A stretch of DNA of 64,000 bases from NCBI GenBank assembly GCA_003193925.1, contig PSPG01000004.1, positions 110,863 through 174,862 on the forward strand, in the 5' to 3' direction. Origin of the DNA: Candidatus Thalassarchaeum betae (GTDB lineage: Archaea > Thermoplasmatota > Poseidoniia > Poseidoniales > Thalassarchaeaceae). The notes under the pieces were generated by a model. That model ran no database searches, was not told where the DNA came from, and saw only the letters and a program-made list of their open reading frames with translations. Positions 1 to 64,000 of this stretch are shown in pieces. Each line of letters opens with the position of its first letter. Position 1 is the stretch's first letter. The translations under genes were made by a program, and so were the position numbers.

Positions 1-291
1 AGCATCCTCGGTGACCTGCTGAACAGAGGGCTGCATCCGCGTCCCGGATTCAAGTACGGGACGAGATGGAGGTGCTACGACCGCCCGATGGGCGAGGACC
101 ACGCACCTTGGCTGGTCGTCCATCCCGCTGAAGGCCCTGTCGATTGGGAGGGTGCTTGCTTGGCCTCAAGACTCGCATCTGGGGTCAACAAGACCTGGTT
201 GCATCCCCTGTTGGTGGAATCCGAATGGAGGTACCTATCGATTACGAGGCCACCAGCTGACTCTCGCTGGAACAACCCTCACAGAAGGTGA
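1..291 (+). CDS. endA: tRNA-splicing endonuclease, C-terminal catalytic domain (5' truncated by window)
   Basis: Frame 1 reads SILGDLLNRGLHPRPGFKYGTRWRCYDRPMGEDHAPWLV...RLASGVNK, matching the EndA GxKYG-Y..H..K catalytic pattern. Confidence 0.75.
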   Translation, partial: SILGDLLNRGLHPRPGFKYGTRWRCYDRPMGEDHAPWLVVHPAEGPVDWEGACLASRLASGVNKTWLHPLLVESEWRYLSITRPPADSRWNNPHRR

Positions 292-2277
292 CTATTCGGA
301 CGGAGGCGGTTTGAGAACGTCTGTTCGTCCGCCGCCCGCTATCGAAATTGCGACAAGCACGGAAATGACCAGCAGGCCATTTGATGGCTGTGCTAGCCAA
401 GCCAGCCAGCCATCCCCCGAGAACGGCGATTCAGCCTCGAGGAGCAACGGGATGCGCTGCTCTATGCCGCTGCTGTCTAACAAGACGAGTTCCCCGCGAG
501 CGAGCATCCCCGGCTCGAGCAACCCTGCTGGATCTATGTCGAGAGTTATCGAGTCGCCTGCGGACAAGGTTCCTTGCGTGGCGGCCGTGGCGATTCTCTC
601 GGCAGCTCCTTCCACAGCTATCGAGTAGGTGCGCTCACCATCCCCCTCGTATTCAGGGGTGACTTGGACGGTGGAGGGAGAGTCCCAAGCGACGATGATC
701 TCGAGCTGTGAGGTGGAAAGGCGATGGCCGACTCGGAACCAATCGAGGTCTATGTCCGTCAGAGCCTCGCCCTCGCATCCTATGGTGCCTCGCAGGTTGC
801 CATGATCGCTGGGGCCGTCCGGGCTATACAGAATCACTATCTCGTACTCGCCTGAGGGAATCTCAATGTAATCGGGCTGAATCTGCCCTCCGCTCTGCGT
901 CCACGATAGCGACACCTCCAATGTACATGGCTGAGAGGCTGTCACCTGAGCGTAGGATGACTCACCCGGAATGAGTTGGATGGGGTTGTGGGGAGTCAGG
1001 ACATCGACGCTTGACTGCCCCGAGGGCTGGATGGCCACAGTGGCACTGTCATCACCCAATGACTCGACTGTAGCAGTCCACTGAACCATTCTACCGCGGT
1101 TGTCCCGGATAATCATCCCACTATCTCCGAAAACTCCCCCCTCTGAGAACACGTCCCCTGGACTGCCGGTGTCCCTGCCTCTCTCGAGGGCTGCATCACC
1201 GTCGGCCTCGATGATCTTCACCCAAGCAGTGTCGGGGTCTGTGTTGACGAGGTTATCGAAGGAATTTCCGTTGTTCTCGTCCTGATGCTCGACTAGTATC
1301 CCGTGTCCCGGAAGGGCGGCATCGAACCCGGCATCCCCACGGAAGGTGACCCACAGGGTCTCTCCGGGAGCGAGTTCGATCGATAGGGGCCGACCACCGG
1401 CAGAAATCGGTGACATCTCAAAACTGCCCCCGACGAGGGGGTCGACTGCGGTGGAACGGTGAGCGCCTATCAGTTCGAGAGTGGCCGAACCGGGCAAAGC
1501 GGGAATGTTTCCGTTGCCGTTCCAGTTGCCGCTGGCCATTATGTCCCAGTCGCCCAGTCCGTTCCAATTGGAGGATGGCAGAACGCTGTGCACGTCGTAG
1601 AGGTCGAGCGCTCCCATCTGGTGGAGCATCTCGTGGACCACCGTACCGATGCCCGAGTCCAAAGATGCAATGGTGTAATGGTTCACCGACCAGTCATCGA
1701 AGGACAGAGGCTCATCCAGCCAAGACATGTGGCTCCAGAGTGTATTGGCACCTCCTCCGGTCTCCTGAGCCCTTCCTGAATGGAGGATCAGCAGCCTGTC
1801 TATCGCACCGTCCCCGTTGAAGTCCCACTTGGAGAGGTCTTGGCCCTCCAGCATCGCCTTGCAGGCCTCCTCGACGAGTGCGGTAGCTCCTATGTCACGC
1901 TCGTCGGAGCTGTCCGCACCCCAATGCCCCTCTGATTGGGGCGCGGTCCACACGTCACCGTACATGGTGACCATGAGGGTAGATGCTCCGCCGCTCATCT
2001 GCTCGATGTAGCTAGTCGCTGAGCCCTCGCCTAAGAGGATCGATTCAGCCTTGTTCTGGGAAAACGCCCTGTCAGGGAACTGGACCATGAGAACCAACCA
2101 CTGCTCATCGCTCTGCAACTCAACCAGATCGAACGATTCGTCCGTCGGTTCGGCTATCTCAGCCTCTATCCAATCGTCTATCACATCCGGATTGAGATTG
2201 GCCCAGACGCCCATCATCAGCACGGCTGCTACGATGGCTGCGCGTGCCGCGTTCATGGACCCACGTCCATGAATCAC
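292..2277 (-). CDS. Secreted/membrane-anchored M6 (immune inhibitor A-like) zinc metalloprotease
   Basis: HEMLHQMGALDLY zinc motif, DFNGDGAID, WDIMASGNWN; N-terminal signal and C-terminal TM; start may be M8. Confidence 0.85.
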   Translation of the reverse strand: MIHGRGSMNAARAAIVAAVLMMGVWANLNPDVIDDWIEAEIAEPTDESFDLVELQSDEQWLVLMVQFPDRAFSQNKAESILLGEGSATSYIEQMSGGASTLMVTMYGDVWTAPQSEGHWGADSSDERDIGATALVEEACKAMLEGQDLSKWDFNGDGAIDRLLILHSGRAQETGGGANTLWSHMSWLDEPLSFDDWSVNHYTIASLDSGIGTVVHEMLHQMGALDLYDVHSVLPSSNWNGLGDWDIMASGNWNGNGNIPALPGSATLELIGAHRSTAVDPLVGGSFEMSPISAGGRPLSIELAPGETLWVTFRGDAGFDAALPGHGILVEHQDENNGNSFDNLVNTDPDTAWVKIIEADGDAALERGRDTGSPGDVFSEGGVFGDSGMIIRDNRGRMVQWTATVESLGDDSATVAIQPSGQSSVDVLTPHNPIQLIPGESSYAQVTASQPCTLEVSLSWTQSGGQIQPDYIEIPSGEYEIVILYSPDGPSDHGNLRGTIGCEGEALTDIDLDWFRVGHRLSTSQLEIIVAWDSPSTVQVTPEYEGDGERTYSIAVEGAAERIATAATQGTLSAGDSITLDIDPAGLLEPGMLARGELVLLDSSGIEQRIPLLLEAESPFSGDGWLAWLAQPSNGLLVISVLVAISIAGGGRTDVLKPPPSE

Positions 2278-2281
2278 TCTT

Positions 2282-3406
2282 TCAATCCAATGCCGACAAG
2301 ATTGGCTGATGCATCAAATCGCGGATGGAAGAGGCACGCCATGCCTCGTCAGAAGATTCTGGAGCGTCCAGCCAGCCCAATCCGCCATATTCGCAGCCCA
2401 TGGAATCAAGCGAGGACCTGAGAGATGGAGGGAGGGGAGTCGCGTCGCATCCTGCGATGATAACATCCGAGAGTCTCTGATGCAGGACCAAGTCGGCCAA
2501 CGCATCCTGCTCCGTCGGCTCTAGACAGAGGGCCGAGCACCTGGGCGCGGCCACGCCCTCGTGAACGGTGCCTGATGGAAATCGTGGGCAAGCACCCTCG
2601 CAACCGCAGTCGATGAAGGCGACCCTGTGCACAGAGCCATCCGAGGCGATCATGTCCTCGACATCGAACCTCCTGCGACCGAGCGGGGCTTCTGGCAAGG
2701 TGCGGGAGATTGCGTCAGCCACCGCCATGGATATGGCGGCGACTAGCAGCCTCAGGCCCTCGTACTCGACTGGGAGAGTGAGCAGCAAGAGTCCTCCGAA
2801 GATCAGCAGTATACGCACCCTGAGCCTCGCCTCACCGTGCTCCACGAGACCCAGCAAGCGAGCCATAGACAGAGAGAGGGTGGCGAGCATGACGGTTACG
2901 AGTAGCCAGGAGAACCCCAGAGCCAGTCTGAACAGAGCGCTGGCGTCGTATCTGGCTCCAACCCCCTCCAGAGCGTCAGCAGCCTCAGTTGCCTCGATGA
3001 ACAGGGGAAGCAGGTAACCCCATGTCGCTAGGATCACCGCCGGGACCATGACCATACTCAGGCAAAGCAGGACTGAGAGCCAAGTGCGCTCACGGGGAAG
3101 CAGCCCTGGACGAGCGAATCGCTGCAACTGGAAAGACAGTACCGGCATCACAGTTAGGAGGGCGAGTAAGATGGCCAAGGACCAGCGTATCTCCAACCAC
3201 TCGAAGGGAGAGTACACAGACAGGTCGAGCGAGGCGGCGCCCAATGGAAGCGAGTTCAGCCACGCTCGCATCAGCGAGTCGGTGCCATACGCCCATGCGA
3301 TTGCTGCGATGGCAATCAGTATGGCGGATTTGCGTATTGAGCGATGCAACTCAGACAGATGCTCGGACAAGGGCCTACGCCTGTCGGAGGATACTGCGAG
3401 TGTCAT
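2282..3406 (-). CDS. tatC: TatC-like twin-arginine translocase subunit with Cys-rich C-terminal extension
   Basis: PLSEHLSELHRSIRK, SPFE, FARPGLLPRER, six hydrophobic segments; start reassigned to ATG 3406 just after the upstream stop. Confidence 0.75.
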   Translation of the reverse strand: MTLAVSSDRRRPLSEHLSELHRSIRKSAILIAIAAIAWAYGTDSLMRAWLNSLPLGAASLDLSVYSPFEWLEIRWSLAILLALLTVMPVLSFQLQRFARPGLLPRERTWLSVLLCLSMVMVPAVILATWGYLLPLFIEATEAADALEGVGARYDASALFRLALGFSWLLVTVMLATLSLSMARLLGLVEHGEARLRVRILLIFGGLLLLTLPVEYEGLRLLVAAISMAVADAISRTLPEAPLGRRRFDVEDMIASDGSVHRVAFIDCGCEGACPRFPSGTVHEGVAAPRCSALCLEPTEQDALADLVLHQRLSDVIIAGCDATPLPPSLRSSLDSMGCEYGGLGWLDAPESSDEAWRASSIRDLMHQPILSALD

Positions 3407-3407
3407 A

Positions 3408-4463
3408 TCAGAGGATGTCCTTGACCTGTGGCTCAGCTCTGGCTGCCAACACCGTCCTGTAGACGCCGTAAGCCGCCCAGACGCTGATGAAGAAGGCACA
3501 ACCGATTGCGAACCCGGTAATGTCGGAGGTCCTAGTCCCCTCCTCGACGATAGTGGCCGGAGGGAATGCTATGGAAACATCGGAGGCCATCCAGCGGACC
3601 CCGATGGCGAATGCTGCAATGCAGAGCAAGCCTCTTCGGATGGCCTGGGGATAAGCAAGTTCGTTTGCCAGGAACTCAGGACCGTCGTCGTAGCGTCGGT
3701 CGAGGATCTCCTTCTGCACCACAGCTCCGACTATCAGAGCCACAAGACTGGTCCAGTATAGCAGGTTGCCCTGCTCGAATATCCTCAGTGACAGCGCCGC
3801 TTGGCGGTCTGCCTCCTTCTGGGCGTCGGACTCCTCGATCAAGAACAGGGTGTCGTAGTCACCTACGGAGATGGTCCTAGTTTCGAGTGTTGCCGCATCG
3901 TCACCGGAAACTATGGATCCGGGCGGGCTGACAGTGAATGAGAGTAGGTTCCAGTAGTCGTTCTCGTCAGGCACCCCGGAGCCGTCAACTGAGTTGCCTG
4001 CCAACCAAAAGTTAACTCCGCCGACATCTTCAGCGGGCGCGGTCCAGTTCAGGAACCAGATGCCATCGGAGTCGATGCCGGACTGCGATATGTCATCAAG
4101 GGCATCATCTACCTCGCGAATGTCCTGATCATTGGCCCAAGTAAAGACCCCCATGCCCTCCGAAGAGAGAAGGAAACCTGCCTTTGTGTTGCCACTGCCG
4201 CCCGAAAGCGTCAGCGAGTCTGCAACGGTGATGGTGTACTGATAAGTCTCGTCGAGCCCATACATCACAGGGATGCCGGTGATCATTACCACCGATCTGT
4301 CCGAAGGGGCGCCGTTGTTGTGACAGGTGCAACCATACTTGACAGTCGGATCTCCGTTGTTGTTCTCGACAGGCGGTCCACCGGACATTGCCATGACGGG
4401 CAGGGCTAGCAATCCCAGCAGCACCAGGCAGATGGCCGCTTTATCCACAATCGACCGCATCAT
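3408..4463 (-). CDS. Reeler-like (choice-of-anchor V-type) membrane protein with CxCH motif
   Basis: Signal peptide, SGGPP..GCTCH, WTAP, FWLAGNSVDG, three C-terminal TMs; paralogue of 47857-48672. Confidence 0.6.
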   Translation of the reverse strand: MMRSIVDKAAICLVLLGLLALPVMAMSGGPPVENNNGDPTVKYGCTCHNNGAPSDRSVVMITGIPVMYGLDETYQYTITVADSLTLSGGSGNTKAGFLLSSEGMGVFTWANDQDIREVDDALDDISQSGIDSDGIWFLNWTAPAEDVGGVNFWLAGNSVDGSGVPDENDYWNLLSFTVSPPGSIVSGDDAATLETRTISVGDYDTLFLIEESDAQKEADRQAALSLRIFEQGNLLYWTSLVALIVGAVVQKEILDRRYDDGPEFLANELAYPQAIRRGLLCIAAFAIGVRWMASDVSIAFPPATIVEEGTRTSDITGFAIGCAFFISVWAAYGVYRTVLAARAEPQVKDIL

Positions 4464-4542
4464 GTCACCCGTACCTCTGTCAGATGCCGGAGTCTCATAA
4501 CCGTTGCTCGGTCGCATCCCCTAGAAAGGGGATGCGGCATCC

Positions 4543-5970
4543 TCACAGCTCCTTGATGGCCGAGTTGAGTTCGTTCATCATCTTCTTGCCGTCGCCGAAC
4601 AGCATCATCGTCTTCTCCATGTAGAACAAGTCGTTGTCAACTCCAGCGTACCCCACGGACAGGCTTCGCTTGATAATCACTACCACCCTGGCCTTGTCTA
4701 CGTCCAATATGGGCATCCCCGCCAGAGGGCCCTCACCCGTGCGAGCCACGGGATTCGTGGTGTCGTTGGCACCAATGACCAAGGCGACGTCGCAGTCAGT
4801 GAACTCCGAGTTGATGTCATCCATCTCGATCAGTTGCTCGTACGGGACGTTCGCCTCAGCCAGCAGGACGTTCATGTGACCGGGCATTCTGCCAGCGACC
4901 GGGTGGATGGCATAGGACACCTCGCAGTCAGCAGCCTCCATCATGTCGGCGAACTCCTTGACTGCGTGCTGGCTCTGACTGACCGCCATCCCGTAGCCCG
5001 GGACAACGATGACCTTCTGAGCCCCGTCCAGCACCATCGCGACCTCCTCGGGGTCGCTGCCTACCTTGGTGCGAGTCGGCTGATCCTTGTCGCCGGTCCC
5101 ACCGAACGCCTTGAAAAGGACTTCTCGCAGGGTCCTGTTCATCGCCTTGCACATGATGAATGTGAGTATCAGACCGGCTGCGCCGACCATCGAACCGGCG
5201 ATGATGAGGACGTTATTCCCAATCACGAAGCCAGTGAACGCAGCGGCGATTCCGGACAGCGAATTCAGCATACTTACTACTACAGGCATGTCGGCCCCGC
5301 CAATCGGGATGACGAAGAGGATGCCGAGCAGGCTGGAAAATCCCACTATGCCCCAGATGTAGGCCTTGTTTGAGGGCTCTTGGATGGTCATCCAGATAAG
5401 ATAAAGGGAGCCAATCAGAAGCAGGAGCTTCACGGCGTTGAGCCAAGGGGGGCCCCAAGTGGGGAATCTTAGCCACTTCTTGGTGAGAGGCACGACGAAA
5501 CCGCCCTTGAGCTTCATCATCGCGACCAGTGAGCCGGTGAGGGTCATCCATCCGACCAATCCCGACAGGCCGATGGCTACCCAGACGGCGTAGAGTTCGA
5601 CGCCGGGTTCCGGGACATTTCCCTCCTCGAGTCTACGCAGGACCTCGGACAGGGCTACGAGTGCTGACGCACCTCCTCCGAAGCCGTTGAACAGCGCCAC
5701 TAGCTCGGGCATTCCAGTCATCTCGATGCGAGTCGCCATCAGGGCACCGATCAGGGCCCCTATGGCCAGCCCCCCGACAATCAGCTCCCAGCCGATTATC
5801 CCCTCTGAGTACATCCTAGCCACTGTGACCAGTACAGCGAGGAACATACCCATTGCACCGATTCTGTTTCCCCGGGGGGCTGTCCTCGGACTGGAAAGCT
5901 GCTTGATCCCGAGGATGAAGAGGACGGCTGCCACCAGGTACCCGATATCCCACACCGCTGCGCTTACCAA
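4543..5970 (-). CDS. pntB: NAD(P) transhydrogenase beta subunit
   Basis: MPELVALFNGFGG, GGADMPVVVSMLNS, HPVAGRMPGHMNVLLAEA; TTG start. Confidence 0.97.
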   Translation of the reverse strand: MVSAAVWDIGYLVAAVLFILGIKQLSSPRTAPRGNRIGAMGMFLAVLVTVARMYSEGIIGWELIVGGLAIGALIGALMATRIEMTGMPELVALFNGFGGGASALVALSEVLRRLEEGNVPEPGVELYAVWVAIGLSGLVGWMTLTGSLVAMMKLKGGFVVPLTKKWLRFPTWGPPWLNAVKLLLLIGSLYLIWMTIQEPSNKAYIWGIVGFSSLLGILFVIPIGGADMPVVVSMLNSLSGIAAAFTGFVIGNNVLIIAGSMVGAAGLILTFIMCKAMNRTLREVLFKAFGGTGDKDQPTRTKVGSDPEEVAMVLDGAQKVIVVPGYGMAVSQSQHAVKEFADMMEAADCEVSYAIHPVAGRMPGHMNVLLAEANVPYEQLIEMDDINSEFTDCDVALVIGANDTTNPVARTGEGPLAGMPILDVDKARVVVIIKRSLSVGYAGVDNDLFYMEKTMMLFGDGKKMMNELNSAIKEL

Positions 5971-6291
5971 TCACCCACCACCCTTGCGTCTCTTACCGGC
6001 GATCATCTCCAGCATCCTGTTGGTGACCATGAAGCCGCCAACGGCGTTGATGGTGGCCATGACCAGTGCTGCGAAGGCCAACCAGGCTGCAGTTCCCGGA
6101 TCGCCGTCGTTGAAGGCGGTGTTGGACAGAATCAGAGCGCCGACGATGGTGATGCCGGAGATCGCGTTGGCACCGGACATCAACGGAGTGTGCAGAGTCG
6201 ATGGGACCTTGCTGATGAGCTCGAAGCCGAGGAAGATGGCCAGGACGAAGACGGTGATGCTTCCGACCAGTGCAGCGACAGTGAGGCTCAG
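5971..6291 (-). CDS. pntAB: NAD(P) transhydrogenase alpha subunit, membrane part (alpha2)
   Basis: FVLAIFLGFELISKVPSTLHTPLMSGANAISGI...NAVGGFMVTNRML; frame extended to a CTG overlapping the alpha1 stop. Confidence 0.9.
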   Translation of the reverse strand: MSLTVAALVGSITVFVLAIFLGFELISKVPSTLHTPLMSGANAISGITIVGALILSNTAFNDGDPGTAAWLAFAALVMATINAVGGFMVTNRMLEMIAGKRRKGGG

Positions 6292-7457
6292 TTGACCACC
6301 CCCGCCAGTCTGGACTGGTTCTCATGGATGACTCCGCCCATGCAGATTAGGACGCCACCCATCCCCGCCACGTAGAATTCGGAGCCCTCCGGGGCGCCGA
6401 CGATTACGTCGTCGTCCAAGTCGAGTCGCAGTTCACCCCCCTCGACGAGTGTGATGGCGAAGTTCGTCAGGTTGTTCGAGTACAGCATGCTCGCTGTGGA
6501 TGCGATCAACCCGGGCAGGTTCTCGATTCCGATGATTTTGATCCCGTGCTCAACCACGATCTTTCCAGGTCTGGTGAGCTCGCAGTTGCCGCCAACGTCA
6601 GCGTTCATGTCTACTATCACCGCGCCGTCCTTGAACGACTTGACTGCGCTAGTGGGTACAGTGATTGGGGCGGGGCGGCCAAAGATGCGAGCGGTGGTAA
6701 TGATGACATCAGCATTCTTGGCCACGTCGCAGACGGTATCGTTGACCCTCTGGATGAACTCGGGAGTCAGGGGCTTAGCGTATCCCGACTCGTCCTCGAA
6801 GTCGTCCATGCCCTCGACCTCGATGAAACGTCCTCCGACGGACTCGATCTCCTCGGCGGCCGACTTCCTGACATCGGATGCGTAGACGACGCCGCCGAGG
6901 CGCTTGGCAGTGGCGATGGCCTGCAGTCCTGCCACGCCGCTGCCCATGATGACGAACTTGGCGGGCTTGACGGTGCCCGCGCTCGTGGTCATCATAGGGA
7001 TGACCTTCGAGATATGGGCAGCTCCCATCAGCACTGCTTTGTAGCCGGCGAGGTTATCCTGACTGGAGTTAACGTCCATGGATTGGGCCCTAGAGAGCCT
7101 CCTGGGAATCATGTCCATGCTGAGCAGGGTGACTCCAGCAGCCATTGCTTCCCTCACGCGCTCTGGGTGCCTGAACGGGTCTGCGACGCAAGCCAGCATC
7201 TGGCCTGGGCTCATCGAAGATGCGTCTGGCATGTGGATGGCGACGAGCAGGTCGGCTGACATCACCTCGTCTCGTGATACGATCTTAGCGCCCTTGGACT
7301 CATATTTCGAGTCAGGGTAATTGGAGCGTACGCCAGCCCCCGACTGGACCAGTACCTCGAAGCCCTCCTTGCCCAGCTTCCTCAACGAATTCGGAACTAT
7401 CGCGACACGGTTCTCGCCATCCGGCTCCAGCAATACTCCGAGTCGCATTTCAGACAC
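6288..7457 (-). CDS. pntAA: NAD(P) transhydrogenase alpha subunit, NAD-binding domain I (alpha1)
   Basis: ENRVAIVP, RAQSMDVNSSQDNLAGYKAV, GSGVAGLQAIATAKRLG, SGYAK, GGNCELT. Confidence 0.95.
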   Translation of the reverse strand: MSEMRLGVLLEPDGENRVAIVPNSLRKLGKEGFEVLVQSGAGVRSNYPDSKYESKGAKIVSRDEVMSADLLVAIHMPDASSMSPGQMLACVADPFRHPERVREAMAAGVTLLSMDMIPRRLSRAQSMDVNSSQDNLAGYKAVLMGAAHISKVIPMMTTSAGTVKPAKFVIMGSGVAGLQAIATAKRLGGVVYASDVRKSAAEEIESVGGRFIEVEGMDDFEDESGYAKPLTPEFIQRVNDTVCDVAKNADVIITTARIFGRPAPITVPTSAVKSFKDGAVIVDMNADVGGNCELTRPGKIVVEHGIKIIGIENLPGLIASTASMLYSNNLTNFAITLVEGGELRLDLDDDVIVGAPEGSEFYVAGMGGVLICMGGVIHENQSRLAGVVN

Positions 7458-7654
7458 TTTCCAACTGGATGAGCCGTAGGCTCAACTTTCGACGGTTCTT
7501 TCGACTTGAGGGCGCTTATTGAAACCGTCGCCGAACCTTTCAGTCGAACAGCATCAGATTGCTGGCAGAACGCTGATTGCGATGCAGTACTTGCTAATTC
7601 ATGCATCACTAAGGCTAAGTCTGACACCGGCGGCGCTCAGACCGAGGTCGCTAC

Positions 7655-8593
7655 GTGTCGAGAGGCGCTAGGAAGGTCGCAGTGATCGGAGCGGGCAACG
7701 TGGGCGCTACCTGCGCATTCGTGCTCGCTCAGATGAATGTCGGTGAAATCGTGATGCTGGACATCTACGAGGGAGTTGCGAAGGGCAAGGCTCTCGACAT
7801 GAGCCAGGGCGGGCAGATCCTCAACTACGACGGTAAGATAACCGGTACCAAGGACTACATCGATATTGCCGGCGCCGATGTCGTGGTTGTCACCTCAGGC
7901 TTCCCGAGGCAGCCGGGCATGTCCAGAGAGGACCTGATCGGCAAGAACGCTGACATCATCTCCGAGGTCGGAGACGGAATCAAGGGGCACGCACCTGACT
8001 CGGTGATCGTGATGGTGACCAATCCACTAGACCTGATGACCTACCATATGCAGAGGGTCACGGGCTTCCCCCACCACCGAGTCGTCGGACAGGCAGGAAT
8101 CCTCGACTCGGCCAGAATGACCCACTTCGTCGCTCAGGAACTCGGTTGCAGCAACGAGGACGTGCAGGCGATGGTGCTCGGCGGGCACGGTGACACGATG
8201 GTGCCGCTGCCGCGATACACCACTGCAGGGGGCATCTCGATCACCCACCTGATGGAAGAGGAGACCATCGACGCCATCTGCGCGCGTACCGCCGCAGGCG
8301 GCGGCGAGATAGTCAAGCTCCTCGAGCACGGCAGTGCGTTCTACGCGCCCGGCAGTGCTGCCGCCATCATGGCAGAGTCTATCATCAACGACAGGAAGAG
8401 AATGCTGCCCTGCAGCGCCTACCTGACTGGCCAGTACGGCATGGAGGACATCTACATCGGCGTGCCGGTAATTCTGGGCAGCGGCGGAGTAGAGCGAGTT
8501 GTCGAGTTGAAGCTAGAAGATTCGGAATTGTCGAGCCTGCAGGGCTCGGGCGCCTTCTACAAGGAGCAACTGAGTCAGATACTCGGATACTGA
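7655..8593 (+). CDS. mdh: Malate dehydrogenase (LDH-like)
   Basis: GAGNVG, PRQPGMSREDL (Arg specificity residue), LDSAR, GGHGD. Confidence 0.93.
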   Translation: MSRGARKVAVIGAGNVGATCAFVLAQMNVGEIVMLDIYEGVAKGKALDMSQGGQILNYDGKITGTKDYIDIAGADVVVVTSGFPRQPGMSREDLIGKNADIISEVGDGIKGHAPDSVIVMVTNPLDLMTYHMQRVTGFPHHRVVGQAGILDSARMTHFVAQELGCSNEDVQAMVLGGHGDTMVPLPRYTTAGGISITHLMEEETIDAICARTAAGGGEIVKLLEHGSAFYAPGSAAAIMAESIINDRKRMLPCSAYLTGQYGMEDIYIGVPVILGSGGVERVVELKLEDSELSSLQGSGAFYKEQLSQILGY

Positions 8594-8614
8594 GTCCGCT
8601 GGATTCATTCGGAC

Positions 8615-9400
8615 GTGTCATCTGGGCAGGCCGTGGAACGACAGTGCGAGCACGTCCACCTGGAGCACGACGGCAAGCTGTTGCTCGTGGACATGGACGG
8701 CAGCGGTCCGGGCATCCCGAAGAAGGGACGCACCGAGTGGGACGGGGGCGAGTTCCTGCTGAGGCTGCCGACGCCCGACGAGGCTCGGTCGATGGGCCTG
8801 ACTTGGAAGGAGAGGAGGGTCAATCACTTCCGGCTCGGCACCGATGACCATCAAGTGACTGTGGCCACGCCCGATATCATGTGGCCGGAGCACTGGGCAT
8901 GGAAGGACGCGGTCATCAGCGACAGCGCGGTCGATCCGGTTGCTCGCGAGTCGGTCTACAGGACAATGCACAGGGTCGTCAGCAAGGTCGTCATCACTAA
9001 TCCGGACGGATGCATCCTGATGGCCAAGGTCACGAGGGGCTTCTTCACTGGCTGCTGGACGCTACCTGGCGGCTTCGTGGACTACGGCGAGCACCCACGC
9101 AAGGGTGCGGAGCGCGAAGCGCTGGAAGAACTGGGGATAAGCATCACGATCCCAGATCCCAAGGGGGAATCGGGAGAAGCGGTTTCGGGGGACGACGGCG
9201 CACTGATCCAAGAGGCGATATTCCTCCAGGACGGAATCAACTGGATCTCGTTCACCTATCGCTGCGAGGCCGATATCCCACCTGAAGACATAGTGCCGAA
9301 GGATGACGAAATCGAGGAAGCTCGCTGGTTCACGCCTGAGGAAGCGTTGGACAACGCGGTTTCTCTGTTCGACATCGAAGCGATACTGAGGATCAAATAA
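8615..9400 (+). CDS. NUDIX hydrolase
   Basis: Nudix box GGFVDYGEHPRKGAEREALEELG. Confidence 0.85.
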   Translation: MSSGQAVERQCEHVHLEHDGKLLLVDMDGSGPGIPKKGRTEWDGGEFLLRLPTPDEARSMGLTWKERRVNHFRLGTDDHQVTVATPDIMWPEHWAWKDAVISDSAVDPVARESVYRTMHRVVSKVVITNPDGCILMAKVTRGFFTGCWTLPGGFVDYGEHPRKGAEREALEELGISITIPDPKGESGEAVSGDDGALIQEAIFLQDGINWISFTYRCEADIPPEDIVPKDDEIEEARWFTPEEALDNAVSLFDIEAILRIK

Positions 9401-9419
9401 TTGCAGGCGGTCAATCAAG

Positions 9420-9497
9420 TGGTGGGCCCGCCAGGATTTGAACCTGGGTCTATTGGTCCCAAACCAACAAGCATAAGCCAGACTAACCCACGGGCCC
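9420..9497 (-). tRNA. tRNA-Pro(UGG), CCA encoded
   Basis: Reverse complement GGGCCCG...GTTGG-TTTGGGA-CCAAT...GTTCAAATC...CGGGCCCACCA forms a cloverleaf. Confidence 0.95.
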
Positions 9498-9534
9498 TGA
9501 TGTCGTTCCACATGAAGGGCTCGCATGAAGGTTA

Positions 9535-9975
9535 CTAGAGCCATGACCAACTGTCGGCACTAGCGCGGATGAGCACTCCACCCAACTCGGCCTGACCGAG
9601 TATCTGCTCTGCTGAGGGCTCGTCGATGCCCTCCTTCCCGAGTTCTCTGGACAACGACTTCAGCGTCAGCGTGCCATCACTCCCGGTCGATTGCCGCATG
9701 ATCCTCTTGATTACCTCCGGACCGCCTCTCGTCACCTCGGCCACGACACTTCGCCTGCTCTCCTCGGCGGCTGTGCGTGACTCAACCTCTTGGCTGATCT
9801 GACGAGGCAGGTTGGAGGCTGCCACAGCCTCGGCCAGCTGCTCGGTCGAGTGGAACTCCCTGAGGGTCTTGCCCGAACCTGAGGAGCCACAACGGGGGCA
9901 ATTGGCTATGGCGACCTTTCGAGCGCCGAAGGAGTTGCCGCACGAGCATTTGACTAGCACCCAAACCCGGTCCAC
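9535..9975 (-). CDS. Hypothetical zinc-ribbon protein
   Basis: KCSCG...CPRCG near the N-terminus, then a helical region; start set at GTG 9975 to avoid overlap with the opposite gene. Confidence 0.6.
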   Translation of the reverse strand: MDRVWVLVKCSCGNSFGARKVAIANCPRCGSSGSGKTLREFHSTEQLAEAVAASNLPRQISQEVESRTAAEESRRSVVAEVTRGGPEVIKRIMRQSTGSDGTLTLKSLSRELGKEGIDEPSAEQILGQAELGGVLIRASADSWSWL

Positions 9976-10069
9976 GGAGGGTCTTGAAAATCCCGGTTCA
10001 AGAGGTTGTCTCGGTAGAAAGGCATCATTCCTAGGCCGATTTGATGTATCATCGGCCTCTGCGAGGTCC

Positions 10070-10348
10070 ATGCGCAAGCTGCGAATCGCAATCGGATGGG
10101 TGCTCGCAGTGGTGCTGATCGGGCTCTCTGCCAACAGCTTTGCATCAGAGGGTGATCTGACGACTGAGGCATGGGGTTTCCTGCTTCTGACGCCGCTCGC
10201 GCTGGCGATAGCGCTCAGTCCTACGGCTCCATGGGAGAACGATGCTACCGAGAGCGCTGAGCCCTGGGACGATGAGGATGAGAGTGAGAGCGGGGCGAAG
10301 GACGTGCCTGACCCTATCGAGGCTGGCTTCGACGTGCCGGTCCTGTAA
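10070..10348 (+). CDS. Small membrane protein with acidic tail
   Basis: Two hydrophobic segments, tail DPIEAGFDVPVL; TTGAT box 24 nt upstream. Confidence 0.6.
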   Translation: MRKLRIAIGWVLAVVLIGLSANSFASEGDLTTEAWGFLLLTPLALAIALSPTAPWENDATESAEPWDDEDESESGAKDVPDPIEAGFDVPVL

Positions 10349-12265
10349 TCAGGACAACCGCAGGGTCTCTAGGTTCGCGGGTGCGTAGGTCTGGACCCTG
10401 AACTTCTCCCTCAGACCCTGTCGGAAGGCGTTGCAGGTTTGGGGATCTCCGTGGTGGCAGATTATCTTCCTCGGAGTCGGGTTCAGAGCGTCGACGTAGT
10501 CGAATAACTGGTTCCTGTCGGAGTGGCCGCTGAACCCGTCAATGGTGACCATGTTGCACCTGATGTCGATCATCAGCGTCTGACCCTTGTCCATGATCGG
10601 GACCTGTGCGTGACCCTGCTGCAAGCGCCTGCCTAGGGTTCCGGATGCCTGATAGCCGACGAAGCACAGGGTGTTGCCCGGTTCGGGCGCCCAGTGTTTG
10701 AAATACTCAACGATAGGGCCGCCCGTCATCATTCCGCTGGTCGCGAGGACGATGGACGGGTTGGGATCGAGGAGGAGGGAGTCGCGCTGCTCCCTCGAGT
10801 CAACCTGCTTGAACCACGAAGAATTGAACGGATTCTCGGCCCCCCCCTTGAGCATCTGCCTGCGAAGATCACGATTCAGGAAATTCGGGTGGCTCGTGTG
10901 AATCGCGGTGGCTTCGGATATCATCCCGTCCAGCCAGACGGTGACAGGCTTCACTTTGCCCGACTTGAACAACTGGTCGATTGCTATCATTACCTCCTGT
11001 GAGCGGCCCACTGCGAAGACAGGGCAGAATATCTTGCCACCCCGGCCGACTGCATCCTGAATCAGGTCATGCAGCTCGTGGGTCGCCTGCTGCCTAGTGG
11101 GCTGCACGTCCTGGGGTCCGCCGTATGTCGACTCTATCACGAGCGTCTCGACCTTGGGGAACCTCACAGTTGCAGCGTCGAACAGCCACGATTTCTCGTA
11201 CTTGATGTCACCGGAGAAGAGCAGCTTGTGCTCGCCCTTGCCCTCGCCTATCTGCATGTAAACGCTGGATGAACCGAGGATGTGCCCGGCGTTCTCCATG
11301 GTCATCTTGATGTCAGGGGCTATGTCTGTCTTGTCACCCCAGTTGACATCGATGACGTGCTTGATGCACTCCTGGATGTCGGCCTTGGAGTAGGGTGCCT
11401 CGTTGCCCTCTGCCTGTGCGACCTTGATGTAGTCTATCTGCAGGAGTGTCATCAGGTCCCTAGTCGGAGGGGTGCAGTACACCGGACCCGTGTAGCCATA
11501 CTTGAACAGGACCGGGAGCATCCCAATGTGGTCGATGTGGGCATGGGTGATCACAACCGCGTCGAGATTCTCGAGCGGTAGCAACTCTGGCGCGGCGAAG
11601 AAGGGCTCGACCTCGCTACGATTGGTAGTGGGCTTGGCGCCGCAGTCGACCAGCACCTTGGACTCGTTCGTGGTCACCAGGTGCATGGACCTGCCAACTT
11701 CACGATAGGAGCCTAGAGCAGTGACTCGTACCCAAGGCTCGCCGAGTCGCTGGGTGCGGTATATCCGAGTCCCGAACTTCCTGAGCAGGGACTTCCTCTC
11801 GTCAGCCAGCTCCTTGCGATAGCGTCGGATGTCATGCTGGGTTCGGCTCCCTATAGCTGGAGCCCTGACGACATCGACCAACCAGCCTATCTGGTCCCTC
11901 AGGGCACGCACGTTAGAGCCCTTGGGGCCGACGGCAGAAGATGGATCGTCACACTCGAGTACAACTTGACTGAGAGCTGGGTCGAGCCAAATTTTGCGGA
12001 CTTCTGCCTCGGCCGGAATCATCTGAGCGACAGCGTCGTGCACGGCCTTCTCGTCAGCTAGGATTTCACTGTGGGGCCTGATTACGACGCGTCGCTTGAT
12101 TGTCTTGGCTATTCTCACGGTAAGATTGTTCCCTGAGCCTCCGAAGGCTGCGGGCTGCTTCGTCACGATGGCGATCGAACCCGCCTCGACATCGACCTCG
12201 TAGTCGACGTCGTCTGGTATCATCTTGGAGATCTTCTTCTTCAGCTCACTGAGCGTCAGGCGCAT
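10349..12265 (-). CDS. fttA: KH-domain beta-CASP ribonuclease aCPSF1 (transcription termination factor FttA)
   Basis: Two N-terminal KH-like domains, THAHIDH, AGHILGS, IESTYGG, GFSGHSD; adjacent to proteasome beta. Confidence 0.95.
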   Translation of the reverse strand: MRLTLSELKKKISKMIPDDVDYEVDVEAGSIAIVTKQPAAFGGSGNNLTVRIAKTIKRRVVIRPHSEILADEKAVHDAVAQMIPAEAEVRKIWLDPALSQVVLECDDPSSAVGPKGSNVRALRDQIGWLVDVVRAPAIGSRTQHDIRRYRKELADERKSLLRKFGTRIYRTQRLGEPWVRVTALGSYREVGRSMHLVTTNESKVLVDCGAKPTTNRSEVEPFFAAPELLPLENLDAVVITHAHIDHIGMLPVLFKYGYTGPVYCTPPTRDLMTLLQIDYIKVAQAEGNEAPYSKADIQECIKHVIDVNWGDKTDIAPDIKMTMENAGHILGSSSVYMQIGEGKGEHKLLFSGDIKYEKSWLFDAATVRFPKVETLVIESTYGGPQDVQPTRQQATHELHDLIQDAVGRGGKIFCPVFAVGRSQEVMIAIDQLFKSGKVKPVTVWLDGMISEATAIHTSHPNFLNRDLRRQMLKGGAENPFNSSWFKQVDSREQRDSLLLDPNPSIVLATSGMMTGGPIVEYFKHWAPEPGNTLCFVGYQASGTLGRRLQQGHAQVPIMDKGQTLMIDIRCNMVTIDGFSGHSDRNQLFDYVDALNPTPRKIICHHGDPQTCNAFRQGLREKFRVQTYAPANLETLRLS

Positions 12266-12343
12266 TCATTCACTTCCCTAGTAAACTCACGGCAGTACTT
12301 GTCTCCCCGAGAATGGGGGGCTGGCACTTGGCCGGGAGTGGAA

Positions 12344-12970
12344 TCAGATTCCGGATAAGAGGGCAGAGACCTCGTCTTCGGAGAGCAGGCAGAACCCGTC
12401 GCCGCTTGTGATGACGGCTAGGTCCATGCCATTGCCGCTCGCAGAGTCGCGCTGAGCGGATGCGAGCAGGGCCTTCGCTGCGACCTTGAGGGCCTCATCC
12501 CGGGACATTCCCTCGGAGAACTGGTCCTCAAGGACGCCGTACATGAAGGGGCTTCCCGAGCCAGTGGCGCAGTATATGTCTGGAATCGAGCCGCCGGCGG
12601 AGTCAATGCTGTACACGCTAGGCCCGGAGTCGTCGACTCCGACAATCAGGATCTGGACGTAGTGGGCGCGACCGGCAAGGATGTTAGCAGTCAGTGTAGC
12701 AGCCCCCTTGACAGTCATCGAAGTGCCGTGCTTGAGCTCGTAAAGGCGCAACTCGGCGACGAGTGTCCGCGAGAGTGACTGAGCGTGACCGACGAGGCCG
12801 GCGGTAGTCAGAGCGATCGAGTTGGAGATGCGAAACAGTTTCTGAACGCGCTTGTTGACGATGAAGTGGCCCATGGTGGCCCTGTGGTCGGCGCCAACTA
12901 CGACTCCGCCATCGAAAGTGAGGCCTAAGGTGCTGGTGCCCGTCCTCACTACATCTGCGGTCTCGTTCAT
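12344..12970 (-). CDS. psmB: Proteasome beta subunit
   Basis: Propeptide then TG/TSTLG, ADHRAT, ATGSGS, RDSASGN. Confidence 0.95.
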   Translation of the reverse strand: MNETADVVRTGTSTLGLTFDGGVVVGADHRATMGHFIVNKRVQKLFRISNSIALTTAGLVGHAQSLSRTLVAELRLYELKHGTSMTVKGAATLTANILAGRAHYVQILIVGVDDSGPSVYSIDSAGGSIPDIYCATGSGSPFMYGVLEDQFSEGMSRDEALKVAAKALLASAQRDSASGNGMDLAVITSGDGFCLLSEDEVSALLSGI

Positions 12971-13135
12971 CGAAGTCACCTGCTGCGGCGAAGTCCCCAG
13001 CGAACCCGACTCGATTCGGGCCCCTTATCAATGCGACGGGGAAGGAGGCTGGATTATCATTCAAAGCGCCGCAAACCACTTTTCCTCGCCAGTGCGGACC
13101 GCAGAAGTCAAGGCACGTGGTTCAGGCGATTGGGC

Positions 13136-13549
13136 GTGGCCAAGGATGAGGACAGAGGCCCACGCTGGATAGAGATGCCCAGCGTGCCTGAGGATACCGG
13201 CACGGCCGTGGAGCCGGGACAGGACTACCACGACCTGGGCGTTCGGTACCCCGATGCACCCGTCTCGCGAGGCGTGGGCGACGCGATAGTCCACCGTGCC
13301 GTGCTTGACGATATCACCGGGGTTCCCATGGTGATGGACTGGGTCTCCGACGGGGATCTCGTGATCGTCGAGATGAGCAGGCTCCTAAGCAGGGAGCTCG
13401 AGCTACAGACCGCGGTCGAGAGGATAAGGTGCTTCGTCGAGGACGACTTGTCAGGCGAGGTTGTCAGGCTGGGGGACTCGAGGCTGCTTCTGCTACCTGT
13501 GAACTTCAAGAGCACACGCAAGTCCGAGGACCGTCCCCTGTACCTCTGA
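13136..13549 (+). CDS. sepF: SepF-like cell division protein
   Basis: GDLVIVEM...AVERIR..V....GEVVRLGDSRLLLLP fits the archaeal SepF core; start uncertain. Confidence 0.65.
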   Translation: MAKDEDRGPRWIEMPSVPEDTGTAVEPGQDYHDLGVRYPDAPVSRGVGDAIVHRAVLDDITGVPMVMDWVSDGDLVIVEMSRLLSRELELQTAVERIRCFVEDDLSGEVVRLGDSRLLLLPVNFKSTRKSEDRPLYL

Positions 13550-13558
13550 GGTGGCTCG

Positions 13559-14158
13559 ATGGAAAGCACGATCGAGCAGCCCTGCCCGGTTTGCTCCTCA
13601 GACGCTGGTCTGACGATGATCGCGCGCACATCTGAGATTCCGTATTTCGGGGAGCATACCCAACTCACCATACTGTGCGACGCGTGTGGGTGGAAGCACA
13701 CCGACTTCATCCCGGCAGAGGGCACGAAGCCGGGAGCCTGCACGATGCTCATCGACTCGCCCGGGCACATGACTGCTAGAGTCGTGCGCTCCCCCTCGTG
13801 CACTGTCAGGCTGGTGGAACTTGACCTCGAGGTCAAACCGGGTGTCAGCTCCACCGGGTATATCTCTAACGTCGAGGGCGTGTTCAACAGGTTCGAAGAT
13901 GCCATCAGCATGCTCCAGAGGCAGGCCATGAGCGAGCACGAAGGCAGTCAGGCGGCCGCTGAATGCGCCGCTCTACTAAATGAGATGGCTCGCATCAAAG
14001 CCGGGCAATCGAGTGTCGAGCTCGTCCTGCTAGACCCCATGGGGCACAGCCAGATACTGCATGAGGATGCGGTCTCCCGCGAGTTGAGAGAGGAGGAGAT
14101 GGAAGTCCTGTCAACCGGGCCTTCGGTTCCAGTATTCGACGCTGGAGACCTAGCCTAG
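13559..14158 (+). CDS. ZPR1-family zinc finger protein
   Basis: CPVC...IPYFGE...CDACG, VVRS, GYISNVEG, DPMGHS. Confidence 0.93.
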   Translation: MESTIEQPCPVCSSDAGLTMIARTSEIPYFGEHTQLTILCDACGWKHTDFIPAEGTKPGACTMLIDSPGHMTARVVRSPSCTVRLVELDLEVKPGVSSTGYISNVEGVFNRFEDAISMLQRQAMSEHEGSQAAAECAALLNEMARIKAGQSSVELVLLDPMGHSQILHEDAVSRELREEEMEVLSTGPSVPVFDAGDLA

Positions 14159-15534
14159 ACTGCGTCGGGAGCTAGGAACTCGTCCAGCCTGTCCGCCCAC
14201 ATCTCCCTGCGCTCAGCCAGCTCGGTCAGCCACTCGGCGGCACTGTCGATGCAGACCTGCTTGATCTCACCCGCGAGCATCCTGCCACTCTCGTACTCGC
14301 TCCTGATCTCGGCTAGAGTGCCGTCATCGGACTCGAAGAAGAACTGCAGATACTGGAAAGCGACGTCCTTGGAGCAGTCCCCACCGAGCCTGCGGTGCTC
14401 CTCTGTGGTGGGCTGACCGCCGCTTAACGACCTCTGTACCTTCCTCTCCATGTCCTCGATGCTCTCGTCCATGAAGATGGTAGTCTCGGGTTGCGAGGAC
14501 GACATTTTGTCGCCGGTCATCCCGACTGCGAAACGGTGGTAGGTCGAGCATGGCGGCATCAGGCCCATTCCGCCCATCTCGCGCTCCAGCGTGAGCATGC
14601 GCATGCGCACGCGGGCGCGATCATCAAGCGCGGCACCAGGGATGTCCAACGTGCCGTACTTGGGGTTGGAGATGATGTCAGCGTATCCGAGAGGGGCGAG
14701 GGCCTGTGCCATGCGCTCGAAGACCGAATCCCGGACTGCTGAGTCGACTTGGCCTCCGGAGACTCCGAGAGCCGTCTGATTGTCCTCCTGGACGGACAAT
14801 GAGACGGTCAGACCACCTTCCGTTCGCTGCTTGACGTTGAACCAGTGTGTCTTGCCGGCTATCCCTCTAGTGAGCCTGAGGTGCGGGTCCTGGTCGATGC
14901 CGACCGGGACCACTATCGGGCGGAGCCCGCCGTAGTCGTCGAGCTGGGGATGAATGATATCACCGACTTGTACCAGCGGTGCCTGCACGTGCGCGAGGTT
15001 GGTCCCACCGCTGAATCCGTAGATGGCCTCGAACTCTGAGAGGTTGGTCCTCCTACCGAGTGTGAATGCGAGCCTCTGCACCGCTGGCCGGGAGCTCTGG
15101 AAGTAGACGTTGGTGACATCGGGGTCGAGGCCGAGAGCAGCGTAGTTGTGGACATACTCGTTGATGGCCGTATCCCGTCCGTCCTTCAGCGAGGTGCCCC
15201 TGGTAGCGAGCGCCTCCAAGTCGGCCACTGTGACAGTGATGTCGGCCCCTTGCTCCTGAAACCACCTGACTTGGTCGATCACCATCGAGTGGCCGAGGTG
15301 CATCCTGCCGCTGGGCATCAGACCAGTCAGTACCCCGAAGGGTTCGCTCCTCTGCATGCAGCCGAGCACGACATCGAGGTCGCGGTGGGCGAAAACGATG
15401 CCTCGGCGATGCAGCATCCCGGGATTGGGCAGCACCGAGGGGTCAACTGTGCCGAGTCCGAACTGCTCGATTAACCTCGCATAGTCATGCGTCTGGTCGG
15501 ACGACCAGGGGTCGATGCGTTCGCCACCCGCCAC
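14155..15534 (-). CDS. trpS: Tryptophanyl-tRNA synthetase
   Basis: TGLMPSGRMHLGH, VPVGIDQDPH, KMSSS. Confidence 0.95.
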   Translation of the reverse strand: MAGGERIDPWSSDQTHDYARLIEQFGLGTVDPSVLPNPGMLHRRGIVFAHRDLDVVLGCMQRSEPFGVLTGLMPSGRMHLGHSMVIDQVRWFQEQGADITVTVADLEALATRGTSLKDGRDTAINEYVHNYAALGLDPDVTNVYFQSSRPAVQRLAFTLGRRTNLSEFEAIYGFSGGTNLAHVQAPLVQVGDIIHPQLDDYGGLRPIVVPVGIDQDPHLRLTRGIAGKTHWFNVKQRTEGGLTVSLSVQEDNQTALGVSGGQVDSAVRDSVFERMAQALAPLGYADIISNPKYGTLDIPGAALDDRARVRMRMLTLEREMGGMGLMPPCSTYHRFAVGMTGDKMSSSQPETTIFMDESIEDMERKVQRSLSGGQPTTEEHRRLGGDCSKDVAFQYLQFFFESDDGTLAEIRSEYESGRMLAGEIKQVCIDSAAEWLTELAERREMWADRLDEFLAPDAV

Positions 15535-15632
15535 GGTTCGTGGCCTGCAATACCCTCAATCAAGGCATCGCCCCTCGAAGGTGCCAGGTGGCGAACCGTT
15601 AGACCGAAGACCTCAGCCGTCTTCGCAGCCCC

Positions 15633-16694
15633 GTGGCATCGATTCACTGCCTCGGGGCCGGCCTCGTCGGATCCTATGTCGCATGCAGGCTCGCCGACAG
15701 GGGGCACGAAGTCCACGTTCACGACATGAACCCCCAATCGAGCGTCGTCGTCCACAAGGACATCACTATCCACCACGGCGATGCGCTCGATCACTGCGGG
15801 GAATTGTACGAGTTCGGGCAGGTCGACATCGTCGTCAACATGCTGCCCGGTGAGATAGGGAAAATCGCAATGAACACCCTCAACGAGCAGCGCTACCGGA
15901 CGGTTGACCTCAGTTTCAGCGACGACACCCCCGACCGCCATGACGAGAAGGCCAGGGACTGGGGTGCGAGTATCCTGTGGGACGTCGGGATAGCACCCGG
16001 CCTGTCGAACATGCTACTGGCCGAGGCCTATCGCAAACTCGGCCCCTTAGCCAAGGGCGAGGTCAGGGTCGGGGGCAATCCGACCGGGCCGACGCAGGGC
16101 TGGAACTACATGGCCCCGTTCTCGCCCAAGGATGTCATAGCAGAGTACACGAGGCCGGCGAGAGTCATCAGGGACTCCGAGGAAGTTGTCCTTCCGCCGC
16201 TGTCTGAGCGTCACATGATCGAAGTCCCCGAGCACGGCCAGATGGAGGCCTTCCTGACCGATGGGCTGCGCAGCGTGCTAAGCTCGATCCCCGCGGTCGA
16301 GATGTCGGAGTACACCATCCGCTGGCCTGGGCACATACAGAAGTTCATCGACCAGAGGGACGCGGGGACCCTCGATGAGAATGAACTGCTCCACCACTGG
16401 TGGTACGACCACAAGACACCTGAGTTTACCTGGATGGAAGTCCGAGCCGAGGGTCACGATGGTTCTGAGATGGTTTGGAGGGTTGCTGACTACGGCGGTG
16501 ATGATGGCTCGTCGATGGCACGCAGCACCGGCATGGTGACCGTGTGCTGCGTCGAGGAGTGGCTGGCCGACCCCGACATGCTTCCACTCGGAGTGCACGC
16601 GCCCGAGACCCTAGCTCCCGAGGTGGTCGGGCGCATCATCGATACCATGCGCTCGGAGGGAGTGAGAATAGAGGGGCCCGAGATAGGTTCCTGA
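15633..16694 (+). CDS. Saccharopine dehydrogenase / lysine 6-dehydrogenase family protein
   Basis: GAGLVG, DVGIAPGLSN, EYTRPA, EAFLTDGLRS, TIRWPGH. Confidence 0.85.
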   Translation: MASIHCLGAGLVGSYVACRLADRGHEVHVHDMNPQSSVVVHKDITIHHGDALDHCGELYEFGQVDIVVNMLPGEIGKIAMNTLNEQRYRTVDLSFSDDTPDRHDEKARDWGASILWDVGIAPGLSNMLLAEAYRKLGPLAKGEVRVGGNPTGPTQGWNYMAPFSPKDVIAEYTRPARVIRDSEEVVLPPLSERHMIEVPEHGQMEAFLTDGLRSVLSSIPAVEMSEYTIRWPGHIQKFIDQRDAGTLDENELLHHWWYDHKTPEFTWMEVRAEGHDGSEMVWRVADYGGDDGSSMARSTGMVTVCCVEEWLADPDMLPLGVHAPETLAPEVVGRIIDTMRSEGVRIEGPEIGS

Positions 16695-17813
16695 CTACCT
16701 CTCCTCGGCATCCCTCATCGTCCGGTCGCGATTGACCAGCCACCTGATAGTCACTGGGGTTGCCACCAAGACGCAGATTGCGATTACCGGCAGCGCCCAA
16801 TTCATCTCGATCTCCGCCGGTCGCTCGATGAGCCATGTGAACACGAGATCGGAATCGTGGAAGTCGGAGGACCAGTGGAACAGGTTGGTAGTGTGGTGAC
16901 CGACGACGGTGATGGCGTGATGCAGTCCGTTGAAGGTCGTCAGAGGCTGAATATCCAAGCGAGTGGGCTCGGATTCGAAGCTCACCTTCGCGGTATTGCC
17001 GGCGGACAAGGTCAGCAATATCCCACCCTCCACCGAACGCCAGCCTTCGCGTAGCACCTTGTCGGAGGCATTAAGCTCAGGAAACGGAGTGTCGTCGAAG
17101 CGCGTCACAGAGGTGATCGGAGAGTCGCTCTGGATGTCGATGCTGCCGGGGACGAGCCAATCCCCGGAGACTGGTAAGGCGAGTTCGACGGAAAGCATCC
17201 CGCCCTCATGAGTGGTCGTGAATCTGGAGTTGGCCTCCGCGTGCTTGACCCACTCGCCCCAGGTGGTGAACCACACATCCTGCTGCTCTAGCCAAGATAT
17301 GACGTCCTTGTCTTCTCTGAGCTTGAGGTCTTCGACCCTGGCTTTCCAGTAGATGCTGACTAGGCTGTCCTCCTCGGCCGACTCCAAGAGGTATTGGTCC
17401 GCTATGCCCAGCTCGAGGCTGCCCCCGTTGCGGACCACGGAAGTCAGCCCCTCCGGCTGCTCTGTGAGCATGTCACCGACTATCTCGAAGCGGGCGCTGA
17501 TCAAAGCGGCGATTGTCGAGGCATCGAGTTGCTCTCCGGGCACCCCGAATGAGATTGGATGCGTCCCCCAGCGCGAGGCATTGGTGAATTCAGTCAGGTA
17601 GCTGGAACAGTCCTGAACGACCCAGTCCTCCTCGCGAATGTCGAGTCCTTCGTAGCCATGGCAGCCGAATTCGTCGCCGTGAGCCAGTCTCTCGGGGCCG
17701 ATGATGTTCCGCAGCCAGTTGTCATCTCCCCACTCCCCAACCACCGCTGGAGCAGTGGTGGGGATGGCCAGCAATGCGACCATGAGCAAGCCTGCGATGC
17801 ACCTTTTCCGCAC
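16695..17813 (-). CDS. Hypothetical secreted, C-terminally anchored protein
   Basis: Signal peptide (VRKRCIAGLLMVALLAIP), VWFTTWGE, C-terminal TM; start set by the upstream TTGAT box. Confidence 0.65.
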   Translation of the reverse strand: MRKRCIAGLLMVALLAIPTTAPAVVGEWGDDNWLRNIIGPERLAHGDEFGCHGYEGLDIREEDWVVQDCSSYLTEFTNASRWGTHPISFGVPGEQLDASTIAALISARFEIVGDMLTEQPEGLTSVVRNGGSLELGIADQYLLESAEEDSLVSIYWKARVEDLKLREDKDVISWLEQQDVWFTTWGEWVKHAEANSRFTTTHEGGMLSVELALPVSGDWLVPGSIDIQSDSPITSVTRFDDTPFPELNASDKVLREGWRSVEGGILLTLSAGNTAKVSFESEPTRLDIQPLTTFNGLHHAITVVGHHTTNLFHWSSDFHDSDLVFTWLIERPAEIEMNWALPVIAICVLVATPVTIRWLVNRDRTMRDAEER

Positions 17814-17895
17814 AATTACCGGTAATCGGAACTCACCATCAAGTCTTGCGTCAGCGCGGGAAACCATCAAGCGCGTGACCTCCGGCCCGGTAGCG

Positions 17896-18672
17896 ATGGC
17901 ATCGCTGTCCGAGGCTTCGCTCCAGTCCCTCTCTGGCGCTGTGGGCTTAGAGGGAACGGGCAGGCCATTCAAGACGCCGCTGCTTTACTACCTAGTCATA
18001 GGTGCCCTAGTCACCCCCATACGCAGCTTCACCGACGTCCGCTTCCATGGGCTTGGCAGAATCCCCAGCTCCGGTCCGGCCATCATCGTGTGCAACCACA
18101 TCTCAATATTCGACGGGATATTCAAGACACAGGCCGTCCGCAGGCCCGTCCACTATCTCTCGAAGAAGGAAAACTTCGTCAACCCATTTTTACGCTTCGT
18201 GATGACCAGCACCGGCCAGATCAAGACCTCCAGGCAGACGGGGGCCTCCGATGCTATGGCACGCGCAGTCGATGTCCTGGACGCCGGAATACCCATCGGA
18301 ATCTTTCCCGAGGGTACGCGGAGCCGCAAGACGGAGCCGCCCTACCTCCAGCGGGGCAAGACTGGTGCAGCCCGACTGGCAGCTCGCTTCCCTCACGTTC
18401 CGATAGTCCCAATGGTCATGATTGGCACAAGGGAGATGATGATACCGGAAAAGAAGCTAATCAAGCCATGGAAGAGGGTGGAAGTCAACATAGACGAGCC
18501 GATCACCTTCGCCCAGTGGGTCGCAGACCCGGAAGGCGGTGGCCTCTCCGACGATGATGTCGCCACGTTGATGCTGCTCGGCGAGGATGAGCGGAGAGAC
18601 AGGATGGGCGCGTTGTACCGCCGGTTCACCGACCAGTTGATGGAGACCCTGCGTCGGATGGGCGCGCCTTAG
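17896..18672 (+). CDS. plsC: Lysophospholipid acyltransferase (PlsC family)
   Basis: NHISIFD (HxxxxD), SKKE, IFPEGTRS, KTGAARLA. Confidence 0.85.
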   Translation: MASLSEASLQSLSGAVGLEGTGRPFKTPLLYYLVIGALVTPIRSFTDVRFHGLGRIPSSGPAIIVCNHISIFDGIFKTQAVRRPVHYLSKKENFVNPFLRFVMTSTGQIKTSRQTGASDAMARAVDVLDAGIPIGIFPEGTRSRKTEPPYLQRGKTGAARLAARFPHVPIVPMVMIGTREMMIPEKKLIKPWKRVEVNIDEPITFAQWVADPEGGGLSDDDVATLMLLGEDERRDRMGALYRRFTDQLMETLRRMGAP

Positions 18673-18725
18673 TGGAAACGTTGCCGCATTCTTGATGGAC
18701 TACCGACGCACAGGTCGGATAGCCT

Positions 18726-19520
18726 ATGCAGCAGTATCTCGATTTCCTGCGTCGCATCCTCAGTGAGGGAGAGGAGAAGGGCGACCGGACCGGTACTGGG
18801 ACAATCTCCGTTTTCGGCCACCAGATGCGCTTCGACCTCTCTGACGGCTTCCCTGCCGTGACCACGAAGAGGCTGCACTGGCCGAGTATCATACACGAGC
18901 TCCTGTGGTTCCTCTCGGGAGACACCAACGTGGGCTACCTACAGGACAACAAGGTCAGGATCTGGAACGAGTGGGCCGACGAGGAGGGTGATTTGGGACC
19001 CGTCTACGGTAAGCAGTGGCGCAAATGGGAGACCGACGATGGGGGGGTGGTCGACCAGATCGAGAACGCTATCGATCTGATCTGCAACGAGCCCGACAGC
19101 CGGCGCATCATCGTCTCCGCCTGGAACGTGGGCGAGCTCGACGAGATGGCGCTGATGCCGTGCCACGCCTTCTTCCAGTTCTACGTCAACGACGGCAGGC
19201 TGTCGTGCCAGCTCTACCAGAGGAGTGCCGACGCCTTCCTAGGCGTGCCGTTCAACATCTCCTCTTACAGCCTGCTGACCTGCCTGATGGCGCAGGTATG
19301 CGGCCTCGAGCCGGGCGAGTTCGTCTGGACCGGGGGCGACTGCCACCTCTACCTCAATCACCTCGAGCAGGCGAGGCTGCAGATCACACGAGTGCCTCTC
19401 GAACTGCCCAGACTCAGGCTCGACCCCATCGTGACCTCGATAGACGACTTCCGCTCCGAGCACATCGAGATCGAGGGCTACGACCACCATCCCCACATTT
19501 CTGCTCCGATTTCTGTCTGA
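18726..19520 (+). CDS. thyA: Thymidylate synthase (bacterial type)
   Basis: [36 protein letters not shown]. Confidence 0.98.
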
Positions 19521-19529
19521 GGTGAGCAG

Positions 19530-20039
19530 GTGAGGATGGCGATGGTCGTTGCGATGGACGAGGAGGGTTTCATCGGCAGGGGCAATCGGCTTCCCTGGCG
19601 CCTAACCAGCGACATGGCCCGGTTCAAGCGGCTCACAGAAGGTGACGGCTTCAACTCGGTCATCATGGGAAGGAAGACCTGGGACTCCCTGTCCGAGGGG
19701 TACAGGCCACTGCCCGAGCGCGTCAACATCGTCATGTCGCGCGACACACAATGGCAGGCTGAGGGAGCTGAGACAGCCCTCTACGTCGGCCGCGCGATTG
19801 AGCTCGCCTTCGCCGAGGGCAGCGATGAGTGCTGGATCATCGGTGGGGCGCAGGTCTACGAGATGTTCCTCGACAGGGTGGATGAGATCCACGTGACCAC
19901 CGTGCACACCAGCGGCAGTGGCGAGGTGCGTTTCCCGGATTGGGATCGCAGCGGGTGGTCTGCGGAGGTCGTCGAGCGGCAGGAAGCAGACGGTGACAAC
20001 GAACACTCAACGACGTACTCGGTCTGGACCAAGTCCTGA
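19530..20039 (+). CDS. folA: Dihydrofolate reductase
   Basis: LPWRLTSDMARFK, VIMGRKTWDS, RPLPERVNIVMSR, IIGGAQVY. Confidence 0.96.
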   Translation: MRMAMVVAMDEEGFIGRGNRLPWRLTSDMARFKRLTEGDGFNSVIMGRKTWDSLSEGYRPLPERVNIVMSRDTQWQAEGAETALYVGRAIELAFAEGSDECWIIGGAQVYEMFLDRVDEIHVTTVHTSGSGEVRFPDWDRSGWSAEVVERQEADGDNEHSTTYSVWTKS

Positions 20040-20101
20040 ATCAGTCCCTACCAATGCAACTGACAGGAGTTGGAAGGGGGGGGCCTTTGAAACAGAATAT
20101 C

Positions 20102-20548
20102 TCATTGATGCTGCTTTTGATACAAATCAATCCACTCTTGAACAGACATCTTGGAGCACAACTCCCCCACCAATTCATAGGGAATATTGGACGTGTTTTT
20201 GAATCGAATGCAACTCTTACCCATGTCAAGTTTAGTCTTGCAGTGATTAGGATATTCCTGCGTGAACCATTCTAATAGAGCAGGACTAGCATAGATGCCC
20301 ATGTGGTAAAGCCCAATGTGTCGCCGCTGAGATGCAATACTCAGGAATGGTAGCGGCAATTCTGGGTCAACGTGATAACCTTCTGGGAATAGAGAATGAG
20401 GGACAACCCAACTTGGCATATTGTAGTTGATCATCTCTTCAAAGCCATCTGGCAAGTTCGAACGAATTGTGTCTCTCAGTTTCTCCATGGCTTCCTTCCT
20501 ATCTGCAGGTAGGGTGCTGAAATACTCTTCAAAGGCAGTCACAATCAT
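20102..20548 (-). CDS. DUF1801 (YdhG-like) protein
   Basis: LPDGFEEMINYNMP, YHVDP.LPLPF, KLDMGKSCIRFK; AT-richer codon use. Confidence 0.8.
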   Translation of the reverse strand: MIVTAFEEYFSTLPADRKEAMEKLRDTIRSNLPDGFEEMINYNMPSWVVPHSLFPEGYHVDPELPLPFLSIASQRRHIGLYHMGIYASPALLEWFTQEYPNHCKTKLDMGKSCIRFKNTSNIPYELVGELCSKMSVQEWIDLYQKQHQ

Positions 20549-20721
20549 TTCTAGAAGTCATAGGATATAATCCGTGAACTATCGACATTGGTCAGTTCAC
20601 AAGGGTTCATCCGAAAACCCATGCGAATGGAATTGCTGTCCGAATGGGCTTTGCGTGGGCCAGTCTAGACACTAGCGTATGACGCGTCCCTCCCCGCCGC
20701 GTACTGAATTATCTCGTGTGA

Positions 20722-21168
20722 TTAGGAATATTGACGGTTAATTCTGATGAACTCGGCCAGCACAGTATCCCATCCCTCGTCGTACCTATCTCGGACCTCC
20801 GCTGCTCCATCTCCTAGTCTCTCCCAATTATCGTGAGATAGGCTGACTTCGGTACCACCTTCCCTCTGGGTGAAGTGGACGCTTATGACAGTCGGTCCGG
20901 ATGCCTCTGGATTGACCTTCCATTCCATCCCAAAGCGATTCGGCGGCTCCCATATAGACACAACTCCCCAATCCGCCTCGGTCCCATCGTAATGAATCTC
21001 GTAGATCCTCCCCCCCAAGTGCCCCTCTACCGTTGCAGCCTTCGTGATGCTGTTCCCGATGGAGTGTGTGGCAAGAGGCCACCATTCGGATAGTCTAGCG
21101 GTGAATATCTCGAAGGCTTGGCCGATTTGCGTATCCACGGAAATCGATTTGCGGACTGGTTCGATCAT
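20722..21168 (-). CDS. SRPBCC/AHSA1 (START-like) domain protein
   Basis: AFEIFT..LSEWWP, GGRIYE, WEPPNRF, GGTEVSLSH, GWDTVL. Confidence 0.8.
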   Translation of the reverse strand: MIEPVRKSISVDTQIGQAFEIFTARLSEWWPLATHSIGNSITKAATVEGHLGGRIYEIHYDGTEADWGVVSIWEPPNRFGMEWKVNPEASGPTVISVHFTQREGGTEVSLSHDNWERLGDGAAEVRDRYDEGWDTVLAEFIRINRQYS

Positions 21169-21343
21169 GAGCGCACATCGGACGGAGTATCATCAACATT
21201 GCTCCGCTATTCCAATTCCTAGTTGATCTAACCCCTGAGCTTCCGGACTCACAAGCAACTGACCTAGGACTGGAGGAGACCGGGGACGCCCTCGGTCTAA
21301 TATAGCCGATTAACCAGTGAGATACAAACAGAGGAAATGCATC

Positions 21344-21712
21344 ATGACGAGCCAGACCGTCGTCTATACGGTTTCCGCGACGATTTTCGCAATATTGTTC
21401 GGTGAACTGATATTACCAGCATCAATTGGTAATTCTCCGCCAATACTGAGCAATCCTGTGACGTTCGTGGCAATGTCGTTCTATTATGTGGCGATCTCAT
21501 TCATATTTTCAATAATACTCGGAAAATACGGTACGAAAATGGCACTCGCCGCGTTTTTCGTGTACGGGGGCATCGTCGAGTTGATTCTTTTCGGCAATGC
21601 AGGAGATGTAGTAGGATTCTTGTTTTTCGGAGGCCTGTACATTTTCCTGTTCGGAGTTCCGATCTGGATCACGGATAAATTGACGGTGAGAGGGCAACAT
21701 TCCGAAACTTGA
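21344..21712 (+). CDS. Hypothetical four-TM membrane protein
   Basis: 122-aa ORF with four hydrophobic stretches, AT-rich. Confidence 0.6.
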   Translation: MTSQTVVYTVSATIFAILFGELILPASIGNSPPILSNPVTFVAMSFYYVAISFIFSIILGKYGTKMALAAFFVYGGIVELILFGNAGDVVGFLFFGGLYIFLFGVPIWITDKLTVRGQHSET

Positions 21713-21716
21713 GTGC

Positions 21717-21992
21717 ATGGGTACCCTTGAGATTGCGGAATGGTTTCCTGAATGTAATACTTTTATCTGTTCGTTCACTCAGAGTATTACATGCGCTGGC
21801 CCCCCCACCATAGTGAATACGAAGAGGGAGACGGTTTCGGTGACGAGGAGGGTGCTTATTGTAGTGAACTAGGTTGCATGAATAAGGCTGCATACCACTA
21901 TAGAACAAATGGGGGCCAGCGTTTCCTCTGTAAGGAACATTACCGCGGATGAGTGGGCCCTCTATTACAACCTCATCAACAAGGGTACCCAT
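21717..21992. other. Nested inverted-repeat element (candidate structured RNA or MITE-like element)
   Basis: Perfect stems 21717-21729/21980-21992 (13 bp), 21752-21761/21783-21792 (10 bp), 21794-21804/21911-21921 (11 bp), plus compatible imperfect stems. Confidence 0.55.
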
Positions 21993-21996
21993 CGAT

Positions 21997-22386
21997 TCAC
22001 TGGTCGGTATACTCAGTGACTCGAATTCCGAGATTCCCCCTACGCGCCTTCCTCTGCATTATCCGGTCCATCTTGCGGTGGAACTCAGACTCGAGGTCTA
22101 CCTTCATCGCGAGTGAGTGGCCCATAAGCAGAATCAGCAGGTCGGCCAGCTCCTCGGCAGCCTCCTCGAGTGGTTTGCCCTTGGTAATAGCCGCTGCGAA
22201 CTCCCCCAGTTCCTCGACGGTGAGCGCAATGCGATAGCCCATGTCGTGACCGTTGTTCTCGGGGTCGGCGAAGGCGTGCTTGTGGTGGAACGCCGCCACT
22301 CGGGACATCATCGTCATCCAAGAGCCGTCAGGGCTATCCTGCGCCTCGATCTCAATCCAGTCGTCCACGGTAACGAGTCGTTCCAT
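21997..22386 (-). CDS. MazG-like nucleotide pyrophosphohydrolase
   Basis: EELGE...EELADL acidic motif. Confidence 0.85.
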   Translation of the reverse strand: MERLVTVDDWIEIEAQDSPDGSWMTMMSRVAAFHHKHAFADPENNGHDMGYRIALTVEELGEFAAAITKGKPLEEAAEELADLLILLMGHSLAMKVDLESEFHRKMDRIMQRKARRGNLGIRVTEYTDQ

Positions 22387-22411
22387 GAATCATGCTACGC
22401 GAGGAGCCCCA

Positions 22412-22744
22412 TCAACGTAGTTCCCTGCCCGGTGGCGGCTGCTTGGGATCCCTGGCCTCATATGGCAGCACCATGACCAGTCCGCCTACTCCGGCTACCA
22501 CGAACAAGCCCAGTGACCCTAGAAAGTTCGTCGTCTTGCGCGCTTTTTCCCCCTCCAACTCCCCGCACAACACTGGATCGGGAGACTCAACGGTATTCAG
22601 GACCAGTAGCCTGTACCCCATGTCACACTCACGCTCGTGCTCCCTGACCGCGTCGTCGTGCTCCTGCATCAGATCCATCGTCATAGGGAACAGAAACAAG
22701 GCGCACCCAATCAGGACGAAGCCGATCTTTGGATCCCTGTCCAA
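22412..22744 (-). CDS. Hypothetical two-TM membrane protein
   Basis: Two TMs flanking a Cys-containing loop; TTG start directly after the MTAP stop. Confidence 0.55.
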   Translation of the reverse strand: MDRDPKIGFVLIGCALFLFPMTMDLMQEHDDAVREHERECDMGYRLLVLNTVESPDPVLCGELEGEKARKTTNFLGSLGLFVVAGVGGLVMVLPYEARDPKQPPPGRELR

Positions 22745-23518
22745 CTAATCACCTAACTCGGCTAGAAGCGCTATCATGCAATTGCCGAGGCGCTCACTCA
22801 TGGTGGCCGCTACAGCATCGACCGCTTCATGGTCGATGGCAGAATCAGGAGAGCCCGGGTTTCTTCCAGCGGCCCAGTTGGAGCAACACGAAAGTGCGAC
22901 ATGAGGAATTCCCCGTTCGGACATCAATCGTGATTCGGGGCCGAGAGTCATGCCGACCGCGTCCGCACCGAGCCGCTCGAGGGCGTCGATCTCCGAAGGT
23001 GACTCGAACTGTGGACCGATGCACTGCGCCACGACTATCCCGCTCGGCACTATTCCTTGACTTACCTCAATGGTCCTCACACAAGCTTCGGAGGCGGCTG
23101 AGTCAAAGGGTGATGTCCTGTCGGCATGTGACGCATTATCGTCATGGAACGTCCAAGGCCTCTCAGCGAGGTCAAGTACGTCGCCCGCGACTGCAATGGT
23201 CCCAGGCGGCATGTCCTCGCGCATGGTGCCAACCGAGTTGATGCTCACCACCAGGTCTGGCTGACAGCTCGCGGCTGCGTGAACGTTGGCGCGATGCTCG
23301 ATCATGTGAGGCGGAGTCCTGCTGCCGTCGTCGGAGTGGTGGCGGTCGATCAGCAGAAGCTCCCCCTCTGGGAGCCCAACCAGAGTGGCAGGCACCTGGC
23401 CCCAGTTTGAGTCGATACGGAGTGCATCCGAAGTTGCCCCTTGCATCAAAGCGAGTTCGGATGTAAACGCACTCATTCCAGTACCACAGAGCACCGCGAT
23501 GCGGGCCACAGTACTCAC
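22745..23518 (-). CDS. MTAP-family purine nucleoside phosphorylase
   Basis: GTGM, DRHH..TPPH, RANV, GPQFESPSE, GMT..PE, SNWAAG. Confidence 0.88.
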   Translation of the reverse strand: MSTVARIAVLCGTGMSAFTSELALMQGATSDALRIDSNWGQVPATLVGLPEGELLLIDRHHSDDGSRTPPHMIEHRANVHAAASCQPDLVVSINSVGTMREDMPPGTIAVAGDVLDLAERPWTFHDDNASHADRTSPFDSAASEACVRTIEVSQGIVPSGIVVAQCIGPQFESPSEIDALERLGADAVGMTLGPESRLMSERGIPHVALSCCSNWAAGRNPGSPDSAIDHEAVDAVAATMSERLGNCMIALLAELGD

Positions 23519-24417
23519 TCCTTCAAGCGCTCGATGAGTTCGGCCTTGTTGCCGGATACGGGCTTGCCGGCCTCCCTCAGGAGGTCCTTCAGTTGGACCA
23601 CGGTCATCGATGGGTAGTCGGGAGCATCCTCGGCCGCCTCGGGCTCCTCGGCAGCCTCCCGCTCGGCTTCGCTCTCTGGCTCATCTTCCTCCTCGCTCGG
23701 CTCTTCCGCTTCCTCGTCGAACTCCGAGTCCTCGGACTCGAAAACAGTTGAGGCCTCGCTCTCGGCCCTCTCCTGCTCGCGAATCTCATCGAGCGTCGGG
23801 CCATCCTGGGTTACGACGCCGGCCTGAATCAGTTGGGTGCGTCGGATCATTACGCCCCTCACCGGCTGAATCTTGGAGACCGTTTCCTTGATCTTGCTCT
23901 CCATAGTGCCGTCCAGAGATGCCTTCTGCAGGTCTATCCAAGTGCTGGTAGCACCAATCTTGAGTATCACGTCACGCGCCAGTGCGCGCATCTCCTGCTT
24001 CTGGCTGGCCTTGATGCGGTTCCTCGATATCATTAGTGGCTTGATTCGCACATAGAAGCCATCGTCGGTGACGACATCGACCGTATCGTCGATCTTGCCC
24101 CTGTCGCGTCGGACCTGTCGGCGGATGTGGTCCTTCAGCATCTCGTGTCCAATGAACTCGGTCAGAGCGTCGTCGCCGACTACAGCAGTGATTCGGAACT
24201 GTACCTTCACGTGCATCTTCGAGAAATCGCCGTCGAGCTCGTACTGCAGGATCTCGTAGTGCCTGCCGATCAGCACCGACTCCTCCTCGGCCATCGTCTC
24301 GCCGATTACTTTGAAGAACCAGGGGTTGCGGGGTGCCCGGATTGTGTACCAGCGCTTGGACTTCCATTTGTCCCGCTGCTTACGTGCCGCCGCCCGTGCT
24401 GCTGCTCCCTTCGCCAT
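23515..24417 (-). CDS. rps3ae: Ribosomal protein eS1 (S3Ae) with acidic linker and C-terminal SAP domain
   Basis: RDKWKSKRWYTIRAP, LIGR, FIGHE, VRR..GKID; tail MTVVQLKDLLREAGKPVSGNKAELIERL. Confidence 0.93.
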   Translation of the reverse strand: MAKGAAARAAARKQRDKWKSKRWYTIRAPRNPWFFKVIGETMAEEESVLIGRHYEILQYELDGDFSKMHVKVQFRITAVVGDDALTEFIGHEMLKDHIRRQVRRDRGKIDDTVDVVTDDGFYVRIKPLMISRNRIKASQKQEMRALARDVILKIGATSTWIDLQKASLDGTMESKIKETVSKIQPVRGVMIRRTQLIQAGVVTQDGPTLDEIREQERAESEASTVFESEDSEFDEEAEEPSEEEDEPESEAEREAAEEPEAAEDAPDYPSMTVVQLKDLLREAGKPVSGNKAELIERLKE

Positions 24418-24557
24418 GGCAACGACCTCGTCTATCGGGGGCTACCCCGTTCGCGACCGTGCGACCTACCCCGAGTATTTGAATCAAAGCCCACGTGGGG
24501 AGACTTTGACGATGTCGCAATCGTCGGATTCAAAGATGAGTCTTCCATGCCGGTGGC

Positions 24558-24998
24558 ATGGGACTGCACAGCGCGACCTGGAGGATCCATGCCAGCGCTG
24601 TGGACGATCTTGGGCTGCTCGAGGGCAGCCTCAGGTGGCTGGCCGGGGACGGTTGCGAGCTGACCACGGAGAGGGGGAAGTCGTGGCATGGCTCACCGCA
24701 GACCATCATACAGGCCCGAGTCAGTCGGAAGAAGGCTGCTAGGGAGTCACTGGCGAGGCTGGGCGGGGCTGCGTTGGCGAGTCTTGTCGAAGATGGGCTC
24801 GCCAAGCGCATTGACGAAGACAAGGTGATGCACGTCAGAGTCGAATTGGCGAAGTTGGTTCAGGGGGAAGTCAGGCTCTCGCCCGATGGACACAGCGGGG
24901 CTACAGCCAAGGGCCAGTTCAAGATCGAGGCCTATCCGGGGAGCGATCCGGCGGATGTCATGAACGATACGATACGTTCCCTCCTAAGTGTCGAGTAG
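24558..24998 (+). CDS. Predicted archaeal RNA-binding protein (COG1325-like)
   Basis: HASAVDD, GKSWHGSP, KRIDEDKVMHVRV, KIEAYP. Confidence 0.65.
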   Translation: MGLHSATWRIHASAVDDLGLLEGSLRWLAGDGCELTTERGKSWHGSPQTIIQARVSRKKAARESLARLGGAALASLVEDGLAKRIDEDKVMHVRVELAKLVQGEVRLSPDGHSGATAKGQFKIEAYPGSDPADVMNDTIRSLLSVE

Positions 24999-25065
24999 GG
25001 TCGTAGCGCTTCGTTTCTGAGCAAGTTTATTACTCGGATTCACATCGCCAATGACGAGGAGCGGC

Positions 25066-25344
25066 ATGACTCATGTAGTCACCAGCGCATGCGTGCGATG
25101 CAAGTACCAAGATTGCGTCGCAGTCTGCCCTGTAGAGTGCTTCAGGGAGGCCGATGAGTATCTCGTCATCGACCCCGATGAGTGCATCGACTGTGCGGCC
25201 TGCATACCCGAATGTCCGGTTGGCGCGATCTACGCCGATACCGATCTGCCCGACGAGGAGATGGAGTGGCTGGAGCGCAACGAAATCGAGGCTCCCGACC
25301 TGCCCCTCGCGGAGGGCGACTCGCCGGTCCTCGCCGATTCGTGA
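25066..25344 (+). CDS. fdxA: FdxA-type 7Fe ferredoxin
   Basis: [26 protein letters not shown]...[14 protein letters not shown]. Confidence 0.92.
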
Positions 25345-25408
25345 GCGGCCTGGGACGCGTCTCTCGGGCTGGACATAGGTTCATGAGGACATGCCGGGAG
25401 GATGGGAC

Positions 25409-26398
25409 ATGTCTCGGCTCGACCTCGAGAAGATGCGTCACGGGACGGAGCTGCTCAAACGCGGCCTCGCTAAGATGCAGGAAGGCGGCGTCATCATGGA
25501 TGTCGTGACGCCCGAGCAGGCGCACATAGCCGAGGACGCCGCAGCGACTGCGGTGATGGCCCTCGAAAGGGTACCTGCGGACATTCGATCAGATGGAGGA
25601 GTGGCCAGGATGAGCCATCCCGACCTGATACGCGGCATCATCGACACGACCAGCATCCCAGTGATGGCCAAGGCGCGGATAGGGCACGACGAGGAGGCCC
25701 GGGTGCTGCAGGCGCTTGGAGTCGACATGATCGACGAAAGTGAGGTCCTAACACCTGCTGACCCATTCTACCATATCGCAAAGAACGACTTTACCATCCC
25801 CTTCGTATGCGGATGCATCAGCCTCGGTGAGGCGTGCCGGCGCATCATGGAGGGCGCGGCGATGATTCGGACCAAGGGCGAAGCGGGGACAGGTAACGTG
25901 GTCAGCGCTGTGCAGCACGCGCGCGTGGTGGCTGAGGAGATCAGGCTTCTGCAGAGCGCGAATGATGCCGAGTTCGAGGTCATCGCCCGTACCATCTCGG
26001 ATGGGTGGCGCCGCATCGAATCGGCTTCCGAGCACAACTTGGTGGTTCAGAACACCCCGTTCGGAAGCATGGACGCCTGCCATGACTCGATAGTGGAAAT
26101 CATGGGCGAGGTGCGGGAGATGAGCAGGCTTCCAGTCGTTACTTTCTCCGCTGGAGGAATCGCGACACCGGCCGATGCGGCTCTGCTGATGAGACACGGA
26201 ATGGACGGGGTCTTCGTCGGCTCTGGGATCTTCAAGTCGGAGCATCCGGCGACAACCGCCTCCGCCATAGTGATGGCGACTCACCACTTCAACGACCCGG
26301 AGCGGGTGATGGAGGCCAGCTCCATGATGGCTGGAAAGGCGATGGATGGGCTCGAACTCGACAAGCTGGACGTCCGCATGGAAGAGCGCGGCTGGTAG
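25409..26398 (+). CDS. pdxS: Pyridoxal 5'-phosphate synthase lyase subunit
   Basis: [52 protein letters not shown]. Confidence 0.96.
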
Positions 26399-26399
26399 C

Positions 26400-27386
26400 C
26401 TAGCTCTTGTTGCCCCTAGTCGTCCCGAGTCGTCGTGACTTCTTCTTCGCCTTGCTCAAGCGTCGAGAGGAGGACCTGTCCTCCTTCCTAGCCCCGCCGA
26501 GAGTAATCGAGCCCTGCTCAAGGAGCTGGTCGGCCAGCGAGTTTGCGAGCTCCTCGTCCTCGTCAGGAGTCTTCAAGGCGTCTCTGACCGACTGGTTGTG
26601 CTCCCTGATGATGCGTTCCTGCTCCTCGTGCTGGGCCTTGATCTCGTTGCGGATCTCATTGACCTGGTCGAGCAGGACCTTCATGTCCGAGTGAACCTTG
26701 TCCGCAGCCTCTCGGGAGGCCACGAAGGCGTTGTGGAGCCTGTCGCCCTCGGCTCGGAGGAAGTCCCTCTCCTCCAGCATGGGCTTGACCTCCTCCCATA
26801 TCTCATCCGCCTCCACATTGGCTTCCAACATGGCCTTGTGCTGGGCGTCGGCCTCGGCCTTCAGGAGCTGGATTGAGCCTTCCATATCGCCGAGGTCGAT
26901 TTCGATGACCTGAAACTCCTCTGCTATCGGCATGAGCTCCTCGCGCTTGGCTATGAGCGCCTTGAGACGCTTGAGCATGGCGTTCTCCTTGCTGAGCGAC
27001 AGGGAACCGTCGGTCATTATACGGTTCTCGATGCGGTCGATCTCCCCTATCGTCTCAGACAGTTGGATGACGATGGGTTTCGTACCACCTTCGCCCCTCT
27101 TTCCGCGCCGCTGGGTAATCAGTTCGCGCATCTGAGACTGGATCTCGTCTCGCTTCGCCTGATGAATCTTGGCCCTGTTCCTGACCTCCTTCTGATCCTC
27201 CATGCGCTCCTTGATTCGCTCCCTCAACTCACGCGCCTGCTCTTGGACTGAATTACGGGAATCGGCTGCGCGTCGGCCGTTCTCGTTGTGCCTGTTCCTC
27301 TGCTCCCGCATCCTCCTGAGTCGAGTCTCCATCGCATGGAGTCGGGTCCTGAGTTCATCCTCAGGCTTGTCTGTTTCTCCTAGCAC
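26400..27386 (-). CDS. Archaeal coiled-coil protein (COG1340-like), paralogue 1
   Basis: E/R-rich heptads, ADAQH/DRLH/ADKVH repeats, LSLSKE hinge, basic tail RLGTTRG. Confidence 0.7.
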   Translation of the reverse strand: MLGETDKPEDELRTRLHAMETRLRRMREQRNRHNENGRRAADSRNSVQEQARELRERIKERMEDQKEVRNRAKIHQAKRDEIQSQMRELITQRRGKRGEGGTKPIVIQLSETIGEIDRIENRIMTDGSLSLSKENAMLKRLKALIAKREELMPIAEEFQVIEIDLGDMEGSIQLLKAEADAQHKAMLEANVEADEIWEEVKPMLEERDFLRAEGDRLHNAFVASREAADKVHSDMKVLLDQVNEIRNEIKAQHEEQERIIREHNQSVRDALKTPDEDEELANSLADQLLEQGSITLGGARKEDRSSSRRLSKAKKKSRRLGTTRGNKS

Positions 27387-27428
27387 GGCACGACCACACT
27401 GGCCTCCCCTTTCAATAGACCTGAGTCG

Positions 27429-29009
27429 TTACAGACCCAGCAGTGTGAGCGTGAAGGGTACGAGGGGGGATAGTACCACTATCGCCGCCCCAACCATGAA
27501 CAGGGCCCCCAATGTCATCCTGATTCGGGTGAACAGGTCAGACCTGACTTGGACTGTGAGGACCCTCCCGGAAATCAGGTTTCCAGCCTTGTCCTCAAGC
27601 CTAACGGTGACCGTCGCCTCGCCCATGGTCGAGGGCAGGAGGCTCTGCCAGACTATCCTCGTAGCAGACAGCGCGTTAGGCAGGGACGCGCTGAGTGGGA
27701 TTGGCATGAGTGATTCCGATTCCGGAGAGTATGGGTCCACCTTCAGGCGGTAGACGCATTCCTGGGGCCTGAAGTCGGGCGTCTGTACCCTCAGGACCAG
27801 ATTCTTCGACTCATGGCCCTCGTTGAGCACGAAGGCGAACAGGTTGGCCTGACCTACTACCAGATTCTCCATGCCCACATCGAACCACACACCGTCGTCA
27901 GTGCGCCCGGACTGCCTGCGCATGCGCATCCTGTCGTGGAGCCTGAAGAAGGGAGCGCACTTGGTGCGCGCGCGAGAGAGTAGCCTGTCCCAAGTCTCCT
28001 CCCCCAACTCGGGATGGCGGAACAGTCCCTCGACTGTCGCCGAGTCGACCATCGGCTCCAGCGCCGTTCTGAACTCGTCCTCGTCAATCAGAGAAGAGCG
28101 TCTTAGATACAGCATGTGCAGCAGCATCTCCTGGAGCTCGCGCCTGCTGCTACCCCGGTGTATCTTGGACTCGACAGAGCGAAGGTACTCGGATATCCTG
28201 ACAGCGAGCAGGGGGTCTATGTGAGCGCGAATCACATCAGTGAAGGGACGGCTCAGCAGAGCTGGGTGGATTGGGGGGGAGAAGGCCTCCAGCATGCCCC
28301 AGGGCTCAGCGGTGTTGAAGCGCGAGCGCTCGGAGACCATGTGGACTCCGTGGCCGGACAGCAGTGCACCGGTGGAGAACGCGAAGAGGAAGGGCGCGTC
28401 TGCGACCTCCTCGGAGAACCACAGGCTGCTTGCAAGCAGGACGGCCGCGAGAACCATCAGGGTAATCGTGATCACGAGTTGTCGCGTGGCACCGTCCATG
28501 GTAGCCCTCATCTCGGTGTAACCGTGAGCGCTGTTGAAAGTCAGGCCCGCAGTGGTCAGCGCCTCTGCCTCGAGCCGAAAAATCGTCCTAGTGACCACCA
28601 TCAGCCTCAGCAGGATGAGCAGCAAGGTGATGTCAGCGACAAGCATGAGCAGCGACATGACGTAGATTCCCGTCGACATCGGCAGGCCGCCAGCGGCACC
28701 CTCGACATGATCGGCCCACCACTGCGGGTTCGAGTTGCTGAAAGACTGTGCCAGTCCGTAAAGCACGATTACCAGCAACGGCAAGTACAACACCAGTCTA
28801 GCACCGTCGCTTATCAGGAGCCTGTCAACCCTGATCAGCGTGAGCTCCTGGCCCCTGAGCCTCTCAATCCTCTCGCCTGTCTCCCCCGACTGAGTCGCTT
28901 GGGAGATTGGAGAAGGTGGCATATCGGGAGCGGGTGGGACTGATTCATCCAAAGCATCGGCGAGGCTATCCAAATCGTTAGCATCGCCGTCGTCATCCAC
29001 CATGGTCAC
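27429..29009 (-). CDS. Hypothetical multi-pass membrane protein
   Basis: Four N-terminal TMs, soluble region with beta-rich end, C-terminal TM; coupled to the DtxR gene. Confidence 0.7.
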   Translation of the reverse strand: MTMVDDDGDANDLDSLADALDESVPPAPDMPPSPISQATQSGETGERIERLRGQELTLIRVDRLLISDGARLVLYLPLLVIVLYGLAQSFSNSNPQWWADHVEGAAGGLPMSTGIYVMSLLMLVADITLLLILLRLMVVTRTIFRLEAEALTTAGLTFNSAHGYTEMRATMDGATRQLVITITLMVLAAVLLASSLWFSEEVADAPFLFAFSTGALLSGHGVHMVSERSRFNTAEPWGMLEAFSPPIHPALLSRPFTDVIRAHIDPLLAVRISEYLRSVESKIHRGSSRRELQEMLLHMLYLRRSSLIDEDEFRTALEPMVDSATVEGLFRHPELGEETWDRLLSRARTKCAPFFRLHDRMRMRRQSGRTDDGVWFDVGMENLVVGQANLFAFVLNEGHESKNLVLRVQTPDFRPQECVYRLKVDPYSPESESLMPIPLSASLPNALSATRIVWQSLLPSTMGEATVTVRLEDKAGNLISGRVLTVQVRSDLFTRIRMTLGALFMVGAAIVVLSPLVPFTLTLLGL

Positions 29010-29659
29010 ACCTCCTCGGTCCTGGCCAGTATGCGCAGTGACAGTGGTTTGGACATCTGCAATCGATAGCCGCCACAGAATAACCCGTCCTCAGTAGATT
29101 GCACCTTGGTGCCGATGCCGAGACCGGCTACCTCCAGTGTGCGCGCGTCGGTGGCGTCCATGACAATCAACTCGACAGTTGCCGAGGAGCCCGACGGCAA
29201 TGCCGAGATAGGCAGGAGGAATCCGCTCCTGATAGGCTCCACCCTCCTCTCTATCAGCGGGATCCTCTCACCACTGGGGGTACTCTCGGGATAGCCGAGC
29301 ATCCTATCGAGTGCTGCCTCGAGCTCATCGTCTATGCCGTGCTCCAACCTGCATGCGGCCTCAGAGACGTCACCGGTGAACCCTATGACCTCGGTGAGTA
29401 GTATCTCTATCAGCCCCTCTCGGCGTTTTATCCTAGCAGCTCGCTGGAATCCCTCCGGCGTCAGGCGGCATCCCTTGTATGGGATGTGGGTGACTAGGTC
29501 GCGGCCCGCCAGACGCTGGATCATCTCTGAGGTGGATGCGGGGCTCACATCCATCATCTCAGCGAGCTGGGTCGTCTTGACAATGGCGTCAGGCTTGTCG
29601 ACATGTGCCTCGAAGAGGCGCTTGAGGTACATCTCCTCGAACTCGCTCAACTCAGCCAT
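29006..29659 (-). CDS. DtxR/MntR-family metal-dependent regulator with FeoA-like domain
   Basis: EMYLK, VSPASTSEMIQRL, PYKG..LT.EG, EAACRLEH. Confidence 0.9.
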   Translation of the reverse strand: MAELSEFEEMYLKRLFEAHVDKPDAIVKTTQLAEMMDVSPASTSEMIQRLAGRDLVTHIPYKGCRLTPEGFQRAARIKRREGLIEILLTEVIGFTGDVSEAACRLEHGIDDELEAALDRMLGYPESTPSGERIPLIERRVEPIRSGFLLPISALPSGSSATVELIVMDATDARTLEVAGLGIGTKVQSTEDGLFCGGYRLQMSKPLSLRILARTEEV

Positions 29660-29670
29660 AATTCACCACG

Positions 29671-31248
29671 TCACCCCACCTCGGCCATGAATTCGGTCCT
29701 GCATGCCGGGCATCTGGAGCGGACGGGTCTGCGCTCCAGCGGAACCCGCAGCTTCTGGTCGCACTCCGGGCAAGATAGAATCTCCTCATTGGATGTTGCT
29801 ACTGGCCACCAAGGAGCAGGCTCGGGCTCCGCTGTGCCCCCCTCAGAAGGCCCTTGACCCTGCGGACGGGGCTCAGTAGGGGACTGGACTGCCGGTTCCT
29901 CCTGAGCGGGCCGGGCGGAGAATTGCGACATGCAGGCAGGGCAGCGGACCGTCCCGGTGTGCTCGGAGGGAATGTTCAGGCGCTGCTCGCAGTTCGGGCA
30001 CTGTATCTCTCGCTTCGCGGGCGCCTTCTCGAACCTGCGAGTGATTCTTGAGTCCCTGAGCACCTTTCCTCTACCTTCCTCGGTGCCAGGTGTCCTCTCC
30101 GATACGGTCCGCCAAGCGATGATGCCGACCAGCACTACCGCGAAGCCCGACAGGGCTCCGTAGAAAGCCGCCATGAGATCGAATGGTAGTTCAGTCCCCC
30201 CACCGGAATCGGTGGACTCGACCGACAGGAACTCTGAGACTACGGTGCCTTCCATGAACCAAGTGACCTCGAGCTCCACGATCTGCGAATCCGGCCACGG
30301 GCTGATATCCATAGTGCCCGACGACGTCCCCCCCGAGGAGACGGAAGACACGATCCTCTCAGCCAGCAGCATGCCGTCAGAGGTTCGGACAACCCTGAGT
30401 TCCCCCGATAGTGTAACGGCATCCCCGGAGTTGTTCAGCCAGTATGGCAGGCTCACTGAGTCACCGGGACTTGGTTTGTTAGGTGAGTGCGGGCCGAGTT
30501 CGACGGAGGGGGATATCGAAGGTGCATCCAAGTCGACCTGCCAAGTCAGGTTGACGGCCGAGTTGCTGGTCGTCCATCCTCGTGGCTCAAGGGTCACAGA
30601 GAGGTAATCTGCTTCCGGTTCCCCCAAGGCAAGTGACAATGTCCTGAGGCCAGGCTCGAGAGTGACTGAGAACCCCTGCACCTCATGCTTGACTCCTTGG
30701 TAACCCAAGGCGATGGAGATGTTGACGTCTCTGGACTCCCCTTCGGACAGCACCACTGAAATCTGCGAATCCAGGCCATCGGCCAAGGTCCAATCGACCT
30801 CGTCGAAACTCAGGTCCAGAGACTGAGCCTCGTAGACATGGATCTCCAGAGAGCCTTGAAGCAGCGAAGAGACTCCTCCATCGTCGCTCCCGACCTCCCA
30901 ACTCATGTTCAGAACTCCGGCCGAGCTGGGAGTCATTGAGGCTGAGACCTCACGGCTCGAGCCGGGGTTGATAGCCACGTCGTCGCCGATAGAGAGATTG
31001 GTTCCCTCAGAATCGGTAAGTACCAATCTTACCGAACCGGTCTCCGAACCTTGGTTGTGAACCAGGATAGACGCTGTGATTTCGTCGCCGACATGCACTG
31101 GCTCCCCGACTACCGCCACATCAGCCGCGCCTGCGGAAGTGAACATCTTCTCATTGTCCTCGGCGAAGGCTGCCGGGGACAGAAGGGCCGATGCAAGCAT
31201 GATAACCGCGATTTTTCGCATTACTGCCACAGCAGCGCCTAGGCCCAT
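29671..31248 (-). CDS. Membrane protein with Ig/CARDB-like ectodomain and two cytoplasmic zinc ribbons
   Basis: Signal peptide, VHNQGS, WLNNSG, TM, then CPNC..CPAC and CPEC..CPAC; start uncertain. Confidence 0.7.
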   Translation of the reverse strand: MGLGAAVAVMRKIAVIMLASALLSPAAFAEDNEKMFTSAGAADVAVVGEPVHVGDEITASILVHNQGSETGSVRLVLTDSEGTNLSIGDDVAINPGSSREVSASMTPSSAGVLNMSWEVGSDDGGVSSLLQGSLEIHVYEAQSLDLSFDEVDWTLADGLDSQISVVLSEGESRDVNISIALGYQGVKHEVQGFSVTLEPGLRTLSLALGEPEADYLSVTLEPRGWTTSNSAVNLTWQVDLDAPSISPSVELGPHSPNKPSPGDSVSLPYWLNNSGDAVTLSGELRVVRTSDGMLLAERIVSSVSSGGTSSGTMDISPWPDSQIVELEVTWFMEGTVVSEFLSVESTDSGGGTELPFDLMAAFYGALSGFAVVLVGIIAWRTVSERTPGTEEGRGKVLRDSRITRRFEKAPAKREIQCPNCEQRLNIPSEHTGTVRCPACMSQFSARPAQEEPAVQSPTEPRPQGQGPSEGGTAEPEPAPWWPVATSNEEILSCPECDQKLRVPLERRPVRSRCPACRTEFMAEVG

Positions 31249-31341
31249 TGGCAATGCCTCGGAATAGGTGCCCGTATGAATCAAACGCCTGGCAAGGTCA
31301 CATAGTGACCTTTAATGCGGGCTCTCTCGTGCCCCGGAGCC

Positions 31342-32172
31342 ATGGATACCGAGGCACTGCTGGCAGTGACGCCAGAGGAGTTGGCGCAAGCACTGCTGGT
31401 GAGGAGGCAGGTTCTGAAGGAGCAGTTGCCTAACGTCATCCGCAACCTCGAGGCTGAGGAGGACTCAATGCAGCCGCGAGTACAGAGGGCAGTCAATTCC
31501 CACCGTACGGCCAATGACAAGGTAGCCCAGCTCAAGGAGCGGCGCAACGCGGCTCAGAAGAGGGCCGGAGCGACCCTGCGCGATGTCAAGCAGGCCCGTG
31601 ACAGCCTAGCCGATAGCGATGGGATGGTCAACCTCGATCCCAACTGGAAGAAGGAGAAGCTGTTCGAGGAACTGGAGGAGATCGAGGATGTGATTCAGAC
31701 CTCGGCCCTCGACCATCGTGCGGAGAGGAAGATGCTCGACCGTCGCAAGAGGTTGCTCGAAGCCAATGAGAGATGGCTGAAGTCCAGGCGCGATTCCAAT
31801 CCCGAGATGGCGAACTACATTGACACCCGAGGAGAGATGAGTTCCCTCTACAGAGAGGCGGACAAGGCCCACCGAGAGATGCTGGTGATAGTTGAGAAGG
31901 CTCAGCCGCTGCATGAGAAGAAGCTGGTCATGGGGGCTGAACTGCGTGAGCTCCGCAGGCAGTTGGATCGAGCCAAGGAGCTCTTTGCCAAGTCTGACTC
32001 GGCGATTGCTCACTGGGAGAGGAGGATCTCTGACGGATTCGATGGACTCGGTGGGGGGTTTCCCGATCTGTTGGCTGCGAACCGCAGGGTCTCCGAAGGC
32101 GGTCGCTCCTCGTTCGCTCGGAAGTCCAAGGCTAGATCCAAAGGCGCTTCAAATAGGAGTGAGGAGGAATGA
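31342..32172 (+). CDS. Archaeal coiled-coil protein (COG1340-like), paralogue 2
   Basis: Heptads, IQTSALDHRAE hinge, ADKAH. Confidence 0.7.
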   Translation: MDTEALLAVTPEELAQALLVRRQVLKEQLPNVIRNLEAEEDSMQPRVQRAVNSHRTANDKVAQLKERRNAAQKRAGATLRDVKQARDSLADSDGMVNLDPNWKKEKLFEELEEIEDVIQTSALDHRAERKMLDRRKRLLEANERWLKSRRDSNPEMANYIDTRGEMSSLYREADKAHREMLVIVEKAQPLHEKKLVMGAELRELRRQLDRAKELFAKSDSAIAHWERRISDGFDGLGGGFPDLLAANRRVSEGGRSSFARKSKARSKGASNRSEEE

Positions 32173-33143
32173 GCGAAGGCAAGGACTCGGGCCTATTCGA
32201 GGATCTGGAGGCGATGGATCACAAGGACATCGAAGAACTCAGGGGAGATCTGGAGAGAGACCTGAGGTCCGTCGATCAGCAGCACAGGGAACTGAGGGAC
32301 GAGAGGCGAAACCAAGTCGACATCGTCCGCTCGATGAGATCTGCTGTAGGGGAGATCGAGTCCGCCGACGGAGAGAGGAAGGGTCTTCTCAAGAAATTCC
32401 ACGCTACCAGGAAGTCCGCCGACGAAGCTCGCAAGCAAAGGGACTCCGTCAACAACTGCATCCCCCCTCCCGCTGATGTCCTGTCCGAGTGGCTGGCAGA
32501 GACCCATCGTCGACTGATTACCATCGACAACGACCTTACCTGCGTGCCGACCCTTGCCCGAGAACTCGATACCTTCAGTCGCTTCTTCGAGCTTCAGGCC
32601 GCCATCGTCAGGAAGAGGGAGTCCGAGGTCGCGCACGGGAAATACGTGAAGCATGTCCAGGACATGAGGGCGATAACCTCGAGGCTAGACGCCACTCGCA
32701 AGACCAAGAAGGACAGTGCGGAGAACGCGTCGGCGAAGTCGGACATAGAGCCCGGAAAAATCTCTCGCTCGGAAGTTCGTAAGACTAGTCGGGGAATCGA
32801 CAAGATAGACAAGAAACTCGATGTCCTCAGTTCCGAGCGCAAGTCCCTGCGCAAGAGCCTGGGACGAATCAAAGCCTATCAGAAAGTCACTATGCGAGGC
32901 GGTCGGCATATTCGCCTGTCCGATGTCAAGGACCGGGCCCAGAGCGGAGGCTCGCTCGATGCGAGTGAGCTTGAGGTCCTGCTGAATTCGGGAGCACTGT
33001 CCGAATTGGCCGGTTCGGAGCCCGCCAAGGAGTCCAAGCCGAAGACCCGACAAGGTGGCAAGAAGAAGCGCATGAGGCTGGGTGTGACCAGAGGCGGCTC
33101 GAGGAAGGGGACTATGGCTGCTCGCAGGGAGAATGACGGCTGA
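32169..33143 (+). CDS. Archaeal coiled-coil protein (COG1340-like), paralogue 3
   Basis: RDSVN, SEVAH, GGSLDASELEVLL, tail RLGVTRG; ATGA overlap. Confidence 0.7.
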   Translation: MSEGKDSGLFEDLEAMDHKDIEELRGDLERDLRSVDQQHRELRDERRNQVDIVRSMRSAVGEIESADGERKGLLKKFHATRKSADEARKQRDSVNNCIPPPADVLSEWLAETHRRLITIDNDLTCVPTLARELDTFSRFFELQAAIVRKRESEVAHGKYVKHVQDMRAITSRLDATRKTKKDSAENASAKSDIEPGKISRSEVRKTSRGIDKIDKKLDVLSSERKSLRKSLGRIKAYQKVTMRGGRHIRLSDVKDRAQSGGSLDASELEVLLNSGALSELAGSEPAKESKPKTRQGGKKKRMRLGVTRGGSRKGTMAARRENDG

Positions 33144-33211
33144 GCAGATTCTTTGGCTTCCGCCACTCCTAAATGGGGGTCCAAGTTCCGAAAATGCGCA
33201 GAGGCTTTTAG

Positions 33212-34102
33212 ATGGCAGTGGAATTCAGCGAAGTTCGTGGTGTCCTCCAGCCCCTGTGCGAATCAATTGATGGGAAGTCATCCGTCCAACGCGACAATCG
33301 TGATGAGTGGAATGGTAAAGTCAGGGAGTACCTCGACGAGAGAAACGAGATCAACCGGCAAGTCAAGGGGCTCATCAACGAAGTCCAAACCCAAAAGGCC
33401 ATTCGCGACGAGCTCAACCTCAGGGTCAGGGGGCTCAAAGAGGTCAGGGCCGAGCGTTCCGACCACCTGAAGGACATCAGAACGAAACTTCGAGCGAAAC
33501 TGACTGCGCAGGAGGAGGAGCAGGGGGCCCAGGAGCGCAGGGGGGACAAGCGTCCCTCCGCAGGTAAGATCAGGGCTGATATGGAAAGGCTCGAGAAGAG
33601 GTACAATACAGGGCAGTTCCTCGGCAAGAAGGAACGAGATTACCACAAGAAGGCGAAGCAGCTCTCTGAGGCTCTGAAGGAGGCTTCCAAGAGAAAGGGC
33701 GCCGGAACGATGCGCGAGCTCAAGGACTCGGTCAGGGATGCTGAGCGCCTCCAGGAGGAGGCACACAAGTCGGTCGAGAGGGCAGTGAAGAGTGCACAAG
33801 AGGCCCACGACCTGATGGTAGAGTTGTCCGAGGAGGTAGACCGCCTAAGGGAGAAAGCTAACTCCGCTCACTCGAGTCTGACTCGCTCCAAGCGCGAGGC
33901 AGATACCATGCACAGCCGGTACATCGTCTCACTGCGATGCATACACTCTATTCGGGACATGATGAAGGCGATGGATTCGCGAGAGAAGAGGGAAGAGGAG
34001 TCACCCGACACCGAGAGGCTGGAGGTCGCCGACTTGATGTCCAAGCTGATGGCCGGAGACACGCTGTCAACCGATGAGTTGATGGCCCTCAGGCGATACT
34101 GA
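33212..34102 (+). CDS. Archaeal coiled-coil protein (COG1340-like), paralogue 4
   Basis: RDEWN/RNEIN/RDELN repeats, QEEAH/AQEAH/ADTMH, C-terminal GDTLSTDELMAL. Confidence 0.78.
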   Translation: MAVEFSEVRGVLQPLCESIDGKSSVQRDNRDEWNGKVREYLDERNEINRQVKGLINEVQTQKAIRDELNLRVRGLKEVRAERSDHLKDIRTKLRAKLTAQEEEQGAQERRGDKRPSAGKIRADMERLEKRYNTGQFLGKKERDYHKKAKQLSEALKEASKRKGAGTMRELKDSVRDAERLQEEAHKSVERAVKSAQEAHDLMVELSEEVDRLREKANSAHSSLTRSKREADTMHSRYIVSLRCIHSIRDMMKAMDSREKREEESPDTERLEVADLMSKLMAGDTLSTDELMALRRY

Positions 34103-34105
34103 CCG

Positions 34106-35053
34106 TCACTCGTACTCGTACCGCCTTCCATTGCGGCCGTGCAGAATCTGGGTTGGTGCACCCTCTACGTCTATGATCCAGCCCGGTATTGTCACAGGGG
34201 ACTCACTGAGCTCTGCCGTTTCCGGGTCGAACCTCCACCACTCCAGCATCACGCTGCTCACCGGACCTTCATCGGAATCCGGCTCGCCCTGCTTACGCGA
34301 ATCCAGAAGTCTGAGGAGTTCTGGGGGGAAGTCCCACATATCCGTCCAACTCCCCTCCGAGGGGCCCACCGCCCTGAGTCTGGGAGGATAGCTGAGTTCC
34401 TCGTCCGAATCGTAGATCGCAAGGCTGGAAGACCAAGGGTCCTCCAGCACCTGCCACGCTCCCCACTCCCTCTCGTCATCGGGGCCTACGAGCGAGCCTG
34501 AGACGAGCCATAGTTTCGCAGACAGCAGGACAGGAGTGGTATTGACTCCCTCCCATCCGCGTTGTACCAGCCAGGAGTCAAGATCCACGAGTGGCCTCAG
34601 AGTCCTGCGCTGACCGAGAGATTCTCTGGCAGGGGGGGTATGGGCACCGTGTTCAGCGTCCAACCCAGACTGCGAGTATGGAGAGTGCGCAACGAGGTCG
34701 CCGGAGAGCACGGCCTCACCGATCCATCGCCCCATTCGCTCAGGCCCCCATATGACTACATCCACTGCAGAGTCGATGGAATCCAGTATCCCGTCCGGGA
34801 AGGGGCGCTCGCTGAGTATCCAATGCCTGCCTCCTGGAGCGTCGACGCTCCACCTCTCGATCTCCGTCGGCGAGATAGGAAGGAGATCTGCGGGGACATG
34901 CCACACATGAACCGAGGAGCCCCGCCCCTCGCCTAGTTCCGGCACCCTCTCAGCAACACCCATACACCTGAACCCATGGACCTTCGGCACGTTGTCCGCT
35001 GAGTGAAGTTGTACGGCCCGCAATGCGAGTAGGTCACGTACTGCCTCATCCAC
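34106..35053 (-). CDS. Hypothetical protein
   Basis: 315-aa ORF filling the gap; TTCAA box 24 nt upstream of GTG. Confidence 0.65.
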   Translation of the reverse strand: MDEAVRDLLALRAVQLHSADNVPKVHGFRCMGVAERVPELGEGRGSSVHVWHVPADLLPISPTEIERWSVDAPGGRHWILSERPFPDGILDSIDSAVDVVIWGPERMGRWIGEAVLSGDLVAHSPYSQSGLDAEHGAHTPPARESLGQRRTLRPLVDLDSWLVQRGWEGVNTTPVLLSAKLWLVSGSLVGPDDEREWGAWQVLEDPWSSSLAIYDSDEELSYPPRLRAVGPSEGSWTDMWDFPPELLRLLDSRKQGEPDSDEGPVSSVMLEWWRFDPETAELSESPVTIPGWIIDVEGAPTQILHGRNGRRYEYE

Positions 35054-35135
35054 AGCGCGAGCGACAGAGGAGAGGCCTTGAAACGAACGCCTCGGAAGCG
35101 ATTCGGAAGCGGATTAGCCCGGAGGCCGCGGCACG

Positions 35136-35432
35136 TCAGACGTTGGTGGTCAGAGAGAGCAGGTCGCTCTGACCGGGTTCCAAAATGCACAGTGCGCTCA
35201 CCGGAAACGGCTTTGCGCATGCCGCCCCCAGTTGGCGATTGACCAGCTCGACCCTGTGGACGGTGACGTCAGGGTGACGCTCGGTCAGGTCAGAGATGTA
35301 GCCTTCGGGGCAGTTCGCGGCGACCAGCACCAATCTGGCATCGCCCTTGGCGCATGCGCTCATGGTCTGCCTCTGGCCAAACAGGACGCTGCCCGTGTTC
35401 ATCCCCTGCTTGAGTTGCCGTGCTATATCCAT
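35136..35432 (-). CDS. rpl30e: Ribosomal protein eL30 (L30e)
   Basis: TGSVLFG, AANCP, LGAACAKPF, GQSDLL; follows rpoA''. Confidence 0.93.
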   Translation of the reverse strand: MDIARQLKQGMNTGSVLFGQRQTMSACAKGDARLVLVAANCPEGYISDLTERHPDVTVHRVELVNRQLGAACAKPFPVSALCILEPGQSDLLSLTTNV

Positions 35433-35445
35433 AGTCAGCCCTCGG

Positions 35446-37017
35446 TCAAACGTTCTCGGGAATGTAGAACAGGTCGACGCTTCCAGTGCCCAGTGCCACG
35501 GGTTGTCCGACGATGATGTTCTCGGTCACCCCCCTGAGCTCGTCTCGCTCTCCGATGACCCCAGCCTGGAGCAGATGGGTGACCGTGACCTCGAAGGCGG
35601 AGCGTGCGAGGATGCTGTGCTTGGTGCCGCTGACGCCGTGCCTGCCTATCGCTCGGACCGCGCCTTCGCTGGTCATTACGTCCGACACGGTCAGAAGATG
35701 GCGGATGTCGACCTCGAGTCCGGCTCCCTCAAGCGTGTCCGACATCTCGTTGATTATCGCTTGCCTGGCAGCCTCGATACCGAGATACCCATTGATCTCG
35801 GTAATGTTGTTGGTGTAGGTCCTCGACCTGTCGACCCCGGCGAACTCGCTGACCTTGGCCAGGTTGGAGCCGATGGTAGAGATGTAGTACTCCCCGGTCT
35901 CCCTGCTGGGGCCCTGTACATTGGCACGGACGACGTCGGGCAGTCCCTTCAGACGCAGTTTCTTGATCTTATCTTCGAGCTGTAGGAGCGCGGTGTAGGT
36001 CGGCGGATCGTTGGCCAGACTGGCGAGGTCCTCCTCCTTGGTGACTCCCGGGATAATCTTCAGGACCTTTGGGCGGTCCTCGTTGTCAGCCTGGATGTGG
36101 AGTCGGAGAGCCCGGGACAACTTGTCCCTGACTTCGGCCCCAGTCATGCCCTTGCGCCTGAGATTGGAAACGATGAGATGCAAGCTGATGTGGCGTTGCG
36201 TGATCTCGACGTCGATCTTGGCGATATCGAGCGTGGTGGTCATCTCGACTCCAGCGGCGATTTTCAGGACCGCCTTCTCATTGGTGTTCAGCGGCTTGCC
36301 CTTCGAATCGAGCTCTTCGAGATATATCAGCATGGTCGGGGTCTTGGGGACCTTGCGTGCGTCCACTATCTCGATGACTCTTGGCAGCCCCTGGGTCACG
36401 TTCACAGTGGCGACTCCTGCATAGTGGAAGGTTCGCATTGTCATCTGAGTACCCGGCTCCCCTATGGACTGGGCTGTGGTGATGCCGACGGCCTCGTGCG
36501 GGTCGGCCCTGGCGCTGGATAGGGCTGACCAAGTGGACTCAATCACCTTCCTCGCCTTCGGCTTGGTTAGTTTCTTGATACCTCTGGCGCGGACGCCATC
36601 GACCAAGTCACCGATCATGCGCGGAGTCAGATTGATGTTCATCCCGATCGAGAGCTCGCGGAGCTGCTGATAGATCTCGTCGTCGGTGTCCACGTCCCGG
36701 AGAATCTGCTTCATCTTGGCATCTGGGTCGTAGTCCTGCAATGGCAGGGACTTCTTCTTGCGGCGCCTGGAGACAGCCCTGCGTCGCACGATGGTCTTCT
36801 CGGCCTGAGCTGCGGCCCTAGACGGCTTGGTGGAGGTCTCCATCACTCTGTGGATCTCTTGAGCCGACCCCGAATCGATTCCGCAGATCTGCGCGATCTG
36901 CCCCGAGGTGAGGATCTTCACATCATCCCACTTGCGATCATCGGCGAGCTTGTGAGAGTACTCCTCGGCTATGCCGAGATCCATGAGTTTCTTCTTAGTG
37001 GCGCTCTTGACTACCAT
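35446..37017 (-). CDS. rpoA2: RNA polymerase subunit A'' (Rpo1C) with N-terminal extension
   Basis: [46 protein letters not shown]. Confidence 0.97.
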
Positions 37018-40000
37018 CAGTCCTCACCTCCAAGAGCGTCATCGAGGACCTGTACGACATCAAAGGGGGAGCCCTTGCGGCTGCGGGCGGGGTCTATGCC
37101 GTCCTCGCCGTACTCGAACTGGATGATGCGGCCCGCCGTGTTGCGCACCGAGTTCATCCCGTCGTCGGAGACCTTGAGGTCATCCATCGCGTTGATCAGG
37201 CGGCGCTGCATGTAGCCGGACTTACTGGTTCTGACTGCGGTGTCCACGAGGGACTCGCGGCCGGACACGGAGAGCATGAAGAACTCGGTCGGCTCGAGGC
37301 CGCGCTTGAACGAGGAGGAGACGAATCCCTTCTCCTTGGCGCCCTTGACCCCCCGTGGAAAGTGGGCTAGCACGCGATCCTGGTAGCCACGCTCGAGGCG
37401 CTTGCCGCGGACCTTGGGCTGGCCGATGGAGCCGGCCATCATCGCGAGGTTGTCCATCGAGCCGCGAGCGCCGGAGACGGCCATCAGAACGGCCGGGTTG
37501 TCATCAGGCAGGTGGGCCTTGGCCACCTCTCCGGACTCGGCCTTGCCCTGGTCGAGGATTTGGAGGATATTCTCCTCGAGCGTCTCGAGGGGGGTCCTTC
37601 CGGGTCGGGCCTCGTAATGGCGGCCATCCTTGCCGAAGTTCGCCAGCTCGGCGTCGACCTCGTCGCTGGCCCTGCGGTTGATCTCGGCGATCTCGACCTT
37701 GGCCTCGGGGGGCAGGTCCTCGTCGTCGATGCCTGTGGTGAATCCCATGGCGGTGCATATGGCGATCGTCATCTTGGTCATCCTGTTCAGGAACTCTGCT
37801 CCGACATCGGAGCCGTGAGTCTGGACCACGGCGTCGAGCAAGCGTCCGTCCTCGGCGCCGATGCCGCGCTTGTCTATGGTGCCGCTGACCTGCCCTCCGG
37901 AGACAATGACCTCATCACCCGAGCGGCTGGTGTATTGCAGTTTGAATCCCCCTGGGACGATCAGGCTCAGTATGTCGGTTCCGCGGTATCCCACAGCCCC
38001 GTCCACCTGGACCTCCTCGGGGAGGTCGCCGTCCCAGCCGATGGCACCGAGGATCTCCAAGACGAGGTTCTTGGGCAGGATCCTGTCACCGTGTGTGAGC
38101 AGGTAGGCTCCTGAGATGTGGTCGTGGATGCCCCCGATCACACTGCCTCCGTAGCGGGGAGTGATGATGTGCTCCTGCACGCGCATGAGTATCTTGGCCT
38201 CTGCGCGTGCCTCCTCGCTCTGGATGATGTGCAGGTTCATCTCGTCGCCGTCGAAGTCGGCATTGTACGGAGTGCAGTCGGCCAGGTTGAATCTGAAGGT
38301 CTTGCCCTGCATTACTCGGATCTCGTGGACCAGCATGGACATCCTGTGAAGTGACGGCTGTCGGTTGAATATGGCGACGTCGCCGTCGATCAAGTGCCTC
38401 TCCACGATGACGCCTGGCTGCGGGTTGCCGTCCCTGTCGAGGGTGCTCAGCCTGTCCTCGATCTCGGTGGAGTAAGCATTGCCGTACTCATCCTCGATCT
38501 CGGGGCTGCCGCAGTGTGGGCAGATGACCTCCAGATGCTCTGGGAAGTACTCACCCGGGTTGGAATGCTCCCACTTCCATCTGTTGTGGATGATCCCCTT
38601 GTGGTCTTTCTCGGGAAGCGGCTGGCCGCGCTCGTCCTCTCCCTTGAGATTTGAAATCGTCGCCTCCAGGTCGACTCCCCACTCCTCCTCGAGCTCACCG
38701 ATGGAGTTCCTGCGCATCTGGCGCTTGAGCGCCAAGCCGGGCAGGAAGTTCGGGGCGGGCAGGACCTCGTTGAGGTCAGGCCTGTAGCCGGTGTAGGGCT
38801 CGTCCTCGCTGTCAGCGACGCCAGGGAGGCACTCTGGGTTCAGGCAGCGGAAGCCCGCCCAGATGTACTTGGTGCGGTCTGTGATCCGGACTCTGAAGTG
38901 GTCCCCGCGCACGATGTAATTGACACCCGGATGCACATCGGGTCCACGCAGGACCATCTGTCGCAGCTGCTCGCGATTGCGGCTGGTCACCCTGATTGGC
39001 ACGGTGAGCTCCTTCGCCGTCTTTTCGGGCACGCCGACCTCGTTGATGCCGAGGTTGGGATCGGGGCTGATCACCGTGCGTGCGCAGAAGTTGACGCGCT
39101 TTCCGGAGAGGTTGCTTCGGAATCTGCCCTCCTTGCCCTTCAGGCGCTGGGCGAGGGTCTTGAGGGGTCGGCCGGAGCGGTGTCGGGCCGGCGGGATCCC
39201 ACTGGTCTGATTGTCGAAGTAGGTGGTGCAGTGGTACTGCAGCAACTCCCACAGATCCTCCACGATGAGTTGGGGAGCGCCGGCGTCGCGGTTCTCGCGC
39301 AGCCGCTGGTTGATTCTGAGGACGTCCACCAGCTTGTGGGTGAGGTCATCCTCGGAGCGGTCACCGCTGTCGAGGGTGATCGAGGGGCGGACCGTGATTG
39401 GGGGTACTGGAAGAACCTTCATGATTACCCACTCGGGACGGCTGGAGTCCTTGTCCATCCCGAGGAATATCAGGTGCTCGTCGGGAATCCTCTCTAGCCA
39501 CTCGCGGATATCCCTGGCGTTGAGTTTGTGCTCCCCCTTGTCGGCCTTCTTCTCCTTGAATGTAGAAGGCTTGTCGAGGATGATCTTGCCCTGCTCGGAA
39601 CCACAGTGCATGCAGATGACCCTCCTCTTATGGGCGCACTCCTTCTCTATGTCCTTGATGATCTTCTTGAACTCGCGGGAGCCGACTCCGTGCTTGATCA
39701 TGATGTCATGAATGCGGTCCCTGTAGAAGTCCTGCTCGGACTTCTCTGGATCTAGGGGGTGGGTCTCAGCGGAACTGTGCAGAAGCACCTTGCTACATTT
39801 GTTGCAGGTCGACTTCAGCGCTGTTTTGAGGAGATTCGTGAAGCCGATGTGGATGATCGGCAACTCCAGCGCGATGTGTCCGAAGTGGCTTGGGCACTCC
39901 TCGTGTTTGTTGCCGCAGGTCTCACAGCGGATCCCGGGGTCGATAACGCCCATCTTTGGGTCCATCAGCCCCTGCTTGTACGCGTGCCCGTCGTCCTTGT

Positions 40001-40118
40001 AGGTGTCAGCGGTCTTGATTTCGACAGCGGACATCTTACGAATCTCGTTGGGATCCATCAAACCGAACTTGATCGACTCGATCCTCTTCGGGATCTTGGC
40101 TGCGTCGCGCGCACTCAT
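37017..40118 (-). CDS. rpoA1: RNA polymerase subunit A' (Rpo1N) with large insertion
   Basis: Catalytic [28 protein letters not shown]; start MSARD overlaps the rpoB stop. Confidence 0.98.
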
Positions 40119-43100
40119 CTTCGGTCCCCCAGCTCCAGCCTCATAGCCACGCCGAGACTCTTCATCTCGTCGAGCAGCAACTTGAATGCGTAGGAAGTCT
40201 GCACGGTGTGGACGTCTGAGCGATCGCCGCAATACGGGCAGACCGTGGTCCTCCTCTTCCAGTCGTAGTAGGCGATGTGCCCGCAGCCTTTTGTGTTGCA
40301 GACCATCAGGTTCCAGCCGTCAGATTCGTCCAGCAGCCTGTCCTTGATGACCATTGACGCACCGTGGGATATCAGGCAGTCACGCTCCATCTCGCCGAAC
40401 CTCAGTCCACCCTGGCGGGCACGGCCCTCAGTCGGTTGGCGTGTCAGGATCTGGACGCGTCCGCGGCTGCGGGCGTGCAGCTTGCTGCTGACCAAGTGGT
40501 GCAGCCTCTGGTAATAGATGACGCCGACGAACACCTCGGCGGAGTAGGCCTCACCGGTCTCTCCGTTGATCATGGGCTCGCGACCGGTGTGGTTGAAGCC
40601 GTTTCGCAGGAGTCCCGACCGCAGAGAGTCCTCCTTCTCTCCTGTGAAGGCGGTTCCGTCGACCTTGCGACCCTCCAGCGAGCCGACCTTGCCGCCGACC
40701 ATCTCGAGTACGTGCGCGACTGTCATCCTCGAGGGAATCGCGTGGGGATTGATCAGGAGGTCGGGTATGATACCATCGGCAGTGAAAGGCATGTCCTCCT
40801 CATCGACGAGTCGCCCAATCACGCCCTTCTGCCCGTGACGGCTGGCGAACTTGTCCCCCAGCTCTGGGATCTTGTTGGTCCTGAGGGTGATTCTCACGAG
40901 TCGTCCCGAGTCGAGGGACTCGGTGACGAACACATTGTCGACCCAGCCTTCCTCGCCGTGTCGAACCAGCATCGACGACTCCCTCCTCTCCTGGGCTTGT
41001 AGGAAGGCACCGTGAGCCTCCTCCAGGAAGCGTGGCGGACTGGTCTTCCCGACCAGAACTACTCTGTCGGACTTGTCAAGGGTGGATAGGTATTCCTCGG
41101 GCACGGGCAGACCGTCCCTCTCGAGGTGGGAATAGCTCTCCCAGGACCTCAGTCCCTTGACCTCGTCGAGACCGGTTCCGGGCACTTCTATGCGCTCCTC
41201 CTGCCCGCCCGGGAAGCGTTTGTTCTCGGCGTTGTACGTGCGCACGAACGTCGAGCGTGCCAGAGCGCGCTCGACGGATGCGCGATTCATGATCACAGCG
41301 TCTTGCATATTGTAGCCGTGCTGGCTCATGATGGCTACGACGAAGTTCTGGCCGCCTGGCCGTTTGTTGAAGTTGGTCGACTCCATCGCACGGGTACCCA
41401 CGATGGCCTGCTGCGGGTAGTGCATGATGTGAGCGCGTGTGTCGGGACGGAGTCGGAAGTTGGCACTGGGCAGGCCCAAGCTCTGCTTGACCATCGCCGT
41501 CCCGCCGGTGACGCGGGGCGTCGAGTTGTGCTCTGGGTATGGGACCAGGGAAGCGCACACTCCCAGAATGAGCTGGGGGTCTATCTCGACGTGAGTGTAG
41601 ACGAGGACGGTGTTATTCTTGTTCTGCTTCCTCCTGAGAGCGTCGATACCCTCCTGATAGTAATTGAGGGGTTGACTGAACTCCTCGTAGACGGAATCGC
41701 CGTTAGGCAACTGGACCTCGACGCCCAGTTTAGCCTCGGATATCTCTTCCTCACCGAGGTTCAACCACTCCACCTTGGTGGGGTTGATCGGCCTGCCGTG
41801 CTTAGGTGAGATCAACGGTAGGTCGTATGGGCGAGGGGCAATCAACAGGTCCTCCTCCTCCTCTGCGTCAACCCACTCTACGACGCCTGTGGAAACCAAG
41901 TCGGAAAAAGTCAAATCGCCTGATCTCAGTCCATACAGATGCGTCTTGGAGAGATTCAGGCTGCCGTGCTCGATAACCAGTAAAGGACGCAGCATCCTGC
42001 CTCTGTCAGTGTTGATGTAGACATCGCGGTTGGCCGAATCATGGCGGATGCTGACCTCCGGTCGGATTCTTCCCGAACGCCTGCGTCGCTTGAACTGGGC
42101 AACCAGCTTGTTGGGCCTCTTGTGCAGGCCGAAGATGTCGCCGTTGACGTGGATTCTAGAGCCGACGGCCCACTGGATGGGGGATGAGTCCACGCCCGCC
42201 TCAATCAGGAGCTCTTTGACATCATCCTCTGGTACCTCCTCGGAGACGTCGATCATCTGGGCCGCGTTCTTCACCAGACCACAGTTCTGACCCTCCGGAG
42301 TCTCGTTGGGACACAGTCTGCCCCAATGGGTCGGGTGTAGATCACGTGCCTCGAAGTGCGGCTGGCTGCGAACCAGCGGGCTTGTGACCCTGCGCATGTG
42401 GGAAAGTGCTGCGATGTAGGTGGTTCGGTCAAGCAACTGGCTCACTCCGGAGCGGCCGCCTACCCAGTTTCCAGTAGCGAGAGCGTGCATAATCTTGGAA
42501 GTTAGGACGTCAGGACGCAGACAGGAGTTGATCTTCAACTCGCGCTTGCGGTTGTGGTGTCGCTCCAACTGGTACTTGAGGTCCCGAGCGAGTTGCTGCA
42601 TACTGACTCGGAACAGGTCCTCCATGAGGTCGCCGGCCAACCGGACTCGCTTGTTGGCGTAGTGGTCCTTGTCGTTCGGGTCTCGGTTGGTGATGGCCAT
42701 CTCGAGTACCTGTCGAACGATTCGGCCGAGGAAGATTGATTTCTTATGACGGTGATCCGGCGAAGAGCCCAAGTGGGGCAGGAGTTCCTTGTCCAGCAGG
42801 TTCTGGATGCGGGACTCGCGGTACTCCTTCTGCTGGCCGGCGGCGAACTTCTTCTCCAGCCATGATACGGCCTCTTCCTCCGTCTCGACTCCGTACTCCT
42901 CGTTGTCCTTGACATCGTTGAGGTTGGCCACAGTGTACTTCATCGCCTGTACCGGCCCTGCGATCGAGGCGAATATCTCCTTGTCGTTCTCCATCCCGAG
43001 AGCGCGCATGAGGAGGACGACCGGGATGGCTGTCGTACCAGCGCTGGGAATCTTGACCATCAGCATGCCGTCGCGTCGCTTCTCGACGTTGAGTGGCTTA

Positions 43101-43828
43101 CGAACGCCGTCCCTCTGTGAGAATATCTTGGCGACCTCGGTCTCATGGGCGTACTTCTTGTTCTTCTCGACGGTGACTCGGTTGGGAGCCAGATCCTCCA
43201 TCGAGATGAGCACGCGCTCGGTGCCGTTGATAATGAAGTAGCCACCGGGGTCCAGCGGGTCTTCACCAGCCTTGCGCAGCAATTGGGTGAGGTACTCCGC
43301 GTCCTCGGCGGAGGTCTCGGGCGAGAGTTTCCTGTTCTCGTCGATGTGGTCAGCGTGCACATTGCATCTGGCAGAGCGGACCATGATGGGTAGGTTCCCG
43401 ATGTGCACGCCCTCCTCGTTGATGTATCCGAGGTCGCCGTCGGGTGTATCCGGTGGTATGTCGTCGCGGTAGATGCGGAAGTCGAGGTACACAGGGGAGA
43501 AGTAAGTCAACTTGCGAATGCGGCACTCTAGCGGGGTGGCCGGGTGCTCGGCTCCGTTGGCCTCACGAATGGTAGGTTGGCCCAGCCTGATGTTCTTCAG
43601 GCGGACTAAGATCTCCTTGTCGAGGACGTCGAGTTTGATGCATCCGCCTTCCCCCTCTCCTCCAGGGAGATCCTCGACGGGCTCGTCGGTGCCTATGCGG
43701 ATGGCGCGTACTATCTTCTCCATCCTGCTGAGGCGACCGTCACCAGCAGGGATGCAGTCATTGTAGGACATCAACTGGTGGTTGACGAGGCTCCGCTGCT
43801 TGAAGTAGCTCGAAACTATCTCCTTCAT
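40115..43828 (-). CDS. rpoB: RNA polymerase subunit B (Rpo2, unsplit)
   Basis: GGYFIING.ERV, ETPEGQNCGL, GDKFASRHGQKG, GLRFGEMERD. Confidence 0.98.
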   Translation of the reverse strand: MKEIVSSYFKQRSLVNHQLMSYNDCIPAGDGRLSRMEKIVRAIRIGTDEPVEDLPGGEGEGGCIKLDVLDKEILVRLKNIRLGQPTIREANGAEHPATPLECRIRKLTYFSPVYLDFRIYRDDIPPDTPDGDLGYINEEGVHIGNLPIMVRSARCNVHADHIDENRKLSPETSAEDAEYLTQLLRKAGEDPLDPGGYFIINGTERVLISMEDLAPNRVTVEKNKKYAHETEVAKIFSQRDGVRKPLNVEKRRDGMLMVKIPSAGTTAIPVVLLMRALGMENDKEIFASIAGPVQAMKYTVANLNDVKDNEEYGVETEEEAVSWLEKKFAAGQQKEYRESRIQNLLDKELLPHLGSSPDHRHKKSIFLGRIVRQVLEMAITNRDPNDKDHYANKRVRLAGDLMEDLFRVSMQQLARDLKYQLERHHNRKRELKINSCLRPDVLTSKIMHALATGNWVGGRSGVSQLLDRTTYIAALSHMRRVTSPLVRSQPHFEARDLHPTHWGRLCPNETPEGQNCGLVKNAAQMIDVSEEVPEDDVKELLIEAGVDSSPIQWAVGSRIHVNGDIFGLHKRPNKLVAQFKRRRRSGRIRPEVSIRHDSANRDVYINTDRGRMLRPLLVIEHGSLNLSKTHLYGLRSGDLTFSDLVSTGVVEWVDAEEEEDLLIAPRPYDLPLISPKHGRPINPTKVEWLNLGEEEISEAKLGVEVQLPNGDSVYEEFSQPLNYYQEGIDALRRKQNKNNTVLVYTHVEIDPQLILGVCASLVPYPEHNSTPRVTGGTAMVKQSLGLPSANFRLRPDTRAHIMHYPQQAIVGTRAMESTNFNKRPGGQNFVVAIMSQHGYNMQDAVIMNRASVERALARSTFVRTYNAENKRFPGGQEERIEVPGTGLDEVKGLRSWESYSHLERDGLPVPEEYLSTLDKSDRVVLVGKTSPPRFLEEAHGAFLQAQERRESSMLVRHGEEGWVDNVFVTESLDSGRLVRITLRTNKIPELGDKFASRHGQKGVIGRLVDEEDMPFTADGIIPDLLINPHAIPSRMTVAHVLEMVGGKVGSLEGRKVDGTAFTGEKEDSLRSGLLRNGFNHTGREPMINGETGEAYSAEVFVGVIYYQRLHHLVSSKLHARSRGRVQILTRQPTEGRARQGGLRFGEMERDCLISHGASMVIKDRLLDESDGWNLMVCNTKGCGHIAYYDWKRRTTVCPYCGDRSDVHTVQTSYAFKLLLDEMKSLGVAMRLELGDRR

Positions 43829-43837
43829 CTTCTCACC

Positions 43838-44425
43838 TCAAGCGGTCTCGACTATCAGCCTGTAAGCGGTACTCGAACCGGCCGAGCGGCTGTGACGGAC
43901 GATACGTACGATTCTGTTTGCAAGCCAGCCTGCTGGAAGTTCGTCATCCTCGATCTCCACCGCCTCCTTGATAGCCTGGACTGCTGGGTCGGTGATCAGA
44001 ATCTTCGGCAGAAGCTCCTTGGCAAGACGCGTACCTCCGTCGGATTGCTCCTCCAGCAGACGCCAGGGGGCCAAGGCCTGCTCCTCCTCCTCGACCGGGA
44101 GCAACTCATGATGCGGGACGAGAATGTGATTCAGGACGTTGAAGCGGTCATCCCCGGTCGGGATGTCCATGTCCAAGAGGGCTTTGCGGGAGATGGTGAT
44201 CCTACCAGAGCGGCTCCTCTTGCGCGAAGCCATCTGCTCCCTGATGACGGCCATCACGTTCTCGAGATCGGCATCGCCAGTCTCGAGTTCAAGCTTCTTG
44301 GCGACCTGGTCGACCGTCATCCGCTTGATGGCGTCCATGTTGGCATCGTCGGCCAATCTGTGGGCGTGCTTCTCGGAGATTCCGAGTTCCATCAGACGCT
44401 TTTTTGTGGAACTCTTCACTGCCAT
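43838..44425 (-). CDS. rpoH: RNA polymerase subunit H (Rpo5) with N-terminal extension
   Basis: NHILVPHHELL, LPKILITDP, IVRIVRHSRSAG...YRLIV; about 195 aa versus the usual ~80. Confidence 0.92.
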   Translation of the reverse strand: MAVKSSTKKRLMELGISEKHAHRLADDANMDAIKRMTVDQVAKKLELETGDADLENVMAVIREQMASRKRSRSGRITISRKALLDMDIPTGDDRFNVLNHILVPHHELLPVEEEEQALAPWRLLEEQSDGGTRLAKELLPKILITDPAVQAIKEAVEIEDDELPAGWLANRIVRIVRHSRSAGSSTAYRLIVETA

Positions 44426-44473
44426 ATTGCGCCCCCTACCCAACCAAAACCGTGGGCCTGAGGCGCTGTCAGG

Positions 44474-44547
44474 CGGGCCTGATGGGATTCGAACCCACGG
44501 CCACCGGGTTAAAAGCCCGGCGCTCTACCTGACTAAGCTACAGGCCC
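44474..44547 (-). tRNA. tRNA-Lys(UUU)
   Basis: Reverse complement GGGCCTG...CCGGG-CTTTTAA-CCCGG...GTTCGAATC...CAGGCCCG; full CCA not encoded. Confidence 0.95.
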
Positions 44548-44720
44548 ATAGCACGTGCTGGGCTGTTGGCGGACCGGGGGTGTGTTGAAAAACGTTTCGG
44601 TTAAGTCAACGCCGCGGCTACGCTGGGCCTCTATCCCCCCAGGGGGCCGGGGAGACAAGCCACTCACCCCGGGTGTTCACGAATAAAGGTTTTCAGAATC
44701 CCGATGGAGTGTGATGACAG

Positions 44721-46103
44721 ATGACGCGAGGAAGGGGTGAGCGTTTGGAAAGGGTCGGCTCCGATTCGGACGTCACCAGGTTCGGGGTCGAGGGTGTTGG
44801 CTCATGGGAGTTGGACGTTCCCAACACTGTCTACCCTCCTCGTGAGGACACCCATCTTCTCGCTGGAGCTCTGCTCGAGCTCTCACGACACGATGGCCTG
44901 GCCACGGAGATCGGCTGTGGGTCTGGTGCCATCTCCATCCTACTAGCCGCACTGGGGTGGAAGGTCGAGTCCTGTGACATCAACCCTTTTGCAGTAGCCG
45001 CGACCAGGGGTAATGCCAGCAAGGCTGGATTGGCCGATGTCGTGAACGTCAGAGAAGGCGGACTGGGGGAGGATGACTGGTCAATTCCAGAAGCCTCTGA
45101 CCTGATAGTCTGGAACCTGCCTTACTTGAGCCCGCCCGGGGAGGGTGAAGCAGTGCTCGAAGCCATCGAGGAGGCATCAATGAGCGACCTCACTGATGGC
45201 GGTTGGTCAGATCGGCTGCTGGAGGAACTGGAGTCTTCCGATGGGTTGAGAGATGACTGCCTGGTGTTGATGCTCCACAGAACCGATCCGCGCAGCCCGA
45301 GCGGCCCTGAAAGATGGAAGTCCAGGGGTTGGTCCTCGAGATGCCTCGCGAGTTTGAGGCTCGCGGACGAGAGGCTCGAAGTTATCTGCTACTGGAGGCC
45401 TGGTTCTGGGAATCCACCTACCGTGCTCGAAGAGTGCGAGTCGACCATGGACGAGGCCGAGGGGATCTCCTCGGAGCCAGGTTGGCAGAGGGTGTTTTCG
45501 TCCTCTCAGAAATCGGGCAGGGGGAGGAGGGGCAGGTCATGGCAATCCGAGAGTGGCGATATGGCGTGCACTTGGCTAATCCCATCCAGCATGGTCGAAG
45601 AATGCTCACCAGGGCTCATCCAGACTGCAATCGGGGCCGTTGTGTCCGATGCCATCCGATGCAATGTGAAGTGGCCCAATGACATCGTGACCGAGGATGG
45701 TACGAAACTCGGGGGCGTTCTGCTGGAAGGAGGCTCCGGGGGCCCCCGAGTCAAGGTCGGAATCGGCCTGAACAGGAAGGGCGGCTCAGTGGACGGCATG
45801 GCCATCGCCGGTTGGGAGGACACCGTCGGGGCTTCGCGGGCCTTGGAGGTCTTCGGGATGGTGGATACCGCTCTGGCCTCGCTCTTCGAGGAGCACGTCC
45901 TCATCCCTCGCGTCAGCCGCGAGGAGTTACTGCGAATCTCGTGGCGTGGGCTGTCGGAGTCGCTGTCCACTGGGACTCCGGTCACAAGGTCGGGCTCGTC
46001 AGTCCGGCCCATCGGCCTCACTGAGGACGGAAACCTGATGCTCCATTCCGAAATCGGGTTGGAGACGGTAGACGGAGTGGGGTCGCTGAGATGGGGGGCC
46101 TAG
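44721..46103 (+). CDS. Fusion of HemK2/PrmC-like methyltransferase and biotin-protein ligase
   Basis: N-half VYPPREDT, EIGCGSG, WNLPY; C-half ESTMD, QKSGRGRRGRSW, VKWPNDI, KLGGVLLE, GIGLN. Confidence 0.85.
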   Translation: MTRGRGERLERVGSDSDVTRFGVEGVGSWELDVPNTVYPPREDTHLLAGALLELSRHDGLATEIGCGSGAISILLAALGWKVESCDINPFAVAATRGNASKAGLADVVNVREGGLGEDDWSIPEASDLIVWNLPYLSPPGEGEAVLEAIEEASMSDLTDGGWSDRLLEELESSDGLRDDCLVLMLHRTDPRSPSGPERWKSRGWSSRCLASLRLADERLEVICYWRPGSGNPPTVLEECESTMDEAEGISSEPGWQRVFSSSQKSGRGRRGRSWQSESGDMACTWLIPSSMVEECSPGLIQTAIGAVVSDAIRCNVKWPNDIVTEDGTKLGGVLLEGGSGGPRVKVGIGLNRKGGSVDGMAIAGWEDTVGASRALEVFGMVDTALASLFEEHVLIPRVSREELLRISWRGLSESLSTGTPVTRSGSSVRPIGLTEDGNLMLHSEIGLETVDGVGSLRWGA

Positions 46104-46418
46104 TCACCTTGGGCGCGAGGGACGTGAGATCCCGAGGCGCTCGCGGACGAGTCTGATTTTCCCCGAAGTTGTGACAGTCTCGCAGAACTCTTGCGAATTG
46201 AGCCTGCTGATGGCCTCCTCGCAATCTGCCAAACCGATTCTGACGATTGCCCTGATTGGGTCGGCGGTCCCGGGAACGTGGTCATACAGCTTCCAGTCGA
46301 GGTTTCCCAGTAACTCGCCCAGGATAGTCTCGCAATCACTGCGTGACGCAGTCCCTGAGACGAGCGAAATCCCCACCCAACGGCGCTTGCCTCTAGCCGC
46401 CTTGTTCAGTCTCGGCAC
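46104..46418 (-). CDS. Rpp14/Pop5-family RNase P protein
   Basis: KRRWVG, AIVR, TSGKIRLVRER. Confidence 0.7.
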   Translation of the reverse strand: MPRLNKAARGKRRWVGISLVSGTASRSDCETILGELLGNLDWKLYDHVPGTADPIRAIVRIGLADCEEAISRLNSQEFCETVTTSGKIRLVRERLGISRPSRPR

Positions 46419-46456
46419 GCCCTCAGGAGGGGGTTTCCCTTAATCGAGTTGGCTTG

Positions 46457-47362
46457 TCACAATCCACTGACCACGGCTACCAGCCTGATTCTGCCCACCA
46501 TCTCGTCACTCGCCCTTGCACCTAGAATCACCTGGCAGTCGGGGTCGAGAGTCGAGACGAAGGCTTCGGTCACGTCATTCAGATGCGCCAGCGTCATGTC
46601 AGGCCCGCCTTCGACTTGAATCATGCAGCCCTTGGCGCCATCCACACTGAGATCCGACAGGGGCGATCTCCTCGCCTTGCTGACCACCTGCTCGGGCTTC
46701 TCCGTAGTCCCAGTCCCGACAATCAGTGTGGCGTTGCCGGGCCTGTTGATGACCGCCCTCAAATCCATCAGGTCGAGGTTAATCTTGCCTACCCTAGCAA
46801 GGGTCGTCACCAAGCCCTCGACGAGTTCCTCTATCCAACCGGAGCCGGCCCTCCAGTCAGTCTCCCTGTAGCGGGCCTGCCAAGCCAGCCTCTCCATGCT
46901 CACCCTGATGCACACGTGGGAGTTATACTCGAGAGCCGGCAGGGCGGCTTCTGCGATCGAGGACCTCAGGGGCTGCTCTGCGAAGGGCAGCCCGGCGATG
47001 CTGAGGACCAGACAGTCAGCCTCCTTTGCCAGAGTGGCGAGCTCGGATGATGCGCCCGAGCCCATTCCGCCGCCCAGCCCGGTCATGATGATGACGAGTT
47101 CGGCCTGCTCTAGAAGCGGGCTGATCGAGTTGAAACCGTCCCTCAGGCGATGAGCAGCCAGTGCGGGCAGAGCGGCGGTGCCCCTGCCGTCACCGCCCGC
47201 GTCGAGATGGAGGCAATGGGCTGCGGGGACTCCGGCGAACGAATCCTCATCGGCGTCGATGAGAAGCAGGTCTGCGAGCTCTCGGCACTTTGAATGGGCC
47301 CTCTCTGCCCAAGTGCAACCGACGCCGCCGACACCTACTATCAGTATGGACCCCTCGTCCAT
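46457..47362 (-). CDS. Divergent FtsZ-like tubulin-family protein
   Basis: GVGGVG, GLGGGMGSG, LPFAE, INLDLMDL, VILGA, VVSGL. Confidence 0.85.
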   Translation of the reverse strand: MDEGSILIVGVGGVGCTWAERAHSKCRELADLLLIDADEDSFAGVPAAHCLHLDAGGDGRGTAALPALAAHRLRDGFNSISPLLEQAELVIIMTGLGGGMGSGASSELATLAKEADCLVLSIAGLPFAEQPLRSSIAEAALPALEYNSHVCIRVSMERLAWQARYRETDWRAGSGWIEELVEGLVTTLARVGKINLDLMDLRAVINRPGNATLIVGTGTTEKPEQVVSKARRSPLSDLSVDGAKGCMIQVEGGPDMTLAHLNDVTEAFVSTLDPDCQVILGARASDEMVGRIRLVAVVSGL

Positions 47363-47400
47363 GGGGCACCTCTCGCAGCGGTGGCCGTTTAGAATGTGCT

Positions 47401-47706
47401 TCAGTCATAAGTGAGATATCGCTGATATCGGCGCCTCTCGTCACGAGCCCAGGCGTTGTCGGGCTCGATCTCCAACACCCGGTCGTAGTACTCGACCGCC
47501 TTCTCGAAATCGGAGAGGTAGCGACCGTACATGTGTCCCAGATTGTTCAGCACCGGAACGCAATCAGCGTCCTCCTCCAGCATTGACATCAGTATCGATT
47601 CTGCCCTGTTTATGTCTATCATCTCCATGCACTGCTCGGCCTGTTCGAGCTGTCCCAGTTGCTCGTCCGAGAGCCGGTATACATTGCGCCATTCAGGACC
47701 TGCCAC
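47401..47706 (-). CDS. TPR-repeat protein
   Basis: VLNNLG.MY...FEKAVEYYDRVLEIEPDN. Confidence 0.85.
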   Translation of the reverse strand: MAGPEWRNVYRLSDEQLGQLEQAEQCMEMIDINRAESILMSMLEEDADCVPVLNNLGHMYGRYLSDFEKAVEYYDRVLEIEPDNAWARDERRRYQRYLTYD

Positions 47707-47748
47707 GATTATGCCTGAGCCCGGTCCCGTTTGAGGTTTCGCAAAATA

Positions 47749-47766
47749 CTAATGATTACTCATTAG
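47749..47766. promoter_or_regulatory. Candidate operator palindrome CTAATGA-TTAC-TCATTAG
   Basis: Perfect 7-4-7 AT-rich inverted repeat in the divergent intergenic region before the Rieske/cyt b operon. Confidence 0.4.
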
Positions 47767-47856
47767 GGGGGTCGTTCCGAGACCCCACGAAGGGGCCAAA
47801 CTGGAACGTTAATATCCCTATTCAAAGTGGGTAGACGCGTCCCTTGAGGTCTTAGT

Positions 47857-48672
47857 GTGAGCAGGTCAAGTGCATACTCGAACAGACTGCTCGTGTTGGG
47901 CGTAATCGTCCTGCTAGCAGCAGGTGGCACGCAGGGTAGGCCCGGCGGCGTAGGAGGTGATGCCAATGGCGATGGAGAAGTTCCTCTGGCAGGGTGCACC
48001 TGCCACAGTGGACAGCCCGACAATTCGGTCACGCTACTCATCGATGGGCTTCCCTACCACTACGAGGCGGGGGTTGTATACACACTGAGGGTCCAACTCA
48101 TCGGAGGCCCCGATATCGATACGGCCTCTCATACCGGTGGGTTCTCGATGCGCGTCAGCGCCGGCACGCTGGGCGCCGGGGATGGCTTTGAGAACATGGT
48201 CCAGAATTGGGAGGACGACTCGGCGACTCTGACTCACACCGATGCTGGCTCGAAGACCGAAGACAGGTCGTGGCTCATCGTCTGGACCGCCCCATCCACG
48301 GACGAGGAGGTGGTGACCTTCTGGCTTGCTGGGAACTCCGTCAACGGTGACTTGGCGAACTCAGGCCTCGACAGGTGGAACAGGCTCGCCGCATCGGTTG
48401 ACGGGGGTGAGGACGACGGTCGGACCAGGACGGTGTTCTCGGGAGACGGGGGCATCGAGCCTCCAGCCCCCGTCAGCCATGGAGTAGACATCCACCTCAT
48501 GGGAGCAGGGCTCTGGGCCCATTGGCTGGGACTGCTTGGTTTCGCTGCAGTAATAATCGTCCTGCTGTTCTGCGGTCTCTTCCTGCGCTACGGCTTCTCT
48601 CGGCACTACGCCGGACGCAGCAACCTGCTGCGCCTCCGCATCAAGCATCTCCGCAGAGGTGATCAACTGTGA
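47857..48672 (+). CDS. Reeler-like (choice-of-anchor V-type) membrane protein with CxCH motif
   Basis: Signal peptide, AGCTCH, TLTHT, WTAP, FWLAGNSVNG, C-terminal TM. Confidence 0.65.
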   Translation: MSRSSAYSNRLLVLGVIVLLAAGGTQGRPGGVGGDANGDGEVPLAGCTCHSGQPDNSVTLLIDGLPYHYEAGVVYTLRVQLIGGPDIDTASHTGGFSMRVSAGTLGAGDGFENMVQNWEDDSATLTHTDAGSKTEDRSWLIVWTAPSTDEEVVTFWLAGNSVNGDLANSGLDRWNRLAASVDGGEDDGRTRTVFSGDGGIEPPAPVSHGVDIHLMGAGLWAHWLGLLGFAAVIIVLLFCGLFLRYGFSRHYAGRSNLLRLRIKHLRRGDQL

Positions 48673-49118
48673 AGGACGACATCGTGATGAGGCTGCTCAA
48701 GCAGGTAAAGTCTGGTGAGGTCAGCCTGGACGACGCTCGCACTGCCCTCGAGGACGTCAGCCTCTCAGAGGACGCATACAACGTGGCCTTGGACCACGGG
48801 GTCTTCAACTACCCCCAGTCGGGTACGATCGTCCGCGCTACTATTTCCCCCTCCGGCGAGTCGATGCTGGTGGTGCTACTCGCCTTGTGGGGGGTCCTGT
48901 GGACCCTCTTCTGGGCTGGCGCACTGTCTTATGGGCTGTTCAAGGGATGGGACCAGCAACTCCTGTCATTCAACATGGGGATGACCCTGCTGACTATCAT
49001 CATCATGGGAATAGTCTACCTCAAGTTCGTCTTGCCCGATGTCGTGATCGTCAAGCACAGGGGCAACAAATACATCACTCTGAACGACCCTGAGGGATGG
49101 AAGGATTACGAGGTGTGA
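48669..49118 (+). CDS. Hypothetical two-TM membrane protein in the Rieske/cyt b operon
   Basis: GTGA overlap with the upstream gene; two TMs. Confidence 0.65.
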   Translation: MKDDIVMRLLKQVKSGEVSLDDARTALEDVSLSEDAYNVALDHGVFNYPQSGTIVRATISPSGESMLVVLLALWGVLWTLFWAGALSYGLFKGWDQQLLSFNMGMTLLTIIIMGIVYLKFVLPDVVIVKHRGNKYITLNDPEGWKDYEV

Positions 49119-49120
49119 AC

Positions 49121-49975
49121 ATGGCGAGGAGATTCAGACTGCGTGCTGTTCCGGGTGCTGGCGAGGAAGTTGGCGAATCGCCCAAGTTAATCGATCGCAG
49201 GGAATTCATGCGGCACTCGTTCAACACCGCTGCTGGAGTAATCACCATGGCCAGCCTGGGAGCTGTGGGATTCGCCTCCCTGCTGATGGGCCAATCCGAA
49301 GCCGACGGGGGAGACTCAGCCCTCCGTTTTTACGTGCCAAGCGGTGCTGAGGACTCGGCATGGTACGGCGACCGGCACCTTGAGCCGATGTCATACCAGT
49401 CCTTCGTCGATGCCGCTGCCTCCTCTACGACAGGGATGTCGGGGGCATCGGGAGTATGGTCCGGGCTGCCCGTGAATGTCCTGTACGTGCCACATACTGA
49501 GAACGCACAGGCCGCCTTGGTCGAGAACAAGCCGCGCTTCCAATTCATGGACGGGTACAACGAGAGCGGGGCCTACGTCGGCTCGGGCTACGAGGTGGAC
49601 GAGGACCCGGCTTACGAGCTACTTTCGATTCACGATAACATGATCGTCACATTCGGCCGATGTCCCCACCTGTGCTGCATCCCGGGATGGCAGTTGGTGC
49701 TCAACGACTTCACCAGTGACCAGTGGAATCCCGGAGGGGTCGATGCCGGTGGCAACAAGCTGTTTTGCATCTGCCACTCGAGCCGGTACGACCCTACCGT
49801 GATTGAGAAGAATCGGAACCGGAACAGATTGAACGGGACTGAGTTCGACTACATAGGAATCAAGCGCACCGGAGGTCCCGCCCCAGTCGGGATGCCTCTG
49901 ATTCCCTTCGTTGTGAATGGGGATATCATCGAGGCTCTGGATGACTTCAAGGACTGGTACACGTATTGCGATTAG
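49121..49975 (+). CDS. Rieske [2Fe-2S] protein
   Basis: Tat-type anchor DRREFM; boxes CPHLCC and CICHSSRY; GGPAP. Confidence 0.9.
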   Translation: MARRFRLRAVPGAGEEVGESPKLIDRREFMRHSFNTAAGVITMASLGAVGFASLLMGQSEADGGDSALRFYVPSGAEDSAWYGDRHLEPMSYQSFVDAAASSTTGMSGASGVWSGLPVNVLYVPHTENAQAALVENKPRFQFMDGYNESGAYVGSGYEVDEDPAYELLSIHDNMIVTFGRCPHLCCIPGWQLVLNDFTSDQWNPGGVDAGGNKLFCICHSSRYDPTVIEKNRNRNRLNGTEFDYIGIKRTGGPAPVGMPLIPFVVNGDIIEALDDFKDWYTYCD

Positions 49976-49984
49976 GGTGGGAAA

Positions 49985-50851
49985 ATGATTCAGTTCTGGT
50001 TCTTGTGGCTCTTCATCGCGATAGTGGTCGTCCTGGTCGCATTCACGCTTCGCAAGGAGAGGGACGACATGCCTAGGACCGACATCCTGCGCGCTGTCGA
50101 GAGCAGTGCTGGCAGCATGGGCCTCGCAGAGAAGGCCTTTCTCTGGGCCTTCTCATGGCTCGACACGCGGTTCAGGATCCAGGACTACTGGGGCATGAGC
50201 AGGGACGCCTACCACCACATGCACCGACAGATGCCACTGACTCACGCGGAGAAGTACAAGCTCCGGATCATCTGGTACTGGTACCCGCTGTACTGTCTCG
50301 GCGGGATCTCCTTCCTCGCATTCGTCATCCTGATCATCTCGGGCACGATTCTTGGCCTCTACTACGTTCCGGGAGGCGAAGGCACCCCGTCCCCTGCCTA
50401 CCTCAGCATGGAGTTCATCATGGTTGAGTTACCGTTCGGCTACATCATCAGGTCGATTCACCATTGGGGGACCCACTTCATGGTGGCATCGGTGTTCCTG
50501 CACATGTGTAGGGTGTACTTCACGGGGGCCTACCGCAACCCCCGGGAGTTGAACTGGCTAATCGGCGTCTCTTTGATGTTCTTCACAATCTTCTTCGGAT
50601 ATTCGGGCTACCTGCTGCCCTGGGACAGCCTCGCCTTCGGTGCGGCTACCATCGGCATCAACATGGCCAACTCCACCCCGTTGATCGGAAGCTGGGTTGC
50701 CAATGCCTTGTTCGCCGGCACGACCCTTTCGGCACAAACCGTCATTCGAATGTACTTCCTTCACGTGTTCATCCTACCCGTGATCGTGACCGCGCTTATT
50801 CTCGCTCATCTGTTCATAGTCTGGGTTCAGGGGATAGCGGAGCCGCATTGA
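49985..50851 (+). CDS. petB: Cytochrome b6-type subunit
   Basis: YCLGG, RSIHHWG, FLHMCRVY, RELNW, SGYLLPW, FLHVF..AHL, QGIAEPH. Confidence 0.92.
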   Translation: MIQFWFLWLFIAIVVVLVAFTLRKERDDMPRTDILRAVESSAGSMGLAEKAFLWAFSWLDTRFRIQDYWGMSRDAYHHMHRQMPLTHAEKYKLRIIWYWYPLYCLGGISFLAFVILIISGTILGLYYVPGGEGTPSPAYLSMEFIMVELPFGYIIRSIHHWGTHFMVASVFLHMCRVYFTGAYRNPRELNWLIGVSLMFFTIFFGYSGYLLPWDSLAFGAATIGINMANSTPLIGSWVANALFAGTTLSAQTVIRMYFLHVFILPVIVTALILAHLFIVWVQGIAEPH

Positions 50852-50863
50852 GGGGGTTATCGG

Positions 50864-53647
50864 ATGAGCATGATCGACAGGTTCGGGAGGATCGCTGACA
50901 CCTACATCAGCGAGAGAGACCAACTGCTCGAAGCCGAAGAAGAGAGGCGCAGGGTGTTCGTCGGACACCCCTTCTGGCCTACCGAGGTGCTGCGTGACAG
51001 CATCATACTGGCTTCTATGATGGCTGTCATCGCGTTCTACTCATGGATAATCCCCCCTCCACTCCACAGCGCGGCCGATCCGTTCGCCCAAGCCGGCTTC
51101 GTGTTCCCCGACTGGTACGTGCTGTTCTCCTACGGATACCTGAGGTGGGGCGAGTATCTGCCTCAGTACGTGATTCCAGCCGGGCCCATAGGGGCGTTCT
51201 TCGGCACACCCGTGATAGCATGGAACGCCGGTTGGTGGGGCGCCTTCCTGACCGGCGTCCCAGTGGGCTTGCTCGCTCTGCCACCGTTCCTCGGAGGGAG
51301 GGAGAAGCGTGGTGTCGAAGACCCTTGGTTCGCAACCGCCGGTGCCGTCTATATCGCTCACGTCTGGTTCATCTCGGTGTTCTCGATCAACATCTTCCTC
51401 GACCTGTACTCGAAGGACCTAAGCAACCACTGCTGGGCCAATTCCCATAGCGCCCTGTTATGCGGGAGGCAAGCCCCATGGACGGCCGATGTGTTCAACG
51501 CAGTACCTTGGGTGCTGACCGGCATCTTCGTCTTCGCCATCGTCTACTTCGGAGTGAGATGGTTCACACTCAATTCGATAGGCGCTAGGCTCAATCCGAA
51601 GATGGGCAGGCAGATTGCGATAGGCTCCCTGGTCGCAACGGTCCTGATCTCCGTCGTGACATGGCCGATCTACGATGACGGCTTCTGGGACTACGGCGGC
51701 CTCGGCGCGATGGATGAAGTGGAGGAACTGGACACCATGAGGGGGCAGCCATCGGATACCCTCGTGCACCCCGGCAAGGGCAATGCATGGGCAGAATGGG
51801 AGGACGATTGCCTGCCCTACTCCGAGACCCTGGGCCTCGCAGTGTGGGATGACTTGAGCGAGGACGACGATGCCGACGACTGGTGTGTCATAGCTGCTGC
51901 GCATTGGGTCAATTGGAAGATCTACCAGCCTACGCGAACCACCCTGATCGACTTCGCGGGTGACAACGGGCATGCTGACTCCGAAATCGGCAGGAATGCG
52001 GGGGGCATGGACATCACGTATGTTGGCAACACGGATGGATCTTCGGTGGTAATCACCGAGAGCAGGACATTCGAGGTCGAGGACCTTGGCGTCGCCAGCG
52101 TGCCTGCGGATGTCGGCTGCAACTTCAGGACGAGTGTGCGCGGTGCGGGGACTCAATCGCAGAGCGTCTCCCTGACCGACGAGTCCGGCAGGGTCCTGTG
52201 GCAGAACGAGGGTGGCTCATGCCAGTCCACCACGCTATACCTCCCCTCGGGCTCGAGTTACACCGTGAGCTTCTCATCGACTTCCGAAGGCGTGAACGAG
52301 TCCGTGTCGATGATTGCCGGCTTCTCCGCCGTTGCATACCAGCCCCTGCTTATCGATGATGACGGTACTGCGGTGGTTCGCTCAGAATCATCCCTGAGTC
52401 TGGAAGAGCTCGCCACCCTCTCGCTCGAGAATCCCACTTACCACAAGAACCCAAAGGCGTTGGATGCCAAGCTCATCTACAGCCTGTTCATCCCGTGCTT
52501 GGGGGTAGGCGCGATCGTCTTCCTAGTCATGCGGAGCATGGCTCGCGGGTACGAGTGGGAGATGAACAAGTGCTACGGCTGCGACCTGTGCGACGACGCC
52601 TGTCCGGTTCGCCTGTTCAACGCGGGAGACAAGTTGAACATCATCTACAACACCTGGAACAACGAGGATGACGGGGTCCCGCTGTACTCCTGTCTGACCT
52701 GCACCGCCTGCACCAACGCCTGCCCGCAGTTGGTCGACTACGACGTGTACGTGGACATCCGCCGCAGCCTGATCGTCGGCGGACCGCCCGCCGCGGAGAT
52801 ACCCCACACTCTGCTCCAGGCTGTGCTCGCGGCTGAGGCGGAGGAAGACGCTGATGAGGCGTTCGTCTCAGTAGAGGACTACCCCCTTGACTCCAATGTC
52901 GGGTACTACCCGGGCTGTGTCGACTACATCGACCAGGAGATGATCTTCAGCCACGTCAACGAGGGCACGATGGACCTCGGCGAGACCACGACCGCGGCCT
53001 TCACCCTGTTCGAGGAGATGGGGCAGGAGGTAACCTACCTCGGTCGCGACTTCCTGAAGTGCTGTGGCCATGACCAGAAGTGGCAGGGACTGTCCGAAGT
53101 ATTCGAGAAGCTCAAGGCATACAACACGAAGAAACTCAAAGACAGCGGCATCGACACGCTCCTGACCTCTTGCGCCGAGTGCTTCCGTACTTTCGCGATG
53201 GACTACGAGCTGGACGGCATGAAGGTCATGCACACCACCGAGTACCTGATCGAGAAGGGTTTCGACATGGACCTAGCTGTCGATGACGAAGTCACCGTGA
53301 CTTACCACGACCCCTGCAGGCTCGGCCGACAGATGAACCTCTACGACAAGCCCCGCGACCTAGTGCGGGCTGTCGACGGAGTCAACCTGGTCGAGATGGA
53401 GCACTATGGCGAGGACGCAATGTGCTGCGGGGTCTCCAGCATGATGGCCTGCAACGAGAACAGCAGGGCTCTGCGCCTGCAGCGCTTCGACGAGGTCAAT
53501 GCGACGGGCGCGGACATCATGTTGACGACCTGCCCGAAGTGCGTGGCGCACTTCGAGTGCCTGAAGTTCGAGGGCGACCCCCGGCACGATTTCGAGATCC
53601 TAGACGTGGTGAGCTTCCTCGCCCGCCAGGTGAACTCCAGGAAGTAG
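50864..53647 (+). CDS. Cytochrome b subunit IV fused to HdrC-like 2x[4Fe-4S] and HdrB/D-like CCG domains
   Basis: PFWP, ADPF, PDWY; CYGCDLCDDACP, CLTCTACTNACP; YYPGC, CCGH, TSCAEC, YHDPC, CCG, TCPKC. Confidence 0.88.
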   Translation: MSMIDRFGRIADTYISERDQLLEAEEERRRVFVGHPFWPTEVLRDSIILASMMAVIAFYSWIIPPPLHSAADPFAQAGFVFPDWYVLFSYGYLRWGEYLPQYVIPAGPIGAFFGTPVIAWNAGWWGAFLTGVPVGLLALPPFLGGREKRGVEDPWFATAGAVYIAHVWFISVFSINIFLDLYSKDLSNHCWANSHSALLCGRQAPWTADVFNAVPWVLTGIFVFAIVYFGVRWFTLNSIGARLNPKMGRQIAIGSLVATVLISVVTWPIYDDGFWDYGGLGAMDEVEELDTMRGQPSDTLVHPGKGNAWAEWEDDCLPYSETLGLAVWDDLSEDDDADDWCVIAAAHWVNWKIYQPTRTTLIDFAGDNGHADSEIGRNAGGMDITYVGNTDGSSVVITESRTFEVEDLGVASVPADVGCNFRTSVRGAGTQSQSVSLTDESGRVLWQNEGGSCQSTTLYLPSGSSYTVSFSSTSEGVNESVSMIAGFSAVAYQPLLIDDDGTAVVRSESSLSLEELATLSLENPTYHKNPKALDAKLIYSLFIPCLGVGAIVFLVMRSMARGYEWEMNKCYGCDLCDDACPVRLFNAGDKLNIIYNTWNNEDDGVPLYSCLTCTACTNACPQLVDYDVYVDIRRSLIVGGPPAAEIPHTLLQAVLAAEAEEDADEAFVSVEDYPLDSNVGYYPGCVDYIDQEMIFSHVNEGTMDLGETTTAAFTLFEEMGQEVTYLGRDFLKCCGHDQKWQGLSEVFEKLKAYNTKKLKDSGIDTLLTSCAECFRTFAMDYELDGMKVMHTTEYLIEKGFDMDLAVDDEVTVTYHDPCRLGRQMNLYDKPRDLVRAVDGVNLVEMEHYGEDAMCCGVSSMMACNENSRALRLQRFDEVNATGADIMLTTCPKCVAHFECLKFEGDPRHDFEILDVVSFLARQVNSRK

Positions 53648-53722
53648 CTACCCGAACGCGTAGTCGCGGAGTCTCCTGCATCAAAGTGGCGGCAGGAAGC
53701 ATACATTGAGAATAGGTACGCC

Positions 53723-54067
53723 TTGGTAGGGGTTGTGACGGAGATACCCGACCTGCTTGCGCGGCGTGCGGCTGAGCAGAGCCGTATCAGGATGATGCTC
53801 AATTCGATGCGCGCTGAAGAGGAAGCGATGATCAAGGGGGGAGAAGAGGCTGTGGCATGGGTCAAGAAGGAGTTGTGCATAGGCTGTGACCAATGCACCA
53901 TTGTGTGCGATGACGACGCCATCGAGCTCTATGACACACCGATGGCGAGTCCCATCATGGATGTGGATGTCAACAGGAAAGCGAAGATACTCCGTGACGA
54001 GTGCACCGGTTGCAAGCTATGCGTCCTAGGGTGCCCCACCGATGCGATAATCATGATTGACAGGTAG
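53723..54067 (+). CDS. 2x[4Fe-4S] ferredoxin
   Basis: CIGCDQCTIVC and CTGCKLCVLGCP..AI. Confidence 0.88.
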   Translation: MVGVVTEIPDLLARRAAEQSRIRMMLNSMRAEEEAMIKGGEEAVAWVKKELCIGCDQCTIVCDDDAIELYDTPMASPIMDVDVNRKAKILRDECTGCKLCVLGCPTDAIIMIDR

Positions 54068-54075
54068 GCGGGACC

Positions 54076-54390
54076 ATGGGCGAGGAGGACCCCATCAGAT
54101 TCGGTGCCGAGTTCGGCCCGAAGAGGACCGCGAGATCCAGCGGAGTGTCGCTTTCGACATTCAAGACCCTGGTATGGGTGTCGAACATAGGGGGCCTCGT
54201 GCTCTTCGTCATCGGACTCGAGCTGATGGTCGTCCAGCAGTCGTTCTACCTCGGCCTCGCCTGCATCGTCGCAGGCGTGATCATCGCCCTGTTCCCTTCG
54301 AACTACGAGATAGTCGGCATGGAAGAGATCGAGGAGGCTACGGAAAGCCCGCCTCAGGAACTCCCCCTGGACCATGAAGAGAAGCGGTGA
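54076..54390 (+). CDS. Small two-TM membrane protein
   Basis: Two hydrophobic segments, acidic tail, operonic spacing. Confidence 0.6.
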   Translation: MGEEDPIRFGAEFGPKRTARSSGVSLSTFKTLVWVSNIGGLVLFVIGLELMVVQQSFYLGLACIVAGVIIALFPSNYEIVGMEEIEEATESPPQELPLDHEEKR

Positions 54391-54893
54391 TTATGCAGCA
54401 GGACGGCGTGAGAGCAATCGAAACCCCCCTCGGAAGGATGGTGGCAGTAGCAAGCGAGACTGGGCTGACCAGTCTTGGCTGGAGTGATGAGAATGAGAAC
54501 GGCTCGACGGTTGGAGAGGGTCACATCGAAGTCGCCAGAGAGTGGGTAAGGGCGTTCTTCGAGCGCCGTGCTGCCCCACTCCCGGAACTGGATCGCTCAG
54601 GGCTCACCCACTTCCAGGACTCGGTGCTCGGAACCCTGTCCGAAGTCGCTCCGTTCGGTGAGGTGGTCTCCTACGGCGGCTTGGCCTCTGCCACTGGCTC
54701 GAGAGGTGCCAGCAGAGCGGTCGGCTCGGTGATGGCAAGCAACCCATGGGCTCTCCTGGTGCCCTGCCACAGGGTTGTGCGCAGCGATGGCAGAGTGGGT
54801 AACTACAGCGGCTGCGAGGGCAGGTCCAGCAAGATGTGGCTGCTTGGTCATGAGGGCCACCATTTCGACTCCGAACAGCGCCTAGTCAGATAG
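54387..54893 (+). CDS. ogt: Methylated-DNA--protein-cysteine methyltransferase
   Basis: ETPLG, SYGGLA, RAVG, NP..LLVPCHRVV. Confidence 0.93.
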   Translation: MIMQQDGVRAIETPLGRMVAVASETGLTSLGWSDENENGSTVGEGHIEVAREWVRAFFERRAAPLPELDRSGLTHFQDSVLGTLSEVAPFGEVVSYGGLASATGSRGASRAVGSVMASNPWALLVPCHRVVRSDGRVGNYSGCEGRSSKMWLLGHEGHHFDSEQRLVR

Positions 54894-56696
54894 TCAAACA
54901 GGCCAGTCCCCGACGTCCTCGAGAAGGTCCATCAGGGGCTTGCTCGCCCTCGACTGCGGGTCGTCGGTGAAATGGATGGAGTGGAACAGCCTCATTCCTA
55001 TCGCCATGTCGGGCTGGTCTCTGAGCTGGTCGGAGAGCCTGCCGTAGCCCTTCGCCCACTCAAGCGCATGAGGAGTCAGCTCATCCATCAGCGCGCCCAG
55101 CAGCGATGGTGTTGTCGCGGTCCCTGCAGGCAGTTTGGGGCGTCGGACTATCTGTTCGGGCAGCTCGGTGAGCGCAGCGGCCTCGCGCAAGGCCATTTTC
55201 TCCGAATCCGCAGAGAGTTTCCAGCCCATGGGCAGCCTGTTGGCCTCAGCCCTGTGCTGCGAACTGAGGAAAGGCACCCTCACCTCGAGCCCGTATGCCA
55301 TGCTGTGTCTGTCTGCAAGCCTGAGTTGGAAGTTCGAGAGCTGTCCCCGGTCAATCTCGAACTGCAAGGCGGATGTCAGGTCCGTGAAATGTGAGTCTGG
55401 AGCTATCGTGGTGTCCTCCCAAGGCTGACCCGGTCCGTGCTCCAGACTTGAGTGATCCAGCCCCTGGGCCAATGAGAGCCTTTTCGAGATCAATCTGGCG
55501 TGACCAGTCAAATCACGGTAGCGAGTGTAGCCGCCGTGGAGCTCGTCGGCTCCCTGTCCGCAGAGCCCCACTGTAACGTGCCCGGACATCTCCTTGAATA
55601 GGGACTGCCAGAAGAGCACTGTGATATCGAGGTCCTCTCCGGACCACGTGAAGCGGGGTAGGCCCCTCCAGAAGGCGTCCTCGCCCATTATCTTGGTATG
55701 GTGCTTGAGCTCGTGATGCTGAGCGACTAGCTCTGCGGCCTTGAAATCGGGATTGTCCTCGCTGTCGGCCACCGTCCAGCATTCCGGAACCGGCTTCCCG
55801 GTGCTCTCGGCCGCCTGGTGAGCCAGAGCCGCAACCATGCTGGAATCGAGCCCTCCGGAGAGGACGATCCCCACTGGAACGTCCGACATCAGACGGTCCT
55901 CGAGCCCAGAGCGGAAGCTGTCCAGTAGTACCGAAGCCTGAGTCGATGGGTCCCACTCTCCCTGCGGTGCCACGATGTCCCTCGAGTATCGTGCAACGCC
56001 AGTGAGCAGCGCACGGCCCTGTGCATCCAGAGACCATGTCTCGATGGTGCCCTGGGCCACTTGCACGACGCCCTTGAACAGCGTCGTCCTGTCGAGTGGG
56101 TACTCATATGCCAGTCTAACCGCGAGGGCGTCCACATCAGGCTCGGCCCGGAAGTCAGGATGGGCGCGGAACGCCTTGACCTCTGAGGCGAAGAGGAGGG
56201 TACCATCGGGCAGTAAGGTGCGCACTAGGGGCTTGACTCCCATCGAATCCCTGCTGAGCACCAACTCACGGCATGAGGGGTCCCACAGAGCGAAGGCCCA
56301 GATTCCATCCAGTCTCGAAACCCACTCGACGTGGGCCTTGGCGGGATTGCCGGGCGAACCGCGAGTAGATTGTGAAGCGGGGCGGTGCATGGCGAGTATG
56401 GCCTCGCTATCACCAGAGGTCCTCCAAGGGTAACCAGTGCTCTGCGCGCGGAGTCGTACATGATTGTAGATCTCACCGTTCTGTATGAGGACCGCTCCGT
56501 GGTCGGAGCCAATCGGCTGCGACGAGCCTGCGATGTCGACGATAGACAGCCTAGCGTTCCCGAACGCCACGCCGCCGCTCTCGAGTTGCTCTGAGAAGAC
56601 ACCCGAGCCGTCGGGACCGCGATGGCTCAGACACGATGCCATCGATGATGCCATCGTCTGGTCGGCATGTCCGAGCATACCTGCTATTCCGCACAC
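54894..56696 (-). CDS. asnB: Asparagine synthase (glutamine-hydrolysing) family amidotransferase
   Basis: GTG-CGIAG, HRGPD, NGEIYN, LSGGLDSS, GQGADE, EVRVPF. Confidence 0.88.
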   Translation of the reverse strand: MCGIAGMLGHADQTMASSMASCLSHRGPDGSGVFSEQLESGGVAFGNARLSIVDIAGSSQPIGSDHGAVLIQNGEIYNHVRLRAQSTGYPWRTSGDSEAILAMHRPASQSTRGSPGNPAKAHVEWVSRLDGIWAFALWDPSCRELVLSRDSMGVKPLVRTLLPDGTLLFASEVKAFRAHPDFRAEPDVDALAVRLAYEYPLDRTTLFKGVVQVAQGTIETWSLDAQGRALLTGVARYSRDIVAPQGEWDPSTQASVLLDSFRSGLEDRLMSDVPVGIVLSGGLDSSMVAALAHQAAESTGKPVPECWTVADSEDNPDFKAAELVAQHHELKHHTKIMGEDAFWRGLPRFTWSGEDLDITVLFWQSLFKEMSGHVTVGLCGQGADELHGGYTRYRDLTGHARLISKRLSLAQGLDHSSLEHGPGQPWEDTTIAPDSHFTDLTSALQFEIDRGQLSNFQLRLADRHSMAYGLEVRVPFLSSQHRAEANRLPMGWKLSADSEKMALREAAALTELPEQIVRRPKLPAGTATTPSLLGALMDELTPHALEWAKGYGRLSDQLRDQPDMAIGMRLFHSIHFTDDPQSRASKPLMDLLEDVGDWPV

Positions 56697-56742
56697 GGAG
56701 GAGCGTGAAACCACCTGCCCATTATCCTGATGGAGAGGGCGG

Positions 56743-56862
56743 TCAGAAGTAAACCACGAATATCACGAAGGACACCAGTGAGGCGATGCCCCAGATCAGG
56801 ATGTAGACGTTCTGCGACAGAGGGGAATCCACTATGTCGCTGGAAATGTCCTCATCAGCCAT
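56743..56862 (-). CDS. Small single-TM peptide (39 aa), absent from the ORF track
   Basis: MADEDISSDIVDSPLSQNVYILIWGIASLVSFVIFVVYF*; fills the intergenic gap. Confidence 0.6.
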   Translation of the reverse strand: MADEDISSDIVDSPLSQNVYILIWGIASLVSFVIFVVYF

Positions 56863-56915
56863 GTTATCGGCCCGCCCAGATGAAGCCGGATTGTAAAGAT
56901 GACGGGGGGCCTTCC

Positions 56916-57569
56916 TCAGAGGAACGGACTCAGCAGCAGAAGCCCGGCCAGAGGGAACATGATCATCGTAGCGTTGTCATCGATGTACCTCACCGGAGGT
57001 AGCTCGCCTAGGACGGTCAGTGGTGCTAGGAGGATGCAGACCCACAGCGGAGTCCCCAGCCAAAAGCTGCAACCCACCCAGACGATGTAGGAAGTCGCCA
57101 TCCCCACGACAATGGCCATTTTCAGGTCGTGCTTGATACGCTTGATCTCACCCATTATCGGGTCGACGAAGGTCAGTCCGAAAATCAGCGGGAAGCCGTA
57201 CATGCCGGCCTTGATCCCGGTGCCCGAAGCGAAGGGCTCCATCCCGGTCACCAGGAGTGCGAGGCAGACGGCGAAGGCGCCCCATGCGAAGGCGGATATC
57301 TGCTTGGACTCGTACTCCCTCTGTCCCACGATCACGATGCCGAACCTCAGCCTGACGACCTCTATCGCCAAGACTGCGAAGAAGACGTAGCTGACGAGCT
57401 CGGGCAAGGTGAGAGAGAAGAAACCGGCGATGTCCTCCCCCCGGGTGTAGTAGAGTACTGGAACCAGCGACATCGATACATGGGTGAGGCGCCTGAAAGC
57501 ATGCCCTCCGAAGCCACCCACCGAGTGCTCGACGTGATCGATGTCGAACTTGATCTCTGGGTCATCCAT
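56916..57569 (-). CDS. CTP-dependent polyprenol/diacylglycerol kinase-like membrane protein
   Basis: RRLTH, REYE, VDPIMGEI, IDDN; multiple TMs. Confidence 0.6.
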   Translation of the reverse strand: MDDPEIKFDIDHVEHSVGGFGGHAFRRLTHVSMSLVPVLYYTRGEDIAGFFSLTLPELVSYVFFAVLAIEVVRLRFGIVIVGQREYESKQISAFAWGAFAVCLALLVTGMEPFASGTGIKAGMYGFPLIFGLTFVDPIMGEIKRIKHDLKMAIVVGMATSYIVWVGCSFWLGTPLWVCILLAPLTVLGELPPVRYIDDNATMIMFPLAGLLLLSPFL

Positions 57570-57583
57570 GCGCTCAACTGCTC

Positions 57584-58462
57584 CTAATCCTCGCCTAATC
57601 CAAAGATTTCGACGGCCTTGTCGAGCGTTATACTTCCGGTTTCGAGGGCGTCGATGACCTCGTTTAGACGGGAGTGCCCCAGCAAGCGGGAATCCCAGGC
57701 TGAGAGGAGGCGCTCACGAACCCTCAGGTGATCTCTGGTGCCTGAGGCCGAACATGACTCGATGGCGTCGAGCAACTCTTCGATTCCGCTCCCGTCGTGG
57801 GCCGAGACCAAGTGGACAGCGACGCCGGAATCGCCGCCTACCTCCAGCGCCGTGCGGACCGAGTCCGCAGCCTGTCGGGAATTGGGCAGGTCTGACTTGT
57901 TGATAGCCACAATGTCTGCTAACTCCATGATACCAGCCTTCTCAGCTTGGACGATGTCCCCCCTGTCGGGGCCATCGACGAGCAGGATACGGTCAGCGAA
58001 CGCCACAACTCGAATCTCCGCCTGACCCGCCCCGACCGTCTCGATGACGATCCTGCTCCAGCGGCATGCCGCTAGGGCGTCAATCATGGGCGAGAGGCAC
58101 GAGACCAACCCCCCAGGATGGTTCCTGGTCGCTAGGGAGCGTACGAAGACAGAATCGTTGGAATCGGCGGTACTCATCCTCATCCTATCGGCTAGCAGCG
58201 CGCCGCCGCTGCGCGGGGAAGACGGATCGACGGCTAGGACCGCAACGCTCTCACCCCTATCGGTCCAATGAGATATCAGCCTGCCTATCAGGGTCGACTT
58301 ACCGACCCCTGGAGGACCTGTGACACCGAGAGTCCAGGGGGACTGCTCTGGAATGTCGAACACCTCTCCGTTCTCGATCGCAGTCAGCATCCTAGCAAGG
58401 TCCCTGCGATTTCCAGATAGAGCGGAGTCCAGGAGTTCAGCAGAGTTCACCCCCATCGCCAT
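57584..58462 (-). CDS. meaB: MeaB/ArgK GTPase chaperone of methylmalonyl-CoA mutase
   Basis: TGPPGVGKST, AVDPSSP.SGGALL.DR.RM, ETVG.GQ.E, KAGIME, NKSD. Confidence 0.93.
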   Translation of the reverse strand: MAMGVNSAELLDSALSGNRRDLARMLTAIENGEVFDIPEQSPWTLGVTGPPGVGKSTLIGRLISHWTDRGESVAVLAVDPSSPRSGGALLADRMRMSTADSNDSVFVRSLATRNHPGGLVSCLSPMIDALAACRWSRIVIETVGAGQAEIRVVAFADRILLVDGPDRGDIVQAEKAGIMELADIVAINKSDLPNSRQAADSVRTALEVGGDSGVAVHLVSAHDGSGIEELLDAIESCSASGTRDHLRVRERLLSAWDSRLLGHSRLNEVIDALETGSITLDKAVEIFGLGED

Positions 58463-58893
58463 CCCGAGTTCTCGCCCACGCCCACGGGCTCGCCGCCCTC
58501 GATTCGTTGCGTGGCGGCCTCGAGGAAGTCCAGAATCTCCGAGGTTCGGGTCCCTGGGCCGAAGATCGCCCTGACTCCGTCGTCATGCAACGATTTGTGA
58601 TCCTCCTGGGGGATGATCCCACCTGCGAAGACGATGACTTCGACAAGGCCCCCCTGCCTGAGCCCCTCACAGATGGCCGGCAGGAGCACGTCATGGGCCC
58701 CTGAGAGCGTGGAGAGTCCGAGTGCTACGGCATCTTCGTCCATCACGATCCTGACGATTTCGTCGGGTGTCTTGCGCAGCCCGGTGTAGACGACTTCGTG
58801 CCCGCCGTCCCTGAGTGCCCTAGCGATGACCTTGGCGCCTCTGTCGTGCCCGTCCAAGCCGGGCTTGGCGATTACGATGCGCATTCCCATCAA
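58447..58893 (-). CDS. Cobalamin-binding subunit of methylmalonyl-CoA mutase
   Basis: AKPGLDGHDRG, LSTLSGAH, GGIIP, IFGPGT. Confidence 0.93.
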   Translation of the reverse strand: MMGMRIVIAKPGLDGHDRGAKVIARALRDGGHEVVYTGLRKTPDEIVRIVMDEDAVALGLSTLSGAHDVLLPAICEGLRQGGLVEVIVFAGGIIPQEDHKSLHDDGVRAIFGPGTRTSEILDFLEAATQRIEGGEPVGVGENSGWRWG

Positions 58894-59000
58894 TCCAGTC
58901 GAGTTAGCGGGGACCCTTCAAGCAACCGATGTGGCGTGAAAAGAATCCGCATTCGCATGGGAATGCTCATTGGCGTGGTTTTGCAATCGCGTGTTGTACT

Positions 59001-60554
59001 ATGGCAGGCAGGGACAACCGTATCGAGGACCTTCGGCGGAGGAAGGCCCAAGCGGAGACTGGTGGGGGCCAAGCTCGGGTCTCTGCGCAGCATGCCAAGG
59101 GGAAGATGACAGCGAGAGAGAGGATAGATCGACTCCTCGACGATGGCTCGTTCATGGAGGTCGACGCTCTGGTCGAGCACAGATGCCGGGATTTCGACAT
59201 GGACAGAAATGTGATTCCGGGGGACGGCGTGGTCTGCGGTCACGGCACGATTGACGGGAGGACGGTGTACTGCTTCGCCCAGGACTTCACGGTCTACGGC
59301 GGCTCTCTGGGCGAGATGCACGGACTCAAGATCTGCAAGATACTCGACATGGCGCTGAAGACCGGTGCCCCTGTCATTGGCCTGAATGACAGCGGCGGGG
59401 CCCGCATACAGGAGGGCGTGGCAAGTCTGGGCTCGTATGCTGAGATCTTCTTCAGGAACGTGCGAGCCAGCGGCGTCATCCCACAGATCTCCATGATCAT
59501 GGGGCCTTGTGCCGGCGGAGCGGTCTACTCTCCTGCTATAACCGACTTCGTGGTGATGGTCGACCAGACTGCTCACATGTTCATCACCGGACCAGAGGTC
59601 ATCAAGACGGTGACCAATGAGGAGGTGACCTTCGAGGATCTCGGAGGCGCCTCGACGCACGCTACTCGTTCGGGTGTAACTCACTTCACCGCGAGCGATG
59701 ACGCCGAGGCTATCGGAATAGTGAGGGAACTAGTCGGGCTGTTACCTTCCAACAATCTGGAGAAGGCTCCGGTCAGACCGACCCTCGACCCTCATGACAG
59801 GCTCTGCGATGAGTTGGACACACTGGTCCCCGAGAACCCCAGCCACCCGTACGACATCATCACCGTAATCGAGGAGGTGCTCGACGATGGTGCCTTCCTC
59901 GAAGTCCAAGCCGACTTCGCGAAGAACATAGTAGTCGGCTTCGGTCGGCTCGGGGGGCACACTGTCGGAGTCGTGGCCAACCAGCCGAAGGTGCTTGCCG
60001 GCTGCCTCGACATCGATGCCTCGGTCAAGGCCGCTCGATTCGTGCGCTTCTGCGACGCCTTCAACGTGCCACTCCTGACCTTCGTCGACGTACCGGGATT
60101 CCTCCCCGGCGCCAGCCAGGAGTGGGGCGGCATCATCAGGCACGGCGCCAAACTGCTCTACGCCTACGCCGAGGCCACCGTCCCCAAGCTCACCGTAATC
60201 ACCCGCAAGGCCTACGGCGGGGCCTACGACGTCATGTCTTCCAAACACATCAGAGGCGACTACAACGTCGCCTGGCCAACGGCCCAACTTGCAGTCATGG
60301 GTGCTGACGGGGCTGTGCAGATCATCCACCGCAGGAGAATCCAGACCGCTGGCAATCCCGAGCAGGAGCGGGAGAGGCTGGTTGACGACTACGAAGAGAC
60401 CTTCGCCAACCCGTACAGGGCCGCGGCCCTGGGATACCTCGATGACGTGATTCAGCCGCACGAGAGCCGTGCCGTCCTGTGCCGTGCTCTAGGCGCTCTG
60501 CTGGACAAAGAGGAAATCCGCCCTGCCCGCAAGCACGGCAACATTCCGCTGTGA
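59001..60554 (+). CDS. pccB: Acyl-CoA (propionyl-CoA) carboxylase carboxyltransferase subunit
   Basis: [51 protein letters not shown]. Confidence 0.93.
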
Positions 60555-60562
60555 GGTCGAGA

Positions 60563-60763
60563 ATGGGAAAGAAGGCTGACAGGGATGCGAAGCTGCTGGT
60601 TGCGGCTGTTACTGCGGTACTGCTTGAGAGTTCCAAGGGTGAGGCCCTCAGGCCTTCAGCACCCCGGGATGGAGGTGATGCCTGGTCGCGAGACCATCGG
60701 CGTGTGTTGATAGGCAGGCGCAATCTCTTCCGCGCGCGCACGCGTAGGAGCACGCCGAGGTGA
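60563..60763 (+). CDS. Small acyl-CoA carboxylase accessory (epsilon/PccX-like) subunit
   Basis: LLVAAVTAVL...AWSRDHRR; lies between the CT and BCCP genes. Confidence 0.6.
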   Translation: MGKKADRDAKLLVAAVTAVLLESSKGEALRPSAPRDGGDAWSRDHRRVLIGRRNLFRARTRRSTPR

Positions 60764-60767
60764 GCCA

Positions 60768-61166
60768 GTGGGTGAAAAGCGCAGAGTCACTGTCGATGGC
60801 GAGGAGTTCGAGGTCGACCTCGAGAGGGACGGAGACGTCTGGAACGTCGAGATCGAGGGGCGGAGATTCTCCATACAGGTCGAAGGGGGCCCGTCTTTCG
60901 GGGCTTCCAGACGCTCCGCTGGCGGCGGGCGCGGAAAGAAGCGCTCCGGGACCATATCCTCAACGATACCCGGCAAGGTCATCTCGCTCCACGTCACGGT
61001 GGGAGACGAGGTCAAAGAGGGCGATGTCATGATAATCCTCGAGGCCATGAAGATGCAGAACGAGATCCAAGCGCCGCTTTCGGGAACGGTGACGGAGGTC
61101 AACTGCGAATCGGGAGAGAGCGTCGAAGCCAATGTCCCGCTGGTGGTTATTGAGCCACCCGAGTAG
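60768..61166 (+). CDS. Biotin carboxyl carrier protein
   Basis: IPGKV, LEAMKMQNEIQAP.SG. Confidence 0.93.
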   Translation: MGEKRRVTVDGEEFEVDLERDGDVWNVEIEGRRFSIQVEGGPSFGASRRSAGGGRGKKRSGTISSTIPGKVISLHVTVGDEVKEGDVMIILEAMKMQNEIQAPLSGTVTEVNCESGESVEANVPLVVIEPPE

Positions 61167-61216
61167 AACCAAGGCTGATTCAGAGAGTTCAATAGTATTG
61201 ATTCGGAGGAATCTGC

Positions 61217-61447
61217 ATGCCGACGTGTGGCTATCCGGAATGCAAAGAGGACGGTGTGCAGATCAGCCGCCTATCACCCGAAGGATTCCTAGTCGCCACA
61301 GGCAGCAAGGCCTACTCGTTCAGAGAGGCCTACCACAGGTTCCACTACTGCGAGGGGCATCACGACGAACTGATGACCTCGGTGTGGAACAGGGTCAGAA
61401 AGTCCGAGGACAAGGACGACGATCACGTCGCTCCCACCGCCATCTGA
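61217..61447 (+). CDS. Small Cys/His-rich hypothetical protein
   Basis: CGYPEC...YCEGHH; TTCAA box 24 nt upstream. Confidence 0.55.
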   Translation: MPTCGYPECKEDGVQISRLSPEGFLVATGSKAYSFREAYHRFHYCEGHHDELMTSVWNRVRKSEDKDDDHVAPTAI

Positions 61448-61486
61448 CTGCGGTATGTTCATCAAATCAAGCTGCGCAGTCAGTGC

Positions 61487-62713
61487 ATGGCTTCGTACGT
61501 CAGCCATCTCGAATGCGCGTACACCGGGCAGCGCTACGAGGCCGATGGATTGCACACCGTGTCCGATGCTGGCAAGCCCCTCCTGGTGAGGTACGACCTC
61601 GGCAGGCTGGGAGACGAAGTGCAGAGAGAGGACATCGAGTCCTCGGACGAGCCGGGATTCTGGAGGTACTCGCCCCTACTGCCCGTAGACGACCCCGCAG
61701 ACCGAATCTCATTGGGAGAGGTCATCACGCCCCTCGTCAGCCTCGAGCGCTCGGCCCACACGCTGGGAGCCCGACCGGGCAAGGTGCTGGTGAAGGACGA
61801 GTCGCGGCTACCGACTGGCTCGTTCAAGGCGCGGGGGCTGGCTCTGGCCGTTTCCATGGCCAAGCAGCTCGGCATCAGCCATCTAGCCGTTCCGACCAAT
61901 GGGAATGCAGGCTCCGCTCTCGCCGCCTACGCCAGCAGGGCGGGCATCAGGACCACCATCCTGTGCCCGTACAACACACCTGAGATCAACTCGCAGGAGA
62001 CCAAGGCCCAAGGCGGTGACACCCACCTCGTTAACGGCCTCATCGGGGAGTGCGGTCGAATCATCTCCGAGGGCTCGGACGAGGTTGGGTGGTTCTCCGT
62101 CTCAACCCTCAAGGAGCCTTACAGGATAGAGGGCAAGAAGACGATGGGAATCGAACTCGCCGAGCAGATGGGCTGGCAACTACCTGATGTCATATTCTAC
62201 CCGACTGGCGGTGGAACCGGCATCATCGGGATGTGGAAGGCCTTCGCGGAACTGACTGAGTTGGGCTGGATAGACTGCAAACTTCCCCGAATGGTCGCAG
62301 TGCAGTCTACCGGCTGCGCACCGATTGTCAGGGCCTGGGAGGAGGGCGAGGAGTTCGCCGAGTTCTGGGAGGACGCCGAGACCGACGCATCGGGAATCAG
62401 AGTCCCTGCCGCCCTAGGCGACTTCCTCATACTGAGGGCCGTCCGAGAGTCCGGTGGATTCGCGATCGCTGTCAGCGACGAGGAGATACATCGCATGGTG
62501 GAGGCAATTGGGCATGAGGACGGGTTGCTGATGTGCCCCGAGGGCGCTGCCACGGCTGCTGCCTGCAAGGTCGCTCTCGAGAAGGGCATGATCGGCGAGG
62601 ACGACACGGTCGTCCTGTTCAACACCGCGACCGGGCTGAAGTACCCAATGCCAGCAGTCACTTCCCTCATCGACAAGGACGCCGATATCGACTACGGCCT
62701 CTTCGGCTACTAG
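61487..62713 (+). CDS. thrC: Threonine synthase-family PLP enzyme
   Basis: SLGE..TPL, KDE..LPTGSFKARG, GNAG, EGKKTMG.E, PTGGG, TGLKY. Confidence 0.8.
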   Translation: MASYVSHLECAYTGQRYEADGLHTVSDAGKPLLVRYDLGRLGDEVQREDIESSDEPGFWRYSPLLPVDDPADRISLGEVITPLVSLERSAHTLGARPGKVLVKDESRLPTGSFKARGLALAVSMAKQLGISHLAVPTNGNAGSALAAYASRAGIRTTILCPYNTPEINSQETKAQGGDTHLVNGLIGECGRIISEGSDEVGWFSVSTLKEPYRIEGKKTMGIELAEQMGWQLPDVIFYPTGGGTGIIGMWKAFAELTELGWIDCKLPRMVAVQSTGCAPIVRAWEEGEEFAEFWEDAETDASGIRVPAALGDFLILRAVRESGGFAIAVSDEEIHRMVEAIGHEDGLLMCPEGAATAAACKVALEKGMIGEDDTVVLFNTATGLKYPMPAVTSLIDKDADIDYGLFGY

Positions 62714-63372
62714 ATCAGGCCGAGGGCGTCCTCGATTCGGTTCAGCTCCGGGCCTGTGGAGCCCGAGCCTACGAGCGCATGCGTGTCGCTGGCTGCGCAG
62801 CCTGCGCCGACGTGAGGCGAGCCGAAGGTCACGGTCCCGACCATCACCGGGACCTTCATCGCAGCCTCGATGGCCTCGGCCTCTGCCTTCGAGATGTCAG
62901 GGTGTGCGAGGACTCCTTTGCCGTTGGCGACCAGCATGCTGCCCACGGTGTCATGGCCTGCTACTTTGCAGCGAATCGCATCGACGCCCAGGACCTCGCC
63001 GATCATATCCACGCCCGCCTGAGGCACGACTGGGCTGACCACCGCCCCGTGCCGGTTGCACTCGATTAGGTTGCCAGCGGCGTTGACGCCGCTCTCCATC
63101 ACGACGACGTCGCAGAAGCTGGTCAGTTCGTCCAGGTCCTCCTCGGTGGCGATGTCCGCGACGGCGATGCCCCTGCTGTTTCCCCTCAGGAGGCTGCCGA
63201 GCAGAGACGAGCCGCCCACGAAGAACGGATGCATCTCCATGTCAAAGGCTGACTCCAGCTCCTCTACAGCCGCCTCATCGAGCGAACGTGGGTGGAACAG
63301 GATGTCGTCGATCACGGACAGGTAGACTCCGACATGGGTGTGGCCGAGTATGTCTCCAGTAGTAATCGACAT
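62710..63372 (-). CDS. eif6: Translation initiation factor 6 (aIF6)
   Basis: HVGVY, SSLLGS, AAGNLI, TVGS, GTVTFGS, TGPELNRIEDALG; start at ATG 63372. Confidence 0.92.
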   Translation of the reverse strand: MSITTGDILGHTHVGVYLSVIDDILFHPRSLDEAAVEELESAFDMEMHPFFVGGSSLLGSLLRGNSRGIAVADIATEEDLDELTSFCDVVVMESGVNAAGNLIECNRHGAVVSPVVPQAGVDMIGEVLGVDAIRCKVAGHDTVGSMLVANGKGVLAHPDISKAEAEAIEAAMKVPVMVGTVTFGSPHVGAGCAASDTHALVGSGSTGPELNRIEDALGLI

Positions 63373-63443
63373 GGTTCCACCTGGATATCTTGGACTATGG
63401 CTCTGCCTGTAATCTCGTTTTTGGTGCGGGGGGTGAAGGAGAG

Positions 63444-63562
63444 TGGCACAGCGACGAACGTTCCCGTGGGCTCTCGCGCCACAGTACAGGAGTCGACGCA
63501 GGAGGGCTTGACTTCCGGGTTCGGTATGGGACCGGGTAGAACCCCTCCGCTGTGGCCGTGCA
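63444..63562 (-). rRNA. rrf: 5S rRNA
   Basis: Reverse complement GCACGGCCACAGCGG...CCCATACCGAACCCGGAAGTCAAGCC...CTGTGC. Confidence 0.95.
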
Positions 63563-63640
63563 CAACTCATCCTTCGAATGTGAATTGATATGCGCTATTG
63601 GACAGAGGCCCACAAGGGCCTTGGTGTTGTAGATCTAATT

Positions 63641-64000
<360 letters not shown>

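Follow-up and report, generated by a model that had tools for sequence, protein, structure and literature searches.

A small helical module, predicted to be SAM-like/(HhH)2, at the N-termini of the RNA polymerase subunits RpoH and RpoA'' of Poseidoniales and at the head of unrelated marine proteins

The C-terminal domain of the bacterial RNA polymerase alpha subunit (alpha-CTD) is a small (HhH)2-type domain that is held on a flexible linker, occurs in two copies per enzyme, and docks onto DNA and regulators. On the archaeal and eukaryotic side, PMC2675907 describes archaeal Rpo5 as being without the ~130-aa jaw of eukaryotic Rpb5, which leaves a positively charged groove. In Sulfolobales, according to the same source, the groove is occupied by Rpo13, a helical motif that carries a lysine-rich tail.

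Within a window of 64,000 nucleotides (i.e., the whole stretch of DNA that was analysed), the subunits RpoH and RpoA'' have a common module of ~62 aa at their N-termini, in the following setting:

44472..44547, minus strand: tRNA-Lys (anticodon TTT; ARAGORN), 46 nt upstream of the rpoH start codon
44240..44425, minus strand: RpoH N-terminal module, aa 1-62, a +4 decapeptide and then an acidic core of five predicted helices (BLASTP, AF2, charges)
44144..44239, minus strand: RpoH basic linker, aa 63-94 (translation, alignment, charges)
43838..44143, minus strand: RpoH/Rpb5 C-terminal (assembly) domain, aa 95-195 and stop codon (PF01191, NF007129)
40115..43828, minus strand: rpoB, unsplit, 1237 aa (ORF list; named from its translation and place in the operon)
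37017..40118, minus strand: rpoA', probable ATG at 40118, 1033 aa (Pfam Rpb1 domains 1-5)
37024..37031, minus strand: Shine-Dalgarno-like site GGAGGTGA within the 3' end of rpoA', 6 nt ahead of the rpoA'' ATG
36832..37017, minus strand: RpoA'' N-terminal module, aa 1-62 (BLASTP)
36703..36831, minus strand: RpoA'' basic linker, aa 63-105 (translation, charges)
35446..36702, minus strand: RpoA'' canonical body, aa ~106-523 and stop codon (TIGR02389, Pfam Rpb1_5)
35136..35432, minus strand: 98-aa ORF directly after rpoA'' (ORF list)

Both open reading frames, RpoH (44425..43838, minus strand, 195 aa) and RpoA'' (37017..35446, minus strand, 523 aa), lie where the initial annotation had placed them. 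Its central claim, that one and the same N-terminal domain is attached to the two subunits, is confirmed by BLASTP of residues 1-52, which gives 25/52 identities and 40/52 positives along a gap-free alignment (E=8e-14, for a single comparison), with 18 of the 27 initial residues identical as counted on that alignment. The basic linkers that it had described are likewise seen in the translations, with RKRSRSGR behind the module in RpoH and another basic stretch behind that in RpoA''. Past the linkers, RpoH matches PF01191 (Rpb5_C) over aa 95-191 (E=8.8e-15, 54.7 bits, above the cut-off of 23.5) and the NCBIfam RpoH model NF007129 over aa 94-193, and no Pfam or NCBIfam model covers the linker itself (aa 63-94). 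For RpoA'', Pfam Rpb1_5 scores 155.3 bits over aa 111-468 (cut-off 28.5) and TIGR02389 covers aa 131-517 with model positions 3-365 of 367 (E=4.3e-121; its 404.4 bits are slightly below the curated cut-off of 420.65), and the position in the operon is also consistent with this identity. The rpoA' start is probably at 40118, the first Met past the rpoB stop, and the 98-aa ORF is presumably ribosomal protein L30e, going by the usual archaeal operon order. Frames upstream of rpoH give a tRNA-like translation in relatives as well, and the tRNA-Lys/rpoH arrangement therefore looks conserved.

The module resembles the eukaryotic Rpb5 jaw, as described in PMC2675907, in being an additional domain placed ahead of the Rpb5/RpoH assembly domain, on the downstream-DNA side, but the jaw is ~130 aa long, whereas the module is ~62 aa, all-helical, followed by a basic linker, and also present on RpoA''. 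Rpb5_N was not matched by the whole RpoH (Pfam, E<=1) or by its aa 1-95 (E<=10), Rpb5_C being the only Rpb5 match. With Rpo13 of Sulfolobales and Desulfurococcales, as described in the same source, the module shares the character of a lineage-specific small helical element with a very basic tail, although Rpo13 forms a subunit of its own, built on a helix-turn-helix core, and the module has five predicted helices and is fused to two subunits. No polymerase chain appeared in a profile search of PDB sequences (E<=10) or among the 50 fold matches listed, and a relation to Rpo13 may still exist. The bacterial alpha-CTD is similar in being a small tethered (HhH)2-type domain present twice per enzyme, whereas it is C-terminal on alpha and forms identical copies, while the modules are N-terminal, lie on two different subunits, and have acidic cores; it was not among the fold matches listed, and a true likeness could exist all the same.

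Had the true starts been downstream, the extensions would be untranslated 5' regions or mis-called starts, an explanation that we find scarcely credible. An ATG start is kept for each extension, and the start is identical in 15/15 aligned genes from three families. The TGA stop of rpoA' overlaps the rpoA'' ATG (TGATG), and a GGAGGTG-like site lies at the same place in 7/8 rpoA'' genes examined (GGGGGGTG in locus L035). Evolutionarily, amino acids are conserved while synonymous sites change freely: pN and pS are 0.055 and 0.636 for the RpoH module (20 genus-level genes) and 0.033 and 0.628 for the RpoA'' module (19 genus-level genes), the latter pN being below that of the adjoining canonical part of the gene. 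Within the genus this corresponds to a dN/dS of about 0.02-0.04, at or below that of the canonical domains. Judged from these substitution patterns, both copies have been under strong purifying selection since the Poseidoniales radiation, and the extensions are real, translated parts of the two proteins, as first annotated. Two contigs from RNA library runs also cover the region (the data being assembled contigs, which cannot show transcription): a 176-nt contig (X5) spans 44372-44547, i.e., the tRNA-Lys together with 54 nt from the start of rpoH, with zero differences, and a 531-nt contig (X1) covers 43800-44255, with 44256-44371 covered by none of the RNA library contigs.

The window's own genome has exactly two copies of the module, on RpoH and RpoA'' (E<=10). 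Among relatives, 41/41 gave a module match and 39 of these gave two, and the counts in the class sample were 25/25 for f1, 50/50 for f3, 0/43 for f4 and 0/2 for f5. Every Poseidoniales genome searched has both copies (75/75 in one sample and 70/70 in another that overlaps it), and searches of 45 MGIII-like genomes and of other Thermoplasmatota did not find the module; 230 non-Poseidoniales genomes of the phylum sample yielded only 17 weak matches (E>=0.0059), in other contexts. The expectations that the domain would be retained in orthologues, be specific to the lineage, and occur twice per polymerase (one copy on each of two subunits) thus stand for the genomes sampled. Across families, the RpoA'' copy has its own signature (K10, D13, K29, W30, C45) and so does the RpoH copy (E13, N29), and since each subunit's copy retains its own, we conclude that the duplication is ancient and that no homogenisation between the copies is under way. 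On this comparative evidence, a duplication that predates the Poseidoniales radiation placed the ~62-aa module at the N-termini of both RpoA'' and RpoH. The longer RpoH frames of family f22 (160-181 aa) were rejected as further carriers, since they have only a short basic tail or read into the upstream tRNA, and are without the module.

A point missing from the initial annotation is that MGIII relatives have a different and much larger extension, on RpoA'' only. When this N-terminus was aligned with the module (hhalign), the probability was 33% (E=4.6e-4, 43 columns), which is no more than suggestive of homology.

An AF2 model of the RpoH module (mean pLDDT 83) has five helices (H6-14, H18-24, H30-35, H38-44, H52-65), in the order hairpin, connector helix, hairpin of the (HhH)2/SAM-like fold. 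Its best fold matches (VIA-align) are SAM domains (Z 7.7-6.8), the XPF HhH2 domain (6.8), Topo V (6.7), NusA (6.6) and FANCM (6.6), with rmsd of 2.0-2.8 A over 57-64 of 66 residues for Z 7.7-5.4. In all, 74 chains reached Z>=5, with a top Z of 7.7, and small helical models often give values of Z<8. In Foldseek, the same kinds of domain come out on top, RAD51/RadA N-domains included, with no match at E<=0.001. The proposed HhH/SAM-like nature of the module is upheld at the level of prediction, and the predicted five-helix arrangement is that of SAM and (HhH)2 domains such as XPF/ERCC1, FANCM/FAAP24, Topo V, the NusA acidic repeats and the RAD51/RadA N-domain. The module differs from these in sequence (identity 2-18%), in belonging to no Pfam family at threshold, and in its first hairpin, which reads G-[IV]-x, where a typical HhH hairpin is Gly-hydrophobic-Gly. 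Only sub-threshold matches came from a Pfam scan of RpoH aa 1-95 and RpoA'' aa 1-110 (E<=10), the best being PF22357 (AF1548-like_C), which scored 13.7 bits (cut-off 23.9) at E=0.067, and no classical HhH family such as HHH_5 was among them. Neither Pfam nor NCBIfam has a model that covers the module, and literature searches aimed at it found no description.

Given such relatives, both modules might bind downstream duplex DNA directly and non-specifically and so aid promoter opening or processivity, as a classical jaw that would act like that of eukaryotic Rpb5 or like tethered bacterial alpha-CTDs; we consider this unlikely, though worth keeping in view. It would fit the fold, which is like that of DNA-binding (HhH)2 domains (XPF, Topo V, FANCM and the RAD51/RadA N-domains), the basic residues on either side (a decapeptide of +4 in every copy; linkers of +2 to +10, i.e., +2 to +6 in 27 RpoH sequences, and +10 for RpoA'' in the window and +3 to +10 in 8 genomes), and the RpoH N-terminus, which is directed at the place of the Rpb5 jaw, a binder of downstream DNA (PMC2675907). 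However, the folded core is acidic (net -4 to -8) in all 27 RpoH and 22 RpoA'' copies, with acidic residues immediately behind both hairpins in the alignment, and the extensions have no Pfam HhH match at E<=10. Because this core is acidic throughout and only the decapeptide and linker are basic, a classical HhH DNA-binding surface is doubtful. Generic DNA binding would also leave unexplained the invariance of polar residues that include S5, T7 and H22, as well as the copying of the exact N-terminus by unrelated proteins (see below).

Alternatively, the RpoH and RpoA'' modules could pair with one another, by analogy with XPF-ERCC1 (HhH)2 or head-to-tail SAM domains, as a strap closing round the downstream DNA channel. 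Many of the top fold matches do act in homo- or heterodimeric form (Scm/Sfmbt SAM, XPF, FANCM-FAAP24), and the distinct paralogue signatures are retained as complementary surfaces would be. No result points to contact between the modules, however, and we judge such a gate to be quite improbable; the pseudo-dimer first proposed gains no support from any result. A complex prediction of the RpoA'' module (1-66) with the RpoH module (1-68) returned 'no answer' (score 0.00, run without controls), which speaks neither for nor against.

That the module is portable and not confined to the polymerase is another point missing from the initial annotation. Its first 35-45 residues also stand at the head of proteins that are encoded on unbinned marine contigs and belong to at least 12 unrelated families. 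The 98 top representative matches with a tail of >=60 aa comprise 35 that cluster with RpoA'' or RpoH, 39 in 12 unrelated multi-member families, and 24 singletons. The copy is of RpoA'' type in 46/59 non-polymerase carriers, a preponderance that does not by itself call for an RpoH partner and is a further point against the gate. None of these families was found in MGII genome bins, and the P0191 family has the module on only 3/19 further homologues. Pfam and PHROGs revealed nothing on the carriers other than AAA_15/AAA_21 ATPase domains (Pfam) in P0195. IMG/VR scans with A1, P0191, A2, P0288, P0316 and P0321 gave no confirmed locus, tblastn of P0224 and P0191 had no match in GenBank phages, P0288 and P0316 were not found in species-representative genomes, and the ESM Atlas held no usable match for P0288. 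A JGI metagenome scan with the P0224-family tail (A3) recovered a single element, seen twice (L047, L048; 43% GC), whose ORFs, named by eye, include a TFB-like and a DNA methyltransferase-like gene. Its P0224-family homologue lacks the module, and the module HMM finds nothing in this element. From these absences and from size-fraction labels, the non-polymerase carriers probably come from mobile or viral elements.

In one carrier family, A7, the last 11 residues are identical to those of the ribosomal stalk protein aP1 encoded by the window's own genome. The AF2 model of A7 (mean pLDDT 58) is confident only for its five N-terminal helices (block means 75-85), and A7 was found in 0/401 Poseidoniales genomes (E<=1e-25, in a search without a positive control genome). 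As reported in PMC4267659, the C-terminal tail of aP1 binds aEF1-alpha and aEF2. Joining the module to this host tail, A7 might be taken to mean that the polymerase is anchored, through its modules, to ribosomes or translation factors. Such a link seems very unlikely, as the stalk tail occurs in just one of at least 12 carrier families and the polymerase subunits themselves are without it.

Each copy of the module has a three-part layout, with an invariant basic decapeptide, an acidic core of five predicted helices, and a 30-45-aa basic linker to the canonical subunit. The reading that we prefer, though we would give it somewhat less than an even chance, is that the module serves as a docking handle, held by its tether on the Rpo5/jaw face of the polymerase and copied by mobile elements. 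The handle would sit on the downstream-DNA face (Rpo5, clamp head and jaw), where we take the RpoA'' N-terminus to be as well, and its invariant polar surface would recognise one specific conserved host site. One candidate is the positively charged groove next to Rpo5, occupied in other lineages by Rpo13, by the Rpb5 jaw or by a beta' insertion; the other is a shared host factor. Of the remaining parts, the basic linkers may run along nucleic acid. Elements that are unbinned and probably mobile or viral encode proteins with copies of the handle, in one family (A7) together with the stalk tail, and these proteins would then plug into the same host site. As a counterpoint to the docking handle, its (HhH)2 relatives XPF, Topo V and RAD51-N bind DNA, and the basic arm and first hairpin could still bind nucleic acid.

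Marine Group II are abundant marine archaea, and in them both of these RNA polymerase subunits are tagged with the same module, so that the Poseidoniales polymerase appears to differ from the archaeal polymerases described in the literature found. With two tethered modules on the face that bears the Rpb5 jaw in eukaryotes and Rpo13 in Sulfolobales, this spot on the enzyme would have been elaborated independently once more. The presence of the putative handle on dozens of unrelated unbinned proteins, together with the stalk tail, is a testable lead to contacts between elements or viruses and host machinery, and the invariant N-terminal nonapeptide offers a sequence tag for finding carrier elements. 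More tentatively, mobile elements or viruses of MGII may repeatedly have fused the polymerase's docking handle to their own proteins, in one case together with a GTPase-recruiting stalk tail, as a mimicry of host terminal peptides. If so, foreign proteins would plug into, or compete at, the host transcription and translation machinery, and the polymerase extension would mark a host-parasite interface in very abundant ocean archaea.

The minus strand of the window carries the usual archaeal polymerase operon, from tRNA-Lys through rpoA'', within a 1.48 Mb genome that is 92% complete and whose closest named relatives are labelled Candidatus Thalassarchaeum betae and Poseidoniales (Marine Group II):

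44547-44472, minus strand: tRNA-Lys(TTT), co-directional with rpoH and 46 nt upstream of it
44425-43838, minus strand: rpoH, 195 aa
43828-40115, minus strand: rpoB, unsplit
40118-37017 (probable extent), minus strand: rpoA', ~1033 aa
37017-35446, minus strand: rpoA'', 523 aa

The 98-aa ORF after rpoA'' we take, from operon order, to be L30e. Curated models begin well inside both RpoH (Rpb5_C, aa 95-191; NCBIfam RpoH, aa 94-193) and RpoA'' (Rpb1_5, aa 111-468; TIGR02389, aa 131-517), which leaves ~94 extra N-terminal residues on the former and ~105-130 on the latter. The initial annotation had proposed that both extensions begin with the same domain (hereafter the module: a decapeptide and a core, followed by a basic linker), and BLASTP bears this out, with residues 1-52 aligning without gaps at 25/52 identities (E=8e-14). 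These are the only two module copies in the genome.

Two further observations concern the same operon. One RNA-library contig spans tRNA-Lys(TTT) and the start of rpoH (window 44372-44547, minus strand), and co-transcription of the two is possible. In RpoA' (window 37017-40118, minus strand), Pfam Rpb1_2 is matched in two stretches separated by an insertion of >100 aa that includes a Cys-rich, zinc-ribbon-like segment (aa ~460-600 of a 1071-aa frame, with a weak Zn_ribbon_PaaD match at aa 565-581).

The extensions are translated and constrained, contrary to the earlier proviso that the true starts might lie downstream. The rpoA'' ATG overlaps the rpoA' TGA (TGATG) and is preceded 6 nt upstream by a GGAGGTGA site; a GGAGGTG-like site is found there in 7 of 8 rpoA'' genes, drawn from three families, and GGGGGGTG in the remaining one. 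Among genus-level genes, pN is far below pS in both modules:

Table. Selection on the extensions and adjoining regions of genus-level genes; the dN/dS ratios are rough because synonymous sites are near saturation, whereas the pN-pS difference is not rough.
rpoH module (20 genes): pN 0.055, pS 0.636, dN/dS ~0.04
rpoH Rpb5_C domain (20 genes): pN 0.099, pS 0.732, dN/dS ~0.04
rpoA'' module (19 genes): pN 0.033, pS 0.628, dN/dS ~0.02
rpoA'' linker (19 genes): pN 0.135, pS 0.663, dN/dS 0.09
rpoA'' first 95 canonical residues (19 genes): pN 0.158, pS 0.689, dN/dS 0.09

Nor is the module missing from orthologues, as the initial annotation had considered it might be. Searching with the RpoH module, we matched 41/41 relatives (three families, ten genera), 39 of them twice; the two with a single match are 72% and 63% complete. 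A profile built from 15 module sequences was then recovered in every sampled genome of two Poseidoniales families (25/25 in f1 and 50/50 in f3) and in none from two other families of the class (0/43 in f4, 0/2 in f5). In a phylum sample overlapping this class sample, the module was present in 70/70 Poseidoniales, and the 230 other genomes gave just 17 weak matches (E 0.0059-0.08), in unrelated frames. Open frames holding Rpb5_C are 76-181 aa long in non-Poseidoniales Thermoplasmatota, the two longest of which lacked the module on inspection, and 201-252 aa in Poseidoniales, except one of 141 aa that a contig end truncates. We regard it as close to certain that the feature is genuine, is translated and extends across the order. 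The Poseidoniales Rpb5_C domain itself (window copy 43841-44143, minus strand) is unusually divergent, scoring 25-56 bits vs. 60-121 in the remaining Thermoplasmatota covered by the search (leaving aside one match truncated by a contig end); its matched span is longer (291-324 nt vs. ~219 nt), and in many Poseidoniaceae it aligns just from model positions 25-29 onward.

Families f4 and f5, the sister group and presumably Marine Group III, have a canonical RpoH of ~80 aa and an RpoA'' of 758-860 aa with its own ~390-aa N-terminal extension, as seen at four loci:

L039, 553-2847, plus strand: RpoA''
L041, 289-2868, plus strand: RpoA''
L040, minus strand: RpoA''
L042, minus strand: RpoA''

This extension has no Pfam match, and its first ~45 residues show a weak likeness to the module (hhalign probability 33%, E=4.6e-4). 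HhH-like stretches also occur within it (HHH_5 E=0.024 in L041). We infer that the module arose on RpoA'' and was later copied to RpoH in the Poseidoniales ancestor, and do so tentatively because the likeness is weak. Across families, RpoA'' copies keep K10, D13, K29, W30 and C45, and RpoH copies E13 and N29; such subunit-specific invariant residues show that the duplication is old and that the copies are not being homogenised.

Structurally, an AlphaFold2 model from the 15-sequence alignment has five helices (6-14, 18-24, 30-35, 38-44 and 52-65; mean pLDDT 83). The HhH/SAM-like character initially proposed agrees with this architecture and with the top Foldseek rows (SARM1 SAM domains, XPF, FANCM/FAAP24, RAD51/RadA N-domains and NusA), but no PDB match reached E<=0.001. 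VIA-align against 48,161 chains ranked SAM domains (Z 7.7-6.8), XPF (6.8), Topo V (6.7) and NusA (6.6) highest, and as small helical models often score Z<8, a SAM-like/(HhH)2 fold is a reasonable prediction and not proof of relationship. The module does not appear to be an already catalogued domain: neither Pfam nor NCBIfam includes a model of it, and a profile search of PDB sequences returned nothing relevant. Every copy shows the same charge pattern: residues 1-10 carry +4, the core -4 to -8 and the linker +2 to +10. Across both paralogues, thirteen residues vary little or not at all (M1, V3, K4, S5, T7, K8, K9, L11, G15, A21, H22, L24 and A25), all within the N-terminal arm and first helix-hairpin-helix.

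The module is also carried by non-polymerase proteins. Against 1.84 billion representative proteins, its profile gave 207 matches at E<=0.001 (150 at E<=1e-10), and we classified the best 150 of these 207, leaving out 52 as too short (tail <60 aa). Among the 98 judged, 22 cluster with RpoA'' and 13 with RpoH, 39 fall in 12 unrelated families of 2-5 representatives each, and 24 are singletons, some resembling broken polymerase fragments. Non-polymerase carriers are alike over residues 1 to ~35-45 and divergent beyond, and of 59 scored for start type, 46 are RpoA''-type and 13 RpoH-type or ambiguous. Three carriers illustrate their range:

P0191: 1292-aa carrier
P0193: module near the C-terminus
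P0195: 851 aa (JGI "predicted ATPase"), with C2H2 zinc fingers, an AAA_15/AAA_21 ATPase and, at residues 93-147, a module of RpoH type

P0195 is a defence-like ATPase bearing the polymerase module; its ATPase has weak NCBIfam matches to PtuA and to the effector of retron Eco8. In the P0191 family, just 3/19 further homologues have the module, and a 71%-identical homologue of P0191 lacks it; in P0350 (1298 aa, same family) the module appears to have undergone tandem duplication, with a partial repeat, comprising its first hairpin and second helix, standing after it. None of the non-polymerase carriers was found among Poseidoniales bins, which, searched with the module, gave at most two matches, both polymerase, except for a third on a further contig in two genomes (G011, G078). 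Members of the carrier clusters lie on contigs up to 144-169 kb, the size of those encoding P0282, P0283, P0286, P0288, P0247 and P0329, and some members come, by record names, from under-0.22-micron size fractions. We infer that these carriers are mobile or viral. Separately, two JGI metagenome contigs (L047/L048, 43% GC) are one element seen twice, whose P0224-family homologue lacks the module; by eye, its ORFs include TFB-like, DNA methyltransferase-like, glycine-rich fibre-like, PP2C-like and Cas4-like proteins, and it resembles an archaeal virus or a mobile element.

One carrier family, A7 (P0270, P0288, P0218, P0283, P0207 and P0199; ~215 aa, unbinned marine contigs), starts with the module and ends in [WF][DE]GLGSLFG (GLESLFG in one member, P0218/P0283). 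The ribosomal stalk protein aP1 encoded in the window genome (L049:1480-1800, minus strand) has this C-terminal tail, its last 11 residues being identical to those of P0207, and a GFRGLGSLF motif also occurs inside the A7 proteins. Judged from these motifs, A7 would mimic host termini at both ends. The aP1 tail binds aEF1-alpha and aEF2, according to the accessible part of PMC4267659. Family A7 was found in 0/401 Poseidoniales genomes.

Literature searches returned no paper tying Marine Group II RNA polymerase to helix-hairpin-helix, none on Poseidoniales RpoH and none on helix-hairpin-helix in archaeal RpoH/Rpb5; for Rpo5 N-terminal extensions, a Sulfolobus structure paper was the sole find. 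The module is unmentioned in the accessible parts of PMC9258230, on lineage-specific archaeal families, and of the Charybdis-element preprint (10.1101/2025.08.03.668216); the supplementary tables of either might list the family.

As described in the accessible part of PMC2675907, the jaw domain of eukaryotes is missing from archaeal Rpo5, and the groove left beside Rpo5 is filled in Sulfolobales by Rpo13 (whose helical motif bears a lysine-rich tail extending to the DNA entry channel), in eukaryotes by the Rpb5 jaw and in some bacteria by a beta' insertion. The Poseidoniales RpoH module, acidic, helical and joined to the N-terminal end of the subunit by a basic tether, would fit this same groove. 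For the RpoA'' copy we assume, from the split site, a position close to the jaw, and the basic linkers probably contact nucleic acid. The invariant polar surface, the acidic core and the copying of exactly this N-terminus by unrelated foreign proteins suggest that the module may be a handle for specific docking and not a generic DNA clamp, a tentative reading that we find nearly, if not quite, as easy to credit as to doubt. We regard the module as an accessory RNA polymerase domain confined to one lineage.

What the first reader, a model, noticed from the sequence alone, without database searches (positions are those of the whole stretch)
50864..54067. Rieske/cytochrome b complex covalently wired to a heterodisulfide-reductase-like module
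Seen: one 927-aa ORF joins subunit IV (PDWY), extra TMs, a ~270-aa acidic soluble domain, a TM, two CxxCxxCxxxCP clusters and two complete CCG domains. A 2x[4Fe-4S] ferredoxin gene follows. Known: 2x[4Fe-4S]+CCG is the HdrD/GlpC/GlcF architecture, used for thiol-disulfide chemistry or dehydrogenase-quinone coupling. Inference: a modified Q-cycle in which the low-potential branch exchanges electrons with a cytoplasmic disulfide, ferredoxin or dehydrogenase (bifurcation or cyclic flow) in a probably aerobic heterotroph.
Basis: partly seen in the sequence, partly recalled or inferred. Interest (0 to 1): 0.85.

Follow-up and report, generated by a model that had tools for sequence, protein, structure and literature searches.

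The report
Archaeal complex III with iron-sulfur wire
Marine Group II archaea build their only quinol-oxidising respiratory complex with one membrane subunit fused to a cytoplasmic iron-sulfur module of the heterodisulfide-reductase type, which probably lets ferredoxin-like carriers exchange electrons directly with the complex.

Summary
The 927-aa ORF at 50864-53647 is real. It is a core gene of the whole order (Poseidoniales / Marine Group II): 200 of 201 genomes, 24 of 24 genera, in one open frame.

Its parts, in order:
- cytochrome b6f subunit IV, with an invariant PDWY motif
- two extra membrane helices
- an outward-facing acidic beta-sandwich found only in this order
- a sixth helix that returns the chain to the cytoplasm
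- an HdrD-type module with 2 x [4Fe-4S] and 2 x CCG; 17 of its 18 motif cysteines are invariant in 36 sequences

It sits in a conserved operon with a Rieske protein and a cytochrome b6. The cytochrome b6 has four haem histidines and the haem-ci cysteine, and is the only cytochrome b found in the genome. A small ferredoxin and a 2-helix membrane protein usually follow.

Other Thermoplasmatota lineages have shorter fusions or a split form. Some add HdrA2-like and MvhD-like genes.

The closest solved relative is mycobacterial EtfD, an Fe-S/haem wire to quinone.

My best reading (about 0.45) is a cytoplasmic electron port that feeds ferredoxin electrons into the n-side haems and Qi site. The direction of flow and the partner are unproven.

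Papers had noted hdrD-like and rnfB-like neighbours and an orphan RnfB. I found no description of the fusion. I class it as a new variant of a known kind.

The parts
47857..48672 (+). 271-aa protein with a choice-of-anchor V / Reelin-like domain and a C-terminal membrane helix. First gene of the conserved cluster and a candidate outer-face redox partner.
   Evidence: NCBIfam choice_anch_V scores 85.1 bits against a cut-off of 42. The nearest Atlas cluster is 'putative Reelin domain', score 0.98. C47-x-C49-H50, M215 and H222 are kept in 21/21 orthologues. The gene is syntenic in 20/20 loci with enough flank.
48669..49118 (+). 149-aa two-helix membrane protein, DUF7318-like.
   Evidence: Pfam DUF7318 E 2e-5, 25.1 bits, below the cut-off of 27. 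A homologue lies upstream in 7 of 8 relatives' loci and in 20/20 order loci.
49097..49975 (+). Rieske [2Fe-2S] protein with a twin-arginine leader (RREFMRH) and one membrane helix.
   Evidence: TIGR01416 E 4.2e-10, below its cut-off. No Pfam hit, even at E 0.1. C189-P-H191-L-C193-C194 and C224-I-C226-H227 are kept in 26/26. The leader is read from the translation.
49985..50851 (+). Cytochrome b6-type subunit, 288 aa, with an extra N-terminal helix.
   Evidence: Pfam Cytochrome_B E 7.8e-41. PDB cytochrome b6 6rqf_I E 7.7e-40, with 'YCLGG' aligned on residues 34-38 of b6. H160, H173, H260 and H275 are kept in 31/31 and C104 in 30/31. It is the only Cytochrome_B match in the genome.
50864..51418 (+). 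Fusion protein residues 1-185: subunit IV (helices E, F, G) with the PDWY Qo-site motif at residues 82-85.
   Evidence: for homology. P82, D83, W84 and Y85 are invariant in 36/36. Helices at 40-62, 122-138 and 154-183.
51476..51685 (+). Residues 205-274: two extra membrane helices, found only in this order.
   Evidence: AlphaFold helices 205-242 and 245-274. Hydropathy peaks at 213-231 and 247-265. Absent from the short fusions of other lineages.
51686..52456 (+). Residues 275-531: acidic beta-sandwich domain, predicted to face outward, with an invariant cysteine pair.
   Evidence: 46 D+E against 13 K+R over residues 266-536. Domain model pLDDT 87.4, pTM 0.79. Best fold matches are GOLD and pre-peptidase C-terminal type sandwiches, Z 7.7-8.6, at the border of noise. 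The two Cys at domain positions 148 and 182 are invariant in 24/24. The stretch is 245-289 aa in 25 order members and 0-6 aa in 11 short forms.
52457..52540 (+). Residues 532-559: sixth membrane helix, which returns the chain to the cytoplasmic side.
   Evidence: AlphaFold helix 532-559. Hydropathy peak 537-555, score 2.46. It aligns with the single helix that precedes the Fe-S module in the short forms.
52559..52729 (+). Residues 566-622: 2 x [4Fe-4S] ferredoxin domain. Its first cysteine lies about 10 residues after the membrane helix.
   Evidence: Pfam Fer4_8, Fer4_9 and Fer4_10 on 566-622. All 8 cysteines are invariant in 36/36.
52916..53194 (+). Residues 685-777: first CCG domain (C685, C733, C734, C770, C773).
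   Evidence: Pfam CCG stretch at genome C19:163844-164056, which is window 52982-53194. Four Cys are 36/36 and C734 is 31/36; all 25 order members keep it.
53297..53554 (+). Residues 812-897: second CCG domain (C818, C854, C855, C890, C893).
   Evidence: Best Pfam CCG stretch 812-897. All five Cys are 36/36.
53723..54067 (+). 114-aa 2 x [4Fe-4S] ferredoxin, like RnfB and like the ferredoxin domain of HdrA2.
   Evidence: Fer4_21 E 1.1e-12. rnfB TIGR01944 scores 44.5 bits against a cut-off of 68.7; HdrA2 positions 568-625 score 30.2 bits. The 8 Cys are kept in 22/22. Found within the fetched flank in 21 of 25 order loci.
54076..54390 (+). 104-aa two-helix membrane protein, always paired with the ferredoxin gene.
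   Evidence: Helices 35-53 and 62-80. No Pfam family at E<=0.01. Found next to the ferredoxin gene in 21 of 21 loci that hold the ferredoxin; the two ORFs overlap by a few bases in several loci.

Best explanation
What it is. This is the complex III of Marine Group II archaea, a b6f-type Rieske/cytochrome b complex. Its subunit IV has been extended into a six-helix protein that carries a cytoplasmic HdrD-type iron-sulfur module.

Inferred topology. The subunit-IV N-terminus lies in the cytoplasm. Helices E, F and G and two extra helices lead to an outward-facing beta-sandwich. A sixth helix returns the chain, and the first [4Fe-4S] motif begins about 10 residues after it. That would put the two cubane clusters and the two CCG clusters just under the n-side face of the membrane.

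Inferred mechanism. By homology with EtfD and HdrDE, the four clusters form a wire that ends at an n-side haem. Here that would be haem bH or the haem ci suggested by the conserved cysteine. The small ferredoxin and its two-helix membrane partner are the likely entry subunits.

Most likely function. Reduced ferredoxin, made by 2-oxoacid:ferredoxin oxidoreductases, delivers electrons through this wire to the Qi-site quinone. The complex would then act both as quinol oxidase (Qo, Rieske, outer acceptor) and as ferredoxin:quinone reductase.

Shown: the architecture, its conservation, the operon, and that it is the only cytochrome b gene found.
Inferred: the sidedness, that a wire to the haems exists, the partner, and the direction of flow.
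For: Architecture and homology.

Conservation.
- 200/201 genomes of the order and 24/24 genera have a match. Every listed match but two spans residues 1-2 to 925-927 in one frame without stops.
- All 8 ferredoxin-motif Cys and 9 of 10 CCG Cys are invariant in 36 sequences.
- The cytochrome b6 keeps its four His in 31/31 and the Cys aligned with b6 Cys35 in 30/31.

Role in the cell. It is the only Cytochrome_B gene found in a 91.8%-complete genome that also has two COX1 genes. So it must also serve as the ordinary quinol oxidase.

Operon. Reelin-like, DUF7318, Rieske, b6 and fusion genes are syntenic in 20/20 loci. The ferredoxin plus 2-TM pair lies within the flank in 21/25.

The same link in other lineages. 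Short fusions, or a split form, sit directly after a b6 gene in 8/8 loci from four other families of the phylum. They are followed by polyferredoxin, MvhD-like and HdrA2-like genes.

Closest solved relative. EtfD (9ojn): sequence E 5.5e-21, Foldseek E 1.3e-12. Its paper describes two CCG clusters, two cubane clusters, haem b (7 A from the last cluster) and menaquinone as a continuous wire (section read).

Ferredoxin supply. POR_N genes are present. The NuoF NADH module was not found, while NuoH is present.

Outward-facing mid domain. It has an invariant Cys pair.

Independent suggestions in print.
- Diamond et al. [quoted passage not shown]
- Tully 2019 (PMC6336850, passages read): MGII has an orphan RnfB and an 'MGII specific' complex III.
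Against: - No structure or distance was obtained. The whole-protein model has pTM 0.43 and low confidence in the subunit-IV and ferredoxin-motif parts.
- Nothing tested here fixes the direction of electron flow.
- The ferredoxin gene is not always co-oriented with the operon. It is convergent in 4 loci of the second family and was not found in the flank in 4 of 25.
- Both CCG motifs are complete in all 25 order members, as in catalytic HdrB/HdrD. EtfD has lost one cysteine. This leaves disulfide chemistry open.
- A complex-I-like enzyme (NuoH) could already oxidise ferredoxin.
- The role of the Cys104 equivalent in binding haem ci is recalled knowledge, not tested here.
- Transcription is supported only by short contigs in RNA libraries, which may contain DNA.
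Confidence: 0.45

Rival explanations
1. Output port. Electrons of the low-potential branch of the Q cycle (Qo, bL, bH/ci) leave through the Fe-S wire. They reduce a cytoplasmic disulfide at the CCG clusters, or a ferredoxin. The Qo-site bifurcation would then drive a reductive cytoplasmic reaction instead of, or besides, Qi-site quinone reduction.
For: - Both CCG motifs are complete in all 25 order members, including the two cysteines equivalent to the bridging cysteines that the EtfD paper describes as catalytic in HdrB.
- The best NCBIfam similarities are to disulfide or fumarate reductases of the Hdr type: TfrB 102 bits, DsrK 32 bits. All are far below their cut-offs.
- Relatives carry HdrA2-like and MvhD-like genes, which are parts of bifurcating heterodisulfide reductases.
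- Anammox Rieske/cytochrome b complexes with extra redox subunits have been proposed to work this way (recalled, not checked here).
Against: - No candidate disulfide substrate or carrier gene lies in the operon.
- The organism is an aerobe with ferredoxin-producing oxidoreductases, so it needs to oxidise rather than make reduced ferredoxin (Tully 2019 passages).
- According to the EtfD paper, solvent-exposed catalytic noncubane clusters are expected to be oxygen-sensitive.
- Complete CCG motifs also occur in non-disulfide enzymes such as SdhE and GlpC (recalled).
- This is the only cytochrome b complex found, so diverting the low-potential branch would cost Q-cycle proton yield.
Confidence: 0.2
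2. Dehydrogenase or ETF docking module. Like EtfD, GlpC, GlcF or LutA, the HdrD-type module accepts electrons from a flavoprotein and passes them to quinone through the haems. The flavoprotein could be the electron-transfer flavoprotein of beta-oxidation or a substrate dehydrogenase. The small ferredoxin would be only an accessory.
For: - EtfD is the closest solved structure. Its paper shows that it couples beta-oxidation to menaquinone.
- The genome has etfB-etfA next to an acyl-CoA dehydrogenase gene, with no FixCX-type gene beside them.
- LutA is the second Foldseek match (9a6l_A, E 1.2e-9).
- In 5 of the 11 short-form relatives, the second Cys of the first CCG motif is replaced by S, V or T, as in EtfD.
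Against: - The genome has a second protein with the actual EtfD/HdrED architecture: a weak NarI-like N-terminus plus Fer4 plus 2 CCG, 711 aa, on contig C18. It is the more obvious ETF acceptor.
- No dehydrogenase or ETF gene is linked to the operon in 25 order loci.
- The conserved neighbours are ferredoxin-type proteins in every lineage examined.
Confidence: 0.15
3. No through-wire. The Fe-S module is a redox sensor, a regulator or an assembly/stability domain of the complex and carries no catalytic electron flux.
For: - No distance or activity data exist.
- The order-specific outer domain shows that this subunit tolerates additions of unknown role.
Against: - All four cluster-binding sites are strictly conserved over sequences only 34-39% identical to the query.
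- The module is repeatedly associated with further electron-transfer proteins: polyferredoxin, MvhD-like and HdrA2-like.
- The homologous module in EtfD is a wire.
Confidence: 0.05

Closest known systems
Cytochrome b6f complex (PetB cytochrome b6, PetD subunit IV, PetC Rieske) and the related Firmicute-type bc complexes
   Same: - Cytochrome b is split into a four-helix b6 with four haem histidines and a separate subunit IV.
- A cysteine aligns with b6 Cys35, the haem ci attachment site (its role is recalled).
- The Qo-site PEWY motif is present as PDWY.
- The Rieske protein has a twin-arginine leader.
   Different: - No cytochrome f or c1 gene. A Reelin-like anchored protein is encoded in its place; in one relative lineage a cupredoxin is fused to b6.
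- Subunit IV has three more membrane helices, an outer beta-sandwich and a 370-aa cytoplasmic Fe-S module.
- Cytochrome b6 has an extra N-terminal helix.
Mycobacterial EtfD (PDB 9ojn; Courbon et al. 2026, PMC13083937), with HdrDE and DsrMK, which share its architecture
   Same: - A membrane haem-b domain is followed, a few residues after the last helix, by 2 cubane [4Fe-4S] clusters and two CCG domains on the cytoplasmic side.
- It is the best sequence match (E 5.5e-21) and fold match (E 1.3e-12) among solved structures.
- The paper describes the clusters, haem and quinone as a wire.
   Different: - There the membrane part is a NarI-type five-helix haem-b domain in the same chain. Here it is subunit IV of a Rieske/cytochrome b complex, and the haems sit on the neighbouring b6 subunit.
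- EtfD has Thr for the second Cys of CCG1 and His583 completing cluster D2. Here both Cys are kept and the His position is an invariant Glu.
Complex III locus of Ca. Angelarchaeales with hdrD-like and rnfB-like genes (Diamond et al. 2022, PMC9038741)
   Same: It is the same phylum, with an hdrD-like and an rnfB-like gene next to the cytochrome b complex III genes. The authors proposed a ferredoxin entry point (passage read). It is probably the same system as the short fusions I found in other families of the phylum.
   Different: - In the passages I read it is described as neighbouring genes, not as a fusion with subunit IV.
- No mention of MGII, of the outer domain or of HdrA2-like partners.
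- The locus figures are in supplements that I could not open.
HdrA2B2C2 / HdrABC-MvhD heterodisulfide reductases, and QmoABC of sulfate reducers (the latter recalled)
   Same: - The Fe-S module equals HdrC plus HdrB.
- In the sister order the module is split exactly at that junction.
- In two other families the following genes match HdrA2 positions 1-230, 140-366, 536-763 and 641-774.
   Different: - In the window's own order only a 114-aa ferredoxin remains of the HdrA2-like set.
- FlpD/MvhD was not found in the window's own genome, which is 91.8% complete.
- The membrane partner is a Rieske/cytochrome b complex, not HdrE or QmoC.
- No methanogenic cofactors are expected in this aerobe.
Ferredoxin:plastoquinone reductase route of cyclic electron flow through chloroplast b6f (hypothesis; recalled)
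   Same: Electrons from ferredoxin are proposed to enter the n-side haem ci / Qi site of a b6f-type complex.
   Different: In chloroplasts no Fe-S wire is part of the complex and the route is debated. Here a four-cluster module is covalently attached.

Membership tests
Cytochrome b6f subunit IV / C-terminal half of cytochrome b | Sequence homology to PetD or to helices E-G of cytochrome b | tested here: met
   Single sequence against PDB: 7r0w_J subunit IV, E 9e-4. Profile of 13 N-terminal parts: cytochrome b residues 233-379, E 6.2e-12; subunit IV 2e74_B, E 8.6e-10.
Cytochrome b6f subunit IV / C-terminal half of cytochrome b | PEWY-type Qo-site motif in the ef loop | tested here: met
   PDWY at residues 82-85 aligns on PEWY and is invariant in 36/36. 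It is a D-for-E variant.
Cytochrome b6f subunit IV / C-terminal half of cytochrome b | Match to the Pfam model for the cytochrome b C-terminal / PetD domain | tested here: not met
   No Pfam family on residues 1-560 at E<=0.01.
Cytochrome b6f subunit IV / C-terminal half of cytochrome b | A small three-helix protein ending on the p-side | tested here: not met
   Six predicted membrane helices plus two soluble domains, 927 aa.
Rieske/cytochrome b complex (as a whole) | Adjacent genes for a Rieske protein with CxH...CxCH and a cytochrome b with four haem histidines | tested here: met
   Gene order. Rieske motif residues kept in 26/26. Cytochrome b6 His160, His173, His260 and His275 kept in 31/31. 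PDB b6 match E 7.7e-40.
Rieske/cytochrome b complex (as a whole) | b6f/Firmicute subtype: cysteine for covalent haem ci near the start of helix A | tested here: met
   Cys104 aligns with residue 35 of spinach b6 (6rqf_I) and is kept in 30/31. That this residue binds haem ci is recalled. Whether haem ci is present was not testable here.
HdrD (heterodisulfide reductase subunit D) | Two CxxCxxCxxxCP motifs followed by two CCG domains | tested here: met
HdrD (heterodisulfide reductase subunit D) | Score above a curated family cut-off for an Hdr-type equivalog | tested here: not met
   Best NCBIfam matches: TfrB 102.1 against 385, LdhH 74.8 against 800, GlpC 41.5 against 278, DsrK 32.3 against 400.
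HdrD (heterodisulfide reductase subunit D) | Partner is HdrE, a NarI-type cytochrome b | tested here: not met
   The partner here is a b6-type cytochrome b and the module is fused to subunit IV.
HdrD (heterodisulfide reductase subunit D) | Reduces CoM-S-S-CoB | not testable with these tools
   This needs an activity assay. Tully 2019 describes the organism group as aerobic heterotrophs.
EtfD (ETF:menaquinone oxidoreductase) | Fold and sequence similarity of the Fe-S module | tested here: met
   9ojn_A E 5.5e-21. Foldseek rank 1, E 1.3e-12.
EtfD (ETF:menaquinone oxidoreductase) | NarI-like five-helix haem-b domain in the same chain | tested here: not met
   The N-terminus is subunit IV. The NarI-like form is the C18 paralogue (Nitrate_red_gam E 0.004).
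EtfD (ETF:menaquinone oxidoreductase) | Thr in place of the second Cys of CCG1 (linear 3Fe-4S), and a His completing cluster D2 | tested here: not met
   The query's 'CC' aligns with EtfD's 'CT', and C-A-E-C aligns with C-P-H-C. C734 is kept in 25/25 order members and E772 in 36/36. The EtfD residues are taken from the paper.
RnfB (for the 114-aa ferredoxin) | Score above the TIGR01944 cut-off | tested here: not met
   44.5 bits against 68.7. The shared part is only the 2x[4Fe-4S] domain.
RnfB (for the 114-aa ferredoxin) | Other Rnf subunits present | not tested
   Tully 2019 reports that RnfACDEG are lacking in MGII (passage read). I did not search for them.

The most novel reading that the evidence does not exclude
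Thermoplasmatota archaea carry a class of Rieske/cytochrome b complexes with an Hdr-type module hard-wired to the n-side. This includes the very abundant Marine Group II.

In the full form seen in two unnamed families, the quinone-based bifurcation at Qo and a flavin-based HdrA2-like bifurcating unit are joined in one membrane complex.

In Marine Group II the module has been streamlined to a four-cluster wire plus a small ferredoxin. That makes complex III itself a ferredoxin:quinone oxidoreductase. It would be a natural, covalent version of the long-debated ferredoxin route into haem ci of b6f.
Probability: 0.25. Interest if true: 0.88.

Novelty: new variant of a known kind. Interest (0 to 1): 0.68.

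Why it matters
Marine Group II archaea are among the most abundant archaea of the surface ocean and none is cultured. Their respiratory chain has been described only as having an 'MGII specific' complex III and an unexplained orphan RnfB (Tully 2019).

This finding gives both a concrete architecture. It is the only cytochrome b complex found in the cell, and it carries a conserved cytoplasmic Fe-S port next to that ferredoxin.

If electrons enter there, ferredoxin from amino-acid and 2-oxoacid breakdown feeds respiration without a separate ferredoxin:quinone enzyme. That changes the proton budget assumed for these organisms.

For bioenergetics it offers a natural test case for n-side electron injection into a b6f-type complex. 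In the relatives with HdrA2-like genes, it offers a possible physical link between quinone-based and flavin-based bifurcation.

Tried and rejected
- **Complex prediction.** Chains were b6 residues 85-288, fusion residues 1-280, fusion residues 528-927 and two haems. Scores were 0.01 and 0.03 against a mark of 0.32. The tool gives no verdict and no contacts, so this says nothing for or against docking.
- **Genome-contig scan with the subunit-IV profile.** 522 relatives were found, but the 80 kept are all MGII-labelled records. It gave the organism name (Ca. Thalassarchaeum / Thalassarchaeaceae) and no names for the other lineages.
- **Cluster look-up.** Only generic names, apart from one 'Halobacteria archaeon' label on a split-form protein. 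I did not follow this up.
- **RNA libraries.**
  - X1 holds 8 listed short contigs (151-272 nt, 0-7 mismatches) spread over the operon.
  - X12 holds one contig across the b6/fusion junction.
  - These are contigs that may come from DNA, so they are only a weak hint of transcription and no proof of a single transcript.
- **Fold of the middle domain.** The best Z is 8.6 (GOLD domain). Pre-peptidase C-terminal and collagen-binding domains score Z 7-8. The tool states this is the usual best score for models without a true match, so I call it only a beta-sandwich. Pfam gave nothing on it (M60-like_N, E 0.082).
- **Literature.**
  - Methanoperedens paper: another kind of unusual Rieske/cytochrome b complex, with HdrDE separate.
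  - Lutacidiplasmatales paper: no hdrD mention.
  - Haloferax 'open issues' paper: petABD is b6f-like, with no Fe-S fusion mentioned.
  - The 'petD + hdrD' search gave two papers. The one I opened matched only on the word 'pETDuet'; I did not open the other.
  - 'Rieske + cytochrome b6 + CCG domain' gave 0 papers.
  - 'Thalassarchaea + Rieske' gave only Tully 2019.
- **Assembly artefact.** Rejected.
- **Neighbours of the C18 paralogue and of etfBA.** No informative redox genes lie next to them.

Full report
**1. The observation**

The window holds a tight same-strand gene row:
- 47857-48672, 271 aa
- 48669-49118, 149 aa
- 49097-49975, 292 aa
- 49985-50851, 288 aa
- 50864-53647, 927 aa
- 53723-54067, 114 aa
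- 54076-54390, 104 aa

Gaps or overlaps between them are at most 22 bases, apart from 75 bases before the ferredoxin gene. Base composition is flat here, GC 0.59-0.61. The window ends in archaeal 23S and 5S rRNA genes.

In the 927-aa protein, Pfam finds a 4Fe-4S dicluster domain at 566-622 and two CCG domains (E 7.5e-24). It finds nothing in the first 560 residues. The sequence shows two CxxCxxCxxxCP motifs and two C...CCG...CxxC motifs.

Residues 30-94 align with b6f subunit IV, with PDWY over PEWY (7r0w_J, E 9e-4). A profile of 13 N-terminal parts raises this to E 6e-12 against the C-terminal half of cytochrome b and 8.6e-10 against subunit IV.

The stretch 266-536 has 46 acidic and 13 basic residues.

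**2. It is real and conserved**

- A protein search found 595 relatives. The best 120 are 76-99% identical and nearly all 926-936 aa. Their labels include Ca. Poseidoniales, Ca. Thalassarchaeum and marine group II/III euryarchaeote, and annotations such as 'heterodisulfide reductase subunit D' or 'Fe-S oxidoreductase'.
- In whole genomes of the same order, 200 of 201 have a match: 61 of 61 among those at least 90% complete, 24 of 24 genera, three families. All listed rows but two span residues 1-2 to 925-927 at 61-100% identity, in one frame without stops. The two exceptions are cut matches, G183:C162 and G039:C129.
- The genome holding the window is 1.48 Mb and 91.8% complete.

**3. Surroundings**

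- The upstream 288-aa protein is a b6-type cytochrome b (Pfam E 7.8e-41; 6rqf_I E 7.7e-40). Its four haem histidines are kept in 31 of 31 orthologues. The cysteine aligned with residue 35 of b6 is kept in 30 of 31. That residue carries haem ci in b6f; this is recalled knowledge.
- The 292-aa protein is a divergent Rieske protein. Pfam does not find it and TIGR01416 scores E 4e-10. CPHLCC and CICH are kept in 26 of 26, and an RREFMRH twin-arginine leader is visible.
- The first gene encodes a choice-of-anchor V / Reelin-like protein with a C-terminal helix and an invariant CxCH.
- The second encodes a DUF7318-like two-helix protein.
- The order Reelin-like, DUF7318, Rieske, b6, fusion is kept in 20 of 20 order loci with enough upstream flank.
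- The ferredoxin and the 104-aa two-helix protein always travel as a pair. They lie within the flank in 21 of 25 loci: downstream on the same strand in the window's family, convergent in four loci of the second large family, and not found in four.
- The genome has no other Cytochrome_B match. It has two COX1 genes.

**4. Topology**

The AlphaFold model of the whole protein has pLDDT 72.8 and pTM 0.43. It has long helices at 40-62, 122-138, 154-183 (E, F, G), 205-242, 245-274 and 532-559.

In b6f the N-terminus of subunit IV is on the n-side (recalled). Six helices then return the C-terminal module to that side, and the 275-531 domain faces outward.

This fits three observations:
- The outer domain has an invariant cysteine pair (24 of 24).
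- Folded alone it is a confident beta-sandwich (pLDDT 87.4) with only generic fold matches (Z up to 8.6).
- The short relatives have four helices rather than six.

The first cluster cysteine (C570) comes about 10 residues after the last helix. The cubane domain must therefore sit close to the n-side surface. This is an inference from sequence. No distance was obtained, and the complex prediction gave no verdict.

**5. Relatives outside the order**

I sampled 301 genomes of the phylum at E <= 1e-30.

- Full-length matches occur only in the window's order.
- Family f4 of the same class (8 of 8) has a split form: subunit IV plus the ferredoxin motifs in one ORF of 351-429 aa, and the CCG part in the next.
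- Families f23 (5 of 5), f25 (4 of 4) and f31 (1 of 1) have short fusions of 574-789 aa without the middle domain. They always sit directly after a b6 gene.
- There the b6 gene is fused N-terminally to a cupredoxin (f23) or to Ig-like domains (f25). Rieske genes are present.
- The genes that follow are revealing.
  - In f23, three ORFs match NCBIfam HdrA2 positions 1-230 (E 1.2e-50), 140-366 (1.1e-51) and 641-774, the MvhD-like end (6.6e-28; Pfam FlpD 2e-29).
  - In f25, one ORF matches positions 536-763 (7e-47).
- The MGII ferredoxin matches HdrA2 positions 568-625 (30 bits) and rnfB (44.5 bits, below its cut-off).
- FlpD was not found in the window's genome.

At 50% clustering, only about eight clusters of the whole protein universe are fusions of this kind.

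Over 36 aligned fusions, 34-90% identical to the query:
- all 8 ferredoxin-motif cysteines are invariant
- 9 of 10 CCG cysteines are invariant
- the tenth (C734) is kept in 31 of 36, including all 25 order members

**6. What it works like**

The closest solved protein is Mycobacterium smegmatis EtfD (9ojn; sequence E 5.5e-21; Foldseek E 1.3e-12). LutA and HdrB follow.

I read sections 8 and 9 of the EtfD paper (PMC13083937). It describes two CCG clusters, two cubane clusters, a haem b 7 A from the last cluster and a menaquinone site. Together these form one wire from ETF to quinone. In EtfD a Thr replaces the second Cys of the first CCG, which gives a linear 3Fe-4S cluster, and His583 makes the second CCG cluster non-catalytic.

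In the MGII protein both cysteines are kept, and the His position is an invariant Glu. By sequence the CCG sites therefore look more like HdrB/HdrD than like EtfD.

The genome also has a separate protein with the true EtfD/HdrED layout on contig C18. It has etfBA next to an acyl-CoA dehydrogenase gene. It has 2-oxoacid:ferredoxin oxidoreductase genes. NuoH is present but NuoF was not found.

**7. Best explanation and rivals**

I read the module as a cytoplasmic electron port on the n-side of the organism's only complex III. The small ferredoxin and its membrane partner would be the entry subunits, and reduced ferredoxin the most likely donor to the bH/ci-Qi end (confidence 0.45).

The rivals are:
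- an ETF or dehydrogenase docking module, as in EtfD, GlpC or LutA (0.15)
- a non-catalytic role (0.05)

The direction of flow is the main open point. Complete CCG motifs and the HdrA2-like partners in relatives keep the Hdr-like chemistry alive. The aerobic, ferredoxin-producing physiology and the absence of any disulfide-carrier gene in the operon favour input.

**8. What was known**

- Tully 2019 (PMC6336850, passages read) states that MGII have a cytochrome b and a Rieske protein but no canonical bc1, an orphan RnfB, and an 'MGII specific' complex III.
- Diamond et al. 2022 (PMC9038741, passages read) note an hdrD-like and an rnfB-like gene next to complex III in Ca. Angelarchaeales and suggest a ferredoxin entry point.
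- My searches found no paper that describes the following:
  - the fusion with subunit IV
  - its universality in MGII
  - the outer domain
  - the split and short forms
  - the HdrA2-like partners
- The library is limited to open-access papers and preprints, and supplements were closed.

**9. Verdict**

This is a new variant of known kinds: a Rieske/cytochrome b complex joined to an HdrD/EtfD-type Fe-S wire. Interest 0.68.

Noticed in passing
L009:1965-5251 (-) and L014:821-3386 (-); L012:5903-7462 (+), L015:6206-7996 (+): In two other families of the phylum, the subunit IV-HdrD fusion gene is followed by ORFs that together cover HdrA2: the FAD part, the ferredoxin part and the MvhD-like end. 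A whole HdrA + HdrBC + MvhD-like set is thus encoded with a Rieske/cytochrome b6 complex. This hints at a link between flavin-based and quinone-based bifurcation.
   Followed up: partly
window 47857-48672 (+): The first gene of the operon encodes a choice-of-anchor V / Reelin-like protein with a C-terminal membrane helix. C47-x-C49-H50, M215 and H222 are invariant in 21/21. It may be the outer-face electron acceptor that stands in for cytochrome f or c1. In one relative lineage a cupredoxin is fused to cytochrome b6 instead.
   Followed up: partly
own genome G000:C18:21752-22693 (-), locus L002/L045: A second HdrD-type protein, 711 aa: a weak NarI-like N-terminus (Nitrate_red_gam E 0.004) plus Fer4 plus 2 CCG. 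This is the EtfD/HdrED architecture and a likely ETF:quinone oxidoreductase. Its neighbours are unrelated housekeeping genes.
   Followed up: partly
window 54076-54390 (+): A 104-aa two-helix protein with an acidic tail and no family assignment. It is always paired with the small ferredoxin gene, often with overlapping stop and start codons. It may anchor the ferredoxin to the membrane complex.
   Followed up: partly
fusion protein residue 772 (window 53178-53180): A Glu is invariant (36/36) inside the CxxC of the first CCG domain, at the position where EtfD has the cluster-completing His583.
   Followed up: no
protein P0282 (cluster of P0202): A 336-aa subunit IV + 4Fe-4S dicluster protein (the split form) carries the label 'Halobacteria archaeon'. 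DUF7318 rings in Haloferax volcanii among the 14 control genomes. The system may therefore reach haloarchaea-like lineages.
   Followed up: no
window 20001-22000: GC falls to 0.485 against about 0.60 elsewhere. The stretch holds only short ORFs of 107-148 aa.
   Followed up: no
window 63443-64000 (-), 44474-44547 (-), 9423-9497 (-): A 5S rRNA gene and the 3' end of an archaeal 23S rRNA gene lie at the window's end, plus two tRNA genes.
   Followed up: no
window 44721-46103 (+): A 460-aa protein that joins a methyltransferase domain with a biotin/lipoate ligase (BPL_LplA_LipB) domain. It lies two genes upstream of the operon, beyond an FtsZ-like gene.
   Followed up: no
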